Positions 1 to 64,000 of a stretch of 64,000 bases of DNA are shown here, one piece after another. Below the pieces are notes generated by a model, which ran no database searches, was not told the origin of the DNA, and saw only the letters and a list, made by a program, of their open reading frames with translations. This DNA comes from Bacteroidales bacterium (lineage in GTDB: Bacteria > Bacteroidota > Bacteroidia > Bacteroidales > UBA932). The translations under genes and the position numbers were made by a program. Each line of letters begins with the position of its first letter. Position 1 is the stretch's first letter. The DNA lies in assembly GCA_017400135.1 (NCBI GenBank), contig JAFPVJ010000022.1, positions 20,433 to 84,432 on the forward strand, given 5' to 3'.

Positions 1-90
1 TTAGCACATCGCACCGCTACAACCTCCTACCCTTGCTACCTTCCGGTCCTGGGGGAGTTCAGAGGGAGCTGGTCGTGTACGACTTTCCCG
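1..90 (-). ncRNA. ffs: Signal recognition particle RNA (small bacterial SRP/4.5S), 3' end cut by the window edge
   Basis: Reverse complement reads GGGAAAGTCG...CCCCAGGACCGGAAGGTAGCAAGGGTAGG, matching the SRP helix-8 motif CAGGnCCGGAAGGnAGCA; a -7 promoter element lies directly upstream. Confidence 0.9.
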
Positions 91-94
91 TCGG

Positions 95-102
95 CAAAGT
101 TA
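95..102 (-). promoter_or_regulatory. Bacteroidetes sigma -7 element (TAACTTTG) for ffs
   Basis: caaagtta on + is TAnnTTTG on -, about 5 nt before the SRP RNA 5' end. Confidence 0.75.
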
Positions 103-119
103 GCAATTATTTCTGAAAA

Positions 120-593
120 TCAAATGCTGTCGAAGATCAGCGGCAGGATATCGTCCACCCGCTCGAACTTCCATACCTTATGGGCGCCGACCATGATGAC
201 CGACATCGGCTTGCCGGCCTTGGTCTGATATTGCGCCATCACCTGGCGGCAGGCGCCGCAAGGCGTGGCCGGCTGCTCCGTCAGGCGCGCGTAGACGCCG
301 CCTGCCAGCGCGATGCTGCGCATATCCTTGTCCGGATAGCGGGCGCCCGCCGCGAACATCGCCGTCCGCTCCGCGCAGAGCCCGGAAGGGAACGCCGCAT
401 TCTCCTGATTGGCACCGCGCACGATCTGCCCGTTGGACATCCGCACCGCAGCCCCGACGTGGAAATGGGAATAAGGGGCATACGCACCCTGCATCGCCTG
501 GATGGCCTCTCCCGCCAGTTCGCGGTCCTCGGCATTCAGTTCATCGATGGAAGCGTATTCCTCAAACGTGCACTTGATTTCTTTTTGCGTCAT
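120..593 (-). CDS. cdd: Cytidine deaminase
   Basis: AYAPYSHFHVGAA, NQENAAFPSGLCAER and PCGACRQ zinc motifs; start trimmed to ATG at 593 (MTQKE). Confidence 0.93.
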   Translation of the reverse strand: MTQKEIKCTFEEYASIDELNAEDRELAGEAIQAMQGAYAPYSHFHVGAAVRMSNGQIVRGANQENAAFPSGLCAERTAMFAAGARYPDKDMRSIALAGGVYARLTEQPATPCGACRQVMAQYQTKAGKPMSVIMVGAHKVWKFERVDDILPLIFDSI

Positions 594-641
594 CTTTTCG
601 AAAGTATGTGTACAAATGTAATAATTATTCCAATAAATCGT

Positions 642-649
642 TATTTTTG
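642..649 (+). promoter_or_regulatory. -7 element (TATTTTTG) for the lemA operon
   Basis: TAnnTTTG in AT-rich divergent intergenic DNA, 28 nt before ATG 677. Confidence 0.6.
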
Positions 650-676
650 TCTCTACAATCAATCCTACAAACGATT

Positions 677-1225
677 ATGACTATCTTAATTATCGTCGCC
701 ATCCTGGCGCTTCTGATCATCTGGGGTATTTCCGTACAGCGCACGCTCGTCAGCCAGGACGAGAAGTGCAAGAACGCCATGAGCCAGATCGGCGTACAGC
801 AGACCAGCCGCTGGGATGCCCTCACGGCCCTCGCCGAGCTCGTCAAGTCTTACAACGAGCACGAGTACAACACCATCAAGGACGTCATCGCCCAGCGTGC
901 GATCATCAATTCCGGCAGTTCGGCCGCCGATGCCGATGCGCAGGAGAACATGATCACCCAGGCCCTCGGCAGGATCATCGCCGTCGCCGAGCAGTATCCG
1001 GACCTCAAGGCCAACGAGAACTACGCCAAGACCATGGAAAGCGTCAACCTGTATGAGAATCAGGTCCGTATGAGCCGCATGGTCTACAACGACACCGTCA
1101 CCGTCTTCAACCGGGAGGTGCGCCAGTTCCCGACCAACCTCATCGCCAAGCTCCTGGGCTTCGCCGAGAAGGAGTACCTCAAGGTCGAGGCCGCCAAGAC
1201 CGAGATGCCTTCAATGAAGATCTAG
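677..1225 (+). CDS. lemA: LemA family protein
   Basis: N-terminal TM helix, AEQYPDLKANENY and YNDTV..FN...RQFPTNLIA motifs; start at ATG 677. Confidence 0.92.
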   Translation: MTILIIVAILALLIIWGISVQRTLVSQDEKCKNAMSQIGVQQTSRWDALTALAELVKSYNEHEYNTIKDVIAQRAIINSGSSAADADAQENMITQALGRIIAVAEQYPDLKANENYAKTMESVNLYENQVRMSRMVYNDTVTVFNREVRQFPTNLIAKLLGFAEKEYLKVEAAKTEMPSMKI

Positions 1226-2887
1226 ATGAAACGTCTGGCCCTATTCCTGTTGTCGGCCTTTGCCGCCGTCGCCGCTTCGGCGGCTTCCCCGGCGGTAAAG
1301 AACATCGCCGTCACCCTGGATCTCAAGGCCGACGGCAGCGCCTTCGTCACCGAAGTCTGGGATGTCACCGTGACGTCCGGCACCGAGTGGTACCTCGTCA
1401 AGGAGAATCTCGACCAGATCCGCATCTACGACCTGGCCGTCACGGACGAGACGGGACGCGCGTTCACCAATGTCGGAGCCTGGGACATCCATCGCACCAT
1501 TCAGCAGAAAGCCTACCAGTGCGGCATCGTTCAGAAGCGCGACGGCTGCGAGCTCTGCTGGGGCATTGGCAGCTACGGCGACCACCGCTTCACCGCGACC
1601 TATACGATGACGGACGTGATCGACGGCTACAGCGACTATGACGCCCTGCACCTGCAGCTGGTGTCACCCGAACTGTCGTCTTCGCCGCAGCACGTCGACG
1701 TGACCGTCCGTTCGGAGACGACGCCGTTCAGCACCATCAACACGCGCCTGTGGGGCTTCGGTTTCCCCGGAACGGCGGAATTCCGCGACGGGGAGCTGGT
1801 GATGGAGTCAACCAAGGCCCTCGGCAAGAAGAACTCCGTCGTCATCCTGCTCCGGCTCAACAAGGGCATCTACACCCCTGGCGTCAACCACTCCGAGGAA
1901 TTCGCCACCCATCTCGAGAAAGCGATGGAAGGCGCGTCCTACGACGATGACGAGAAGGAGCCTTCTTTCTGGCAGAAACTGCTTTCCATCCTGATGATGC
2001 TCATCACCACCGTCGGATGGATTCTTTTCCCGCTTCTCGCCATCATCGGCAGCCGCCTCCACAACCGTAAGAAGGTCCTCGGCTGCAAGATGGCTGACGT
2101 CAGCTGGTGCCGGGACATCCCGTTCGGCGGCAACATCCTCGAGGCCGACTATGTCCTCGGGGAGCTCGGCGAAGACAAGCAGAAGAATACGATCGCGGGT
2201 GCCATGATCCTGCGCATGATCTGGAACGGCAACCTCCTGGTCGGCAAGGACGCGAAGGACCGCATCGAGATCTCCTTCAACGACGCCAAGAGCCAGGACC
2301 ACTTCTCGGAAAGCGAGAAGGACCTCTATCAGATGATGAAGGAGGCCAGCGGTTCCGACTCCATCCTCCAATACAACGAGTTCTCGAAATGGTCCTCCAA
2401 GAACGTCACCAAAGTCAACAACTGGGTTACCAAGGTCAAGTCGGAGGGCAAGTCGGAACTGGGCGCCAACGGCTATCTGAAGGCTTCCAAGTTTACCGAG
2501 AGCGGCCAGGCGGAGGCCCGCAAGGTCGTGGGATTCCGCAAGTTCCTCGAGGACTTCACCATCATCGGTGAGCGCGCCTCCCAGGAAGTCGCCCTCTGGA
2601 ACGACTATCTCGTCTTCGCCTCCCTGTACGGCATCGCCGACAAGGTGGCCAAGGAACTGAAGGACATCAACCCGCAGGCCTTCGAGCAGATGATGGTCTA
2701 CGACTATCCGACCATGAACGACGTCGTGCGCATGACCCGCAACATGGGCAACTCCATTACCAACGCCCGTGCCCAGAGTCTCAGCAGCGGCAGTTTCAGC
2801 CCGTCCCGCGGCGGATTCGGCGGCTTCACCTCCATCGGAGGCGGAGGCGGCTTCCACGGCGGCGGATTCGGCGGCGGCAGCCGTTAA
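1226..2887 (+). CDS. DUF2207-family membrane protein
   Basis: Signal peptide, central TM segment, WNDYLVFASLYGIA and a Gly-rich GGGGFHGGGFGGGSR tail; typical lemA partner. Confidence 0.85.
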   Translation: MKRLALFLLSAFAAVAASAASPAVKNIAVTLDLKADGSAFVTEVWDVTVTSGTEWYLVKENLDQIRIYDLAVTDETGRAFTNVGAWDIHRTIQQKAYQCGIVQKRDGCELCWGIGSYGDHRFTATYTMTDVIDGYSDYDALHLQLVSPELSSSPQHVDVTVRSETTPFSTINTRLWGFGFPGTAEFRDGELVMESTKALGKKNSVVILLRLNKGIYTPGVNHSEEFATHLEKAMEGASYDDDEKEPSFWQKLLSILMMLITTVGWILFPLLAIIGSRLHNRKKVLGCKMADVSWCRDIPFGGNILEADYVLGELGEDKQKNTIAGAMILRMIWNGNLLVGKDAKDRIEISFNDAKSQDHFSESEKDLYQMMKEASGSDSILQYNEFSKWSSKNVTKVNNWVTKVKSEGKSELGANGYLKASKFTESGQAEARKVVGFRKFLEDFTIIGERASQEVALWNDYLVFASLYGIADKVAKELKDINPQAFEQMMVYDYPTMNDVVRMTRNMGNSITNARAQSLSSGSFSPSRGGFGGFTSIGGGGGFHGGGFGGGSR

Positions 2888-2894
2888 TATTTCC

Positions 2895-4304
2895 ATGAAA
2901 GTTTGCGTCGGCCTCTCCGGAGGCGTGGATTCCAGCGTCGCGGCCCTGTTGCTCAAACAGCAGGGCTACGACGTTCTTGCGATGTTCATGCAGAACTGGC
3001 ACGACGCAGACGCCACCCTCCACGGGGACTGCGAGTGGGAAGAGGACCGCTTCGTCGCGGAAATGGTCGCCCGCAAGATCGGCATCCCCTTCTATTTCAT
3101 CGACTTGAGCAAGGAGTACCGCCGGCGGGTCGTGGACTATATGTTCGACGAATACGCCCACGGCCGTACGCCCAACCCGGACGTGCTCTGCAACCGGGAG
3201 ATCAAGTTCGACGCCTTCCTGGAGGCGGCCCGCAAGCTCGGTGCCGACTGCGTCGCGACCGGGCATTACTGCCGGAAGGAAATGTTGGAAGGGCCGGACG
3301 GGCAGCCCGTGTACCGCCTGCTGGCCGGCGAGGATTCCAACAAGGACCAGAGCTATTTCCTCTGTCAGCTGACGCAGGAGCAACTCGCCCACACCCTTTT
3401 CCCCATCGGGGATCTGGACAAGGCGGAAGTGCGGCGCCTGGCCGCCGAGGCGGACCTGCCGTCCGCGGCCAAGAAGGATTCGCAGGGCATCTGCTTCGTG
3501 GGCAAGGTGGATCTGCCGACCTTCCTGAAGCAGAAGTTGCAGAGCGTGGAAGGAGACGTCATCGAGGTCTTCGACGCCTGGTACCAGGACAGCCCGGAAT
3601 ACCGCTGGAAATGCGCATGCCTGGAGGGCCTGACCGCCGACGGGGCCGCGCTCCGGATGGTCACGGATTACATCGGCGACAACGACGTCGTGCGTTCCGT
3701 CCACGGCGAGCCTGACCATGAGCGGGGCTGCGACCGGGCCGCGTCCGTCTATGATTTCGACAAGGTCCGGGCGCTGTCGGACGAAGAATTGCTGCGGCTT
3801 TCCACGCCCTTGAAGTATGACTTGCAGTTTGAGACGGAGACTTACCGCAGCGGCAAGCATCACGTAAAGAAAACCCGCTGGAAGGCGAATCCGTACGGGG
3901 TCATCGCCGGCCGGCACGAAGGGGCGCAGTTCTATACCGTGGGCCAGCGCAAGGGCTTGAACATCGGCGGACATGCCCTGCCCATTTTCGTCATCGCCAC
4001 GGACGTGGAGCGCAACCTCATCTTTGTCGGCGAAGGTCATTCCCACAAGGGTCTCTCCCGCCACTGCGCCCGCATCGCTCCGGACGAGATTCACTGGATC
4101 CGGGAGGACCTTCGGATGGCCCCCGGAGAGATCCGCCGCTACCGCGTGCGCATCCGTTACCGCCAGCCCCTGCAGGATGCCCTGCTGATCTGTCGGGAGG
4201 GCGGTTTGTTCATTCTGTTCGAGGAGCCGCAGCGCGGCATCACCCCCGGCCAGTTCGCCGCCTGGTACGACCGCGACGAACTCATCGGCAGCGGAGTTAT
4301 CTGA
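2895..4304 (+). CDS. mnmA: tRNA 2-thiouridine(34) synthase MnmA, with a large internal insert
   Basis: SGGVDS, TPNPDVLCNREIKF, ATGHY, KDQSYFL, DSQGICF, GQRKGL, TPGQ; start at ATG 2895. Confidence 0.95.
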   Translation: MKVCVGLSGGVDSSVAALLLKQQGYDVLAMFMQNWHDADATLHGDCEWEEDRFVAEMVARKIGIPFYFIDLSKEYRRRVVDYMFDEYAHGRTPNPDVLCNREIKFDAFLEAARKLGADCVATGHYCRKEMLEGPDGQPVYRLLAGEDSNKDQSYFLCQLTQEQLAHTLFPIGDLDKAEVRRLAAEADLPSAAKKDSQGICFVGKVDLPTFLKQKLQSVEGDVIEVFDAWYQDSPEYRWKCACLEGLTADGAALRMVTDYIGDNDVVRSVHGEPDHERGCDRAASVYDFDKVRALSDEELLRLSTPLKYDLQFETETYRSGKHHVKKTRWKANPYGVIAGRHEGAQFYTVGQRKGLNIGGHALPIFVIATDVERNLIFVGEGHSHKGLSRHCARIAPDEIHWIREDLRMAPGEIRRYRVRIRYRQPLQDALLICREGGLFILFEEPQRGITPGQFAAWYDRDELIGSGVI

Positions 4305-5859
4305 TTCTTTCTTTTATTTTTCCCGCGCAGCGTATGCCATCTATCGCCGACGAAACGATACCGCCGGCATATCCGGCGCCTTCCCCGCAGGGATAGAGCC
4401 CGGGGACGGACAGCGATTCCAAAGTCTCTGGGTCCCGCGGGATGCGGATCGGCGAAGAAGTGCGCGACTCCACGCCCAGCAGCAAAGCATCGTTGGTATA
4501 ATAGCCGTGGATCTTCCGGTCCACCGCAGGGAAGGCGAGCCGCATCCTCCGGTAGACGAAGTCCGGCAGCAACTCGTGCAACGGTGCTGACAGGGCACCC
4601 GGGAAATAAGAGGTCGCCGGCAGACTGGCGGACACGACGCCCCGGCAGAAATCCTTCATCCGCTGCGCCGGCGCCGCCAGAGGATGCGAAGCCCCGTGGG
4701 ACGAAGCCCAGGCGTACATCCGTCGCTCCACGTCCCGCTGGAAATCCATCACGGAGAACACCCCCGAAACGGCATACTCCGAAGGAATATCTTCCGGCTC
4801 GATCTGCACCACCACGCCGGCATTGGCCCATTTGGAATTGCGCGACGAATTGGACATGCCGTTCAGCACCACGGTCTGGGGTTCCGTCGAGGAAGGCACC
4901 AGGATGCCGCCCGGACACATGCAGAAGGAAAAGACACCCCGGCCGTCCACCTGCTCCACGAAACTGTATTCAGCTGCCGGCATCCCCGGCCACTGACGGC
5001 CGTGGTAGCGGGCGCTGTTGATCAGGTGCTGCGGATGCTCCACCCGCACGCCCAGCGCAAAGCCCTTCGGCTGCAGGTCCCAGCCGCGACGCGCAAACAA
5101 TTCGTAAATATCCCTCGCCGAATGGCCGGTCGCCAGGATGACACTGCGGCCCCGGAATTGGGTTCCGGACTGCGCCGTAACGATGAAACCGCCGTCTTCC
5201 GACCGCTCGATATCCGTCACCCGCGTGTCGAAATGGTACTCTCCCCCGTGGGCCACGATGCATTCCCGGATCCGCTCCACCACCACCGGCAATTTGTCGG
5301 AACCGATGTGCGGATGGGCGTCGGTGAGGATTTCCTCCGACGCGCCGAATGCGACCAGCTGATACAGGACCTCACGGATATCTCCCCGCTTGGAAGAGCG
5401 GGTGAACAGTTTCCCGTCGGAAAAGGCCCCGGCTCCCCCTTCGCCATAGCAATAGTTCGAGTCCGGATCCACGGCGCCCGTCCGGGACAGCGACGCCATG
5501 TCCGTCTTGCGGCGGTGGACGTCCTTGCCCCTTTCGAGGATCACCGGCTTCAGTCCGAGCGTCAGCAGTTTCAGCGCGGCAAAAAGGCCCGCCGGACCCG
5601 CGCCCACGACGATAACCGCCGGCGCCTCGCCGACTTCCCGATAGGGCTCCAGGCGATAGGGTTCAAATGATTCGGAAGGGCCGTAGGCCTCGATCCGGTA
5701 ACGCCAGACCACATCCTTGCGCGCATCCAGCGAACGCTTCACGACCACGCAGCGCACCTCGGCCGTCCTGGGCAGGCCCAGTTGCCGACGGGCTTCGGCG
5801 CCCATCTGCTCTTCGGTCAGCGCCCGGCCGACCGGCACGACGATCTCGATCTCTTTCAT
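4297..5859 (-). CDS. FAD/NAD(P)-dependent oxidoreductase (uncharacterised family)
   Basis: GAGPAG Rossmann motif, GEGGAGAFSDGKL, FCMCPGG, GEGAGYAGGIVS. Confidence 0.88.
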   Translation of the reverse strand: MKEIEIVVPVGRALTEEQMGAEARRQLGLPRTAEVRCVVVKRSLDARKDVVWRYRIEAYGPSESFEPYRLEPYREVGEAPAVIVVGAGPAGLFAALKLLTLGLKPVILERGKDVHRRKTDMASLSRTGAVDPDSNYCYGEGGAGAFSDGKLFTRSSKRGDIREVLYQLVAFGASEEILTDAHPHIGSDKLPVVVERIRECIVAHGGEYHFDTRVTDIERSEDGGFIVTAQSGTQFRGRSVILATGHSARDIYELFARRGWDLQPKGFALGVRVEHPQHLINSARYHGRQWPGMPAAEYSFVEQVDGRGVFSFCMCPGGILVPSSTEPQTVVLNGMSNSSRNSKWANAGVVVQIEPEDIPSEYAVSGVFSVMDFQRDVERRMYAWASSHGASHPLAAPAQRMKDFCRGVVSASLPATSYFPGALSAPLHELLPDFVYRRMRLAFPAVDRKIHGYYTNDALLLGVESRTSSPIRIPRDPETLESLSVPGLYPCGEGAGYAGGIVSSAIDGIRCAGKIKERIR

Positions 5860-5871
5860 GGCAGGTATCAG

Positions 5872-6894
5872 CTAAAACTCGGAAACCCGGGATACCGGAG
5901 CGACGTCCAGCGGGCAGCGCTCCCCGGCCAGATAGTGGAAATAGCCGGCGATGGCGATCATCGCCGCATTGTCGGTCGTGAATTTGAACGCGGGCAGATA
6001 AGTGTTCCAGCCCCGCTTCTTTCCCTCAGAGAGGATGCGCGAACGCAGGCCGCTGTTGGCCGACACGCCGCCGCCGACCGCGATCTCCTTGATGCCCGTC
6101 TGCTTCGAGGCCTTGACAAGCTTGTCCATCAGGATGTCGATCAGGGTCTTCTGGAAAGAGGCGCAGAGGTCTTCCTTGTTGTTCTCCAGGAAGCCGGGAT
6201 CCTTCGCCATCTCGTCCCGGACGAAGTACAGCAGCGAAGTCTTGATCCCGCTGAAACTGTAGTCCAGGCCCGGAATGTGCGGCTTGGCGAACTTGAAACG
6301 GAGCGGGTCGCCGGACTGCGCCAGCCGGTCGATGACCGGGCCGCCGGGATAGCCCAGGCCGAGCATCTTGGAGCATTTGTCGAAGGCCTCCCCCACCGCA
6401 TCGTCGATGGTCTGACCCAGAATCTCAAACTCCAGCGGACTGTCCACCCGGACGATCTGGGAGTTGCCGCCGGAGACCAGCAGGCAGAGGAACGGGAAGG
6501 AAGGCTGGCGGTTTTCCTGCCCCTCTTCTTTCACGAAGCCGGCCAGAATGTGGCCCTGCAGGTGGTTGACCATCACCAACGGGATGCCTAAAGACAAAGA
6601 CAGCGACTTGGCGAACGAAGTCCCCACCAGGAGCGAACCGAGCAGGCCCGGGCCCCGGGTGAAGGCGATGGCCGTCAGTTCTTCCTTGGATACGCCGGCC
6701 TGCTTCAGGGCCTCGCTGACCACGGGGACGATGTTGAGCTCGTGGGCCCGGGAAGCGAGTTCCGGCACGACGCCGCCGAAACGGCGGTGTACGTCCTGGC
6801 TGGCAATCACGTTGGACAGCAGCCACCCGTCTCGGATGACGGCCGCGGAAGTGTCGTCGCAGGAGGATTCGATTCCCAAAATGATATCTGCCAT
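5872..6894 (-). CDS. tsaD: tRNA t6A37 threonylcarbamoyltransferase TsaD
   Basis: ILGIESSCDDT, GGVVPELASRAH, NHLQGH, DDAVGEAFDK, TDNAAMIA; start at ATG 6894. Confidence 0.96.
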   Translation of the reverse strand: MADIILGIESSCDDTSAAVIRDGWLLSNVIASQDVHRRFGGVVPELASRAHELNIVPVVSEALKQAGVSKEELTAIAFTRGPGLLGSLLVGTSFAKSLSLSLGIPLVMVNHLQGHILAGFVKEEGQENRQPSFPFLCLLVSGGNSQIVRVDSPLEFEILGQTIDDAVGEAFDKCSKMLGLGYPGGPVIDRLAQSGDPLRFKFAKPHIPGLDYSFSGIKTSLLYFVRDEMAKDPGFLENNKEDLCASFQKTLIDILMDKLVKASKQTGIKEIAVGGGVSANSGLRSRILSEGKKRGWNTYLPAFKFTTDNAAMIAIAGYFHYLAGERCPLDVAPVSRVSEF

Positions 6895-6923
6895 GGTGCG
6901 GTCGAAAAATGCCTTTTCGCCCG

Positions 6924-6962
6924 CAAAGATAGCAATAATTGGCATAATATTTATTATCTTTG
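6924..6962. promoter_or_regulatory. Back-to-back divergent -7 elements for tsaD (6924-6931, -) and the tamB-like gene (6955-6962, +)
   Basis: caaagata and tatctttg, both TATCTTTG, in the AT-rich spacer. Confidence 0.7.
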
Positions 6963-6988
6963 TATAATGCATCAATAGGTCCTGAGCC

Positions 6989-9900
6989 ATCGCAAAGTCC
7001 AAACATATCGTCCCGCGCATCCTGGCCGCGCTGCTGCTCCTGCTCCTGGCGGGAGGAGTGTTGCTGCAGTCTCCGCGGGTCCAGACCGCCCTGGCCCGGA
7101 ACCTGGCCGCCCGGCTCAACGAAGGCATCGACGGCGAACTGACCATCGGCCGCGTGCAGGTCCTCCCTTTCAAGACCCTGATCCTGCGGGATGTGGTCCT
7201 GACCGACAACGACCCGCTCTCCACCTCCTTCTTCGAGCCCCGGGACACCATCGCCCGCATCGGGATCGCGACCGTTTCCTTCTCGCTCAAGGGCCTGACC
7301 GGCAAGAAACCCGTCACCCTGGACAAGGTCGTCGTCCGCGACGGCAAGCTCAACCTCGTCACGGAAGACCATCACAAGACCAATCTCAAACGCGTCTTCC
7401 ATCTGTCGGAGCCCAAGCCGCTGGAGGACAAGGGCGATGTCCTGCGGATCAAGCGGATCGAGGCCCGCAACTTCAATTTCACCCTTTCCAACGCCCTTGG
7501 CAAAAAAAAGCCCAAGGGGCATCCCGGAATCAACTGGGCAGACCTGGATCTGAAGGCGGACGCCAAGGCGCACGACTTCCACATCACCGGCGGCAAGATC
7601 GGGGGCATCCTGGATGACGCCCGGGCCAAGGAAAAGTCCGGGTATTCCTTCCGCAACACCAAGGGAAAGGTGGAAGTCAGCCGCGGAAAGGTCCAGATCA
7701 ACGATTTCGAACTGACCGACGCCGAGAGCCATCTGAACGTCCCCCTCTTCAGGATGACGTTCGATGACTATCGTTCCTGGGACCATTTCGTCGATGATGT
7801 GACGTTGGAAGCCCAATTGAGGAATTCCCATCTCGGCAGCGGCACGCTGACCGGATTCACGGGCGCACGCATGCCCAAGCTGGAGGCCGACATCAGCAAG
7901 GCCCACTTCCTCGGCACGGTCAACGATTTCGACCTCAGTTCGTTCTCTTTCCGCGAAAAGAGCGGCATCTCCGGCGGTCTCAACGGCAAGGTCAGCGGCA
8001 TCACGCATCCCGCCGACAGCTACATCGACGCCCGCATCCAAGACTTGCAGTTCACCACCGCCGCCCTGGGTAAAATCATCGAATCGGTCGCTCCCGGCAA
8101 GGGATCGGCCATCAGCAAATATGCCCCGGGCGAGCCGTTCGTCCTCGACGGCAAACTCTCCGGTCCAGCCAGGGATCTCTCGCTCACCTGCGACCTGTCC
8201 TCCCCTTCCGGCGGCCTCAGCGGCTCGGTCAAGGCCCGCGACCTGCTGGAAAAAGATCTTCCCTCCCGTCTCAGCGGCTCGATCGCCGTAAACAATTTCG
8301 ACATCGGCGGCCTGCTGGGCACGGACGAGGTGAAGGAATGCACCCTGCGGACGTGGATGGACGCCAGCCTGGGCAAGGGCGGAGTCAAGCTGGGCATCGA
8401 CTCCCTCCACATCGACAAGGCCGTCATCCACGGCTACGAATACAGCAACATCGCGGGCGCCGGCACCTACAAGGACGACACGTTCAACGGGCGCGTCGTG
8501 TGCTCCGATCCCAACCTTAATTTCCTGTTCCAGGGCCTGGTCAACCTCTCCCCCAAGAACCGCAACGCCCTGTACAAGTTCTATTTCAATCTGGGATACG
8601 CTGACCTCAACGCCCTGGGGCTGGACAAGCGCGGGCCGTCCAAGGCGTCCCTGGCCGTCAATGCCAATTTCACCAAGACCGGCAAGGACAACATTCTCGG
8701 CGACGTCGACATCCGGAACGTCAGGCTCGAGAACCAGGAAGGGCCGCACGACATCGGGGACATATCCATCCGGTCCTTCGATTCCAATGAAAAGCAGCGG
8801 CTGACGCTCAATTCCGCCTTCGCGGATGCGAGTTACACCGGCACGCTGCCCGTCACCCGCTTTATCAAGGCCCTGGCTGACGCCACCCTCGGGCGCGAGC
8901 TGCCCGCCCTGAGCGGGAAAGGCACATCGGACACCCCGAGTTCCGAAGAGGGCCGCATCACGCTCAAGACCTACGATACGCGCGACCTGCTCTCCTTCGT
9001 GCTGCCTGGTCTGTATATCGCCGACGGCACGACGATGAACCTCCGTCTCAAAGAAGACGGGACGCTTTCATCTGACCTCAAGTCGCAGCGTATCGCCTTC
9101 AAGGACAAGTACATCAAGAACCTCGGCCTCCGGGCGACGGATGACGGAGAACAGCTGCTCTGCGACCTTACGGGCGAAGAATTGAGCGCGGCTGTCAAAC
9201 TGCTGGGCAATGCCCTGCAGATCCGTGCGGACGACAACCGCGTCGACCTGTCGTTCGGATTTGACAATCCAGGAGAACAGGAGAGCAACGGCACGATCCG
9301 GCTCGCCTGCGATCTCGACCGGGATGCGGACCGGCAGCTGACCTACGACATCCACGTCCTTCCCTCCGAAGTGGTTATCGGCGGCGAGAGATGGGGCGTC
9401 GACTCCACGGACATCAGCGTCCGCCAGACCGGCGTGAAGGTCCCCGAGTTCGTCCTTCGCAACGGCGATCAGCGCATGGAAGTCCGGGGCGGGGTCTCCC
9501 AGAAAGGACGGGACACCCTTTCCGTGGATCTCAACCGCTTCAACCTGGAGCCCCTGAAAGCCCTCCTGCCTTCCCTACCGGACCTCAGCGGCTTCGTCAG
9601 CGGCCGGGCCCGGCTCGTCTCCCCGGTCACCAAAGACCGGCTCGACCTAGATGCCGACCTCACGGCCACGGAGACGACGGTCAGCGGCTATGACGCAGGG
9701 ACCCTGCATCTGCTGGGACTCTGGAGCAACGAAAACAAGGAGATGACCTTCTCCCTCCAGGATGAGATCGGAGACCAGACCACGCTGTTTGCCAACGGAA
9801 GTTACCGTCCTTCCAACCGCCAGCTCAAGGCGAGGGCCCGTCTCGACAGCCTGCAGGCGGGTTATGCCAGCGGATTCCTGAAGACTGTTTTCAGCAAGAT

Positions 9901-11497
9901 GGAGGGCAAGCTCAGCGGCGACTTCTCCGTCATCGGCCCGCTGGACCGCCTGTCCCTTTCCAGCCGGGGCGCCCGCCTGGACGACGCCGTCCTTCAGATC
10001 GCCTTCACCAATGTAGCTTACTACCTCAACGGTCCTTTCCATATCGACGACTACGGCATCACCTTCGACGACATTTCCCTCCGGGACCGTTACCGGGGTA
10101 CGGGCACCGTCAGCGGCGGCATCCAATACGACCATCTCAAGGATTTCCGCATGGCGACCGCCATCCGGGTCAACGGGGTGGAAGCTTTCAACACGCAGGA
10201 CGACGGGGAATCTCCCGTCTACGGCAACGTGTCGGCATCCGGCACGGTCAATCTTTCCGGGCCCTTCTCTGCCCTGTGGATGGATATCAATGCCCGCACG
10301 GACGGGGCCGGCACCTTCCACATTCCCCTGCGCAGCAGGGCCGGCGCCTACGGGACCGAACTGCTGACCTTCAAGAAACCCGTGAGCGACGAATGGGTGG
10401 ATCCCTACGAGGAAATGCTCAAGGGTCTGGAAAAGAAAGAAAAGGGCAAAGGCAAGCTGGCGCTGAAGATGCGGGTCAGCGTGCGGCCCGAGGTCCAGTG
10501 TGACCTCGAGCTCGACAAGGAGAGCGGAAATGTCCTCTCCGGCCGCGGCAACGGCACCATCAACCTGGACGTTGGCGGCGAGAAGGCGTTCAACATCACC
10601 GGCGACTATACGCTCAGCGCGGGTGACTTCCATCTCAACGTGATGAACATCGCCTCCAAGAACTTCCAGATCGACGGCGGCAGTTCCATCAAGTTCAACG
10701 GCGACATCATGGACAGCGACCTGGACATCGACGCCCGCTACCAGACCAAGACCTCCCTGGCGAACCTCATCGCAGACAGTACCGCCACCTCCTACCGGAG
10801 AAACGTGGAGTGCCGGCTGAAGGTCTACGACAAGTTGCGGAACCCGCAGTTGTCCTTCTACATCGACATCCCCGACCTCGACCCTTCGACCAAGTCTCAG
10901 GTGGAGAGCGCGCTCAACACCACGGACAAGGTCCAGAAGCAGTTTGTCGCCCTGCTGGTCACCAACAGTTTCCTGCCCAGCGACCAGTCGGGCATCTTCA
11001 ACAACAGCAACATGTTGATGTCCAATATGATGGAAGTCATGTCCGGGCAGCTTAGCAACATCCTCCAGCGCCTGCAGATCCCGCTGGATCTCGGCCTGAA
11101 GTATGCGGAAGGAGAAGGCGGCACCGACCTCTTCGACGTGGCCGTGTCGACCAAGCTCTTCAATGACCGCGTCTCGGTCAACGGCGTGATCGGCAACCGC
11201 CAGTACGCCGCTGATGGCGGCAACCAGGACGTCGTGGGCGACCTGGACGTGGAAATCAAGCTGGACAAGGCGGGAGAGATCCGGCTGAACCTCTTCTCCC
11301 ATTCGGCCGACAAGTATTCCAACTACCTGGACTACAGCCAGCGCAACGGCGTTGGTATCGGCTACCAGCGGGAGTTCAACACTTTCCGCGGCCTGGTCCG
11401 CAGCATCTTCACCAGCAAGAAGAAGCGGCAGGAACTGCAGTCCCAGCCCCGTCCCGAAGAAAAGAAGTCAAGCTTGAAGATCGAAAAAGATGAGTGA
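6989..11497 (+). CDS. tamB: TamB/AsmA-like translocation-assembly module protein; start uncertain (ATC 6989 proposed, first canonical start GTG 7058)
   Basis: About 1500 aa of amphipathic beta repeats with a TamB-type C-terminus (GDLDVEIKL...QRNGVGIGYQREF); the hydrophobic anchor is encoded upstream of 7058. Confidence 0.82.
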   Translation: MAKSKHIVPRILAALLLLLLAGGVLLQSPRVQTALARNLAARLNEGIDGELTIGRVQVLPFKTLILRDVVLTDNDPLSTSFFEPRDTIARIGIATVSFSLKGLTGKKPVTLDKVVVRDGKLNLVTEDHHKTNLKRVFHLSEPKPLEDKGDVLRIKRIEARNFNFTLSNALGKKKPKGHPGINWADLDLKADAKAHDFHITGGKIGGILDDARAKEKSGYSFRNTKGKVEVSRGKVQINDFELTDAESHLNVPLFRMTFDDYRSWDHFVDDVTLEAQLRNSHLGSGTLTGFTGARMPKLEADISKAHFLGTVNDFDLSSFSFREKSGISGGLNGKVSGITHPADSYIDARIQDLQFTTAALGKIIESVAPGKGSAISKYAPGEPFVLDGKLSGPARDLSLTCDLSSPSGGLSGSVKARDLLEKDLPSRLSGSIAVNNFDIGGLLGTDEVKECTLRTWMDASLGKGGVKLGIDSLHIDKAVIHGYEYSNIAGAGTYKDDTFNGRVVCSDPNLNFLFQGLVNLSPKNRNALYKFYFNLGYADLNALGLDKRGPSKASLAVNANFTKTGKDNILGDVDIRNVRLENQEGPHDIGDISIRSFDSNEKQRLTLNSAFADASYTGTLPVTRFIKALADATLGRELPALSGKGTSDTPSSEEGRITLKTYDTRDLLSFVLPGLYIADGTTMNLRLKEDGTLSSDLKSQRIAFKDKYIKNLGLRATDDGEQLLCDLTGEELSAAVKLLGNALQIRADDNRVDLSFGFDNPGEQESNGTIRLACDLDRDADRQLTYDIHVLPSEVVIGGERWGVDSTDISVRQTGVKVPEFVLRNGDQRMEVRGGVSQKGRDTLSVDLNRFNLEPLKALLPSLPDLSGFVSGRARLVSPVTKDRLDLDADLTATETTVSGYDAGTLHLLGLWSNENKEMTFSLQDEIGDQTTLFANGSYRPSNRQLKARARLDSLQAGYASGFLKTVFSKMEGKLSGDFSVIGPLDRLSLSSRGARLDDAVLQIAFTNVAYYLNGPFHIDDYGITFDDISLRDRYRGTGTVSGGIQYDHLKDFRMATAIRVNGVEAFNTQDDGESPVYGNVSASGTVNLSGPFSALWMDINARTDGAGTFHIPLRSRAGAYGTELLTFKKPVSDEWVDPYEEMLKGLEKKEKGKGKLALKMRVSVRPEVQCDLELDKESGNVLSGRGNGTINLDVGGEKAFNITGDYTLSAGDFHLNVMNIASKNFQIDGGSSIKFNGDIMDSDLDIDARYQTKTSLANLIADSTATSYRRNVECRLKVYDKLRNPQLSFYIDIPDLDPSTKSQVESALNTTDKVQKQFVALLVTNSFLPSDQSGIFNNSNMLMSNMMEVMSGQLSNILQRLQIPLDLGLKYAEGEGGTDLFDVAVSTKLFNDRVSVNGVIGNRQYAADGGNQDVVGDLDVEIKLDKAGEIRLNLFSHSADKYSNYLDYSQRNGVGIGYQREFNTFRGLVRSIFTSKKKRQELQSQPRPEEKKSSLKIEKDE

Positions 11498-12200
11498 GAA
11501 AGACAAACTGTACCTGATCCCCTCCCCCTTGGGAGAGAACGATCCCGCGGAGGTGATCCCGGCTCCGGTCCTGGAGAAACTCCGGGACATCCGGGTATTC
11601 GTCGTCGAGGAGTTGCGCACGGCGCGGCGCTACCTGTCCCGGGCCGGACTGAAGGGGCATATCGAGGAGTTGGAATTCCATGTCCTCAACGAGCATACCC
11701 CGGCGTCCGAGGTCGAAGCGATGGCCACCCTTTTCGAGGACGGCCGCGACGTGGGCCTGATCACGGAAGCGGGACTTCCCGCCGTGGCGGATCCCGGGTC
11801 GGCCCTGGTGGCCCTGTGCCACCGGCGCGGCATCCGCGTCGTCCCCTTCGTCGGTCCCTCCTCCCTGATGATGGCCCTGATGGCATCCGGGCTCAACGGG
11901 CAGTCTTTCGCCTTCCAGGGGTACCTGCCGGCGAAGACCGACGAGCGCCGCAGCGCCATCAAGGCCTTGGAAAAGCAATCGGCCGCCCATCACCAAACCC
12001 AGATCTTCATCGAAACCCCTTACCGCAACGACGCGATGATGGAGGACCTGCTGCGCATCTGCGCCCCGGGCACGCGTCTTTGCATCGCGGCCAACATCAC
12101 GATGCCCGACGAGACCATCCTGACCCGTACTGTCGCCGAGTGGCGCAAAAACCCCATAACCTTAGGAAAAAGACCATGCGTATTTCTGATTTTGGCATAA
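11490..12200 (+). CDS. RsmI-like SAM-dependent (tetrapyrrole-methylase family) methyltransferase
   Basis: LYLIPSPLG, EAGLPAVADPG, GPSS, FIETPYRN motifs. Confidence 0.87.
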   Translation: MSEKDKLYLIPSPLGENDPAEVIPAPVLEKLRDIRVFVVEELRTARRYLSRAGLKGHIEELEFHVLNEHTPASEVEAMATLFEDGRDVGLITEAGLPAVADPGSALVALCHRRGIRVVPFVGPSSLMMALMASGLNGQSFAFQGYLPAKTDERRSAIKALEKQSAAHHQTQIFIETPYRNDAMMEDLLRICAPGTRLCIAANITMPDETILTRTVAEWRKNPITLGKRPCVFLILA

Positions 12201-12544
12201 TGGAACTCTCCGGCATGGAGTTCCACGCCTTCCACGGCTGTCTTGAAAGCGAAAAGAAGGAGGGCAACCTCTTCGTCGTGGACTTCAAGGCGCGGTATCA
12301 CCTGGGCGCGGCCGCCCGGAGCGACAGTCTGGAAGATGCGGCCGACTATGCCCGCATTTATGAGATTGTCGCCCGGGAAATGGCGATTCCATCCGACCTG
12401 CTGGAGCACGTGGCGGCACGCATCGCGAAGGCGATCAAGGAAGCGTTCCCCAATGTCTTTACGCGAGTCAGGGTCAGCGTGGCGAAGCGAAATCCGCCCG
12501 TGGGCGGCCCCTGCGCCTGGTCCCGCATCACGGTGCGTATATGA
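12176..12544 (+). CDS. folB: Dihydroneopterin aldolase
   Basis: MEFHAFHGCLESE, DYARIY, LLEHVA, K.NPP; alternative start ATG 12200 overlaps the upstream stop. Confidence 0.92.
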   Translation: MRISDFGIMELSGMEFHAFHGCLESEKKEGNLFVVDFKARYHLGAAARSDSLEDAADYARIYEIVAREMAIPSDLLEHVAARIAKAIKEAFPNVFTRVRVSVAKRNPPVGGPCAWSRITVRI

Positions 12545-13914
12545 ACAGCGTCGCGTTCGTCACCCTGGGCTGCAAGCTCAATTACGCCGAGACGGCGACC
12601 TACGCCCGCGCCTTCAAGGCTGCGGGGTTCGAGGTTGTGCCGTGGAGCCGGGGGGCGGACCTGTTCGTGGTCAATACCTGCAGCGTCACGGCGACTTCGG
12701 ACAGCAAGTCGCGGAGCGCCATCCGCAAACTCCACCGCATCCGCCCGGACGCGCCCATCGTGGTGACGGGCTGCTACGCGGAGTTGCGTCGCGAGGAGGT
12801 GGCAGCCATCGAGGGCGTCGCGCTGGTCTTCGGCGCCGCCGAGAAAGCGCGCCTCGTCCCCGATACGCTCGCACATTTTAGCGCCATCTCAGGGCCGTCC
12901 CGGGCGGGGGCTGCACCTGGAAACGCCTCACTGCGTTCGGCCCCACCGTTCGCTAAGCTCACGGTCCCCCCTCTTATGTTGCCGAGGGTGGCACAGTTTC
13001 CTGGCACAGCCCCCGCCCAGGACAGCCAGCCAACGTCCGACGTTTTCGGGGCCTACAGCATTGGCGGGCGCACCCGCTCCTTCCTGAAAGTCCAGGACGG
13101 CTGCGACAACTTCTGCGCCTACTGCACCGTCCCCTACGCCCGTGGCCGCAGCCGTAACCTCCCCATCTGCGAAGTCGTCCGCGCCGCCCGCGAAATCGCC
13201 GCATCCGGCGCCCGCGAAATCGTCCTCACCGGCGTCAACACCGGCGACTTCGGCCGCAGCACCGGCGAAAGCTTCCTCGACCTCCTCAAGGCCCTCAATG
13301 AGGTCGAAGGCATCGAGCGCTACCGCATCTCCTCCATCGAGCCCAACCTCATCACCGAAGAGATCGTCGACTGGATCGCCTCCGGCACCAAGTTCCTCCC
13401 CCACTTCCACATTCCCCTGCAGACCGGATCCGACGTCCAGCTGAAGCGCATGGGCCGCAAATACACCACCGCCTTCTTCCGCGAGCGCATCGAATACATC
13501 CGCGCCCGCATGGAAGGCCCCGGACGCCCGAAAGTATTCTTCGGCATTGACGTGATGGTCGGCCTGCCCGGCGAAACGCCCGAACTGTTCGAGGAAACGC
13601 GTGCCTTCATCGAATCCGTCCGGCCCTCCTTCATCCACATATTCCCCTATTCCCGCCGGCCCGGCACGCGTGCGGCCCAGTGGCCCGACCAGGTCCCGGA
13701 GGCCGTCAAGGACGAGCGCGTCAAGGTCCTGGAGGCCCTCTGCGACCGCCTGCACGCCGAGTTCGTCGAAGCGAACCGCGGGATCTGCGAGAGAGTACTC
13801 TGGGAATCAAAAGAGAAAGACAGCACCATGTCCGGTTTCACCGGCAACTACATCAAGGTATCCCGTCCCTACGATCCCGCCCTCAGCGGCACCGTCACGG
13901 AAGTTATCCTTTAG
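12541..13914 (+). CDS. mtaB: tRNA ms2t6A37 methylthiotransferase MtaB (MiaB-like radical SAM) carrying an in-frame palindromic insert
   Basis: TLGCKLNYAET, NTCSVT, TGCYA, KVQDGCDNFCAYC (CxxxCxxC), HIFPYSRRPGT. Confidence 0.92.
   Translation: MNSVAFVTLGCKLNYAETATYARAFKAAGFEVVPWSRGADLFVVNTCSVTATSDSKSRSAIRKLHRIRPDAPIVVTGCYAELRREEVAAIEGVALVFGAAEKARLVPDTLAHFSAISGPSRAGAAPGNASLRSAPPFAKLTVPPLMLPRVAQFPGTAPAQDSQPTSDVFGAYSIGGRTRSFLKVQDGCDNFCAYCTVPYARGRSRNLPICEVVRAAREIAASGAREIVLTGVNTGDFGRSTGESFLDLLKALNEVEGIERYRISSIEPNLITEEIVDWIASGTKFLPHFHIPLQTGSDVQLKRMGRKYTTAFFRERIEYIRARMEGPGRPKVFFGIDVMVGLPGETPELFEETRAFIESVRPSFIHIFPYSRRPGTRAAQWPDQVPEAVKDERVKVLEALCDRLHAEFVEANRGICERVLWESKEKDSTMSGFTGNYIKVSRPYDPALSGTVTEVIL
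12893..13027 (-). mobile_element. 135-bp palindromic (MITE/RPE-like) element inserted in frame in mtaB
   Basis: 32-bp imperfect terminal inverted repeats (12893-12924 and 12996-13027, 27/32 identical) enclosing three small hairpins; length is a multiple of 3; encodes an atypical Pro/Ala-rich peptide. Confidence 0.75.
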
Positions 13915-15712
13915 AAGAAACCCGATCCAGGATTTCAGCGATGTCCTGCACCGCCCGGTCGGCATAGCGGCTGAAAGTCGCCAGGCACAGCGGACATGCT
14001 GTTGCAATGGCGTCCGGCCCGCCTTCGGTCAGATGTTTCAAGGCATTGCGCGTCATGTCCTCCCGCTGCGCGAAACCCAGGGTCAGCGAACCCAGGGAAC
14101 CGCCGCAGCAGATGCTCTCGGCACGGTTGGGTTCCGACTCCACGAGGTATCCGGCCCGGCCGAGGATGCGGCGCGGCTGCTCATAGATGCCCGAGCCGCG
14201 GCCCAACTCGCAAGGGTCGTGGAAGACATAGCGGATGTCACCCTTCTCCACGTGAAGCGCCCCCGTCTGGATGAGTTCCTCGAAGAATTCCGCGGTATGG
14301 ACCACCCGCACGCCTTCGAGCTTGTAGCGCTCCTTGAATATCTTATAGCAGATGGGACAGGAAAGCAGCAGGGTGTCGCAGCCGCTCGCGCGAATCAGCT
14401 CGCTGTTCTGCCGGATCAGCTGTTTGGCCTGCACGAAACGGCCAGCCGTCATCAGGGGACGTCCGCAGCAGAGGCCGCCGTCCTTATCCATTATCTCCCA
14501 GTCCAGACCCGCCTTGTCCAGCACGGAACCGACCGCCTTGGAGATGCGCGGCGTCAGTTGGGTCATGCAGCCGGCGAAATAGAGCAACTTGTGCCCGGCG
14601 GGCGCCGGCGCGGGACGGAAGGAGGTATAGTCCTGATTCAGGCCGTATGAGCGCATGGCGCGCTGGGCAATGCGGATCGAAGGACCGTCCAGACCGATCT
14701 GGCAGACTTCGCGGCACTTGCCGCACAGCAGGCACTTGTCGGAGATCTGCTCGATGCGTTCCTCGTTGCCCCGGCGGATGTTGCGGTTGAGATAGACGGT
14801 CGTGTCCTTGAGATTGATCTTCTTGACGCTCATCGGGCAGGCGTCGATGCAGACGCCGCAGTTCGGGCAGGACCAGACCATCGCCCGCGTGAAGCCGCGC
14901 CGCGCATGCTTGATCTTGAGTCCTGCGTTGCGCATCGGGATCAGCATCATTTCCGCAGGAATGTGCATGTAGCGGGTGAACGGGAGCACGCACATGAAGA
15001 TGCACAGGGCGATCGAATACGCCCACCAGGTCGGCAGCATGTGGAGCTGATCGCCCAGGAACTGGCGGAACACCCAGTTGAGCGGCGTGATCAGGAAGCC
15101 GCCGCCGCTGATGTGGGCGGTGAAGCCCTCGGCCAGCAGGCGCAGCGGGAAAATGGCCCAGAGGGAATAGAGTCCCACCCGGTCCAGGAAGGATGGACGG
15201 GTCGTGCGGCGCATGCCGAAGATGCGCGAGCGCACGCGTTTGATCATGGCCAGGGCGATACCGCTCAACACGACCAGGAGGAAGAAATCCATCAGGGTGA
15301 ATAGCAGCGCACCTTGCACCGTCGCCGGACCAGGCCCCTCGGCCACGAAATAGTTGAAGAAGATCGGGTACCAGACCTGCCGCATCCGGTGCGGCACGAA
15401 CAGCATGACCTCGATGTGGCCCAGCACGATCAGCATGAACCAGCCGAAGGCAATGCTGGAGTGCATGTAACCCAGCACGGGATTGCGTTTCCAGAGCTTG
15501 ACGTGCAGCAGACAGTTTAGGAAGATGTCCTTAATGTTCTTCCAGGCCGTGACGGGATTGATCAGCGAAAGCAGGAAACGCCGCCGGTCCTCGTGCGAAA
15601 GCTGGAGCAGGATCTTGACGATACCGTACAGGCAGTAGCCCAGCACGAAGATCATGCCGAAGAGGAACGGCAGCACGAAAGGATGGAATCCAGAGGCGAC
15701 GCGATCGATCAT
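13904..15712 (-). CDS. Membrane-bound Fe-S oxidoreductase: multi-TM domain + 2x[4Fe-4S] + two CCG domains (HdrE/HdrD- or HdrF-like)
   Basis: Several TM helices with His residues; CPNCGVCIDACP and CLLCGKCREVC; CCGRP...SCPIC and HDPC...CCGG...ACPLC. Confidence 0.85.
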   Translation of the reverse strand: MIDRVASGFHPFVLPFLFGMIFVLGYCLYGIVKILLQLSHEDRRRFLLSLINPVTAWKNIKDIFLNCLLHVKLWKRNPVLGYMHSSIAFGWFMLIVLGHIEVMLFVPHRMRQVWYPIFFNYFVAEGPGPATVQGALLFTLMDFFLLVVLSGIALAMIKRVRSRIFGMRRTTRPSFLDRVGLYSLWAIFPLRLLAEGFTAHISGGGFLITPLNWVFRQFLGDQLHMLPTWWAYSIALCIFMCVLPFTRYMHIPAEMMLIPMRNAGLKIKHARRGFTRAMVWSCPNCGVCIDACPMSVKKINLKDTTVYLNRNIRRGNEERIEQISDKCLLCGKCREVCQIGLDGPSIRIAQRAMRSYGLNQDYTSFRPAPAPAGHKLLYFAGCMTQLTPRISKAVGSVLDKAGLDWEIMDKDGGLCCGRPLMTAGRFVQAKQLIRQNSELIRASGCDTLLLSCPICYKIFKERYKLEGVRVVHTAEFFEELIQTGALHVEKGDIRYVFHDPCELGRGSGIYEQPRRILGRAGYLVESEPNRAESICCGGSLGSLTLGFAQREDMTRNALKHLTEGGPDAIATACPLCLATFSRYADRAVQDIAEILDRVSSKG

Positions 15713-16053
15713 TTCCCTTCCTCCTTCGCTTTAGTGCCGTAGATCCTGCACAGGGACAGGATCAGATGGCGGGTGTTGATGCCCCGGGGGCAGACCATCG
15801 TGCATTTGCCGCAGAGCATGCAGCCGGAGAGCATTTTCGCAGCCTCCTTCTCTTTCCCCCGCTGCAGGTCGAGGATGACCTTCCGCACGCTCATGCCCGT
15901 GAAGGGAGCGGCCGTGCAGGTGGCGCTGCAGCTTCCGCAGGCCATGCAGATGCGCAGGTCCGGCTCGATGGCGGCGAGACGCTCGTACAGGCTCAGGTCG
16001 ACCTGGTCCAGGTTGACCGCAGAAGAGGGAGAAAGCTTGAAACCGAATTCCAT
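15709..16053 (-). CDS. Small HdrC-like 2x[4Fe-4S] protein (114 aa)
   Basis: MEFGFKL start at ATG 16053; CMACGSCSATC and CMLCGKCTMVCPRG; start and stop overlap both neighbours. Confidence 0.87.
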   Translation of the reverse strand: MEFGFKLSPSSAVNLDQVDLSLYERLAAIEPDLRICMACGSCSATCTAAPFTGMSVRKVILDLQRGKEKEAAKMLSGCMLCGKCTMVCPRGINTRHLILSLCRIYGTKAKEEGK

Positions 16054-17075
16054 CACTTGCCTTCCGTCAGATAAAGATGAATGTCCAGGGCGGCCGAATT
16101 GGCCTCCGCGATCGTTTCCGGGACGGTCTTGGTCCCGGTGCAGGCGCCGGCCAGGAAAAGACCCTTGCGCCCGGAGGAAACGATGTGGGAAATGTTGTCC
16201 TTGCTGCGCAGGAAGCCGTCGGAGTCCAGGTCGATGCCCAGGGAGGTGGCGATGGGGTTGATCGTGGCATTGCAGACCATTCCGGACATCAGCACGAGTA
16301 GGTCGAGCGTGACCTTGACCGGCTTGCCGGAGAGCGTATCCTCCGCCTTGACGATCACCCTTCCGTCCAGACCCTCGCTCACTTCGGAGACGCGGCCGCG
16401 GATGAAATGGATGCCGTAATCCTTTTGGGCATTGATGTAGAAGTCTTCGTATTTCTTGCCGAAGAGGCGCAGGTCCATGTAGAAGCACCAGATTTCGGCA
16501 TCCGGGAATTTCTCCTTCAACTCGATCGCCTGCTTGATGGCGGTGACGCAGCAGACCTTGGAGCACTGCGTGTTGCCAGCCTTGACGTCGCGCGAACCGA
16601 CGCAATGCACGAAGCCCGCCCGTTTGACTTCGTGACCGTTCAGGCGGGGATCGTCGCCCGTGGTGAACCAGCGCTCCAAGTCGCGGTTGGTCAGGACCTG
16701 GTCGTAGATGCCGTAGCCGTATTCTTCCTTCTTGGTGGCGTCGAAGAGATTGAAGCCCGTCGCAATCAGCACGGCCTGGGCCTGGATGCTCACGCCGTTG
16801 TTCAGCATCACGATGTATGTATCGTGCAGGCGGTTGATGAAGAGGACGCGCGTGCTAAGGAAGATATTGGCGGCGCTGACCTCTTCGGCGAGCCGCTGGA
16901 CGATGTCCTGGGCAGGGGCCATGTCCGGGAAGAGCTTGTGCCATTCCGCGACATGTCCGCCAAGGTGGTCGGACTCCTCCACGATAATGGGCGTGTAGCC
17001 GAGACGAAGCAGCCGGGAGGCCGCCGTCATGCCGGCGATACCGCCGCCGATGATTACGATATTGTCCTTGCTCAT
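16053..17075 (-). CDS. hdrA: Short HdrA-like flavoprotein
   Basis: IIGGGIAG FAD motif; HCVGSRD...CSKVCC (C-X12-C-X3-CC); FYMDLR; LAGACTG; lacks the ferredoxin insert of methanogen HdrA. Confidence 0.85.
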   Translation of the reverse strand: MSKDNIVIIGGGIAGMTAASRLLRLGYTPIIVEESDHLGGHVAEWHKLFPDMAPAQDIVQRLAEEVSAANIFLSTRVLFINRLHDTYIVMLNNGVSIQAQAVLIATGFNLFDATKKEEYGYGIYDQVLTNRDLERWFTTGDDPRLNGHEVKRAGFVHCVGSRDVKAGNTQCSKVCCVTAIKQAIELKEKFPDAEIWCFYMDLRLFGKKYEDFYINAQKDYGIHFIRGRVSEVSEGLDGRVIVKAEDTLSGKPVKVTLDLLVLMSGMVCNATINPIATSLGIDLDSDGFLRSKDNISHIVSSGRKGLFLAGACTGTKTVPETIAEANSAALDIHLYLTEGK

Positions 17076-17081
17076 CTGTGT

Positions 17082-18152
17082 CTAGAAGCATTTGAGGTTC
17101 TGCGGCAGGCCCGGACGCAGGATGTCCTTCTTGTCCAGGCCCTTGTATTTTGCTGACGGGTCGTATTCGATGCCGATCTTGTCCAGGAAGGGCTCCACGG
17201 CCACCTGATGCAACTGAAGTCCCAGGTCCCAGGGATCGTAGCCCAGCACCAGGCCCGCCAGTTCCTCGTAGGTGAAGACGGGTATTCCAAAGCCGTCCCG
17301 CCCGTAGGTCTTGCCGGTCTGCTCGGCAATCACGTACTGCCAGCGGTCCAGGAAGTAGGGACAGCCCGGGCAGTTGGTGATGATGGCATCGGGATGGTAG
17401 GGCTCCATCGACTCGAACTTCTTGTGCGTATTGGACAGGGAATAGCCCCGGTTGGCCTGGACGTGGTACTGGCGGAAACCATAGCCGCAGCAGTGGCGGC
17501 GTTCGGGATAGTCAATCACCTGGCCTCCCCAGGCCTCGATCATGCCGCTCAGCACGCAGGGATATTCGGCGCCGCCGACGCCCTTGTGCGGGAACATCTT
17601 GGCATAGTGGCAGCCGATGTGCTCGACGATGCGCAGGGGCTCGCCGGTCTCCTTGTCCACCAGGCGGAAACGGCCCTTGGCCGCAATCTCGCCCCGGAAC
17701 TTATAGATCAGGTCGCTGGAGTGCGCGAGGTATTTGGGCTTCTTGAATTCCTTTTTGCAGGCCTTCCAGAGCAACTCGCGGATCTTCGTTTCCAGTTCGG
17801 GGAACTCGTGCCAGGTCTCCAGGATCTCGGCATAGTTGCCGAAAGAAGTGATGCAGGAGGCGACATAGTTCTCGTAGCCGGCCTCCGTCATCAATGCGAA
17901 CTGTCGGGCCACGATGGTCATCACGGTCTCCTGCGGAATGGTGTCGCAATGATAGGCGATGCCGCCGCAGGTCGTATGACTGGGGGTCTCGTAAATGTCT
18001 TTGCCGAGGACGTTTCGGGTAATTTCGGTGAACATCCGCTCGGAAGCCGGGAAGAAGTTCTGCCGGATACAGCTGCGCACGTAATACCAGTGATCGTCGG
18101 GGATCTCCTTCTGGTACTCGGACCAAATCTTTTGTTTTCCCTGGTAGATCAT
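17082..18152 (-). CDS. hdrB: HdrB-like CCG-domain subunit
   Basis: HIGCH...HCCGYG...NCPGC domain plus a degenerate N-terminal domain (SC...TCGG...SCITS). Confidence 0.85.
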   Translation of the reverse strand: MIYQGKQKIWSEYQKEIPDDHWYYVRSCIRQNFFPASERMFTEITRNVLGKDIYETPSHTTCGGIAYHCDTIPQETVMTIVARQFALMTEAGYENYVASCITSFGNYAEILETWHEFPELETKIRELLWKACKKEFKKPKYLAHSSDLIYKFRGEIAAKGRFRLVDKETGEPLRIVEHIGCHYAKMFPHKGVGGAEYPCVLSGMIEAWGGQVIDYPERRHCCGYGFRQYHVQANRGYSLSNTHKKFESMEPYHPDAIITNCPGCPYFLDRWQYVIAEQTGKTYGRDGFGIPVFTYEELAGLVLGYDPWDLGLQLHQVAVEPFLDKIGIEYDPSAKYKGLDKKDILRPGLPQNLKCF

Positions 18153-18158
18153 GACGCG

Positions 18159-18860
18159 TCAGTCTTCGTTGTTGAAATGGCCTTCCGAGCAATGCTTGAA
18201 GGTGTACGTCGTATACTCGTCCATCGACATCCCCATCTCATCGGCCTTGGCCCTGGAATACTTCTCCACGGTCTCGATCCGTTCCGTGCCGCCGGTAACG
18301 TCGAAGATGGCCTTGAGTTCGTCCAGGGACTCCTGCGGAATCTTGCGCAGGATGCCCGGACCTTTACCCTGATAGTTGGCGCCGAGGCGCTCCATGTTGT
18401 CCCGCAGGTGCTGCGTATGCCACTCCCAGACCGGCCCCGCCTCCGGATGGTCCTCCATCTTGAAGGTCTCCGGATAGACGCAATAGCCGTATTTAAGGAT
18501 ATTACCCGTCATAATCTTGGTCAGCGGATAGAGCTGGCGCCCCTTTTCGGAATAAGTGAAATAACCCAGTCTGGCAGAGAGATTTCGCAGGGCCATAATG
18601 ACCAGACCCGCCCCGTTCTTGCGGGGGCAGCGGGTCATGCAGGACATGCATTCGCCGCAGTACCAGATCGTATCGCTTTTCAGCAGGGCCTCGATTTCCG
18701 CGTCATCCTTGCGCTGGACGGTGTCCACGATCTTGCGCGGGTCGTATTTATAAAACTCAGCCGCCGGACAGATGGCCGTACAGGTCCCGCAGTTGATGCA
18801 GGTCTTCAGGCCCTCCTTGAGGCGGTAGTCCTTGGCTAATTCATCGTAAAGTTTCCCCAT
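18159..18860 (-). CDS. hdrC: HdrC-like 2x[4Fe-4S] subunit
   Basis: CINCGTCTAICP and WYCGECMSCMTRCPR. Confidence 0.87.
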   Translation of the reverse strand: MGKLYDELAKDYRLKEGLKTCINCGTCTAICPAAEFYKYDPRKIVDTVQRKDDAEIEALLKSDTIWYCGECMSCMTRCPRKNGAGLVIMALRNLSARLGYFTYSEKGRQLYPLTKIMTGNILKYGYCVYPETFKMEDHPEAGPVWEWHTQHLRDNMERLGANYQGKGPGILRKIPQESLDELKAIFDVTGGTERIETVEKYSRAKADEMGMSMDEYTTYTFKHCSEGHFNNED

Positions 18861-18892
18861 TTAAGGAACAGGTTTGCGTTTTGTACAGAGTA

Positions 18893-18948
18893 CAAAGATA
18901 GAAAAAACTCCGGAAAGAGCACGTCTTTCCCATTTTTCCCTATCTTTG
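18893..18948. promoter_or_regulatory. Divergent -7 elements for the hdr operon (18893-18900, -) and asnA (18941-18948, +) around a central inverted repeat
   Basis: caaagata / tatctttg; GGAAAGA-gcacg-TCTTTCC at 18912-18930. Confidence 0.7.
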
Positions 18949-18967
18949 TCCCATAAACGAACGCAAT

Positions 18968-20005
18968 ATGAGCCTCTTCATCCCCCAAGGCTACCGCAAC
19001 CTGCTGGGAAGCATGGAAGCGACCGAGAAAGCCATCAAGACCGTCAAGGACATGTTCCAGAACAACCTTTCGGCCCAGCTCGCGCTGCTGCGCGTGACGG
19101 CGCCGATGGTGGTGCTGACCGGCACGGGTATCACCGACGACCACACCGGCGTCGAGCGGCCGGTCCGATTCCCCGTCAAGGGAATGGATGAGCGCCAGGC
19201 CGAGGTCGTGCATTCACTGGCGAAGTGGAAACGCCTGAAACTCGGTGAGATGGGCGTCGCTCCGGGACGGGGCATCTACACGGACATGAACGCCCTGCGG
19301 CCCGACGAAGAGCTGGACAACTTGCATTCGATCTATGTGGACCAATGGGACTGGGAGGCGGTCATCCGCCGCGAGGACCGCAACCTGGATTTCCTGAAAA
19401 AGACGGTCCGGCGCATCTACGAGGCGATCAAGGTCACGGAGAACAAGATCTACGTCGAGTTCCCTCAGATCCAGCCCGCCCTGCCGGATGATATCTTCTT
19501 CATCCATTCGGAGGAACTGCTGCGCCTCTACCCCGGCATGACGCCGAAGGAGCGGGAAGACGCCATCGTGCGTGAGCACAAGGCGGTCTTTATCATCGGT
19601 ATCGGCGGAAAGCTGTCAGACGGCAGCATCCATGACGGCCGCGCCGCGGACTATGACGACTGGAGCACGCCCAACAGCGACGGGTTCGAAGGCCTGAATG
19701 GCGACATACTGTTATGGAATCCGGTGCTCGGGCATGCCTTCGAGGTGTCCAGCATGGGCATCCGCGTCGATGAGGCGGCGATGGAGCGCCAGTTGAAAGT
19801 GCGTGGGCAGGAATGGAAGAAGGAGCTGTATTTCCACAAGAGGTTGCTTGCCGGCGAACTGCCTTGCACGATCGGCGGAGGTGTCGGACAGTCGCGCCTG
19901 TGTATGTATCTGCTAAGGAAGGCGCACATCGGTGAGATCCAGAGCAGCATCTGGCCCGATGACATGCGCGCAGCATGCGCCGCCGCCGGCATCGAACTGG
20001 TATAA
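18968..20005 (+). CDS. asnA: Aspartate-ammonia ligase
   Basis: EVVHSLAKWKR, HSIYVDQWDWE, HDGRAADYDDW, TIGGGVGQSR. Confidence 0.96.
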   Translation: MSLFIPQGYRNLLGSMEATEKAIKTVKDMFQNNLSAQLALLRVTAPMVVLTGTGITDDHTGVERPVRFPVKGMDERQAEVVHSLAKWKRLKLGEMGVAPGRGIYTDMNALRPDEELDNLHSIYVDQWDWEAVIRREDRNLDFLKKTVRRIYEAIKVTENKIYVEFPQIQPALPDDIFFIHSEELLRLYPGMTPKEREDAIVREHKAVFIIGIGGKLSDGSIHDGRAADYDDWSTPNSDGFEGLNGDILLWNPVLGHAFEVSSMGIRVDEAAMERQLKVRGQEWKKELYFHKRLLAGELPCTIGGGVGQSRLCMYLLRKAHIGEIQSSIWPDDMRAACAAAGIELV

Positions 20006-20017
20006 CGCTCATTCCGG

Positions 20018-20096
20018 AGCCGGGGCGCCCTGGACTTCAAAGAGCAGAAAAGAACCCTGTCGGGGAATGCTCTTTGAAGTCCAGGGCGCCCCGGCT
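20018..20096. repeat. Perfect 29-bp inverted repeat with a 21-nt loop
   Basis: agccggggcgccctggacttcaaagagca (20018-20046) and its exact reverse complement (20068-20096). Confidence 0.92.
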
Positions 20097-20282
20097 TTGC
20101 GACTGCCCATACCGGGCCTGAGCAGCCGCCGGCGATGACGCCGACGGGTGTCTTGCGTTAAGATTCCGGCACGCATATGCAATGCCGGGAGCGGTCAAGG
20201 AAAAAACGAAAGCATAATACCCGATGAAACAATAATACAAGTTTTCGGGACGATTGTGCACAGTTCCTTGTCTTGCTTCCGG

Positions 20283-20290
20283 TACTTTTG
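20283..20290 (+). promoter_or_regulatory. -7 element (TACTTTTG) of the PUL
   Basis: TAnnTTTG 44 nt upstream of the GH2 start. Confidence 0.6.
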
Positions 20291-20333
20291 TATCGTAAAA
20301 AACTGATAACCTCAATCCATTATATCAACAACC

Positions 20334-22175
20334 ATGAAAATGAGAAAAGCGTTGTCGTTCGGACTTCTCCTTGCAGCACTTTCCGGCTGTACGCCAAAGC
20401 CCGCGGCCTGGGTGCCCGTCGGAGAAAACATCCGCACATCCTGGGCCGAGACCCTCGATCCCACCTCTGTCCACCCGGAGTATCCGAGACCTCAGATGAT
20501 CCGCCAAGAGTGGCAGTCCTTGAACGGACTATGGGACTATGCCGTCACCCCTGCCGGCGCAAACCATTTTGCTGCTGCCGATGGACAGATCCTGGTCCCC
20601 TTCTGTCTGGAATCTTCCCTCTCCGGAGTAGGGAGGAAACTCGGGCCAGACGAGGCACTCTGGTACAGAAAGAGCATCTCGATCCCCCGTACATGGAAAA
20701 AGAAGAACGTCATCCTGCACTTTGACGCCGTAGATTGGTCAGCTGAAGTATTTGTCAATGGGCAACGGGTCGGAAGCCACACAGGCGGCTACACGGCTTT
20801 CGCCTTCGACATTACTCCGTATTTGAAAAATGGAAAACAAGATGTTACCGTCAAAGTGCTGGATGCTACGGACAATGATTTCCAGCCCCGCGGAAAACAA
20901 GTTTCTCATCCGGAAGGCATCTGGTACACGGCCGTCAGCGGCATCTGGCAGAGCGTCTGGATGGAGCCTGTCCAATCCGGACACATCGAAAGCTACGACT
21001 GTCTGTCGGATATAGACAACGGGACGCTGACCTTGACGGTCGGCACGCAGGGCACGGCCGACGGCGATTGCATTGAAGCCACCCTCGTCGGCGACGGGAA
21101 AGAGATGCAGGCCACGCTCCGTCCGGGAGAAGCTGCCGTCATACCCGTCGAGAATCCCAGGCTTTGGTCACCGGAGGATCCTTTCCTCTATGATATACGG
21201 ATGATATTGACCCGCGAAGGAAAAGTCCTGGACGAAGTGAAAGGTTACACCGCCTTCCGTAAGATTTCCGTCAAGGAAGATGCTGACGGACACAAGCGGA
21301 TGGCGCTCAACAACCGTATCCTTTTCCAATACGGCCCCCTGGACCAGGGATGGTGGCCGGACGGCCTGTACACCGCCCCGTCCGACGCGGCGATGCGCTA
21401 CGACCTCGAGATCACCAAGGAGTTCGGATTCAACATGATACGCAAACATATCAAAGTCGAGCCGGCGACCTGGTACCGCGCCTGTGACGAAATGGGCATC
21501 CTGGTCTGGCAAGACATGCCTTGCTTTGCCGACAACCGAAAAAACCACTGGGCGAACGGTCCGGGCGAATTCGACAAAGGGAGCGACTGGCCTGCACCCG
21601 CCGAGACCAAAGCCAATTATTATAAAGAGTGGACGGAGATCATCTCCCAGCTCAAGAACTTTCCATGCATCGTCACCTGGGTTCCTTTTAATGAAGCCTG
21701 GGGTCAGTTTGAGACCAAGATCATGGCCGAGTTTACCAAACGTCAGGACCCCACCCGCCTGGTCAATTATGCTTCCGGCGGTAACTGGGAGCGCGACTGC
21801 CCGGGCGACATCCTGGACTGCCATCACTACCCGCACCCGAAACTGAACGTGACAGAAGAAAGCAAGGTCAACGTCCTCGGTGAATATGGCGGCATTGGAA
21901 TGCCGGTGGAAGGCCACATTTGGGAAATCGACCGGAAATGGGGCTATATCAAGATGGAAGACAGCCAGGCCGTTACCGACAAGTACGTCGCCTATGCCGA
22001 AATGCTCGAGAAAATCGTCCGGGAAGAAGGCTGCGCCGCTGCCGTCTATACGCAGACGACCGATGTGGAAGGCGAAATCAACGGATTGCTTACCTACGAC
22101 CGCAAGGTGGTCAAACTGGATGCGGCCCGCGTGAGCGAGGCCAACCGGAAGGTGATCGACCTGACCCGCGAATAA
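20334..22175 (+). CDS. Glycoside hydrolase family 2 lipoprotein
   Basis: Lipobox LSGC; SLNGLW, SGIWQSVW, GFNMIRKHIK, WVPFNEAWG (acid/base), GEYGG (nucleophile). Confidence 0.9.
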   Translation: MKMRKALSFGLLLAALSGCTPKPAAWVPVGENIRTSWAETLDPTSVHPEYPRPQMIRQEWQSLNGLWDYAVTPAGANHFAAADGQILVPFCLESSLSGVGRKLGPDEALWYRKSISIPRTWKKKNVILHFDAVDWSAEVFVNGQRVGSHTGGYTAFAFDITPYLKNGKQDVTVKVLDATDNDFQPRGKQVSHPEGIWYTAVSGIWQSVWMEPVQSGHIESYDCLSDIDNGTLTLTVGTQGTADGDCIEATLVGDGKEMQATLRPGEAAVIPVENPRLWSPEDPFLYDIRMILTREGKVLDEVKGYTAFRKISVKEDADGHKRMALNNRILFQYGPLDQGWWPDGLYTAPSDAAMRYDLEITKEFGFNMIRKHIKVEPATWYRACDEMGILVWQDMPCFADNRKNHWANGPGEFDKGSDWPAPAETKANYYKEWTEIISQLKNFPCIVTWVPFNEAWGQFETKIMAEFTKRQDPTRLVNYASGGNWERDCPGDILDCHHYPHPKLNVTEESKVNVLGEYGGIGMPVEGHIWEIDRKWGYIKMEDSQAVTDKYVAYAEMLEKIVREEGCAAAVYTQTTDVEGEINGLLTYDRKVVKLDAARVSEANRKVIDLTRE

Positions 22176-22210
22176 ACACAGAATCACATATAATCATAAC
22201 CTTATTTCCC

Positions 22211-25200
22211 ATGGAAAAAACAAAACATTTCCTCATCCGGACCGGAATGACGGTCCTGTGCCTCCTGATGTTCGCCATCGGGCTGAAAGCGCAGAACCGG
22301 ACGGTCACCGGAAAGGTCGTCGACCAGGTCGGTAATCCGCTGGTCGGCGTCAACGTCATTGAAAAAGGGACGATGAACGGCACCATGACCGATTTGGACG
22401 GACTGTTTACCATCACGGTCGCCCCGTCTTCCCTCCTTCAGTTCTCCTGTATCAGCTACATCAGCGAGGAATTGCTCCCCGGTGAGGGCCCCGTCAACGT
22501 GACCCTGCGGGACGACACCACCCAGCTGGACGATGTCGTCGTGATCGGTTATGGTACCGCACGACGGAAAGACTTGACAGGATCCGTCATCCAGATCCGT
22601 CCGGACAACATGGTTGCCGACAATCCCAAGACCGTCCAAGACGTCCTGCGCAATGCTGCGGGCCTGAATGTCGGTTATGACGCATCCGCCAAGGGTGGCG
22701 GCTCTCTCAGTGTCCGCGGACAGCGTTCCGTCTATACGGATGGCGGGCACAACGATCCCCTGCTCATCCTGGACGGCATGATGTTCTACGGTGAACTCTC
22801 CGAGATCAATCCAGACGACATCGAACAGATAGACGTTTTGAAGGACGCCTCCTCGGCGGCCATCTTCGGTGCCAAGGCAGCTAACGGCGTCATCCTGATC
22901 ACCACCAAGAAAGGTAAGGTCGGCAAGCCCGTCATCAACCTCAGCGCCACGGTCGGAGCCATGACCCTGGCAGACTTCTGGCACCGCTGGGACACTCAAG
23001 ACGAGTACCTCACCCACTACAAGGATTGGAAAGAAGTCTACACCAACGGATACAACGCTGAGACAGGCCAGTGGGAAGCCTACCAGAGCGGCACCATGGT
23101 ATCCCAGCCGGGGTACTACTCCAATCCCGAGCAGCTCCCTTCCGGCGTTTCGCTGGACCAGTGGAGAGGCTATACCGCCAACGAGTCCGATGAGTCCGAC
23201 CTGAGCATCTGGGCCCGTCGTCTGGGCTTCAACCCGGGCAGCAATACGCTGGTGAACCTCCTGGCCGGGAAGATCACGAACTGGGAGGACATCAGCCTGA
23301 GGACCGGTCTTACACAAGACTACAACGCCAGTGTGAGCGGAGCTTCCGAGAACATGAACTATTACCTCTCCTTCGGTTACATGAATAACCACGGAGTCCG
23401 CAAGTTCGATGACTACCAGACCTACCGGGCGAACATGAAACTGCACACGAACGTCACGAAATGGCTGGAGCTGGGCGCAAATGTCAATTTCCAGCAGCGC
23501 ACGGACGGTGAGATCGGTTTTAACGACGACGACCAGATGCGCCAAAGCATTTTCGCGGACTACAAGGACGAGGACGGTAATTTCGTCCAGTATCCGCTCG
23601 ACGGCAGCTACAGCCAGCGTGGATACAACTATGATTTTGAGCGTCAGTACCTGGATCTCGAGAAAGGATATACTGTATTCAACACGATTTTCGACGCCAA
23701 GGTCAAGTTGCCTTTCAACATCACCTATACCTTCAACATCTCTCCCCGCTACCAGTTCTTCTACGACCGCTATTTCATGTCGGCCGACCGTCCCGGATCG
23801 GTCGCGACGGACCGGGGTGTCAACCGTGAGCAGGCCAAGCGTTTTGACTGGTCGCTCAACAACACGCTCGCCTGGGACTATTTCTTTGCCAGCAAGCATC
23901 ATGTCACCCTCACCCTCGGACAGGAAGCGGAAGACCGTCGTTACTGGTCCGACCGGATCGAGGCCCGCAACATCCTGCCTTCGGACGCCCTCGGATTCCA
24001 TAATACCCAGAACGGTTCAAAGGATGCCAGCACATTTAAGACCAACGACACGCACCAGTCTGCCGATGCCCTGTTCGCCCGTGCATTCTATTCCTACGAT
24101 GACCGGTACATGATCACGGGCACCATCCGTCGGGACGGTTACTCCGCCTTCGGTTATTCAAATCCTTATGCCATTTTCCCGTCCTTCGGTGTAGCTTGGA
24201 CCTTTACCAACGAGTCTTTCTGGAACTGGGACACCATGGATTACGGTAAGATCCGTTTCTCCTATGGTAAAAACGGCAACCGCTCCCTCGCCAATCCGTA
24301 TGTGGCCCTCGCCAACCTCTATCCGGGCGGCGGCAAAACCAACGGATACATCCAGAGCAACGGCAGCATGGAGGAGGTCAAATACCTGATGATCGAGCGC
24401 CTGGCCAACCCGGGCCTCCAGTGGGAAAAGACGACATCCATGAACCTGGGTCTCGACTTCAGTTTCTTCCAGGGACGCATCAATGGTTCCATCGAAGGCT
24501 ACCTGATGCAGACCCATGACATGATCATGAACAAGAAAATCCCCTCCATCACCGGATTCGACTCTATCACGACCAACCTCGGACAGGTGGACAACAACGG
24601 TTTCGAGATCACGCTCAATACGGTAAATGTCCGCAATCCGAACTTCACCTGGGAAAGCTCCTTCTCGTTCTCTTACAATAAGAATATGATCAAGCATCTC
24701 TATTACGAGTATGAGGACATCCTGGACGAGAACGGAAATGTGACCGGACAGAAGGAAACGGACGACACCACCAACGGTTGGTTCATCGGACAGCCGATCG
24801 ACGTTATCTGGAATTACGAGGTGACCGGCATCTGGCAAAAGGAAGAATGGGAAGAAGCCGCCAAGTTCGGCCAGGTTCCCGGCGATCCCAAGGTGGCCAA
24901 CCATTACACGGCTGACGACGTAGTCAACGCCGACGGCACTGTCACCCCGCAGTTCAACAACAACGATAAGGTGTTCCAGGGCACCGGGGTCGCTCCGGTC
25001 CGCTGGAGCCTGCGCAATGATTTCACCCTCTTCAAAGACCTGACTCTTACGGTGAATATGTACTCAAAAATGGGGCAGAAGAAGACCACGACCCGCTATC
25101 TCAACATCGATGATGATGGCGGACACATGGCTTACCAGCTCGCGACCCTGCGCAAGAAGACTTACTGGACGGTGGATCATCCGACCGACTGGCAGGGCAG

Positions 25201-25462
25201 GATCGATGCCATGGGCCCGACCGGTGCCCAGCGTCCGGCAGCCCTCATCGACGGCAGCTTCATCCGCATCAGCAACATCTCGTTGGCATACACGCTTCCT
25301 TCCAAGTTCGTCAAGGCGCTGGACATGAGCAGGATCAAGGTCTTCGCTACCGTCGGCAATCCTTGCATGATCAAGTTCGACAAACATTGGCAGTATGGTG
25401 ATATCGAGGCGGAAGGCCTCTCTGTCCGGACCTACCAGATGGGTGTCAACCTTACGTTCTAA
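22211..25462 (+). CDS. susC: SusC/RagA TonB-dependent transporter
   Basis: VVVIGYG, DLTGSV, INPDDIEQIDVLKDASSAAIFGAKAANGVILITTK, NPGLQWEKT, C-terminal Phe; start at ATG 22211. Confidence 0.95.
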   Translation: MEKTKHFLIRTGMTVLCLLMFAIGLKAQNRTVTGKVVDQVGNPLVGVNVIEKGTMNGTMTDLDGLFTITVAPSSLLQFSCISYISEELLPGEGPVNVTLRDDTTQLDDVVVIGYGTARRKDLTGSVIQIRPDNMVADNPKTVQDVLRNAAGLNVGYDASAKGGGSLSVRGQRSVYTDGGHNDPLLILDGMMFYGELSEINPDDIEQIDVLKDASSAAIFGAKAANGVILITTKKGKVGKPVINLSATVGAMTLADFWHRWDTQDEYLTHYKDWKEVYTNGYNAETGQWEAYQSGTMVSQPGYYSNPEQLPSGVSLDQWRGYTANESDESDLSIWARRLGFNPGSNTLVNLLAGKITNWEDISLRTGLTQDYNASVSGASENMNYYLSFGYMNNHGVRKFDDYQTYRANMKLHTNVTKWLELGANVNFQQRTDGEIGFNDDDQMRQSIFADYKDEDGNFVQYPLDGSYSQRGYNYDFERQYLDLEKGYTVFNTIFDAKVKLPFNITYTFNISPRYQFFYDRYFMSADRPGSVATDRGVNREQAKRFDWSLNNTLAWDYFFASKHHVTLTLGQEAEDRRYWSDRIEARNILPSDALGFHNTQNGSKDASTFKTNDTHQSADALFARAFYSYDDRYMITGTIRRDGYSAFGYSNPYAIFPSFGVAWTFTNESFWNWDTMDYGKIRFSYGKNGNRSLANPYVALANLYPGGGKTNGYIQSNGSMEEVKYLMIERLANPGLQWEKTTSMNLGLDFSFFQGRINGSIEGYLMQTHDMIMNKKIPSITGFDSITTNLGQVDNNGFEITLNTVNVRNPNFTWESSFSFSYNKNMIKHLYYEYEDILDENGNVTGQKETDDTTNGWFIGQPIDVIWNYEVTGIWQKEEWEEAAKFGQVPGDPKVANHYTADDVVNADGTVTPQFNNNDKVFQGTGVAPVRWSLRNDFTLFKDLTLTVNMYSKMGQKKTTTRYLNIDDDGGHMAYQLATLRKKTYWTVDHPTDWQGRIDAMGPTGAQRPAALIDGSFIRISNISLAYTLPSKFVKALDMSRIKVFATVGNPCMIKFDKHWQYGDIEAEGLSVRTYQMGVNLTF

Positions 25463-25480
25463 CCCTAAAAATGCATCGAA

Positions 25481-27487
25481 ATGAAAACAATGATCAAGCA
25501 TATCCCCTTCATCCCCTGCCTTTGCGCCGTCGTACTGATGTCCGGCCTCTCCGCATGCAGCCGGGAATTTTTGGACGCGGATCCGCTCTCCATTTATGAG
25601 CCTACCACGACCTTCAGCACCGAATCCGGGTTGAAAGCCGCCATGGCTATCTGCGACCGTACGTTGAAACTCAATTATGCGCACGATTACAACGAAATGC
25701 TGTCTCTGGCGACAGAATACATGTTCAGCGAACTGGGTGCAGCCGCCGCGACTGACAAATCCCAGTTGCTGGTCGATGTCGCCCATGACCTGACACCTAC
25801 CAGCGACCAGTCTACGGAAGACAACCTCAGTCGTGGAAACAGCATCTGGTACTTCTGGAGACAGGGTTGGCAAGGCATCATGTATTCCAACACCATCATC
25901 CAGTATGCGCCACGGGTAGAGGGACTGGATGAGAGTATCAAAAACGCATATCTAGGCCGAGCGTATTTCCACCGCGCCTGGCGTTATTACAACATCTACA
26001 TGCAATTCGGCGACGTCCCCCTCCTGACCAAGGTGACCGATGTCCCCAAGCAGAGCTACTACTCCTGCAAACGCGACGCCGCGTTCCAGATGTTCATCCA
26101 GGATCTGGAGTTTGCCGTGAAATGGGTCCCCGAACAGTCCGAGATGGATGAGGTCGGTATGATCAATAAAGGCGCCTGCAAAGTCTTGCTTATCAAATAT
26201 TATCTGGCCGTCGGTGAATATCAGAAAGCGAAAGATCTATGCGACGACCTGATCAACGGTGGACGCTATGCTCTGATCACGGGCAATAGCTTCGGAACCT
26301 TCTATCCGGGCGGCGAACCTCAAACCTGGCCTATCACCCGCAACGTCATCTGGGACATGCACCGGGCGGAGAACAAACTCATCGCGGCCAACACGGAGGT
26401 GATCCAGGGTGTCGTGAACCGCGGTTCCGATAAGGAATCCTTCGTCAAGATGCTGACGATGCGTATCCTCTATCCGTTCTATTTCAACGGACAGGTCCAG
26501 GATGTAGACGGCGTTCAGGCGCTCCAGAACTACAAGCGGAACAACTCCAACTATGATCCCAAGTACGATTACATGCGCGCCCTCGGACGCGGCATCGCGA
26601 CCTGGCGGACCACCTGGTGGTATACGCACCGGCTTTGGGAAGTCAATGGAGTACTGGACGAGGGAGACCTGCGTCATTCCTCAAAGGTCGGCAACTGGGT
26701 CCGGATGGAAGACCTCAAGGTCAACAACCGCAATTCCAAGCACTATGGCGAAAACCTCCGCCTGTTCAACGACGAGGGTAAGTTGCTCTGCACCGATACC
26801 ATCCGCCGTTGGTTCGATGTCCCCCACTACAAACTGTGGCTGGACGACCCGGTGGCTGAAGCCAACATCTCAGGTTCCGACGGACATCGTGGCGCCCAGA
26901 CGGGCGGCAATTCCGACTGGTACCTGTACCGTCTAGCGGAAGTATACCTCCTCCGCGCTGAGGCAAAGTACTATATGAATCCCTCAGATCCCACCATTGC
27001 TGAAGACATCAATATCATCCGTCGCAGGGCGGGCTGCCAGCAGCTCTACTCCGGTCCTTGCACCATCGGTGACATCGTCAACGAGCGTGCCCGTGAACTG
27101 TATTTCGAGGAATTCCGCAATGTCGAACTGACCCGTATTTCGCTCTGCCTTGCCCGCAGCGGCAAACCCGACGAATGGGGCAATGTCTACAAACTGGACA
27201 CCTTCGACAAGCAGTCCGGGACAGATGCTGAAGGCGGAAGTTACTGGTATCAGCGCATCAACCATTACGGCCAATATAACAAGGGCGTCATCAACGTAAA
27301 TGCTTCCTTGTCCCGTATCAACTACACGATGGACAAAAAGAACATCTACTGGCCGATCCCCGAGAAGGCCATCACCTCCAACACGAAGGGCCAACTGCAT
27401 CAGAACTACGGTTACGCAGGATATGACCCCAACGTCAAGGAGTGGGAAACCTGGGAAGAAGCAGTTGCCGACCAGGACGTCGAATAA
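25481..27487 (+). CDS. susD: SusD/RagB surface lipoprotein
   Basis: Lipobox LSAC; RAYFHRAWRY..FGDVP, YRLAEVYLLRAEA, ERARELYFE, WPIP; directly follows susC. Confidence 0.93.
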   Translation: MKTMIKHIPFIPCLCAVVLMSGLSACSREFLDADPLSIYEPTTTFSTESGLKAAMAICDRTLKLNYAHDYNEMLSLATEYMFSELGAAAATDKSQLLVDVAHDLTPTSDQSTEDNLSRGNSIWYFWRQGWQGIMYSNTIIQYAPRVEGLDESIKNAYLGRAYFHRAWRYYNIYMQFGDVPLLTKVTDVPKQSYYSCKRDAAFQMFIQDLEFAVKWVPEQSEMDEVGMINKGACKVLLIKYYLAVGEYQKAKDLCDDLINGGRYALITGNSFGTFYPGGEPQTWPITRNVIWDMHRAENKLIAANTEVIQGVVNRGSDKESFVKMLTMRILYPFYFNGQVQDVDGVQALQNYKRNNSNYDPKYDYMRALGRGIATWRTTWWYTHRLWEVNGVLDEGDLRHSSKVGNWVRMEDLKVNNRNSKHYGENLRLFNDEGKLLCTDTIRRWFDVPHYKLWLDDPVAEANISGSDGHRGAQTGGNSDWYLYRLAEVYLLRAEAKYYMNPSDPTIAEDINIIRRRAGCQQLYSGPCTIGDIVNERARELYFEEFRNVELTRISLCLARSGKPDEWGNVYKLDTFDKQSGTDAEGGSYWYQRINHYGQYNKGVINVNASLSRINYTMDKKNIYWPIPEKAITSNTKGQLHQNYGYAGYDPNVKEWETWEEAVADQDVE

Positions 27488-27509
27488 AGGCTGACTACAA
27501 ATTACGGTT

Positions 27510-28610
27510 ATGAAAAGAATTATCTGCGTATTCGCGTCTGTCTGCCTGTTGTGCACGAACCTGTCGGCTCAGAAAGGCCTCAGTTTCGAAGGGAAGTATG
27601 ATCCCACCGTCGTCGGAGAAAAACTTGCCGGACACTTCTATGAAACACTCCGCGAGCCGGGAAGCATCCGTAGCGTAGTCGGATATCCGACGGTCTGCGC
27701 ATGGCTGGGTTCCCTCCGTTTCGCGCAAGTTTCCGGGAACGAAGCCTTGGCCCACCGTCTGCAGGACCGTTTCAATATCCTGCTGGCTAAGGAATTCGAA
27801 TTCCTTCCTCACCTGCATCATGTGGACCACAACATGTTCGGTTCACTTCCTTTCGAGCTCTATCTTCAGACCCGCCAGATCCCTTACCTCGAGTGTGGTC
27901 TGCGCTATGCGGACACCCAATGGACGCTTCCCTATTACGCCAACGCCGGAGAGAAGGCCTGGGCTGAGAAGGGTTATTCCTGGCAGACACGGCTCTGGAT
28001 TGATGACATGTATATGATCACCATCGTCCAGACCCAGGCTTACCGGGCCACCGGCGACACAGAGTATCGAAACCGCGCCGCCAGGGAGATGGTCCTCTAT
28101 CTGGACACTTTACAACTGGAGAACGGGCTGTTCTATCACGCTCCTGACGTTCCTTATTTTTGGTCGCGCGGCAACGGATGGATGGCAGCCGGGATGGCCG
28201 AGCTGCTCAGCGTCCTTCCTACGGACGACCCATGCTACGAACGGATCCTGGAAGGCTACCGGCTGATGATGAAGACCTTGAAAGGATATCAACGCAAAAG
28301 TGGGCTCTGGAACCAGCTGATTGACAAAGAAGACTTTTGGAACGAGACTTCCGGGAGCGCGATGTTCACCTACGCCATGATCGCCGGAATCAAGGCAGGA
28401 TGGCTGGACGCCGACACTTACACCCCCGTCGTGCGCAAAGCCTGGACGGCCCTCGTAGACCATATCAACGGAAACGGCGAAATCGACTCTGTCTGCGAAG
28501 GGACCAACAAAAAGAACGACCTGCAGTACTACTACGACCGCAAGCGGAACACAGGCGACAACCACGGTCAGGCCCCTGTCTTATGGTGCTCCGTCGCCCT
28601 GTTGAAGTAG
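27510..28610 (+). CDS. Unsaturated uronyl hydrolase (GH105/GH88)
   Basis: WIDDMYM, GLFYH, WSRGNGW, ETSGSAMF; signal peptide. Confidence 0.88.
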   Translation: MKRIICVFASVCLLCTNLSAQKGLSFEGKYDPTVVGEKLAGHFYETLREPGSIRSVVGYPTVCAWLGSLRFAQVSGNEALAHRLQDRFNILLAKEFEFLPHLHHVDHNMFGSLPFELYLQTRQIPYLECGLRYADTQWTLPYYANAGEKAWAEKGYSWQTRLWIDDMYMITIVQTQAYRATGDTEYRNRAAREMVLYLDTLQLENGLFYHAPDVPYFWSRGNGWMAAGMAELLSVLPTDDPCYERILEGYRLMMKTLKGYQRKSGLWNQLIDKEDFWNETSGSAMFTYAMIAGIKAGWLDADTYTPVVRKAWTALVDHINGNGEIDSVCEGTNKKNDLQYYYDRKRNTGDNHGQAPVLWCSVALLK

Positions 28611-28616
28611 TTTCTC

Positions 28617-31600
28617 CTATGATTCTGCCGTCGAAGCAGAATAATCAGTCGGCGTGACACCGAACTGTTTCAGGAAGCACTTCGAGAAATAGGAGGGCGA
28701 GCTGAAGCCCGTCATATAACATACCTCGCTGACGCGGAGTCGGCCGGTTTTCAACAAGGCCGCTGCGTGCTTGAGCCGCTCCAGTCGGAGCAGATCATTC
28801 GGCGTCATATCAAGGACGCCCTGGATCTTGCGATAAAACTGGGTGCGGCTCATGTGCAGTTCGCTGGCCATGTCATCCATGCGGAACTCCGTATTGCTAT
28901 AATTCTGTGCGATGATACGGTAGATATCCTCAATGAAAGATTTATCCGTATCCGTCACTGCTATCGAGGAAACCGGGATGACAGGCGAACGGGAGAGCGC
29001 TTTCCGGACGTTGTCCCGATTGACCAGGAGGCTGGAGATACTCGCACGCAGATAATCCATGGAGAAAGGTTTCTCCACATAAGCGTCCGCCCCCAGCTCC
29101 ATGCCCTGGATCTTGGATCCGTCGTCTGTCTTGGCCGTCATGAGGATGACGGGGATATGACTGAAGCGGATATCCGACTTGATCGTCCTGCACAATTCAA
29201 AGCCGTCCATGAGCGGCATCATCACATCACTGACAACCAGGTCCACATCCTGCTGAGAAAGGACCTCCAGAGCGGCAGCCCCATTCCCAGCCTCCAGTAC
29301 GCGGAATTGTCGTGACAGAATCTTGCGGATGAAACCACGCATATCTTCGTGATCCTCCACCACCAGCACGGTCCTAAAGCCGGCAGCCCGCCCGGCGGCA
29401 GGAAGGCTATCTTCGGAAGAAGGGCTCACGCTCGCCTGGTGGAGCGGAAGACGGAGAATGAACACATTGCAGTCTGTCTGAGGCCCCATACGGAGAGACC
29501 CTCCATGCGCCTGAGAAAGCGAGCGTGCATAGACCAGCCCGATACCGGTCCCTTGCACAGCCCTATCCCCGCCGGCACTGTAACGGACAAAGGGTTTGAA
29601 GATGTCATCCCGGCTTTCCGGAGGTACTACATCGCCGTCATTCCGGGTTTCCAGGACCAGGGTATCTTCTTCCTCACGGAGGGTCAGTTCCAAGGAACGA
29701 TCCGCATATTTCACCGCATTGCTGAAAAGATTGGAGACGATATGGACGAAGGCTTCCGGGGAGACGTCCGCATATAAGTCAGTTTCCGGTAGGTGACGGA
29801 TGAAAGAGAGAGATCTCTCTTCGACCTGATACATCTGCTCTGCCATCACTTCCCGTACCATCGCGGAAACGTTGCAGGAGCGGAACTCCAACTGTGCTCC
29901 AACGCTTTCCATCTTGCGGAAATCCAGCAACTGGTTGGTCAGGGAGAACAGTCTGTCTGAATTCTTCTTCATCATATCCAGGTCCTCACGTATATCCTCG
30001 TCGAAGCCACCTTCCTGAATGATATGGTCCAACGGTCCCCGGATCATCGTCACCGGGGTACGGATCTCATGGGCTATGTGGGTAAAAAACTGGATTTTGC
30101 TCTCGTACAGATCTTTCTCCGTCTTTCTCTCCAGTTCCTTGATCCTTTCCCTGAGATTCATTTCATTCCGAAGATGAACAGCATGGAACACAAGGTAAAA
30201 GAACAATGAAAGCAACAGGGCATACAACACTTTGGCAAGCACCGAGCCGTACCAGGGCTGCCGTATCCGGATGGAGAGAGAGGCCAGTTCATCTTCGGCA
30301 CGCCCCTGGTCCGACACACTGACGACAAAGCGATATCTTCCGGGGGGCAGATGCGGATAGCGGATGAGCCGGGTTCCCTCCGCAAAAAGCCACTCATCCT
30401 CAAGTCCCACCATCCGATACATGACCGGGGCCGAATGGGAATGAGACAGCGGTGTCGACAGTTTCAGCGCGATGGAGTTCTGGTTGAAGCGCAGGTTCAA
30501 CCGATCCGTATAAGAGATACTTTTCCCTAAAGGGGAACCGGGTAAAGAAGGCCGGACGGCCTTGCCGTTAATCTGGAGTTCAGTCAGGACGGCATTAGGA
30601 GTAGCCGCCTCGTGCCGGAGCAAGGAAGGATTGAAACGGACGAAACCCTTGATTCCTCCGAAATAGAGTGTCCCATCATCATCCTTGAAACTCGACCTGT
30701 AGTTGTACTGATCGCAAAGAAAACCGTCTTCGACCGTCCAGACCCGCATTTCTTCCGAGTCTGGCTGAAAAGACACCAGACCCTGGTCGGTCGAGAGCCA
30801 GAGCGTGCCGTCTTCCGCTTCCTCCATCTGGTAGACGACATCGTTCGGTAGTCCGTTGGACATGTCAAAGACCTTGAAAGTAGCGGTCTCGGGAAGGTAG
30901 CGGGCGAAGCCCCCACCCTGCGTCGTAATCCAGATCCTCCCGGAAGAATCTTCGAAGCATCCTGTCGGACGGTTGTGTGGCAAACTGGAAGCGTCACCGA
31001 CGACATGGAGGAAATGCCTCCACTTTCCGTCCGAGGCCATCCGCAGGAAAATACCCTCATCATAAGTGACCGCCCACAGGTTTCCCTCCCGGTCAAACTT
31101 CACGGCATAGATGAAGTGATCCAGGGACTCCGGGATCGGATCGAAACGGCCCGTCGCATCATTAAAACGCTGAATGCCGGAATAAGTCCCGACATAGATC
31201 TCACCCAACGGGGAAAGAGCGATCGTGAAGATGCTGTTATCTTCCAGGCTCTCGCAATTGACGCCCTTGATGAAGCTCCGCTTGATCCGTTTCGAGTCCA
31301 GGTCAACGACATAGAGTCCCTTTGAATAGGTCCCTACCCACAATTCGTTGCCCCGTACGCACAGGCCATGCACATTGGAAAAATCCCGGCTCGGCTCGAA
31401 GAACTGGAAACGATCCGTGACCGGGTCGAACAAGTTCAACCCGCCATCTTCCGTCCCGACCCATATCCGGCCGTCGGGTCCCTTGCAAAACTCCCGGATG
31501 TGATTGCCATGCAAGCCTCCGGGGGAAACGGTCGGATAATACTTGCGGACCGGGGAATGCGGTTCCCGGCAATAATCAGCTCCGCCGAACCAACTCCCAG

Positions 31601-32591
31601 CCCAGACGCCTCCGTCATGATCCTCGAAAAGGGAATAAATAGCGTTGTCCGATAGTCCGAAAGGGTCGAACCAGGAACAACGAAGATTGGATAGGCTTCC
31701 CTGGATCGGGTCATATACATACAAGCCGGATTCGGTCCCTGCAAGCAGTTTGCCATCTGATCGCAGAAGCAGGCAACGGGCCTGAATAGGCTTACCTTCT
31801 CCATCTGTACGGAAAAGGTTACGGACGGTATAAGTGGAAACATCCAATTCCCAGACGCCGCCGAAAGAAGCCACATACAGGCGATTCCCTGTTCCTGGAA
31901 TCATATCGTTCACATAATCTCCTTTGAAAACTACCCGGCCGCTCCCGGAATCCCGGAAAGGAACGATGGACTTCATATCCGGTGAGACCGTGAACAGGCC
32001 CTCTCCGAAATCCCCGAGCCAAATCCGCCCACCCTCATCGATTAACAGTTTTTGGACCGAATAGGAGTCTTCCAGACCCAGTTCCCCATACGGATACCAA
32101 TCCAGCCGGTCAGTCCCGGGGTCATAGCAGAAAAACGCATCCGTGTATTCAGATACCCAGATACGGCCCTTCGCGTCCATCTGGATAGAAGATATCCCCC
32201 GGGTCAGACGCAGTACCTCGCGACTTTCTCTCAGAAACGGCTCGAAACGTTCCTCGTCCGGATGATAGACATACAGACCGACATCCGTCCCCACCCATAT
32301 CCGATCCCGCTCATCCACGCACAGGGCTGAGACGAAATTGCAGCCCAAGGACCGGGAATCTCCAGGGAGGTGGCGATAAACCTTCACCTCTTTCCCATCA
32401 AAGCGGTTCAATCCATCCTTCGTCCCAATCCAAATGAACCCTCTGCTATCCTGGGCGATGGCCGTCACACTATTCTGAGAAAGGCCCTCACTTACACTCA
32501 GATGGTCGAAATACATCCTGTCCCCGCCCGGAGCAGCAGGAAGAGATATACAAAAAAACAGGCAAGAGCAAATCTGCAGAAGCCTTTTCAT
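28617..32591 (-). CDS. Hybrid two-component system sensor-regulator
   Basis: Beta-propeller repeats (GLS.N, IWIGT..GL), Y_Y_Y domain, TM helix, HEIRTP H-box, GTGIGL, receiver DVMMP, AraC HTH (GFSSPSYFSKCF). Confidence 0.95.
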   Translation of the reverse strand: MKRLLQICSCLFFCISLPAAPGGDRMYFDHLSVSEGLSQNSVTAIAQDSRGFIWIGTKDGLNRFDGKEVKVYRHLPGDSRSLGCNFVSALCVDERDRIWVGTDVGLYVYHPDEERFEPFLRESREVLRLTRGISSIQMDAKGRIWVSEYTDAFFCYDPGTDRLDWYPYGELGLEDSYSVQKLLIDEGGRIWLGDFGEGLFTVSPDMKSIVPFRDSGSGRVVFKGDYVNDMIPGTGNRLYVASFGGVWELDVSTYTVRNLFRTDGEGKPIQARCLLLRSDGKLLAGTESGLYVYDPIQGSLSNLRCSWFDPFGLSDNAIYSLFEDHDGGVWAGSWFGGADYCREPHSPVRKYYPTVSPGGLHGNHIREFCKGPDGRIWVGTEDGGLNLFDPVTDRFQFFEPSRDFSNVHGLCVRGNELWVGTYSKGLYVVDLDSKRIKRSFIKGVNCESLEDNSIFTIALSPLGEIYVGTYSGIQRFNDATGRFDPIPESLDHFIYAVKFDREGNLWAVTYDEGIFLRMASDGKWRHFLHVVGDASSLPHNRPTGCFEDSSGRIWITTQGGGFARYLPETATFKVFDMSNGLPNDVVYQMEEAEDGTLWLSTDQGLVSFQPDSEEMRVWTVEDGFLCDQYNYRSSFKDDDGTLYFGGIKGFVRFNPSLLRHEAATPNAVLTELQINGKAVRPSLPGSPLGKSISYTDRLNLRFNQNSIALKLSTPLSHSHSAPVMYRMVGLEDEWLFAEGTRLIRYPHLPPGRYRFVVSVSDQGRAEDELASLSIRIRQPWYGSVLAKVLYALLLSLFFYLVFHAVHLRNEMNLRERIKELERKTEKDLYESKIQFFTHIAHEIRTPVTMIRGPLDHIIQEGGFDEDIREDLDMMKKNSDRLFSLTNQLLDFRKMESVGAQLEFRSCNVSAMVREVMAEQMYQVEERSLSFIRHLPETDLYADVSPEAFVHIVSNLFSNAVKYADRSLELTLREEEDTLVLETRNDGDVVPPESRDDIFKPFVRYSAGGDRAVQGTGIGLVYARSLSQAHGGSLRMGPQTDCNVFILRLPLHQASVSPSSEDSLPAAGRAAGFRTVLVVEDHEDMRGFIRKILSRQFRVLEAGNGAAALEVLSQQDVDLVVSDVMMPLMDGFELCRTIKSDIRFSHIPVILMTAKTDDGSKIQGMELGADAYVEKPFSMDYLRASISSLLVNRDNVRKALSRSPVIPVSSIAVTDTDKSFIEDIYRIIAQNYSNTEFRMDDMASELHMSRTQFYRKIQGVLDMTPNDLLRLERLKHAAALLKTGRLRVSEVCYMTGFSSPSYFSKCFLKQFGVTPTDYSASTAES

Positions 32592-32674
32592 AATCTGTTG
32601 TTTAAAGTGAATAGTATATCAGCGAAAACCAAAGCCGCCTGCGGCCGGAGAAAAAGCGCGCTGACAGGCAGGCG

Positions 32675-33748
32675 CTACTTCTCGAAGTCGCGGATACGCT
32701 GCTCCTCGGAAAGGGGGCAGATCAGCAGGCGGCCGCTCTTTTCAGCTACGATATAGCCGTCCAGGCCGGCGATGACCGCGCCTTTCAGGTCCGAGATATG
32801 GACCACCGTCCCCTGGCAGTCGTACAGGTGGACGCCCTCCCCTACGACGGCATTGCTGCCTTCGTCTTTGCCCAGGTTGGCGTGCAGGGAGCCCCAGGTG
32901 CCGAGGTCGGACCAGCCGAATTCGGCGGGAATCGTGTAGATGCGTTCCGCCTTTTCCATCACGGCATAGTCGATGCTGATCTTCTCGCAGGACGGGAAGA
33001 GTGTGCGGACGACCGTCTCTTCCGCACCGGTATAGAAACTCGGCGCGATCCGGTCCATCACGGTCGCAATCTGCGGCGCATGCTCACGCAGGGCGGAGGT
33101 AATCGTGTTGACATTCCAGACGAATATGCCGGCGTTCCAGAAATAATTGCCTGCCGAAAGATAGGCCTGAGCCACTTCCAGCGAAGGTTTTTCCTTGAAG
33201 GCGGCCACCTCCAGCAGTTCGGAGGGATGCGCGACACCGGCCTCGTCCAGCTCGGGCATCGTGTCCTGACGGGCGCAGATGTAACCGTAACCGGTCTCCG
33301 GGCGGGTGGGCGTGATGCCGATCGTGACGATGGCGTCATTCTCCGCCGTGAAGGACAGGGCCTCCGAGAGCACGCGGCGGTACCCCGGCACATCCAGCAC
33401 CAGCGCGTCCGCCGGCGTCACGACGACGTTCGCCTCCGGATGCCGGACCTTGATCTTCCAGCATGCGTATGCGATGCAGGGGGCCGTATTGCGGGCGCAG
33501 GGCTCGGGGAGGATATTCTCCGCGGGAATCTCGGGGAGCTGCTCCCGCACGATGCCCACGTAAGCGGCGGAAGTCACGACCCAGACATTCTCCGGAGGGC
33601 AGAGGGTGCGGAAACGGTCGGCCGTCAGCTGGATCAGAGTCCGGCCGCAGCCCAGCACGTCGATGAACTGTTTCGGCAGTTCCGGCGTGGACATCGGCCA
33701 AAAGCGGGAGCCTATGCCTCCCGCCATGATGACGACATGGGTTTCCAT
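32675..33748 (-). CDS. manC: Mannose-1-phosphate guanylyltransferase
   Basis: IMAGGIGSRFWPMS...PKQF, RNTAP, ETGYGYI, SIDYAVME, GWSDLGTW. Confidence 0.93.
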   Translation of the reverse strand: METHVVIMAGGIGSRFWPMSTPELPKQFIDVLGCGRTLIQLTADRFRTLCPPENVWVVTSAAYVGIVREQLPEIPAENILPEPCARNTAPCIAYACWKIKVRHPEANVVVTPADALVLDVPGYRRVLSEALSFTAENDAIVTIGITPTRPETGYGYICARQDTMPELDEAGVAHPSELLEVAAFKEKPSLEVAQAYLSAGNYFWNAGIFVWNVNTITSALREHAPQIATVMDRIAPSFYTGAEETVVRTLFPSCEKISIDYAVMEKAERIYTIPAEFGWSDLGTWGSLHANLGKDEGSNAVVGEGVHLYDCQGTVVHISDLKGAVIAGLDGYIVAEKSGRLLICPLSEEQRIRDFEK

Positions 33749-34311
33749 TATTCTTCGTCGAACATCCCCTTATAGCCGGGGATGGTGATGCCGAGGCCCC
33801 GGTGGAGCTTCTTGGGATCCTGGACCAGGCTGAGCACCTCACCGGCGGGGCTGATGGCCGCATACCAGTCCTTGGCTTCCAGCTTGCTGTCCTTAACCTT
33901 GCCCACGGCGGAGAACTTGTAATCGCGATAGGCAATCTCGTTCAGCTTGTCGCCCAGGGTGTTGCGAATCGAATCCAGCTGGGTCAGGTGCAACTGGTCG
34001 CGCTCGATGGCGTCCCTCTTTTGGGAAGCCTTGCCGAGCACGCCGCCGGCGGTATACATGTCATAGAACTTCTGGTCCTGCTCAAGCTTGGTCTTGAAGA
34101 GATCGATCCTCATCTCGACCTCCTGGCCGATAGTCGTCTCGCCGATCTGCTCGAAAGTGTTGAAGGTCAGGTTCTGTACGTCGCCCATCGTCTCGGCGAT
34201 CTTGGCGGCGACAGCAGCTTTTTCGTCGCTGTACTTACTGGCGCAGGAAGAAAGGATCAGGGCCACCGCAGCCATCAGGAAGGCTGCCAGGAAAGAAAAA
34301 CGATGTTTCAT
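33748..34311 (-). CDS. Hypothetical lipoprotein
   Basis: MKHRFSF... signal with lipobox LSSC; normal codon usage; stop overlaps the manC start. Confidence 0.75.
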   Translation of the reverse strand: MKHRFSFLAAFLMAAVALILSSCASKYSDEKAAVAAKIAETMGDVQNLTFNTFEQIGETTIGQEVEMRIDLFKTKLEQDQKFYDMYTAGGVLGKASQKRDAIERDQLHLTQLDSIRNTLGDKLNEIAYRDYKFSAVGKVKDSKLEAKDWYAAISPAGEVLSLVQDPKKLHRGLGITIPGYKGMFDEE

Positions 34312-34398
34312 TTTGTCCGGTTTTTCAAACTCAAATGCGAATATAGGAAAAAAGCCAATAATTCGTAACTTAGTAGGGTAATTACGACCTTCAAGAAT

Positions 34399-37300
34399 AT
34401 GCAAAAATTGATCCTTTCCGTATTGCTTGCATCATCCGTTGCGATGACGACCTTCGCCTCGGACGGGCGGCTCCTCAGATTCCCCACCACCAACGGCACC
34501 GACGTGGTGTTTTCCTACGCCGGCGACCTGTATAAGGCACCCCTTGCCGGTGGCCAGGCCATGCGCCTGACCTCGCACGAAGGGTACGAGATGTTCGCCA
34601 AATTCTCCCCCGACGGGAAGACCATCGCCTTCACGGGCCAGTACGACGGTAACACGGAGGTTTACTCCATCCCCGCCGAGGGCGGAGAACCGGTCCGACT
34701 GACCTGGACTTCCACCAACGGCCGCGACGACCTGGGCGACCGGATGGGTCCCAACAACATCGTGATGGGCTGGAGCCCCGACGGCAAGACCGTCATCTAC
34801 CGCAACCGCATCGGCGACGGCTTCGAGGGCAATCTCTGGACTGTCCCCGCGCAGGGCGGAATGAGCGACAAGTTGCCGCTGCCGGAAGGCGGATTCTGCT
34901 GCTGGAGTCCGGACGGCAAGCGCCTGGCTTACAACCGGACCTTTCGGGAATTCCGCACCTGGAAATACTATCGTGGCGGACAGGCGGACGACATCTGGAT
35001 CTGGGACGGAAAGAAAGTCGAAAACATCACGTCCAACGAGGCCCAGGACATCATGCCCATGTGGATCGGAACCGAGATCTACTTCATCTCCGACCGGGAC
35101 CACTGGATGAATGTCTTCGTCTATGACACGAAGGCGGGGACCACCCGGAACGTCACTGATTTCAAGGAATATGACGTCAAATTCCCCAGCACGAACGGGA
35201 AATGGATCGTCTTTGAGAACGGGGGCTGGATCTACAAACTCGATCCTGCGACCAAACGGTATGAGAAGGTGGAGATAACCCTCGACGCAGAAGCCATCCA
35301 GGCCCGCGCCGAACGCAAGGACGTCTCCTACCGCCGGACCGGCACCAGCCTGTCCCCGAACGGTGACCGCCTGGCCGTGACGGCCCGCGGCGAAGTCTTC
35401 ACCGTACCGGTCAAGCCTGGCGTGAAACGCAATATCACCCACACTCCCGGCGCCAACGAACGGGATGCCGAATACAGCCCGGACGGCAAGTGGATCGCCT
35501 ACATCTCCGACCGTACCGGCGAGACCGAGATCTGGCTCTATGACACGGAGAAGGAGACCACGGCCCAGCTTACCACGGGCAGTGACACCTATATCCGGAA
35601 CCTGGAATGGGCGCCCGACGCCAAGAGCCTGCTCTACACCGACCGGAAAAACCGTATCGTGACGGTCTCCGTGCCAGATGGAGCCAAGAATGTCGTAACG
35701 ACCTGCCCCGAAGCCGAATTCCGCGGCGTGAACTGGTCGCCGGATGGCAAATGGATCACCTATACCCGGCCTGCCCCCAACGAACTGTCCGTCGTCTATG
35801 TCTACAACCTGGCGTCCCGGCAGGAAATCCCCGTTACCGAGAAATGGTATGACTCTTCCTCACCCTTGTTTAGCGCCGATGGAAAGTATTTGATATTCAA
35901 TGCGACGCAGGACCTCAACCCGACCTACAGCCAGGTCGAGTGGAACTACGCCTACACCAACATGGGCGCCCTCTACATCGCCCTGTTGACAAAGGACGGC
36001 GTATCTCCTTTCCTGCCCGCGGACGGCGAAGCGCCCAAGGCTGACAAACCTGCCCCGGAGAAGGCTCCCCAGGGCAAAGACACGGCCGAAAAAGACAAGA
36101 AAACCGCGACTGTCGAGGTAAAGGTGGACGCCGAGGGCATCACGGACCGCATCCTCAAAATTCCGGCCGGCACGGGCTGGATGCGCCCGATTTACGGTGA
36201 CGATAAGGGTTTCTGGTTCGCGGGACGTGGCGGCGTCCAGTATTTCGACTTCGCCAAGAAGGAAGCTTCCCCCGTCGTGGACGGCATGATGGGCGTCTTC
36301 GGAAAGAAGGCCCTCCTTACCTCCGGAGGCAAGACTTTTGTCTCCGACCTGCCCCGCAACAAGGCCGCCGCTCCGAAAGAAGGGATCGACCTGAAGGGCC
36401 TCTACGCCGACATCGACTGGCACCAGGAATGGGCTCAGATCTTCGACGAAGCCTGGCGTGCTTTCCGTGACGGTTTTTACCTTGAGAACATGCACGGCAT
36501 CGACTGGCCGGCCATGAAAGCCAAGTACGAAGTGCTGCTGCCCTACGTACAGTGCCGCCTGGACCTGAACTACGTCATCGGAGAAATGATCGGTGAACTG
36601 ACCGTCGGCCATTCATACGTTTCCCCCGGCGAATACAAGAAGCCGGAGCGCGTCCAGATGGGCCTGCTGGGCGCAGAAATCGTTCCCGCCAAGAATGGTA
36701 CCTATCAGATCAAGCACATCCTGAAAGGTGCCAATTATTCCGCTTCGCTACGCTCCCCGCTGACCGAGCCGGGAATGGATGTCAAGGAAGGTGACTACAT
36801 CGTGGCCGTGGACGGCGTCCCTACTTCCGGCGTGTCGAGTTTCTACGCCCTGATGACGGGCAAGGCCGACGTATTGACGGAACTGAGTGTCAACGGCAAA
36901 CCCTCCGCGGAGGGCGCAAGGAAGGTGGTCGTCAAACCCATCGCCGACGAGTATCCGCTCTACCATTACGAATGGGTCCAGAAAAACATCGCATACGTCG
37001 AGAAAGCCTCCAAGGGCCGCATCGGCTACATCTACATTCCCGACATGGGTCCGGAAGGGCTGAACGAGTTCGTCCGTTATTATTATCCCCAGCTGGACAA
37101 AGAGGCCCTGATCGTGGACGACCGGGCCAACGGTGGCGGCAACGTCTCGCCGATGATTATCGAGCGTCTGCTGCGTACCCCCTACCGGATGACGATGTAT
37201 CGCGGCTCCACGCGGACGGGCAAGGTCCCGGAGGGCACCTTCTACGGACCAAAGGTCTGCCTGATCAACAAATATTCCGCTTCGGACGGCGACCTGTTCC

Positions 37301-37629
37301 CCTGGAGTTTCCGGGCCAATGGCCTCGGCGAACTGATCGGCATGCGCACCTGGGGCGGCATCGTGGGCATCAGCGGTTCCCTGCAGTATATGGACGGCAC
37401 GGACATCCGCGTCCCCTTCTTCACGAATTATGACGCCAAGACCGGCGAATGGATCATCGAGAACCACGGCGTGGATCCCGATATCGTGATCGACAACGAT
37501 CCCGTAAAGGAAGCGGCCGGCATCGACCAGCAGCTCGACAAGGCGATCGAGGTGTTGCTCAAGAAACTGGAAGAGCGCAAGCCTCTGCCCGGTGTACCCG
37601 CCCCCCGCGACTGGTCCTGGAAAGAATAA
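34399..37629 (+). CDS. Tricorn-like protease (peptidase S41)
   Basis: PD40 repeats (FSPDGK), PDZ region, GYIYIPDM, DDRANGGG, SASDGD, GMRTWGG, ENHGVDPD. Confidence 0.93.
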   Translation: MQKLILSVLLASSVAMTTFASDGRLLRFPTTNGTDVVFSYAGDLYKAPLAGGQAMRLTSHEGYEMFAKFSPDGKTIAFTGQYDGNTEVYSIPAEGGEPVRLTWTSTNGRDDLGDRMGPNNIVMGWSPDGKTVIYRNRIGDGFEGNLWTVPAQGGMSDKLPLPEGGFCCWSPDGKRLAYNRTFREFRTWKYYRGGQADDIWIWDGKKVENITSNEAQDIMPMWIGTEIYFISDRDHWMNVFVYDTKAGTTRNVTDFKEYDVKFPSTNGKWIVFENGGWIYKLDPATKRYEKVEITLDAEAIQARAERKDVSYRRTGTSLSPNGDRLAVTARGEVFTVPVKPGVKRNITHTPGANERDAEYSPDGKWIAYISDRTGETEIWLYDTEKETTAQLTTGSDTYIRNLEWAPDAKSLLYTDRKNRIVTVSVPDGAKNVVTTCPEAEFRGVNWSPDGKWITYTRPAPNELSVVYVYNLASRQEIPVTEKWYDSSSPLFSADGKYLIFNATQDLNPTYSQVEWNYAYTNMGALYIALLTKDGVSPFLPADGEAPKADKPAPEKAPQGKDTAEKDKKTATVEVKVDAEGITDRILKIPAGTGWMRPIYGDDKGFWFAGRGGVQYFDFAKKEASPVVDGMMGVFGKKALLTSGGKTFVSDLPRNKAAAPKEGIDLKGLYADIDWHQEWAQIFDEAWRAFRDGFYLENMHGIDWPAMKAKYEVLLPYVQCRLDLNYVIGEMIGELTVGHSYVSPGEYKKPERVQMGLLGAEIVPAKNGTYQIKHILKGANYSASLRSPLTEPGMDVKEGDYIVAVDGVPTSGVSSFYALMTGKADVLTELSVNGKPSAEGARKVVVKPIADEYPLYHYEWVQKNIAYVEKASKGRIGYIYIPDMGPEGLNEFVRYYYPQLDKEALIVDDRANGGGNVSPMIIERLLRTPYRMTMYRGSTRTGKVPEGTFYGPKVCLINKYSASDGDLFPWSFRANGLGELIGMRTWGGIVGISGSLQYMDGTDIRVPFFTNYDAKTGEWIIENHGVDPDIVIDNDPVKEAAGIDQQLDKAIEVLLKKLEERKPLPGVPAPRDWSWKE

Positions 37630-37642
37630 ATACCTAATCAAT

Positions 37643-38953
37643 ATGACACGAAGAGAATTCCTGGAAAAGAGCGCCGCTCTCGGCGCCGGCCTCACGCTGA
37701 GTCCCCTCATGGTCCGCATGGTCGCCAAGCCCGTGGAAGCCAACGACAAGATCCATCTGGGCCTGATCGGCTGCCGGAGTCAGGGTTTTGCCAACCTGCA
37801 GGCTTTCCTGCGTAATCCGGAGGTGGACTGCATCGCCCTCTGCGACGTTGACAGGAACATCCTGGAACAGCGGGCGGCCGACACGGAAAAGATACAGGGG
37901 AAGAAAGTAGCCCATCTTTACAAGGACTGGCGGAAACTACTCGACAACAGACAGGTCGACGTGGTCATCATCGGCACCCCCGATCATTGGCACTGCCTCC
38001 AGTTGGTGGCCGCCTGCCAGGCCGGAAAGGATGTCTATTGCGAAAAACCGCTGGGCAACAGCATCGAGGAGTGCAATGTCATGGTGCGCGCCGCCGAGAA
38101 ATACAACCGCATCGTCCAGGTGGGACAGTGGCAGCGCAGCACCCCCCACTGGCAGGATGCGATGGATTTCGTGCACAGCGGGAAACTGGGCAAGATCCGC
38201 ACCGTGCGCGTCTTCTCCTATCAGGGATGGTGCCCTTCCATCCCCGTCCAGCCCGACCAGCCCGTGCCCGAAGGCGTGGATTATGACATGTGGCTGGGCC
38301 CCGCGCCCCTGCGTCCCTTCAACCCGAACCGCTTCCACTTCACCTTCCGCTGGTTCTGGGACTATGCGGGCGGCCTGATGACCGACTGGGGCGTCCATCT
38401 GCTGGATTACGCCCTCTTCGGCATGAATGTGACCGCCCCCGACAGCATCATGGCTTCGGGAGGCAAGTTCGGATATCCGGACGATGCCTGCGAGACGCCC
38501 GATACCCTCCAGACCATCTATACGTTCAAGGACTTCACCATATTATGGGACCATGCCATCGGGATCAACGACGGCGCGTACGGCCGCACGCACGGCCTCG
38601 GATTCGTGGGCGAGAACGGTACGCTGGTCCTCGACCGCGGCGGCTGGGAAGTCATCCCCGAGAAGGTGGGCGGCGGCGAGCGCATGGAGGCCGTGCCTCT
38701 GCAGAAGAAATATGGTGAAGGAGGGCTCAATCTCCATGTGAAGAACCATCTGGACTGCATCAAGAGCCGCAACCCCCATTGCAATGCCAGCATCCAGATC
38801 GGCGCCCATATCGCCAAATTCGCCCACCTGGGCAACATCGCATACCGGACGGGCAAGAAACTGTCCTGGGACGGCACGACGTTCCACGACGCCGAGGCCG
38901 ATGCCTTCCTGTGCAAGCCCTATCGCGCGCCCTGGAAGCTACCCGAGGTCTGA
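37643..38953 (+). CDS. Gfo/Idh/MocA oxidoreductase with a Tat signal
   Basis: TRREFL twin-arginine motif, GTPDHWH, YCEKP, DWGVH; start at ATG 37643. Confidence 0.9.
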   Translation: MTRREFLEKSAALGAGLTLSPLMVRMVAKPVEANDKIHLGLIGCRSQGFANLQAFLRNPEVDCIALCDVDRNILEQRAADTEKIQGKKVAHLYKDWRKLLDNRQVDVVIIGTPDHWHCLQLVAACQAGKDVYCEKPLGNSIEECNVMVRAAEKYNRIVQVGQWQRSTPHWQDAMDFVHSGKLGKIRTVRVFSYQGWCPSIPVQPDQPVPEGVDYDMWLGPAPLRPFNPNRFHFTFRWFWDYAGGLMTDWGVHLLDYALFGMNVTAPDSIMASGGKFGYPDDACETPDTLQTIYTFKDFTILWDHAIGINDGAYGRTHGLGFVGENGTLVLDRGGWEVIPEKVGGGERMEAVPLQKKYGEGGLNLHVKNHLDCIKSRNPHCNASIQIGAHIAKFAHLGNIAYRTGKKLSWDGTTFHDAEADAFLCKPYRAPWKLPEV

Positions 38954-38957
38954 TAGG

Positions 38958-39093
38958 CAATAGTCGTAGACCGGGAGCACAAAAAAAAGCAGCGCCTGTG
39001 CGCGACCCGGAGCGAAGCGACAAAGGGGGTTTGGGGGATTCGTCCCCCAATAGTCGTAGACCGGGAGCACAAAAAAAAGCAGCGCCTGTGCGC
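38958..39093. repeat. Two identical 46-bp direct repeats separated by a 44-bp structured spacer
   Basis: caatagtcgtagaccgggagcacaaaaaaaagcagcgcctgtgcgc at 38958-39003 and 39048-39093. Confidence 0.92.
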
Positions 39094-39102
39094 TGCTTTT
39101 TT
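39071..39102. terminator. Bidirectional intrinsic terminator between the oxidoreductase and the tRNA-Lys pair
   Basis: A8-gcagcgc-ctgt-gcgctgc-T6. Confidence 0.8.
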
Positions 39103-39177
39103 GGTGCTCCCTTAGGGGCTCGAACCCTAGACACCCTGATTAAGAGTCAGGTGCTCTACCAACTGAGCTAAGGAAGC
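39102..39177 (-). tRNA. tRNA-Lys (anticodon CTT), CCA encoded
   Basis: Reverse complement GCTTCCTTAGCTCAGTTGGTAGAGCACCTGACTCTTAATCAGGGTGTCTAGGGTTCGAGCCCCTAAGGGAGCACCA forms a cloverleaf. Confidence 0.96.
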
Positions 39178-39191
39178 AATATTTCAAATCG

Positions 39192-39264
39192 TGACCCGTT
39201 CGGGGCTCGAACCCGAGACCCCCACATTAAAAGTGTGATGCTCTACCAACTGAGCTAACGAGTC
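39192..39264 (-). tRNA. tRNA-Lys (anticodon TTT)
   Basis: Reverse complement GACTCGTTAGCTCAGTTGGTAGAGCATCACACTTTTAATGTGGGGGTCTCGGGTTCGAGCCCCGAACGGGTCA; CCA not encoded. Confidence 0.96.
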
Positions 39265-39278
39265 CCCTAAAGGGTTTG

Positions 39279-39347
39279 CAAAGGTAGATGTTCCGTTTGA
39301 ATTATGCAAGGATATTTTGAAAAATTTTGTAAAATATCCTATATTTG
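39279..39347. promoter_or_regulatory. Divergent -7 elements (tRNAs 39279-39286 -, mtnN 39340-39347 +) with a 32-bp palindrome at 39309-39340
   Basis: caaaggta, tatatttg, AGGATATTTT-ga-AAAATTTT-gt-AAAATATCCT. Confidence 0.7.
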
Positions 39348-39371
39348 TAAACACCCTAAAGCACGCTAACC

Positions 39372-40037
39372 ATGAAGATCGGGATCATCGTCGCGATGGA
39401 CAGCGAATACGAACGCCTGTCCGAACTGATCGGCAAATCCGGCCGCATCGGCCGCAATACCGTCATCCTTTCCAAGTCTGGTATCGGCAAGGTCAATTCG
39501 GCCGTCGGCACCTATCAGATGATCCAGGAGCACCATCCGGACTGCATCATATCGACCGGCGTCGCAGGAGGCCTGGGAGAGGGCGTGGACGTGATGGACG
39601 TCGTGGCCGGCACCCAGATGGTCTACCATGATACCTGGTGCGGCGAAGGGAACACCTACGGCCAGGTGCAGGGGCTGCCCCTTTTCTTCGAGGCTCATCC
39701 GTCCCTGGTCGCCAGGGTGGAGGCGCTTCGCGATACGCCGGGCGCCCCCTGGATCCACTGCGGACTGATCTGCAGCGGCGACCGTTTCATTTCCGACCCG
39801 GCCGAGGAAGAAGCCATCCTGTGGCATTTCCCGGAGGCCATCGCCGTCGACATGGAGTCCTGCTCCATCGCCCAGGTTTGCTACCTGAATCAGGTCCCGT
39901 TCATCAGCCTGCGGGTGATCAGCGATTCCTTGAAGGGCGACCGGGGTGAGGCGTACGCCGATTTCTGGGCCACGGTCGGCACCACTTCCTTCTCCGTCGT
40001 CCGCCAGTTCCTGGAATCCCTGCCCGCCAAACTGTAG
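39372..40037 (+). CDS. mtnN: 5'-methylthioadenosine/S-adenosylhomocysteine nucleosidase
   Basis: KIGIIVAM..E, SGIGKVN, STGVAGG, SGDRFI, AVDMES, LRVISD. Confidence 0.93.
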   Translation: MKIGIIVAMDSEYERLSELIGKSGRIGRNTVILSKSGIGKVNSAVGTYQMIQEHHPDCIISTGVAGGLGEGVDVMDVVAGTQMVYHDTWCGEGNTYGQVQGLPLFFEAHPSLVARVEALRDTPGAPWIHCGLICSGDRFISDPAEEEAILWHFPEAIAVDMESCSIAQVCYLNQVPFISLRVISDSLKGDRGEAYADFWATVGTTSFSVVRQFLESLPAKL

Positions 40038-40053
40038 CGAAATCCACTCCTTT

Positions 40054-41793
40054 ATGAGACATATCTTCCTTTGGGCCGTACCGGTGGCAGTGAGCCTTGT
40101 CCTCTCCTGCTCCCGGCCCACGAACCCTGCCCGCGTGGTGACCAATCCAATAGACTTGGACTATGCCTTCACCCTCAACCAGGGCGAGCAGTTCAATGGA
40201 ATGCGGGAGGCGGCGGATCCGGTCGTAGAGGTCTACCGGGGACGCTATTATCTTTTTCCGTCGATGTCTTTCGGCTACTGGAGTTCGGACGACATGCAGC
40301 ACTGGGACTTCCACACCAACGACTTCATGCCCTTCCGCAACTATGCACCGACGCTGATGGTCTATCGGGATGAGTTGTACTGGTTCGTGTCAGGGCACAA
40401 TACGCTGTACAAGACCGCCACGCCGGAGGACGCCGCGTCCTGGAAAGCAGTGGCGACGGTCCAGCCCTTCATCGACCAGCCGGGACGGACCGTGCACGAC
40501 CCCTATCTCTTCAACGACGAAGACGGATGCATCTATCTCTACTGGGGCTGCAGCCAGACCGACCCGATCATGGGCGTCGAACTGGACCCGGAGGACGGGT
40601 TCAAGGCCAAGACGGAGCCCACGGTCCTGATCGGCCACAACGAAAAGGAATACGGCTGGGAGTGCCGCGGCGACAAGAATCAGATCGACTCCCCCAGCTC
40701 CAACGAAGGCGCCGCCCTCCTCAAATACAATGGCCGCTACTATCTGCAATACGCGGGACCGGGCACGGAATTCGACTCCTACGGGGACGGGCTCTACATC
40801 AGCGACGCGCCCTTGGGCCCCTTCGAGCATTGCGATTACTCCCCTTTCAGCATCAAGCCCGGCGGCTGGATGACCGGCGCCGGCCACGGTGACACCTTCC
40901 AGGACAAGTATGGCAACTGGTGGCACACCGCCTCCACCGTCATCTGCCAGCGCTTCATCTTTGAACGCCGGATCGGCTTCTATCCCGTCTTCTTCACGCC
41001 GGAAGGCCGGATGCACGCTCTGACGGAATGGTCCGACTATCCCTGGATCCTTCCCGATCGCCAGGTGGACTGGACGAAGGAGACGCCCTGGACGGGATGG
41101 ATGAACCTGACCCTGGGCAAGACGGCGACCGCTTCCTCGGCACTCCCGTATCATCCGGCGGCCCTCGCCTGCGACAATACGGTCAAGACCTGGTGGAGCG
41201 CGGAGACCGGAGATCCCGGCGAATGGCTCTGCATCGACCTGGGCGCGCCCAAGACCGTCCATGCCGTCCAAACCAATTTCGCCGACCAGGACTTCGGCAT
41301 CGGGCCCGAGCCCAAGAGCGCCTATAGTTATACGCTGGAGTATTCCCGCGACGGGAAGCGCTGGACCGTGCTGAAACGCGAATCCGGCACGCACCGGCCC
41401 CACCAGCTCATCGTTCCGAAACGGGCGGTGAAAGCCCGTTACGTGCGCCTGCGCAACGAGGCCCCGCTCACCGGAAAGCTCTCCGTCTTCGACCTGCGGG
41501 TCTTCGGTTTCGGACCGGCGCCCAAACCCGAAGCCGTGAAGGGAATGACCGTCGAACGGGCAGCGGATCCCCGCCGGATCACCGTCCGATGGAATCCCTC
41601 CGAAAACGCGGACGGCTATGTCCTGCACTGGGGCGTCCGGGAAGACGAACTGTACAGCAGTTGCGAGGTCTATGACAGCGAAGTCGAGCTGGGTCTCTTC
41701 TCCGTCGGGGAAGATTACTGGTTCCGCGTCGATGCCTTCAACGAAGGCGGCGTCACGCCAGGGCAAGAGACCATCCGGACGACAAGCCGCTGA
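40054..41793 (+). CDS. GH43 glycoside hydrolase lipoprotein with F5/8 (CBM32-like) and FN3-like domains
   Basis: Lipobox VLSC; REAADP, HDPYLF, NEGA, GAGHG; C-terminal WLCIDLG...KARYVRL; start at ATG 40054. Confidence 0.87.
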   Translation: MRHIFLWAVPVAVSLVLSCSRPTNPARVVTNPIDLDYAFTLNQGEQFNGMREAADPVVEVYRGRYYLFPSMSFGYWSSDDMQHWDFHTNDFMPFRNYAPTLMVYRDELYWFVSGHNTLYKTATPEDAASWKAVATVQPFIDQPGRTVHDPYLFNDEDGCIYLYWGCSQTDPIMGVELDPEDGFKAKTEPTVLIGHNEKEYGWECRGDKNQIDSPSSNEGAALLKYNGRYYLQYAGPGTEFDSYGDGLYISDAPLGPFEHCDYSPFSIKPGGWMTGAGHGDTFQDKYGNWWHTASTVICQRFIFERRIGFYPVFFTPEGRMHALTEWSDYPWILPDRQVDWTKETPWTGWMNLTLGKTATASSALPYHPAALACDNTVKTWWSAETGDPGEWLCIDLGAPKTVHAVQTNFADQDFGIGPEPKSAYSYTLEYSRDGKRWTVLKRESGTHRPHQLIVPKRAVKARYVRLRNEAPLTGKLSVFDLRVFGFGPAPKPEAVKGMTVERAADPRRITVRWNPSENADGYVLHWGVREDELYSSCEVYDSEVELGLFSVGEDYWFRVDAFNEGGVTPGQETIRTTSR

Positions 41794-41856
41794 CGCAGCG
41801 TCGGATTTGGATGTTTTTTCTTATCTTTGTATGTTTGAATGATAAATAAACCGAAT

Positions 41857-42795
41857 ATGAAACGAATCATACTAGGCGCCCTGGCGCTGCTTTGCCTGGC
41901 ATCCTGTTCCTACAGGGTCTACCCTGTCAACACGCTGGCAGACAATTACACACTGGCAATGCAGACGCCCGAAGAGATCGCGGCGAAAGAGAGTGTCGAG
42001 ATCTTCCTGTCCGAGCAGGAGGTTCCCGGTCCGTACAAGCTGATCGCCTTCGTGGAGAACCGTCCCGTTTTCCCGGTCGCCATCGCCGACCAGCAACTCA
42101 AGAATTTCTACAAGCAGGCCGTGTTGAAAGCGTACGAGATGGGCGGTAACGCCATCATCGTCAATTCGATCCGCAGCTTCAAGGTCATCCAACTGACTGG
42201 AAAGCAGGTCAGGAAGGCTGCCCCGCCCCGCGGGGTGCAGCCGCAACCGGAGACCCGGGTTCAGAATGAGCCCCGCGTGCAGCGTGAACCCCGGGTTCAG
42301 AATGAGTCCCGTGTGCAGAGAGAGCCTCGCGTGCAAAGGGAGCCCCGGGATCAGAAGGAGCAATCGGAAGTCGGAAAAATAGTCGACAAGGTAAAGAACG
42401 CAGCTATCTTCCAGAAGAGGGAGAAGCCGGCGTCGGAAGAACCGGCAAAGACGGTCGAGACAAAGACAGTCGAGACCAAGCCAGTCACGACCCGCGTCGC
42501 CGAGGCAACGCCCGCCGACAGCCCCGTCTTTGACGACAGCACCCTGCAGTGGTTTACCAGTGGCTATGTTTACCGGGCCAAGGAGCAGGAGCAGACTGAG
42601 ATCATCGAAGCGATGAACGACGAGATCCGCAACGACCTCAAGGTCTGCAAAACCAAAGCGGAGGCAGACTTCATCACGAAGAAAATCGACCAGTTGGAGA
42701 AATACAACAACACCCTGCCCATCCCTTCCGGCACGCAGGCCAGCAAGATCAAGGGCTACAGGAATCTGCTCAAGAAACTTGCCGCCAAGTTCTAG
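41857..42795 (+). CDS. Hypothetical lipoprotein with internal peptide repeats
   Basis: Lipobox LASC; own -7 element (tatctttg 41822-41829); alternative start 41839. Confidence 0.78.
   Translation: MKRIILGALALLCLASCSYRVYPVNTLADNYTLAMQTPEEIAAKESVEIFLSEQEVPGPYKLIAFVENRPVFPVAIADQQLKNFYKQAVLKAYEMGGNAIIVNSIRSFKVIQLTGKQVRKAAPPRGVQPQPETRVQNEPRVQREPRVQNESRVQREPRVQREPRDQKEQSEVGKIVDKVKNAAIFQKREKPASEEPAKTVETKTVETKPVTTRVAEATPADSPVFDDSTLQWFTSGYVYRAKEQEQTEIIEAMNDEIRNDLKVCKTKAEADFITKKIDQLEKYNNTLPIPSGTQASKIKGYRNLLKKLAAKF
42250..42357 (+). repeat. Six degenerate 18-bp tandem units encoding E(P/T/S)R(V/D)Q(N/R/K)
   Basis: gagacccgggttcagaat / gagccccgcgtgcagcgt / gaaccccgggttcagaat / gagtcccgtgtgcagaga / gagcctcgcgtgcaaagg / gagccccgggatcagaag. 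Confidence 0.85.
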
Positions 42796-42798
42796 CGG

Positions 42799-43974
42799 CT
42801 ACATCCCCGGACGACGGGCGACGATGCGGATGGCTTCCGGATGCTCTGCGAGGAAGCCATCCGTTTCGTTTACCACCAGCAGCAGATAGCCGCCACCGCC
42901 GGCGCCGGTCATCTTCCAGGCCAGCACATCCCCGTCCCCGGCATAGCGGTCAATGAAGTCCTGCACTCCCGGCTGCATCATCGCCGGGAACATGGCCACC
43001 TGCGCCTCGAAGGAAGCAGCGTATGCCGCGGCGAAGGCCTCCAGGTCCAAGGCCATGATGGCCGTCCAGCAGCGATCCGCAGCGGCAGCCAGCGCCTGGG
43101 CCCCTTCCGCCGTCACCCGCTTGCCCTCGACGACGGAGCAATGCTCCTTGCGCGGAAACATCGGCACCAGGCAGAGATGGCCCTCCAGCCAGGAAAGCAC
43201 CTTCTCGTCCGTGCAGGACTCGATGCGTTCCGGCCAGAAATGGCAGTCATAGAAATGGCGGGTCAGGCCCGGCATGCAGATGCCGATCGCATCCTGCGCC
43301 CCGCTGATGAAGCCGTTGGAGCGTTCCGGGTCGTTCTCAAAGCAGAACACGAGCTTGGCCAGCATCTCAGGCTCCATGTGGGGCAACTGGTAGGGCCAGA
43401 TCTTGCGGATGTTGTTGCGGGTGGAAGTGGCCAGTCCGCAACGGTTCTGAATCTCGAAGGTCGGTTCGATGCTGAGCGTGAGGGCCCAGCCGGAGGCATA
43501 CTTGCTGACGTAGGGCTGGTCGATCCAGGTACCCGCGATATCCACCCGGGTCGGGATCTGGCAGGGACTCTTTTTCAGGTCGGTCGAACTGCGGGCCTTG
43601 AGTCCCGGCTCCGGCGTGCGTTCCAGCACGACATACTCGATGCCGCGAGACTCGCACAGGGCGCGTTTTTCCTCGTTGCCGCCGTCGCTGTTGACGACGA
43701 AGATATCGGGTTTGACAATGTCCAGCGTCGGCACGAAGTCCATGATGCCGTGGCCGGCGTTGATGTACGCATCCTTGACATAGCGGATCGCCTTGACCAT
43801 GAAGAGACGCTCCTGCTCGGAATAGACGGTCTTGTGGTGTTTGTAGTCCAGGATCGTCGCATCGCTGCCGATCCCCACATACAGGTCGCCGTAGGCAGCC
43901 GCCTGCTTGAAAAACTCCACGTGACCGCTATGCAGCAGGTCATAACATCCGGATACGAATACTTTCTTCGCCAT
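42799..43974 (-). CDS. Cytidylyltransferase-family (HxGH) domain fused to a GHMP sugar-kinase-like domain
   Basis: GCYDLLHSGH and RSST; then PTRVDIAGTWID, CGLATS, SGAQD, KMTGAGGGG. Confidence 0.85.
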   Translation of the reverse strand: MAKKVFVSGCYDLLHSGHVEFFKQAAAYGDLYVGIGSDATILDYKHHKTVYSEQERLFMVKAIRYVKDAYINAGHGIMDFVPTLDIVKPDIFVVNSDGGNEEKRALCESRGIEYVVLERTPEPGLKARSSTDLKKSPCQIPTRVDIAGTWIDQPYVSKYASGWALTLSIEPTFEIQNRCGLATSTRNNIRKIWPYQLPHMEPEMLAKLVFCFENDPERSNGFISGAQDAIGICMPGLTRHFYDCHFWPERIESCTDEKVLSWLEGHLCLVPMFPRKEHCSVVEGKRVTAEGAQALAAAADRCWTAIMALDLEAFAAAYAASFEAQVAMFPAMMQPGVQDFIDRYAGDGDVLAWKMTGAGGGGYLLLVVNETDGFLAEHPEAIRIVARRPGM

Positions 43975-43979
43975 ATCTG

Positions 43980-45449
43980 TTATTTCTTATTTACCAATGA
44001 ATAACGAACGCCCAGGGTTGCGCCGAACTGATGGGGCAGGACCTGCCCGTAATCGGCGAAAAGCCCGTACAGACCGCTGAGGCCCCGGACGCCGAACAAG
44101 CCGTCGACGGTGCCGGTCCAGGCTGCGCTGAACTGAAGCAGCGGCGTCTCCCGCACGCTGCCCCAGGGCCGCTGCCAGGCGGAATCGCCGGCGTAGGGTG
44201 TCTCGTAGGTGCCGTAATTGCGGCTGTAACTCAGCATCAGCCGGTAAGGGTGCCGGCGCCACAGTTTTCCGGACAAACCCAAATGGTGGGCCCGGAGCCG
44301 GTTGTTCTCCACGCCCAGGGTCACCAAGCCCGACGACCAGGTGCCCGCATGGGTCCCGGCCGGGAAGAACAGGGGCTCCCCTATCGTCCGGCCGAAATGA
44401 GTCCAGCCGGAACAGTAATCGCCATTGTTGAAATAATTGTCCAGCCCCGTCGTCTTGTGGACACCGGGTGCATACGGGCTGTCCTCTCCCCCGAACCATT
44501 CGACATTGACCGGTCCGGACTGGTAGCGTGTGTAGTGGTACTCGAAGACGATGTCCGAGACCCAGCGGTCCTTGTCCTCCCAGCCGAAATGCAGGGTGTT
44601 GACTCCGTCAGGGAAATTCTGCAGCCCCATACCCGAGCCGTCATCGTAGGGAATGTCGTGCTGGGCGGTCAGGCGCCAGCCGTCGACCCGGTATTCGACC
44701 CGGATCAGCTCGCTGCCGCGCTGGTCGCCAATGACGTTGGCCTGGTCCATCTGGGCGCCGGACGCATTGGCCGGACGGCCAAAAATCATGCGCAGGTAGT
44801 TCTCCAAGTTGACCGGCATGGACGCGTGTTCGGGATGAATCCCGCCCCACATCGCATAATGATCCAGGGCAGCATACAAGCGCAAGCGGTCTCCTATGTC
44901 CCCCCGCAGCCCCACCTGCGTGCGGTGGACCAGCGCTCCCTGCACGTAACGGAGATCCTGTGTCTTGTAGTCTCCGAAGGCGCCGAAAAGCCACAGATGC
45001 CGTCCGGTCCAGGGAATGGCGACCGGGTCCAGGCTCAGCAGCCAGCCCGGCATCGTCCTGGCGTTGCCGCTCTCCATGAGATGGCCTCCCGTGACCGAAA
45101 GGGATCCGAGCGAAGGGTCCGCGGCCAGGAAATCCAGCCCGCGGCGCTTCTGTCCCAGATCCAGCGTAAAGGCCTTCCAGCGCGCACTGAGATACAGTTC
45201 GTCCACCATCCCGTGCAAGGGAGACGAGCCGGGATCGAGCGAATCGTTGTACAGGTTGGCAGCCAGGGATGCGCCCCAGCGCCACTGGAAAGTCTTGCTC
45301 TCGTCGAACTGCGTCCCCGCCTGCACCCAGGCCAGTGAGCCGGAGGACTCCGGCATCAGCCCGTACTGCCCCGCCGTCGCCCAATAGGGAAGGTTCCCGG
45401 ACGAGGAGAGCGCGCCGAGCAGCAGCAGGGAGACGAAGAAATCATTCAT
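43980..45449 (-). CDS. Capsule assembly Wzi-family outer-membrane protein
   Basis: LPYWATAGQYGL, SGNARTMP, QANVIGDQRGS, NFPDG, DNYFNNGDY..GWT, as in Bacteroidetes Wzi-like barrels. Confidence 0.75.
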   Translation of the reverse strand: MNDFFVSLLLLGALSSSGNLPYWATAGQYGLMPESSGSLAWVQAGTQFDESKTFQWRWGASLAANLYNDSLDPGSSPLHGMVDELYLSARWKAFTLDLGQKRRGLDFLAADPSLGSLSVTGGHLMESGNARTMPGWLLSLDPVAIPWTGRHLWLFGAFGDYKTQDLRYVQGALVHRTQVGLRGDIGDRLRLYAALDHYAMWGGIHPEHASMPVNLENYLRMIFGRPANASGAQMDQANVIGDQRGSELIRVEYRVDGWRLTAQHDIPYDDGSGMGLQNFPDGVNTLHFGWEDKDRWVSDIVFEYHYTRYQSGPVNVEWFGGEDSPYAPGVHKTTGLDNYFNNGDYCSGWTHFGRTIGEPLFFPAGTHAGTWSSGLVTLGVENNRLRAHHLGLSGKLWRRHPYRLMLSYSRNYGTYETPYAGDSAWQRPWGSVRETPLLQFSAAWTGTVDGLFGVRGLSGLYGLFADYGQVLPHQFGATLGVRYSLVNKK

Positions 45450-45461
45450 GGGGCGAAGCGT

Positions 45462-46493
45462 TTAAAGGTAGCCCTTGCATTTGCGCCATACCAGGTGCCA
45501 GGTTTTCCAGAGCGGACTCCAGAGCACTTCGGATGGATAATCGAAGAGGAAACGGAAGAAACGGGCGGCGAGTCCGCCCTTACGCCGATCCGCGTGGCCA
45601 AAGTTGCCGGACAGCAACATGTCCTTCATCAGACGGCCGCCCCGGCCGGTTTCCGGAGAGAACAGAGCGGGACAGCCCGGACTGCCGAACAGTTCCTGCT
45701 CGACAAATGCCAGGGCGGATCCCAGCCGGGTCAGCCCCAGCTGTTTCGCCAGGCCCCGCACTTCTTCCCGTTCCGTCTCCGAAAGGGCTTTCATTATGTA
45801 GTGATGGTCCATGACCTGCCGCAGGCCGACGCCCTCGTTGATGATGTGCTTGCTGATATGCAGCAGCGAGAAAAGGGCGGCGAAGGCCGGCTTCGGATAG
45901 CGGAAGCCATCATCTCCGGCCATGTCCCAGGCCTGCGCCTGGGCCTCGAACCAGCGCTGGAGCCAGCGGTTGCGGAAAGGATTGTAGAGGAATGCAGGCA
46001 GGAAATGGATCTCCGTCTCCACATCCTCGAAGAATTTCGCTTCCACGTGGTGATACACCGGTCGCCGGAGCGGATAACGGCCTTTAAGCCAAGCGAGTAC
46101 TTTTTCCCGTCCGCCCGGGACCCAGAGGTCGATGTCCCCGCTCTGACGCAGGGTCGGGTCCGGATAGAGACGCGCCACGCCCTGTCCCTTCAGCACAGCG
46201 GAACGGAATCCGGCTGCGGAGAAGATCTCCGTCAACTCCCGGGCCCGCTGGTCCACGAGGGCATTGCGACGAACGGCTTTGGTCCGGTCCATCATCCAGC
46301 GACGGCACTGGTCACGGGAGGGCATCTGCTCTTCCGGCAGGACGTCCAGCGCCCGGAACAGGATTCCAGTCACCGACTGCTCCCCCGCCGTCTTATGCAG
46401 ACCGTCCCACTCCGCCTCGGAAGGGGCGGCGTCAAACGACGCCCGCGCCCCCGTGGCGATCTGGACCAGTTGGAAGAACAGCGGATCGGACAT
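45462..46493 (-). CDS. Uncharacterised nucleotidyltransferase (NTP_transf_5-like)
   Basis: VLKGQG, YPDPTLRQSGDIDLW, EIH, H..KH...EGVGLRQVMD, GNFG; GTG 46496 is an alternative start. Confidence 0.87.
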   Translation of the reverse strand: MSDPLFFQLVQIATGARASFDAAPSEAEWDGLHKTAGEQSVTGILFRALDVLPEEQMPSRDQCRRWMMDRTKAVRRNALVDQRARELTEIFSAAGFRSAVLKGQGVARLYPDPTLRQSGDIDLWVPGGREKVLAWLKGRYPLRRPVYHHVEAKFFEDVETEIHFLPAFLYNPFRNRWLQRWFEAQAQAWDMAGDDGFRYPKPAFAALFSLLHISKHIINEGVGLRQVMDHHYIMKALSETEREEVRGLAKQLGLTRLGSALAFVEQELFGSPGCPALFSPETGRGGRLMKDMLLSGNFGHADRRKGGLAARFFRFLFDYPSEVLWSPLWKTWHLVWRKCKGYL

Positions 46494-46505
46494 CACGTTG
46501 CAGGT

Positions 46506-48908
46506 TTACAGGCCCCAGTCGGAGGCCTTGTAGCTGTCTTTGGGCGCATCCGGGACATTGGGGAAGAAGGTCAGTCCCGTCAGGCTCTCGATGTAGCTGA
46601 CAGAATACATATCCTGTGAGGATGGCTTGTGACCGGCATTGCTGCGATGCGTCAAGATGAAGCCAACACATTTCAACTCATCGGAGGTACACTCGTCCAC
46701 CCGTTTGCCCGTACTGCCGTTCTTGGTCCGGAGTAGGACTTTGTACCAGGCTGTCGGGACCTGGAAGGTGCCGGCACTGCCCGAACCGGTTTTCTTGGCA
46801 ACGGTTGTACCGTAGCGGTCGGTGAAAGTCTCAAAGATACAGCCGATCACCTGATACAGCGTATCGGCACACCACTGCTCGTCCACCAAGGATTCCAGAT
46901 TGTTCCAAGCCCCTCCTCCGGTATTGAAACCGCTCTGGAGTTGGGCTCCGATGTTGGAATAGTAGAACACCTGCCGGTTCGTCGGCTTCGAAACAGTCCG
47001 GTCGGACGAACCGAGCATATGCCCACGCGTATAGCCGTCGAACTTGCCGGTCTGCTCGCAGGAGATGGCCGGGTCATTCTTATAGGAATCGTTCCTGCCG
47101 GAACTGCCGGTATAGGAAGTATGCATCGGAGCTGCCACCCAGACCGGATGCTTCATGCTCTTGGAATAGCAGGCCGAGAAATTGCGGATCGACGAGGCGT
47201 CGGCGCGCATGGTCCAGGAATAATAATAGTCTGGATTGTCGTCGTCGATGCCGTTGTGGTCCACATCCTTCTGAGCGGGCAGTTCGAACCAGCCGCGTCC
47301 GCCGCTGCCGGGACTTTCGCTTGCCGTACGGAAATTCTTCAGCGTTCCGACATAGGTGATCCCATCAACGACAATATAAGGCTGGTAGTAGTAGAGCGTG
47401 CCCTCTTCCAATCCTGTCAGTTCGGCGGTGAAGGTACCGCTCTGGGCCAGGGCGTCCGTCGTACGTACCGTGGAGCCGAGGGATTCGGTCTTGCCATATT
47501 TGAATCCCGCCTGCGAAGGCGTCGAAGTGATGCTCTGGTAGGAGGCCGTCAAGCGGGCGGATGTCGTATTGCGGGACAGGACATTGGAGGATGTGATGGC
47601 AGTTTCCTCCTGCTGGCCGTCGCCGGACGGGCCGCGGAAGAGGGTCGCCTGGGAGCCCGTTTCGCCCGTATACGTCCTGAATCCATTGGTACCGTTCAGT
47701 CTCAGGATACGGGAAGGATACTGGGCCAGTTTGATCTTGACCAGTTTTCCATCCGTATCATACTCGAAGGTCCACAGGAAATCCGCACTGGAAGATGTAG
47801 GCGCCGAAGTCGCCGTCTTGATGCCGTCATTAGAGTTCGTCGATCCCAGATAGTTGCCATTGGCGAACTTCAGGGAATAGTACTCCGTACCGGAAACCTT
47901 GGCAACGGTGACCTCATACTCCTTGGTCGTGGACGTCCGTGCGATCTTGCCGTTGGAAACCGAGACCGGCACATTGCCCAGCCACTTGCTGGTCACCGTC
48001 CCGTTCGCCGCGTATGCATCACCCGCCACAATCAGGTAACGGCCGGACCAATCGTCATATTCCTGGTTCACCTTGACATACTCGTCGGCTTCCTGTGTCC
48101 GCCATTTGCTCTCCGGAATGGAGAACGACCCGAGACTGATGTTTTCGTTGCGGTCCAGGTAGAGGGAAATGGGATTGGAATAGGAAGCCGTGGCGCCGTT
48201 CTTGTCGGTGAACACGATCTTCAGTCCGCTGAAAGACCCGGGCAGCACGACGGCATAATAGGTCTGGCCTGAACTGAATGTTCCGGACAGGGTCACGGAA
48301 TTGTAGGCATCGTCCGCGTAGGCCTCCACGGAAGGAGCTCCTTCCGCGTCCATCATCAGGGCCGCCCGGCCGCTCATCGCATCGCCGGATGCGCTGATCT
48401 TCACGCTCTTGACCGTATGCGACGTGCTGAAGGTGAAGGACAGCAAGCCGCCGATATTGCGGAAAAACAGGTCTCCGCCCATCTCCGTATATGCGACGGC
48501 CGGATTGGCTCCAGGTCCGAAGGAACCGGCCACCGCCGTCTGCTCCGACGGGAGCGTGGCCACCAGGGTCTCCCCTTCATCTTCAAGGACCGCTTCCGCC
48601 TGGTAGGGATACAGAGCGAGATAATACTGGTCCGCCGGCGCCATGCCGGAGAAAGTGGCCGTCGCACCTGCAGCCGCCGTGTTGGAAAAACGGTTGTTGG
48701 ATGCAGAAGATTTATCAAAAACACTGATTTCGTCGGAAGAACTCCATAGTATGGACCGGTGGTCGCTCCCCAGGGAAGTCCGCGTCAGGGCATCCGTTTC
48801 GGTATAGGCACGGAATTGCATCTCGCGGACCGTACCTACAGGCTCGGTTTGCGAACAGGATCCAAAGACCGACAGCACGGTCAGCAGGGATAACATCAAT
48901 CTTTTCAT
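46506..48908 (-). CDS. Lipoprotein: type V pilin (fimbrillin-like) domain + FN3-like domain + DNA/RNA non-specific endonuclease
   Basis: Lipobox FGSC; TRT then W...DEISVF, ALYPY, YYAVVLPG pilin motifs; LTGLEEGTLYYY; TRGHML, SNIGAQ..FN...WNNLE, VPTAWYKVLL nuclease motifs. Confidence 0.87.
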   Translation of the reverse strand: MKRLMLSLLTVLSVFGSCSQTEPVGTVREMQFRAYTETDALTRTSLGSDHRSILWSSSDEISVFDKSSASNNRFSNTAAAGATATFSGMAPADQYYLALYPYQAEAVLEDEGETLVATLPSEQTAVAGSFGPGANPAVAYTEMGGDLFFRNIGGLLSFTFSTSHTVKSVKISASGDAMSGRAALMMDAEGAPSVEAYADDAYNSVTLSGTFSSGQTYYAVVLPGSFSGLKIVFTDKNGATASYSNPISLYLDRNENISLGSFSIPESKWRTQEADEYVKVNQEYDDWSGRYLIVAGDAYAANGTVTSKWLGNVPVSVSNGKIARTSTTKEYEVTVAKVSGTEYYSLKFANGNYLGSTNSNDGIKTATSAPTSSSADFLWTFEYDTDGKLVKIKLAQYPSRILRLNGTNGFRTYTGETGSQATLFRGPSGDGQQEETAITSSNVLSRNTTSARLTASYQSITSTPSQAGFKYGKTESLGSTVRTTDALAQSGTFTAELTGLEEGTLYYYQPYIVVDGITYVGTLKNFRTASESPGSGGRGWFELPAQKDVDHNGIDDDNPDYYYSWTMRADASSIRNFSACYSKSMKHPVWVAAPMHTSYTGSSGRNDSYKNDPAISCEQTGKFDGYTRGHMLGSSDRTVSKPTNRQVFYYSNIGAQLQSGFNTGGGAWNNLESLVDEQWCADTLYQVIGCIFETFTDRYGTTVAKKTGSGSAGTFQVPTAWYKVLLRTKNGSTGKRVDECTSDELKCVGFILTHRSNAGHKPSSQDMYSVSYIESLTGLTFFPNVPDAPKDSYKASDWGL

Positions 48909-48919
48909 AGCCGTCCTCC

Positions 48920-49051
48920 TCATTCCCAATCATCCTGACCTTCAAACTCGCCACCCTCCGAGAAGGATTCGCCCGACCCGCTCGTACACAGGGTGAGCTG
49001 CTCCTCCACTTCAAGGACGGACAAGTCCGGCTGCATGTAAGGGTATTTCAT
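48920..49051 (-). CDS. 43-aa peptide MKYPYMQPDLSVLEVEEQLTLCTSGSGESFSEGGEFEGQDDWE
   Basis: ATG 49051 to TGA 48920 fills the gap between xylA and the nuclease gene (19 and 11 nt spacers); YxxPxL...LCxS pattern. Confidence 0.75.
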   Translation of the reverse strand: MKYPYMQPDLSVLEVEEQLTLCTSGSGESFSEGGEFEGQDDWE

Positions 49052-49070
49052 GGTTGCAGTGAAAACCGGA

Positions 49071-50378
49071 TCAGATATACATATTGACGATAGTCTCAAG
49101 CAGCTCCTGCTTGCCGGAGGTCTGCTTCGGCTCGCCCTTGCCCTTGGCGTAGGCGACGGCATCCTCGAGGGTCAGTTTTCCCTCCTCAAAATCCTTGCCG
49201 ATGCCGCTGTCGTAGGAGGCATAGCGCTCCTTGAGCATCGCGGGCAGCTCGGACTTCTCCAGGATGTCGGCGGCGGCGATCAGGGCCCGCGCCATGCTGT
49301 CCATGCCGCTGATATGGGCGATCAGGATGTCCTCCAGGTCGGTGGAGTTGCGGCGGGTCTTGGCGTCGAAGTTGGATCCGCCCACCAGACCGCCGGCGCG
49401 GATGATGACCATCATCGCCTGGGTCAGCTCATAAATGTCGATCGGGAACTGGTCGGTGTCCCAGCCGTTCTGGTAATCGCCGCGGTTAGCGTCGATCGAG
49501 CCCAGCAGGCCCGCGTCGGCGGCGCACTGCAGTTCGTGCTCGAAGGTGTGGCCCGCCAGGGTGGCGTGGTTAACCTCGATGTTGATCTTGAAATCCTTGT
49601 CCAGGCCGTGAGCGCGGAGGAAACCGATCACGGTCTCCGTGTCCGTGTCGTACTGGTGCTTGGTCGGCTCCATCGGCTTCGGCTCGATCAGGAAGGTGCC
49701 CTTGAAGCCCTTGCTGCGGGCGTAGTCGCGCGCCATGCGCAACATCGTGGCCAGATGCTCCTTTTCCCGCTTCATGTCGGTGTTGAGCAGGCTCATGTAG
49801 CCCTCGCGGCCGCCCCAGAAGACATAGCACTCGCCCCCGAGCGCGATCGTGGCGTCCAGCGCGTTCTTGATCTGCACCATCGCGCGCGCCGCGACATCGA
49901 AGTCGGGGTTGGTGGCGGCGCCGTTCATGTAGCGCTTGTGGCCGAAGACGTTGGCCGTGCCCCAGAGCAGCTTGATGCCGGTCGCAGCCTGCTTCTCCTT
50001 GAGGTAGGCGACCACTTCCTTGAGATTCGCCTCATATTCTTCTATGGTCGCGGCTTCGTCCACCAGGTCCACGTCGTGGAAGCAATAGTAGCCGATGCCC
50101 AGCTTCTGCATGATCTCGAAACCCGCGTCCACCTTGTGCTTGGCGCGCTCGATGGCCGTCGCCCCCTCGTTCCAGGGGAATTGCTTGGTGCCGGGACCGA
50201 ACTGGTCGCTGCCTTCGGCGCAGAGCGTGTGCCACCAGCACATCGCGAACTTGAACCAATCCTTCATGGGACGGCCGGCGACGATGCGCTCGGGCTCGTA
50301 ATAATGGAACGCCCTGGGGTTCTTGGATTCCTTGCCCTCAAAGGGGATCTTTCCGAAATCGGGGAAATATTCTTTCAT
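49071..50378 (-). CDS. xylA: Xylose isomerase (class II)
   Basis: [51 protein letters not shown]. Confidence 0.97.
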
Positions 50379-50383
50379 AGTGT

Positions 50384-51859
50384 CTATAGATTTTTATTCA
50401 ACAATTCTTTCCAGTTCTCGTAGGCTTCCTCGAGCGGAGCTTTCCACTCGGCGCGAGGCAGGACTTCCTCCACCCGTTCCAGCGTGGCGAAGGCATCGGC
50501 TGGTGAGGCGTAGAATCCGGCGCCCAGCGCACCGCCACGGGCCGCACCCAGCGAACCGTCAGTGTCGTACAGCTGGATGTCAGCGTCGCACAGGGTCGCG
50601 AGGGTCTCGCGGAAGAGCGGGCTGAGGAAGAGATTCGCCTTGCCGGCGCGGATGACCTGCAGGTCCAGGCCGAGGTCGCGCATGATGTCGATGCCGTAGC
50701 GGAAGGAGAACGCGATGCCCTCCTGTGTGGCACGCAGCAGATGCTGACTGCCGTGGCGGACCAGGTCCAGGCCGGACAGGGCCGCCCCGATGTTGCGGTT
50801 GCCCAGTACGCGCTCCGCGCCGTTGCCGAACGGGAGAATCAGCAACCCGTCGCAACCGGCAGGTGCCTTCTCGGCCAGTTCGTCCATCTCGGCATAGCTC
50901 ATGCCGGACGCCACCTCGCGGTGCATCCAGCTGTTGAGGATGCCGGTGCCGTTGATGCAGAGCAGCACGCCGTAGCGGTGCGCATCCGGGCGGTCATTGA
51001 CATGCAGGAAGGTGTTGACGCGGCTCTGCGCGTCGGCCTTGGGCACGTCGGTTACGCCGTATACGACCCCGCTGGTACCGCCCGTGGCTGCGACTTCGCC
51101 GGGCTCCAGGACATTGAGGGAGAAGGCGTTGTTGGGCTGGTCTCCGGCCCGGTACGCGATCGGGGTGCCCGCAGGAATCCCCAGCATGGCTTCGACCGCC
51201 TCATTGGTATAGGCCGCGACCCCGATCGAAGGGACCGTCTCCGGTATGAGGGCCGGATCGATGCCGTAGTATTCGGCGACGAAATCGGCCCTCCGGGCCT
51301 CCTTGAAGTCCCAGAGAATCTGCTCCGACAGGCCGGTCGCCGTCGTGGCGACCTCTCCGCTGAGCTTGTAGACGATGTAATCGCCCGGCAGCATGAACTT
51401 CCACACCTTGGCATACTTCTCCGGCTCGTTGCGTTTCACCCAGGCCAGTTTGCTGGCGGTGAAGTTGCCGGGGGAATTGAGCAGGTGCTCCATGCACTTT
51501 TCATATCCGATGCCCGCGAGGGCCTCGGCGCCGATCTCCACGGCCCGGCTGTCACACCAGATGATGGAATCCCGAATGGGACGGACCTTCCGGTCCACGG
51601 CGACGAGACCGTGCATCTGGTAGGTAATGCCGATGCAGGCGACGTCTCCCATCTTGTAATCGCCGGACATCTCCAGGATGCCGTCGCGGATATATCCCCA
51701 CCACATCTCGGGATCCTGCTCCGCCCAGCCCTTCTGCGGGGAGCGGATCGGAGCCTCGGTCCGGGGGTTCGTGACGGATTTGACGCATTTGCCGGAGGCG
51801 ATGTCCAGCAGGGAAACTTTGACGGATGAAGATCCGATATCGATACCGAGAGAATACAT
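50384..51859 (-). CDS. xylB: Xylulokinase (FGGY family)
   Basis: [37 protein letters not shown]; adjacent to xylA; start at ATG 51859. Confidence 0.93.
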
Positions 51860-51884
51860 ATCTGTTAGGTTTGACATATCTTGA

Positions 51885-51934
51885 CAAATTTACGAAAACA
51901 ATCCGTCATTACAAGCGAAAAAACACTACCTTTG
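51885..51934. promoter_or_regulatory. Divergent -7 elements for xylB (51885-51892, -) and GH2 (51927-51934, +)
   Basis: caaattta and tacctttg. Confidence 0.65.
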
Positions 51935-51946
51935 TACACCTAAAAA

Positions 51947-54727
51947 ATGACGATCATGATCGGAAAACAGTCCATTATGGCGGCAATGGCCGCCGCACTT
52001 GTCTTAGCCGCCGCAGCGGCCGTCCCCGTATCCGCCCGGAAAGGCGATCCCGTCTTCAGCGCCGCATCCTCCCGTCTGAGCAAGACGGCCCCGCAGGACC
52101 GCGACTATGAGCAGGTTCTTTCCTCCGTCAAGGAGCACGGCGGTCCCTGCGTCTGGAAGATGCAGCAGATCGGAAAAGTAACCGACGCACCCGAGAAGGT
52201 CTCGGCACCCGGCTACGACGTCTCCGGCTGGATGGACGCCATCGTCCCCGGCACGGTCCTCCACTCGCTGGTCGAGAACGGCGTCTATCCCGATCCGTAC
52301 CACGGCGATAACAACCGGCTGGACAAGGGACTGATTCCGGATCTTGCGAAGGCGGGACGCGATTTCTACGCCTACTGGTTCCGCACGACGCTCTCCTTCC
52401 CCGGTGAGAAAGATCCCGGCAAGTTCACCTGGCTGCAGTTCGACGGCGTCAACTACCACACCGAAGTCTGGATCAACGGCCGCCTCGTGACCACCTGGTC
52501 CGGCATGTTCTGGCAGGAGAAAGTGGACATTTCCGAATTCATCCGTCCCGGTGAGGAGAACGTCCTTGCCGTCAAGGTGCTGCCCATCGATTCCCCCGGT
52601 ACGCTGATGAGCCGCAGCTGGGGCCCCCGCAACGAGTTCCACAACGGCGGCGACGGCTGGATCGGCCGCAACGTCTGCATGCTGATGACCGCGGGCTGGG
52701 ACTTCACCTTCTACGACGGCGTCCGCGACCGCAACACCGGCATCTGGAAGGATGTCAAGGTCTATACGACCCGCGAAGCGGCGCTCGAATCCCCCTTCGT
52801 GCGTTCGGAGCTGAGCCACCCCGGCTATGACACGGCCCGGGAGACCGTTTCCTTGGAGGTGCGCAACAACACCATGGGCAACCTGGACCTCACGGTCGAG
52901 GGCGAGATCGAGGGCACCGGCATCAAGTTCTCCAAGGAGGTCTCGCTCGTCCGCAAGGAAAAGCAGGAGATCGTCTTCACGCCGGAGGACTTTCCCCAGC
53001 TCGTGATCCGCAACCCCAAGCTCTGGTGGCCAGTCAACAAGGGGCCTCAGAACCTGTACAACCTGACCGTGCGCGCCGTCATCCGCGGCACCACCGTGGA
53101 CCAGGTCAAACTGCGTTTCGGCATCCGTGAAGTGCGGGCCGACCGCAACACGCCGGACCAGTCCAAGACCTTCTATGTCAACGGGAAGCAGGTATTCATC
53201 CAGGGCACCAACTGGATTCCGGAGGCCATGTGCCGCAGCAACGACAAGCGCATGTACGCCGAGCTGCGCTACACGGCCCAGACCGGCATCAACATGCTGC
53301 GCCTCTGGGGCGGCGGCATCACCGAGTCCGACTATTTCTATTCGCTCTGCGACGAACTGGGCATCCTCGTATGGGAGGAATTCTGGATGACCGGAGACAC
53401 CCAGCACCCCGTCGACCAGGGCCTCTACCTGAAGAACGTCGCCTCGGCCGTCAAGCGCACGCGTACGCACCCCTGCCTGGCTTTCTATGTCTCCTCCAAC
53501 GAGTCCACCTACACCCAGGGTGCCCCGGAGCTCATCCAGGCCCTGGACGGGACGCTCCCCTACCAGATGCAGAGCGAATGCGACGGCATCCACGACGGCA
53601 GCCCCTACAAGCAGGTCAACCCGATGTCCTATTATGAGAACACCGCTTCCGAGCGCGGCAGCCGCATCGACGGTTTCAATCCCGAATACGGCGCCCCCTG
53701 CCTCCCGACCGCCGAATGCCTGAAGGAGATGATGGATGCGAAGGATCTCTGGCCCATCAACAAGGAAGTCTGGGATTATATGGACGGCAACGGATTCGAC
53801 AAGATGACCACGCTCTACAAGGAGCTCACCGACCAGTACGGCCGTTCCAACGACATCGACGAGTACGCCGAGCGCGGCCAGATGGTCGGCGCCGTCAACT
53901 ACAAGGGCATCGCCGAGGTCTGGCGCTACAACAAGCTGGGCTGGGGCGACCGCTTCACTTCCGGCTATCTGTTCTGGTATCACAACAGCCCGAACCCGCA
54001 GGTCCAGGGCCGCATGTGGGACTGGACGCTGGAGCCGACCGCGGCCCTGTTCGCCCTGGCCAACGCTACCGAACCCGTTCATCCGCAGTTCGATTTCATC
54101 AAGAACACGGTGTCTGTCTCCAATGAGACCTTCCGGTCCTACACTGGCTGCAAACTGACGGTCGAGGTCATCGACGTGCTCGGGCGCAAGCTCTGGAACG
54201 CCGAGGAGCGCGTCAACGTGCCCGAGGATGCGACGGTCTGCGACATCCTGAAGGTCAAGTTCCCGCTGGACGTCTATCCCGTCCACTTCATCAAGCTCCG
54301 CCTGTTCGACGTCGCCGGACAGCAGATCGGCAGCAACTTCTACTGGCGTTCCACCGACAAGTACCGCGGTGCCAACACGGTCAGCGGGCCCTGCGCGGCC
54401 AGTTTCAACGCCATCAACCAGTTGCCCTGGATCAAGCTCGGCGCCTCGGTTTCTACCGGCAAGGATGCGGTGGGAGAGCATGTGGTCACGGTCAAGCTCC
54501 AGAACAAGACCAAGGGCGTCGCCTTCTTCACCCGCCTGCAGTGGCTGGGACCGGACGGCAAGCCCGTGCGCCCGTCCTTCTACAGCGACAATTTCTTCAG
54601 CCTGATGCCCGGAGAGAGCCGGACGGTCAACATCAACAACGACTGCGCCGACCTGCCCTCCGGGACCTACACCCTGGTCGTCGGCGGTTTCCATCAGAAG
54701 GAGCAGCGCTTCACGGTCAAGATTTGA
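51947..54727 (+). CDS. GH2 glycoside hydrolase (beta-mannosidase/exo-beta-glucosaminidase-like)
   Basis: AIVPGTVL, GWDF...RDRNTGIWKDV, NPKLWWP, NMLRLWGGG, SSNES, NPEYG, SDNFFSLMPGE. Confidence 0.88.
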   Translation: MTIMIGKQSIMAAMAAALVLAAAAAVPVSARKGDPVFSAASSRLSKTAPQDRDYEQVLSSVKEHGGPCVWKMQQIGKVTDAPEKVSAPGYDVSGWMDAIVPGTVLHSLVENGVYPDPYHGDNNRLDKGLIPDLAKAGRDFYAYWFRTTLSFPGEKDPGKFTWLQFDGVNYHTEVWINGRLVTTWSGMFWQEKVDISEFIRPGEENVLAVKVLPIDSPGTLMSRSWGPRNEFHNGGDGWIGRNVCMLMTAGWDFTFYDGVRDRNTGIWKDVKVYTTREAALESPFVRSELSHPGYDTARETVSLEVRNNTMGNLDLTVEGEIEGTGIKFSKEVSLVRKEKQEIVFTPEDFPQLVIRNPKLWWPVNKGPQNLYNLTVRAVIRGTTVDQVKLRFGIREVRADRNTPDQSKTFYVNGKQVFIQGTNWIPEAMCRSNDKRMYAELRYTAQTGINMLRLWGGGITESDYFYSLCDELGILVWEEFWMTGDTQHPVDQGLYLKNVASAVKRTRTHPCLAFYVSSNESTYTQGAPELIQALDGTLPYQMQSECDGIHDGSPYKQVNPMSYYENTASERGSRIDGFNPEYGAPCLPTAECLKEMMDAKDLWPINKEVWDYMDGNGFDKMTTLYKELTDQYGRSNDIDEYAERGQMVGAVNYKGIAEVWRYNKLGWGDRFTSGYLFWYHNSPNPQVQGRMWDWTLEPTAALFALANATEPVHPQFDFIKNTVSVSNETFRSYTGCKLTVEVIDVLGRKLWNAEERVNVPEDATVCDILKVKFPLDVYPVHFIKLRLFDVAGQQIGSNFYWRSTDKYRGANTVSGPCAASFNAINQLPWIKLGASVSTGKDAVGEHVVTVKLQNKTKGVAFFTRLQWLGPDGKPVRPSFYSDNFFSLMPGESRTVNINNDCADLPSGTYTLVVGGFHQKEQRFTVKI

Positions 54728-54759
54728 TCCGAAGTCTTTGTAATTCGGATATTTATCCC

Positions 54760-54797
54760 TATATTTGCAGCCCTTTGCGGAAAGTCCGCGGAGGGCT
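54760..54797 (+). promoter_or_regulatory. -7 element (54760-54767) and 5' leader hairpin of rpsF-rpsR-rplI
   Basis: tatatttg followed by the stem-loop agccct-tt-gcgga-aag-tccgc-gg-agggct. Confidence 0.6.
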
Positions 54798-54823
54798 TAA
54801 TTATTAATTTATTATCAATCAAA

Positions 54824-55192
54824 ATGTTAAAGCAGTACGAAACCGTTTTCATTGCTACTCCCGTTTTGTCTGATTCCCAGATGAAGGAAGCGGTTGCCAA
54901 GTACACGCAGCTGATCAAAGACAACGGCGGCGAAGTCGTGTACGAAGAGGATTGGGGGCTCAAGCAGCTCGCGTACCCGATCCAGCACAAGACCTCAGGT
55001 TTTTATTACCTGATTGAATTCAAGGCGGACCCTCAGTTCGTCAATGTTCTCGAGACCCAGTATCACCGTGACGAGCGGATCATCCGTTTCCTCACCGTTG
55101 CCCTGGACAAGGACGCCGCGGCTTACGCCGAGAAGAGAAGGGCCGGCAAGACCGCCAAGGCCGCTGAAACCGTAGAAAACAAGGAGGACTAA
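54824..55192 (+). CDS. rpsF: 30S ribosomal protein bS6
   Basis: [24 protein letters not shown]. Confidence 0.97.
55181..55187 (+). promoter_or_regulatory. Strong Shine-Dalgarno (AAGGAGG) of rpsR
   Basis: AAGGAGG 8 nt upstream of ATG 55196. Confidence 0.7.
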
Positions 55193-55195
55193 ACC

Positions 55196-55468
55196 ATGGC
55201 AGACAATCAGAACAGCGAGATCCGTTATCTCAACCCTCCGACCGTCGAAGTCAGGAAGAAGAAATACTGCCGCTTCAAGAAAGCGGGCATCAAGTATGTC
55301 GATTACAAGGACCCTGAGTTCCTCAAGAAGTTCCTCAACGAGCAGGGCAAGATCCTTCCCCGCCGTATCACCGGTACTTCCCTGAAGTTCCAGCGCAAGG
55401 TCGCGCAGGCCATCAAGCGCGCGCGTTCCCTCGCTCTCCTTCCCTATGTTACTGACCTTCTTAAATAA
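55196..55468 (+). CDS. rpsR: 30S ribosomal protein bS18
   Basis: [29 protein letters not shown]. Confidence 0.97.
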
Positions 55469-55477
55469 TTGAGCGTT

Positions 55478-55918
55478 ATGAAAATCATCCTGAAGAAAGA
55501 TGTCGCTAACCTCGGCGACGCCGGAGACATCGTAGAGGTCAAGACCGGTTACGCACTCAATTATCTGGTCCCCCAGGGATTCGCCTCCATCGGCACCCCT
55601 TCCGCCATCAAGCAGCACGAAGAGACCATCCGCCAGCGCGCCCACAAGGAGGCCCGCAACATCGCGGAGGCCGAGGCCCGCGCCGCCAAGATCGCCGCGA
55701 CTCCGGTCGAGGTGAAGGTCAAGGTGAGCGAGAGCGGCAAGCTGTACGGCTCCGTGACCGCCATCCAGGTCGCCGAGGCCCTGCAGGCCGCCGGCATCGA
55801 GGCTGAGAAGAAGGACATCACCGTTCCCGAGATCAAGGAATGCGGTGAGTTCGAAGCCAAGGTGAAGTGCTATAAGGGCGTTTTCGCCGACGTCAAGATC
55901 AACGTCGTCGCCGAGTAA
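55478..55918 (+). CDS. rplI: 50S ribosomal protein bL9
   Basis: MKIILKKDVANLG..GDIVEVKTGYALNYLVPQG, GKLYGSVT. Confidence 0.96.
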   Translation: MKIILKKDVANLGDAGDIVEVKTGYALNYLVPQGFASIGTPSAIKQHEETIRQRAHKEARNIAEAEARAAKIAATPVEVKVKVSESGKLYGSVTAIQVAEALQAAGIEAEKKDITVPEIKECGEFEAKVKCYKGVFADVKINVVAE

Positions 55919-55939
55919 TCCCTTTCCTTACCGACAACG

Positions 55940-55969
55940 AAACCGACCCTTCCGAGGGCCGGTTTTTTT
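55940..55969 (+). terminator. Intrinsic terminator after rplI
   Basis: aaaccgaccct-tccg-agggccggttttttt. Confidence 0.85.
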
Positions 55970-55970
55970 G

Positions 55971-57086
55971 TCATCGCCAGTCGCGGGGGCGGAGGGACAG
56001 GGTGCGGGGCCGGGAGTAGTCGCCGGCGGGACAGATGGTGGCCGTGCGGCGGGTAAGGTTGTAGACGACGGACCACTGGGTGCGGACATCGCCTTTCCGT
56101 TCCGCTTTCTGGGCCAGGGACTGCAGCAGGGCCATCGCCTCGGCTTCCGTCAGGATACCCTCTTTCGAAGTGAGGGTGTCCCGCATCCGGGCATAGCGGT
56201 CGTCGGGACGGATCACGGCCCGCCAGCCGTCTGACAAATAGAAATTGGTCACGAAGCGCTGCTCAATCACGTTCAGGACCCAGGGACCTTTTCCGTGCAG
56301 CCCCCCTTCTTTCACATACTCCAGCACGACGGTGCGGCCGGAGGCGTCGGAGAGCAGGAAATGATAATTGTCCTTGTCGGCAGGCGGAACGTTCCGCTGC
56401 TCGCCGTCGGCGAAGAAATTGTATTCCCGGCAGAGCGCCACCGCCTCATCAACGGTCGCGGCGCGGTCCAGCATCAGGCGCATCAGGACGGTCGTCATCA
56501 CGGTGTGTTTTCCTTCCCCATACTGGCAGGCACACCCACCGCCGGTCAGAGCCAGGACGCTGACGGCCAGGCCCTTCTCATTCATCCCGTCCATCATTGC
56601 GTAGGGAGCGGCGACCAGCATCGACAGGTCCGTCTCCCCATCCGTCAGCTGCGGCCCGGACAGGCCCACGTGGTCCATCGAGACCAGACTCACAGACTTG
56701 TAGCTGCCCCGCGACCGGGTGCGCATCACGATGGCCGAGCCCTCCTCGAAATCATAGTCGAAGTTACGACCGTAAAGGACCTCTCCCTCCGGCGTGACTG
56801 CCTGGAAAGCGGAACAGGCGGGCCTCCAAGCCAGGGAAGAGGCAGGCATGGAAGAGAAGTTCAGCAGCATTTCCGCGACGCCTCCCTGAACGGCCTCCTT
56901 GGAATTCAAGTCTGCCTCGATGAAATCCTGCAGCCGGTAATCGGCCCGGTAGTCCAGCCGGAAAAGCCGCCCTTCTTCCAGCTCCGTCAGGCTTTCCACT
57001 GTCCGGACCTGCTGACGGTTACGCAGCAGCTGCGCCGGCTGACCGGCCAAAAGGGAAATGAGGGTAAGAAAAAGAATGAATTTCAT
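55971..57086 (-). CDS. Secreted Ntn-hydrolase (linear amide C-N hydrolase; choloylglycine hydrolase/C45-like)
   Basis: Signal peptide, propeptide then A|CSAF, YGRNFD, DGMNEKGL, HFLLSDASG, VTNF, TQWSVVYN. Confidence 0.85.
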   Translation of the reverse strand: MKFILFLTLISLLAGQPAQLLRNRQQVRTVESLTELEEGRLFRLDYRADYRLQDFIEADLNSKEAVQGGVAEMLLNFSSMPASSLAWRPACSAFQAVTPEGEVLYGRNFDYDFEEGSAIVMRTRSRGSYKSVSLVSMDHVGLSGPQLTDGETDLSMLVAAPYAMMDGMNEKGLAVSVLALTGGGCACQYGEGKHTVMTTVLMRLMLDRAATVDEAVALCREYNFFADGEQRNVPPADKDNYHFLLSDASGRTVVLEYVKEGGLHGKGPWVLNVIEQRFVTNFYLSDGWRAVIRPDDRYARMRDTLTSKEGILTEAEAMALLQSLAQKAERKGDVRTQWSVVYNLTRRTATICPAGDYSRPRTLSLRPRDWR

Positions 57087-57156
57087 CACCAGTATGATTT
57101 CTCTCGTGTAAATGTACCCTTTTTTTGCCATCTTTGTATCTCTAAAAGAAGGAAAA

Positions 57157-57528
57157 GTGTCAAGGAAACGGTCGATCCTCTGCATCCTGCTGCCCGTCAT
57201 CCTCTGCGCCGGAACCGTCCGGGCGCAGGAAAGGGACGACTTCGGCATCTGGTCGCAGATCGACCTCGGCGCAAAGATCAGCGACAAATGGGCCCTCCGC
57301 ACCCGCGGCAAGGTCGCATACGCCATCCCGGAGACGCGTTTCAAGCCCTACGTGAGCTGCGAACTCTTCACCACCGACAAATGGGAAAAGACCCGCTACT
57401 ACCTGGGTACGACCTGCAAGCTGGGCGAACACTCCACCCTCGACCTCTTTTATCTTTACTATGTGATGGCCGGCGTGCCCAACCAAGAGCGCCACGTCCT
57501 CGGCCTCGGTTATGCATTCAAAATCTAA
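57157..57528 (+). CDS. DUF2490-like outer-membrane beta-barrel protein, apparently internally deleted (123 aa)
   Basis: GTG start, signal peptide (VRA|Q), DDFGIW N-terminus, KPYVSCELF, KTRY, HVLGLGYAFKI C-terminus. Confidence 0.6.
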   Translation: MSRKRSILCILLPVILCAGTVRAQERDDFGIWSQIDLGAKISDKWALRTRGKVAYAIPETRFKPYVSCELFTTDKWEKTRYYLGTTCKLGEHSTLDLFYLYYVMAGVPNQERHVLGLGYAFKI

Positions 57529-57532
57529 GACC

Positions 57533-59095
57533 ATGAATAAGACACTCCGCCTCATCGCCTTTGCGGCAGCGTTCCTGACTACCGCCCTGACGGGCCTTCA
57601 AGCGCAAGATCTACCCGACGACGGGCTGGACTGCACCAGCATCGCGGCCGGACGGCTCGCCACCACCGACGGTTCGGTCCTCACCTCCCATACCTGCGAC
57701 GGCAAGTCGCGCACCTGGGCCACGATGGAGCCCGGCGGCAAGCACAAGAAGGGCGAAGTCGTCGAAATCTGGAAGGGCACGCGCAAGACGGCCTTCCCCG
57801 GTGACACGACCGGCCTGCGCCTGGCGGGCACCATTCCCCAGGCGAAAAGGACCTACGCCTACTTCAACACGGCCTACCCCTGCCTCAACGAGAAGCAGGT
57901 CGCCATCGGCGAAACCACCTTCAGCGGCCCCGACACATTAAGAAGCAGCAAGGGCATGTTCCTCGTCGAAGAACTCTGCCGCATCGCGCTCCAACGCTGT
58001 GACAACGCGCGCGACGCCATCCGCCTCATGGGCGACCTGGTCAAGGAATACGGCTATGCCGACGGCGGCGAATGCCTGACGGTTGCGGACAAGAACGAAG
58101 TCTGGTTCTTCGAAGTCGTGGGCCCCGGCAAAGGCGAAATCGGCGGTGCCTGGGCGGCCCAGCGCGTCCCGGACGGCGAGATCGGCATCTCGGCCAACAT
58201 CCCGCGCATCAATTTCATAGACCGAGGCGACCCGGACCATTTCATGGCCTCCGACAACGTGGAGGAAATCGCCCTGCGGTACGGCCTCTGGGACGGACAG
58301 AGCCGTTTCTCTTTCTACAAGGCCTACCACGCGGCCTACGGCGGCGGCAAGAATTTCCGCGAACGCGAATACTTCATCCTCAACGCCCTGGCCCCTTCGT
58401 TGGGCTTGAGCATGGATATGGATGAACTTCCTTTCAGCGTCAAGCCGGAAAAGAAGGTCAGCGTACGCGACGTGATGGAACTGCTGCGCTCCACCTACGA
58501 AGGCACGGAACTGGACATGTGCCAGAACATAAAGATGAAGTCCAAAGCTCCCGGAGACACGGTTGAAACGACAAAGATCAGTCCCCTGGCCAATCCCTGG
58601 ATGACCACCCAGATGCAAAACACCCTCAACACCATCGCCCCCGGCACGGTCACCTTCCGACGGACGGTCGCCGTGGCCTGGTGCGCCTATTCGACCGTCA
58701 TCCAGCTTCGCAACTTCCTGCCCGACAATGTCGGCGGCATCTGCTGGCTGGCGGTGGACAATCCGGCGCAGAGCCCACACCTCCCGGTCTTTGCCGGCTG
58801 CACGGTCCTTCCCAAGGCCTTCGACCGCTGCGGACAGAACAACTACGACCCCGACTGTTTCGTCTGGCAGTTCCGCCGCGCCAACAAGCTCGCCACCCTG
58901 AGCTGGCAGACCACCAAGAAGGAATTCCACGACACGCTCATCGGCGTGGAGGACAAGATTTTCGAAGGCCTTCCGACCGGCAAGGTCAAGTCCGAAGATC
59001 TGAACGCCTACCTGCAAAAGAGTTACGACGATGCGGCCAAGGTTTGGAACGGCCTGGAGAAGAAGTACTGGGTCCAGTTCGGACGCGGTTTCTAA
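57533..59095 (+). CDS. Peptidase C69 family dipeptidase
   Basis: D|CTSIAAGRLATTDGS, LNEKQVAIGETT, GECLTVADKNEVW, SANIPRI. Confidence 0.9.
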   Translation: MNKTLRLIAFAAAFLTTALTGLQAQDLPDDGLDCTSIAAGRLATTDGSVLTSHTCDGKSRTWATMEPGGKHKKGEVVEIWKGTRKTAFPGDTTGLRLAGTIPQAKRTYAYFNTAYPCLNEKQVAIGETTFSGPDTLRSSKGMFLVEELCRIALQRCDNARDAIRLMGDLVKEYGYADGGECLTVADKNEVWFFEVVGPGKGEIGGAWAAQRVPDGEIGISANIPRINFIDRGDPDHFMASDNVEEIALRYGLWDGQSRFSFYKAYHAAYGGGKNFREREYFILNALAPSLGLSMDMDELPFSVKPEKKVSVRDVMELLRSTYEGTELDMCQNIKMKSKAPGDTVETTKISPLANPWMTTQMQNTLNTIAPGTVTFRRTVAVAWCAYSTVIQLRNFLPDNVGGICWLAVDNPAQSPHLPVFAGCTVLPKAFDRCGQNNYDPDCFVWQFRRANKLATLSWQTTKKEFHDTLIGVEDKIFEGLPTGKVKSEDLNAYLQKSYDDAAKVWNGLEKKYWVQFGRGF

Positions 59096-59158
59096 TTTGC
59101 GAATGCAGCGTCCTTTTGTTACATTTGTAGGATAGAAAACAAACAACAAAACATAATT

Positions 59159-60487
59159 ATGATCAAGATCAAACTGGAAGGCTGCAACAGCTTCGTCAAA
59201 CCCGGCGAATATGCGGCATACATGAAGAAAGCCTTCGATGCTTTCGACGTTCTCCGTGACGAAAACGGCGCGGGGAACGATTTCCTCGGATGGAAAGCCC
59301 TCCCTTCGGAGACGCCCGAATCTCTCATCAGTGACTGTGAAGCTATCCGTGACGCCTGGAAGGCCAAGGGCGTGGATCTCGTCGTCGTCATCGGTATCGG
59401 CGGCTCCTACCTTGGCGCCAAGTGCGCGGTCGAGGCCCTCAGCCACGCCTTCGTGCGTCCCGCCGGAAGGCCCCAGGTCGTCTTCGCCGGCAACAACCTT
59501 TCCGAAGAATACCTCGCCGAACTCATGGATCTCGCCAAGATGCGCAACACCGCGGTCATCGTGATCTCCAAGTCCGGCACCACGACGGAGCCCGCCGTCG
59601 CCTTCCGCATCTTCAAGGAATACATCGAGCAGACCTACGGCAAGGCCGAGGCTGCGGAGCGCATCGTCGCCATTACTGACGCGAAAAAGGGCGCCCTCAA
59701 GACCCTCTCCACCCAGGAAGGATACAAGACCTTCGTCGTGCCCGACAACGTCGGCGGACGCTTCTCCGTCCTGACTCCGGTCGGCCTGCTGCCGATCGCC
59801 GTGGCCGGTTTCGACATCCGCGCGATGCTCAAGGGCGCAGCCGAAGAGCGCGAGGCCCTGCTGGTCAAGTCCGAAGACAACGCGGCCATCCGCTATGCCG
59901 CCATGCGCAACCTCCTCCACACGGAGGGCGGAAAAGCCGTCGAGATCCTCGTGACCTACAATCCCAAGCTCACCTACCTCGCCGAATGGTGGAAGCAGCT
60001 CTACGGCGAGTCGGAAGGCAAGGACGGCAAGGGTATCTTCCCCGCTTCCGTCGCCAACACCGCCGACCTGCATTCCATGGGCCAGTTCATCCAGGAAGGC
60101 AGTCGCGTGATGTTCGAGACCGTCGTGAGCGTCGGAAAGAGCCAGCGCGAGGTCGTCATCGGCTCCGACGCCCAGAACCTGGACCAGCTCAACTACCTGG
60201 CCGGGCAGCACGTGGAGCACTGCAACGCGATGGCCCAGCTCGGCACCCAGCTCGCCCACATCGACGGCGGAGTGCCCCAGATGGAAGTCGCCATCGAAAA
60301 GATCGACGAGGCCAACCTCGGTGCCATCTTCTATTTCTTCGAGTTCGCCTGTGGCATCAGCGCCTACGTGCTGGGGGTCAACCCTTTCAACCAGCCCGGC
60401 GTCGAAGCCTACAAGAAGAACATGTTCGCCCTGCTGCGCAAGCCCGGCTACGAGGCTCAGACGGAAGCCATCCTCAAACGCATCTAA
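59159..60487 (+). CDS. pgi: Glucose-6-phosphate isomerase
   Basis: GIGGSYLG, SKSGTTTE, VGGRFSVL, QLYGESEGK, NPFNQPGVEAYK; -7 element tacatttg at 59120-59127. Confidence 0.97.
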   Translation: MIKIKLEGCNSFVKPGEYAAYMKKAFDAFDVLRDENGAGNDFLGWKALPSETPESLISDCEAIRDAWKAKGVDLVVVIGIGGSYLGAKCAVEALSHAFVRPAGRPQVVFAGNNLSEEYLAELMDLAKMRNTAVIVISKSGTTTEPAVAFRIFKEYIEQTYGKAEAAERIVAITDAKKGALKTLSTQEGYKTFVVPDNVGGRFSVLTPVGLLPIAVAGFDIRAMLKGAAEEREALLVKSEDNAAIRYAAMRNLLHTEGGKAVEILVTYNPKLTYLAEWWKQLYGESEGKDGKGIFPASVANTADLHSMGQFIQEGSRVMFETVVSVGKSQREVVIGSDAQNLDQLNYLAGQHVEHCNAMAQLGTQLAHIDGGVPQMEVAIEKIDEANLGAIFYFFEFACGISAYVLGVNPFNQPGVEAYKKNMFALLRKPGYEAQTEAILKRI

Positions 60488-60498
60488 ATCCCCTGATT

Positions 60499-61344
60499 AT
60501 GAGACACATACTTTCCACCCTGCTGTGCGCCGCGCTCGTGCTGAGCGGCTGCGCCGGCGCCAAGTTCGTCCCCGGTACCGCCACTTCCTTCCCTAAGGCG
60601 AACCAGAAGGGCAAGACCGCCATCGTGGCCCATCGCGGATTCTGGAACTGCGAGGCCGCCGGCTATATGGAGAACACCATCGCCTCCCTCAAAGCCGCCC
60701 AGGACAACGGGCTCTGGGGCAGTGAGTTCGACATCCACATCACCAGCGACGATGTTGTCCTGGTCAACCACAACGACAACATCCAGGGCGTCAAGATCGC
60801 CGAGAATCCCCTCTCCGTCTTCAAGGCGATGACCCACAAGAACGGCGAGCATCCCTCCACGCTGGACGAGTATCTGACCCAGGGCGAGAAATGCGCGACC
60901 ACCGTGCTCGTCATCGAGCTCAAGCCCCAAAAGGCCCAGGAACGCGAAGACCTTCTCTGGCAGAAGACCGTCGAGGCGCTCAAGGCCCACAACCTGTATG
61001 ACCCCCGGCGCGTCGCTTTCATCTCCTTCAGCCACCACATCTGCCAGAAGATCGCAGCGGAAGCGCCCCAGTTCATCAATCAGTACCTGGAGGGTGACAT
61101 CGCCCCGGACGTGCTGGCCGGAGAAGGCATCAACGGCATCGACTACGAGCAGAAGGTGCTGATTGACAACCCCGACTATGTTCAGGCGGCCCACGACAAG
61201 GGAATGACCGTCAACGCATGGACGGTCAACCGCGACCATAACATGCGCTCGCTGATCTACCTGGGCATCGATGCTCTGACGACCAACGAGCCACTCCTGG
61301 CACGCAAAGTTTTGGGCGACAGGGAGTTCAAACTGGCAAAATAG
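60499..61344 (+). CDS. Glycerophosphodiester phosphodiesterase lipoprotein
   Basis: Lipobox LSGC; AHRG, ENT, SEFD, NHND, IELK, WTVN, TTNEP. Confidence 0.9.
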   Translation: MRHILSTLLCAALVLSGCAGAKFVPGTATSFPKANQKGKTAIVAHRGFWNCEAAGYMENTIASLKAAQDNGLWGSEFDIHITSDDVVLVNHNDNIQGVKIAENPLSVFKAMTHKNGEHPSTLDEYLTQGEKCATTVLVIELKPQKAQEREDLLWQKTVEALKAHNLYDPRRVAFISFSHHICQKIAAEAPQFINQYLEGDIAPDVLAGEGINGIDYEQKVLIDNPDYVQAAHDKGMTVNAWTVNRDHNMRSLIYLGIDALTTNEPLLARKVLGDREFKLAK

Positions 61345-61347
61345 AGA

Positions 61348-62220
61348 TTATTCCTCTTCCCGAAGGGTAAAGAGACGGGAAGGTGTACGCCGCGGCAGCG
61401 GCTGCATCACGACGCTGTCCCCCTCCTCCGAAGCATAATACGAGGATCGCTCGTAAGAAGGCAGCAGTCCGATGTCCGCAAGGGCGTCGGACGTTGCTTT
61501 TATGGCCAGTTCCGGCGTGTTGTTGTTCTCGCTCAGGTGGCAGAGGAAGAGGTGGGTCAGGTCCTTGTGGTAAAAGCGCCGGACTGCTTCGGCACACTCG
61601 TCATTGCTCAGATGACCGTTCCCCCGGCTGATCCGCATCTTGAGGTCATAGGGATAGGAGCCGTTCATCAGCATCTCCCGGTCATAGTTGGACTCGATAA
61701 CCACGACATCGGCATGGGCCGCGAAAGCCATCGCCTCCGGAGTCATCCGGCCTAAGTCAGTCATGATCACAAAGTTGAGGCCCGCAAGGCGGATACCGTA
61801 ACCGACGGTCTGCGAGGCGTCGTGGGGCACGACGAAATAGCGCGCGGACAGCATGCCGGGAACAATCTCATTCCAAGTATCTTGCGCCAAGGGGCGCCGG
61901 ACCGCCGCGAGATGCTCCAGGGTGTAGCTGTGGTACGACATCGCTTCCAGCAACTCCGGAGTGGCCCAGACGGGCAGTTTAAGATATTTGCAATAGGAAC
62001 CGAGGCTGCGGATGTGGTCGAAGTGGTCATGCGTCACCAGCATGGCCTTGATGCAGTTGAGAGGGATATGTTCATTCTGCAATTCCCGCTTGACGGCGCG
62101 CAGGCTGACGCCGGCATCCACGAGCACGGCATCCGTGTAAACCCCATCTTCTTCTACACCCAGGAAATAACAATTGCCGCAGCTGCCGCTGGAAAAGGAC
62201 TTGAACTTAACGCTTCTCAT
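61348..62220 (-). CDS. MBL-fold metallo-hydrolase (YycJ/WalJ-like)
   Basis: SGSCGN, THDHFDH, PHDA, ESNYD, GHLSN, HLSENNN. Confidence 0.88.
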   Translation of the reverse strand: MRSVKFKSFSSGSCGNCYFLGVEEDGVYTDAVLVDAGVSLRAVKRELQNEHIPLNCIKAMLVTHDHFDHIRSLGSYCKYLKLPVWATPELLEAMSYHSYTLEHLAAVRRPLAQDTWNEIVPGMLSARYFVVPHDASQTVGYGIRLAGLNFVIMTDLGRMTPEAMAFAAHADVVVIESNYDREMLMNGSYPYDLKMRISRGNGHLSNDECAEAVRRFYHKDLTHLFLCHLSENNNTPELAIKATSDALADIGLLPSYERSSYYASEEGDSVVMQPLPRRTPSRLFTLREEE

Positions 62221-64000
62221 CCTCGCAGTACTTGGAAATCACGCCATAGGCATCCGCAACGCCGAGTTCACCGGCCTTGGACAGGTCGATGCAGCCTTTT
62301 TCCTTATCTTTCAGATAGATCAGGACGAGACCGCGGTTGAAATAGGCGTCGCCCATCTGCGGCCAGGCCTGAATGGCCTTGTCGTAGTTCTCGATGGAGC
62401 GCACCAACTGGGACGACAGGCAGTAGAGATTGCCCAGGTTGTAGTAGAAATACGGGAAGTCCGGGACCAGAGCCGCCGCCTCTTCCATATCGGCGATGGC
62501 GTCGGAATAGTCGTAGGTATGGGTGACCTGGTCGCTCACGCGGGCCCGGATGGTGCCCTTGTCATCCATCGTCAGGGTCTGCACGTTGTTCTGGATCGAG
62601 GCGATGAAATCGATCATCTCGGCCCGGAGCACCCCGCGGTTCATGTTGTAGAAAGCCCGGTAGAAATCGGCATAACGGGCGCGCGAAACATCGTCCGGCG
62701 CCTGCTCGACGGCCTTGTCGAACTGGTGGAGCGCCTGCGTGTACTGCTTGTTTTGCAACTCGTACAGGCCCTTGATGAAACTGATTTCGGACTCGGGCAG
62801 GTTGGAGCGTCCCGCGCCGAAGGCGCTGTCACCCTTGAGGATGATCTCCAGCTTGCCGGACGGTACATAGCCGGGGATGGAATCGGTGTTGGAAATGATC
62901 ATCGGGACCGACGAATCCTGGATGAAGCGGGCCATCAGCGTATTCTCGTAGCGGGATTGGAGGGCATAGTTCGCGCTCTCCCGCTGGGCGGCCAGGCGAA
63001 ACTTGTAGAGCGGCTTGAGCCGGATGTCCACATCGCGGTGCTGCAGCAGTTCGTTGTCGAAGTCCTTCTTGGCGAAATCCGCATCCAGGTCCAGCAGGGC
63101 GCTGTATTTGCGGGTCGTGTCGGCGAAGGATCCCTCGGACTGCGCGTTCTTGGCCCGGTACTCGGCGACCTTCCGCTGGGCGGTCTGCCAGTCCGACTTG
63201 GACTCTCGCAGCATGCCCAGCATGTTCTTCACGTAGGACCGGTTCATATAGGCCTTGGCAAAGTCGGGATAGAGTTCGATCGCCTTGTCATAGTCCTCCA
63301 GCGCGTCCTGCCAGCGCCCCATCTCGATGAAGTAGGATGCCCGGTTGTAATAGGCCAGGACGTTTTTGGGGTTGATGTTGATCACGCGGTCCATGTCGTG
63401 CAGCGCCAGCTCGAACTCGCCCACCTGCGCATAGATGAGACTCCGGTTGTAGAGCGTGAGAGCATTGCCGGGCTCGTCGGCCAGTACGCGGTTGAGATCG
63501 CGCATCGCCGCGTTGTAGTCCTGTTGCTCGTACTGCATGATCGCCCGGTTGAAATAGGCGAAGGTGTTGGTTGTGTCCAGCGCAATCGCCTGGTCCATGT
63601 CGGCGATCGCCTTCTCATAGCGGCCCTGCGTGGCATAGAGCCGTCCGCGCCGCATATAGCCTTCCGGCTCGAAGCGGTCCAGGCGGATGGCCTTGTTGTA
63701 GTCGTTGAATGCCTTGGTCGTGTCCCCCAGGAAGAGATAGCTCGCGCCCCGGTTCAGGTAGGCGGCCGGATCTTTCGGCTCCTTGCGGATGTAGCGGTCG
63801 AAGTCCGCGACGGCATCCTCGAATCGCTGGGCGAGGAAGTAGGTCACGCCCCGGCTGAAATACAAACCGATGAAGCCCGGCCGGAGCCCGATCGCCTTCT
63901 CCAGGTCTTCGAGCGCCTCGTCATACTTGCCGAAACGGCTCCGGGTGATAGCGCGATAGTGATAACCGTTTGTGAATACCGGATCCAGGCGCACGGAGGT
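62207..64000 (-). CDS. Tetratricopeptide-repeat protein, 5' end beyond the window
   Basis: Many AYxNRG / A..DY.KAI.L.P repeats; the frame is open to the window edge. Confidence 0.9.
   Translation of the reverse strand, partial: TSVRLDPVFTNGYHYRAITRSRFGKYDEALEDLEKAIGLRPGFIGLYFSRGVTYFLAQRFEDAVADFDRYIRKEPKDPAAYLNRGASYLFLGDTTKAFNDYNKAIRLDRFEPEGYMRRGRLYATQGRYEKAIADMDQAIALDTTNTFAYFNRAIMQYEQQDYNAAMRDLNRVLADEPGNALTLYNRSLIYAQVGEFELALHDMDRVININPKNVLAYYNRASYFIEMGRWQDALEDYDKAIELYPDFAKAYMNRSYVKNMLGMLRESKSDWQTAQRKVAEYRAKNAQSEGSFADTTRKYSALLDLDADFAKKDFDNELLQHRDVDIRLKPLYKFRLAAQRESANYALQSRYENTLMARFIQDSSVPMIISNTDSIPGYVPSGKLEIILKGDSAFGAGRSNLPESEISFIKGLYELQNKQYTQALHQFDKAVEQAPDDVSRARYADFYRAFYNMNRGVLRAEMIDFIASIQNNVQTLTMDDKGTIRARVSDQVTHTYDYSDAIADMEEAAALVPDFPYFYYNLGNLYCLSSQLVRSIENYDKAIQAWPQMGDAYFNRGLVLIYLKDKEKGCIDLSKAGELGVADAYGVISKYCEDEKR

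Follow-up and report, generated by a model that had tools for sequence, protein, structure and literature searches.

To our knowledge, the insertion of palindromes into genes in the manner of the Rickettsia palindromic elements (RPE) has so far been seen as a peculiarity of Rickettsia without a mechanism. The RPE themselves, as presented after Ogata (2000, 2002) in the main texts of PMC10969869 and PMC3184786, resemble the repeat family reported here: both are palindromic, dispersed elements of a class of about 105-150 bp, with close to half of their copies lying in frame within unrelated genes, and no known enzyme. A likeness also exists to the REP/REPIN repeats with their RAYT or TIRYT HUH transposases, described in PMC3733652, PMC6006769 and PMC3337134 as hairpin-forming non-coding repeats with lineage-specific variants, dimers or clusters and some intragenic copies; RAYT-like genes are present in the same genomes as our family. 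Bacterial MITEs (ERIC, RUP, Correia/NEMIS and bcr1) are likewise short, non-coding, fold-back sequences that are able to fuse with open reading frames (PMC10969869, main text). Finally, the intragenic invertons of Bacteroides (PMC10028968) and the spacer inversions produced by template switching (PMC8604942) share with the family, as their main texts describe them, a segment between inverted repeats that occurs in both orientations inside a gene and recodes part of a protein. Here we show that a palindromic insert in an mtaB gene is one member of a repeat family dispersed through the genomes of rumen Bacteroidales.

The window (the whole stretch of 64,000 nucleotides that was analysed) contains an mtaB gene whose product scored 378.5 bits against TIGR01579 in a profile search (cut-off, 357), and six cysteines (C11, C47, C78, C188, C192 and C195) were invariant among 36 aligned MtaB rows. 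The Pfam domains UPF0004 and Radical_SAM occupy residues 4-98 and 183-357, and the insert, at codons 118-163, falls between them. Our measurements agree with the preliminary description of this locus: a palindrome of exactly 45 codons lies in frame and without a stop in the linker of an intact mtaB, 27 of the 32 arm positions are paired, and the mismatches comprise four C·A on the plus strand (G·T on the minus strand) and one T·T. An AlphaFold2 model built from the 36 aligned rows had a mean pLDDT of 88.8, with residues 121-165 as the sole segment below 50, and the insert is predicted to be a disordered interdomain linker. Because a contig from a second study covers positions 12562-13146 of mtaB, including the element, with 10 differences, the insert is not an assembly artefact. 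Upstream, at 11490-12544, an RsmI-like ORF (below its cut-off) and a short ORF, which we take to resemble FolB, lead straight into the mtaB start. The coordinates are collected in Table 1.

Table 1. Features of the mtaB element and its host gene (positions in the window)
Feature	Position	Strand	Basis
mtaB, tRNA t6A37 methylthiotransferase, 457 aa, host gene	12541..13914	+	ORF list; TIGR01579
Whole element, 135 nt, in frame (codons 118-163), structured strand antisense here	12893..13027	-	Sequence, folding, covariance model, AlphaFold2
Arm, 3' half of long stem P1 (minus strand); copy-specific, AAAC end on the plus strand	12893..12924	-	Sequence; arm variability
Hairpin, tandem GA/GA pairs beneath a C(GCA)G mini-hairpin	12925..12941	-	Folding, covarying pairs (helix 6), motif counts
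Hairpin, tandem GA/GA pairs, TTA triloop; most length-variable part of the family	12945..12965	-	Folding, alignment
H-type pseudoknot	12969..12995	-	Covariation; fold predicted
Pseudoknot stem 1	12990-12995 with 12977-12983, one bulge	-	Predicted
Pseudoknot 1-nt loop	12989	-	Predicted
Pseudoknot stem 2	12984-12988 with 12969-12973	-	Predicted
Pseudoknot 3-nt loop	12974-12976	-	Predicted
Arm, 5' half of long stem P1 (minus strand)	12996..13027	-	Sequence

Both strands of the element folded better than 200 of 200 shuffled sequences, the minus strand more strongly (z = -6.6 versus -4.2 for the plus strand with DNA parameters). Read along the structured strand, the element consists of an arm, the pseudoknot, a variable-length hairpin, the GA/GNA hairpin and the other arm. 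The internal hairpins of the minus strand were present as previously described, with one of the two triloops being TTA rather than GNA. The CCCTC/GAGGG pairing, earlier read as a stem, is not nested: it crosses another covarying helix, TG-TGCC/GGCA-CA, and with it forms a predicted H-type pseudoknot (loop lengths, 1 and 3 nt), of which it is the second helix and which covaries between subfamilies. The earlier architecture, a palindrome with hairpins, stands in these parts; it did not include the pseudoknot or the flipping of the core in place that is described below. When the element was compared with Rfam, no family exceeded its gathering threshold (best match, 17.5 bits against 80, E = 3.4), and the same search with ten variant loci of the repeat family matched tRNAs alone.

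We analyzed the base pairing across the family. In a 30-row MAFFT alignment, 86% of cells were paired (slid controls, 39-47%) and two-sided changes were found at 33 of 48 pairs; in 98 rows fitted to the model, an alignment that leans towards the model, 93.5% were paired. The pseudoknot loop had the TC/GA state in 218 of 240 armed copies, largely by ascertainment. Among 20 armed copies with a non-TC loop, a Watson-Crick partner was found in 16 (11 GT/AC and 5 GC/GC) and was missing in 4, and the 16 represent a small number of subfamily states and are not independent of one another. A pattern that left the partner bases of the pseudoknot free yielded GT/AC in 7 of 7 matches. The copies are related by descent, and neither these covariation counts nor the motif counts below are independent events. 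The family is conserved at the level of base pairs, not of protein.

Loop motifs are distributed unequally between the strands. Counted over 268 copies, closed C(GNA)G mini-hairpins, with all four N occurring, numbered 369 on the structured strand versus 32 on the other, and tandem GA/GA numbered 134 versus 1. Such mini-hairpins are much more stable as DNA than as RNA, according to the main text of PMC13037366. Because these motifs lie on one strand and the structured strand is independent of host-gene direction, single-stranded DNA is favoured over RNA. The wobble pairs of the arms, which had also been cited for a structured minus strand, show only a modest bias over the family (207 G·T versus 146 A·C in 224 copies); the strand preference therefore rests on the loop motifs and not on arm wobbles. 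On single-stranded DNA, the conserved centre probably forms a knot.

The preliminary description had expected many copies, which holds for the relatives of this bacterium and not for its own genome. There, blastn found one partial second copy, the covariance model gave three matches below 1e-6, and a structural descriptor identified five armed copies, compared with none in the reversed genome; the genome thus holds few and diverged members, about six in total (five armed and one partial). In contrast, the element matched 166 of 400 genus genomes by blastn. The exact pseudoknot pattern was found in 66 of 150 well-assembled genus genomes (control matches, zero), the main pattern was missing from 84 of 151 such genomes and elsewhere had 1 to 27 copies, and five chosen genomes gave 31, 36, 18, 5 and 9 covariance-model matches (maximum, 36 copies per genome). 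A pattern scan of genomes of all species returned at least 123 stretches; 78 of 80 titled rows were from Bacteroidales or Bacteroidia, mostly from the rumen, and one titled row among the matches listed names Ca. Cryptobacteroides. A looser pattern applied to 301 genomes of the order revealed a variant in two other families; this pattern skips copies of the window's subtype, and silence there is no evidence of absence. Viral contigs gave 0 matches for two patterns and a phage collection gave none, while a plasmid collection gave one 42-nt match that is attributable to chance.

Several variants were observed beside the main type. The window's own genome has a genome-specific subtype with a GGAA loop (G000, C4:36000, C10:27890 and C14:6619), whose pseudoknot pairs are CCCGC/GCGGG, CCCTC/GAGGG and one degenerate pair, and which lies outside long ORFs where checked. 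In a genome from another family (G426), three near-identical GT/AC-type copies (L436, L439 and L441) share a downstream hairpin and are all at contig ends, which suggests a recently spread longer unit. An arm-less core-like sequence on a contig titled Treponemataceae (L101:~2450-2530) may reflect transfer, decay or misbinning. Two relatives (G120 and G136) carry a second structured repeat with a knot-like core of C-runs and G-runs (L403, L405, L426 and L432), which builds back-to-back and tandem composites with the mtaB-element family, and in one genome (L271:1090-1250, G339:C11) a different hairpin element is nested within the pseudoknot loop of a family copy.

Placement in other coding sequences, as anticipated earlier, was confirmed by in-frame copies in many unrelated genes. 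Of the at least 123 loci, 76 distinct copies had enough flank, and for 36 of these the reading frame was open and both flanks matched the same homologue. Of the 36, one was a chance match without an element, which leaves, among the matches listed, 35 of 75 distinct copies from this unbiased scan inserted in frame into genes (antisense in 18 cases and sense in 17, in 28 host ORFs). We also parsed the mtaB linkers of relatives, for which 76 of 111 loci were usable; the 35 left out include the element-bearing G204 and G145, and the genus rows are best matches to an inserted query and thus biased towards long linkers. The linker measured 57-72 residues in 30 of the 76, versus 107 in the window copy; 15 of the 76 contained a TC-type core (11 oriented as in the window copy and 4 reversed), and further linkers contained a GT/GC-type core or unrelated palindromes. 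In a quick tree of 73 rows, supported by SH-aLRT alone, the element subtypes occupied different clades that had empty neighbours, a pattern suggestive of repeated insertion into mtaB. Clean empty sites were found at an intergenic locus (empty in G330, where 19 nt are present, and filled in G339) and for a composite of about 291 nt in G120 that is missing from its sister G136. The expectation of empty sites was therefore borne out in mtaB linkers and in sister species. The accompanying expectation of a target duplication was not, as the direct repeats at the ends of 224 copies equalled those of shuffled pairs. The family is thus dispersed, with empty sites and conservation of base pairs, and not a single copy shared by all orthologues and conserved as protein.

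Other inserts at the same kind of site deserve mention. The mtaB linkers of eight loci (L055, L060, L066, L068, L072, L280, L282 and L285) contain other, unrelated in-frame palindromes, some in tandem, which may resemble GIY-YIG-associated repeats; the mtaB linker seems to be a hotspot where several repeat families land. The partial copy in the window's own genome (L199, G000:C27:26458-26557) lacks the pseudoknot and is inserted, in frame, into the linker encoded by a 459-aa ORF, named from its sequence as a putative E2-like acyltransferase, and full copies with opposite orientations occur in the same acyltransferase linker of relatives (L082 and L087).

Arms were present in 224 of 240 copies, with a median length of 30 bp and a median total length of 135 nt in the armed copies, and boundary frequencies in these 224 revealed no conserved end motif. 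The arms, described earlier as terminal inverted arms, are not conserved terminal repeats: their sequence differs from copy to copy, whereas their complementarity stays. Identity in G339 (25 rows, one of which is probably no member) fell from 0.91 for the core to 0.80 for the inner arm and 0.34 for the outer arm; the corresponding values for G088 (24 rows) were 0.82, 0.47 and 0.31. The outer arms of G339 being near random while its cores are at 0.91, simple recent copying is no explanation. Orthologous copies of sister species showed many arm differences, each one compensated. In the G120/G136 subfamily, a recent one, the arms are near-identical at several loci, and some copies are chimeric, with arms joined from two different copies. 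The arms appear to travel with new copies and to drift later in pairs, and copies appear to recombine via the core. We also considered that one arm might be an inverted copy of the target, and rejected this on little evidence: the clean empty site of G330 resembles neither arm, and arms travel in G120.

The core is found in either orientation between such arms. Four mtaB pairs had homologous arms (scores of 25, 23, 21 and 20 of 28) and opposite cores, and the core was likewise opposite at an intergenic site compared between G339 and G330; a sister genome (G282) has a reversed mtaB core with different arms (14/28) and a tandem partial copy. As computed, flipping the core would keep the window's mtaB frame open. 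According to the main text of PMC8604942, template switching between inverted repeats leads to arm homogenisation and spacer inversion; template switching therefore explains both observations here without selection. No flip or excision within a strain was seen in the contigs of the four runs that best cover the gene, a source in which contigs drop rare forms. One opposite-strand joint (side 32 nt, 88% threshold) occurred in the contigs and probably derives from a relative. In an RNA run, no fragment from this organism covered the element.

We looked for a linked HUH or GIY-YIG nuclease, as suggested earlier, and none was bounded by the element. Among 40 Y1_Tnp loci, no nuclease gene was bounded by it (0/40): two true copies were present, neither as a gene end, and the Y1_Tnp genes carry their own inverted or tandem repeats, unrelated to the element. 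Pairs of copies flank housekeeping genes. Clustering of neighbour proteins revealed no recurrent transposase or nuclease (one IS-like ORF adjoins L400), and no autonomous insertion sequence with the element's ends was present among neighbours or arm-less copies. GIY-YIG nucleases were rejected as the linked enzyme, as none of the GIY-YIG loci inspected was bounded by the element; a small stand-alone GIY-YIG ORF of the window's genome (L369, G000:C10:1569-1679, about 85 aa from ATG) has no family copy nearby. RAYT/TIRYT-like HUH genes of about 290-330 aa with weak Y1_Tnp scores were also observed in this genome and its relatives (L358:895-1773 in G000:C3, L354-L363 and L449-L472), flanked by AT-rich inverted or tandem repeats. 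A Y1_Tnp match was found in 92 of 151 genus genomes, namely in 57 of 67 element-positive versus 35 of 84 element-negative genomes, a contrast inflated by kinship, and in 30 of the 31 genomes that hold five or more copies. A RAYT/TIRYT-like HUH tyrosine transposase of 290-330 aa, acting in trans, is the best candidate for the enzyme, which we put forward tentatively. IS200/IS605 enzymes target the lagging-strand template (PMC6006769); the copies showed no bias between leading and lagging strands (91 versus 94), for which our measure is a weak proxy.

We consider it probable that the insert is a non-autonomous mobile element recognised in trans as folded single-stranded DNA, with arms and core shaped by template switching. 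A conserved core (the predicted pseudoknot and two GA/GNA hairpins) would sit between copy-specific complementary arms; an enzyme acting in trans would recognise the folded single-stranded DNA in vivo and spread copies, so that the element would move as a structured single strand. Polymerase template switching would keep the arms complementary, flip the core and let the arms drift in pairs, while recognition and recombination between copies would hold the core. Insertions would survive where a disordered loop of about 40 residues is tolerated, as in the interdomain linker of MtaB. What counts against this model is that there is no element-bounded nuclease, end motif, target duplication, strand bias or observed excision. 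On these data, selection on the core is not separable from conversion between copies or recent spread.

An alternative, which we regard as unlikely, is that the core is a DNA structure selected by the host, such as a site at which proteins of replication, repair or the nucleoid bind or prime, and that it moves only by recombination and gene conversion between copies, without a dedicated transposase. The missing enzyme, end motif and duplication agree with it, and the conservation of core and inner arm next to near-random outer arms inside one genome fits it as well, as does the persistence of orthologous copies with compensated arm changes at a flank identity of about 80-88%. In addition, primase sites and single-stranded DNA promoters carry mini-hairpins, as the main text of PMC13037366 reports. 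However, a structure serving the host is difficult to reconcile with the 84 of 151 genus genomes that lack the main pattern, with counts from 1 to 27 elsewhere and with precise empty sites in sister species, and conversion alone hardly reaches coding linkers.

It is far less probable that the element works as RNA (as an antisense RNA, an mRNA structure or a ribozyme-like pseudoknot) and that its spread is incidental. With RNA parameters the minus strand again folds best (z = -8.3 versus -5.1), and loops of 1 and 3 nt are accommodated by an ordinary H-type RNA pseudoknot. However, orientation is independent of the host gene (18 versus 17), no Rfam family matches, and strand specificity is confined to GNA triloops and tandem GA, since GNRA (37 versus 26, structured versus other strand in the 268 copies) and UUCG (1 versus 2) do not show it. 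Slightly less credible still is a programmed intragenic inverton, in which recombinase-driven inversion of the core would produce two MtaB loop variants within one population: the opposite cores between homologous arms in four mtaB lineages, the stop-free frame of the flipped core and the recoding intragenic invertons of Bacteroides (PMC10028968, main text) would agree with it, whereas the arms offer a site-specific recombinase no common sequence, the loop is predicted to be disordered and the four best runs showed no same-strain flip, in contigs that drop rare forms. A reading in which selection acts on the peptide as part of MtaB, with the palindrome as a by-product, is largely refuted, because despite the open frame and the long linkers of many relatives, the linker peptides of these relatives are unrelated and originate from one strand or the other as well as from palindromes of other families, 30 of 76 linkers are short, and the same core occurs between genes and in 28 other host ORFs.

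Returning to the mobile-element model, its widest form would be a new class of non-autonomous mobile DNA that is defined by a natural single-stranded DNA pseudoknot with GNA/GA hairpins and not by its terminal sequences, and that has an unlinked HUH enzyme moving it in trans, arms free of sequence constraint and a core flip that offers two 40-residue loops per host gene; we hold this form to be doubtful as a whole. If true, such a class would continually supply housekeeping proteins with new peptide sequence. The inserts add about 40 residues to conserved proteins, which bears on annotation and domain alignment in the genus, and the element, being short and defined, offers a substrate with which to search for the enzyme responsible for such movement. 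Natural single-stranded DNA structure more complex than a hairpin is called rare in the main text of PMC5737381, and a covarying pseudoknot with DNA-type loops would be such a structure.

No description of the family was found in the main texts of open papers, and with neither an Rfam nor a literature match it is apparently undescribed so far, in keeping with the earlier suggestion of a new family. "Atypical secondary structures" adjoin the TnpA-REP genes of Bacteroidetes subclass 2.6, according to the main text of PMC6006769, and could bear on this novelty. Compared with invertons, flips in our family are seen between species rather than inside a clone, the sequence of the repeats is not fixed, and the invertible part is itself a dispersed repeat. 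Unlike MITEs, the family has neither conserved terminal inverted repeats (outer-arm identities of 0.34 and 0.31 in two genomes) nor a target-site duplication, and no matching insertion sequence occurs among neighbours or arm-less copies. In comparison with REP/REPIN, conservation is reversed, with a conserved centre and free ends and, by boundary frequencies, no GTAG/CGTC foot; the copies do not flank a transposase gene, as noted for the Y1_Tnp loci, and about half are intragenic. The family works like RPE as these are described, yet is none: it belongs to another phylum, lacks the terminal CGTC tag, and encodes no single conserved peptide but unrelated arm-derived parts from two strands and several frames, while it has a conserved pseudoknot core with GNA/GA hairpins that flips between its arms. 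With a similar insertion frequency in a large rumen genus that has hundreds of genomes, empty sites and subfamilies, the origin and spread of such insertions become traceable.
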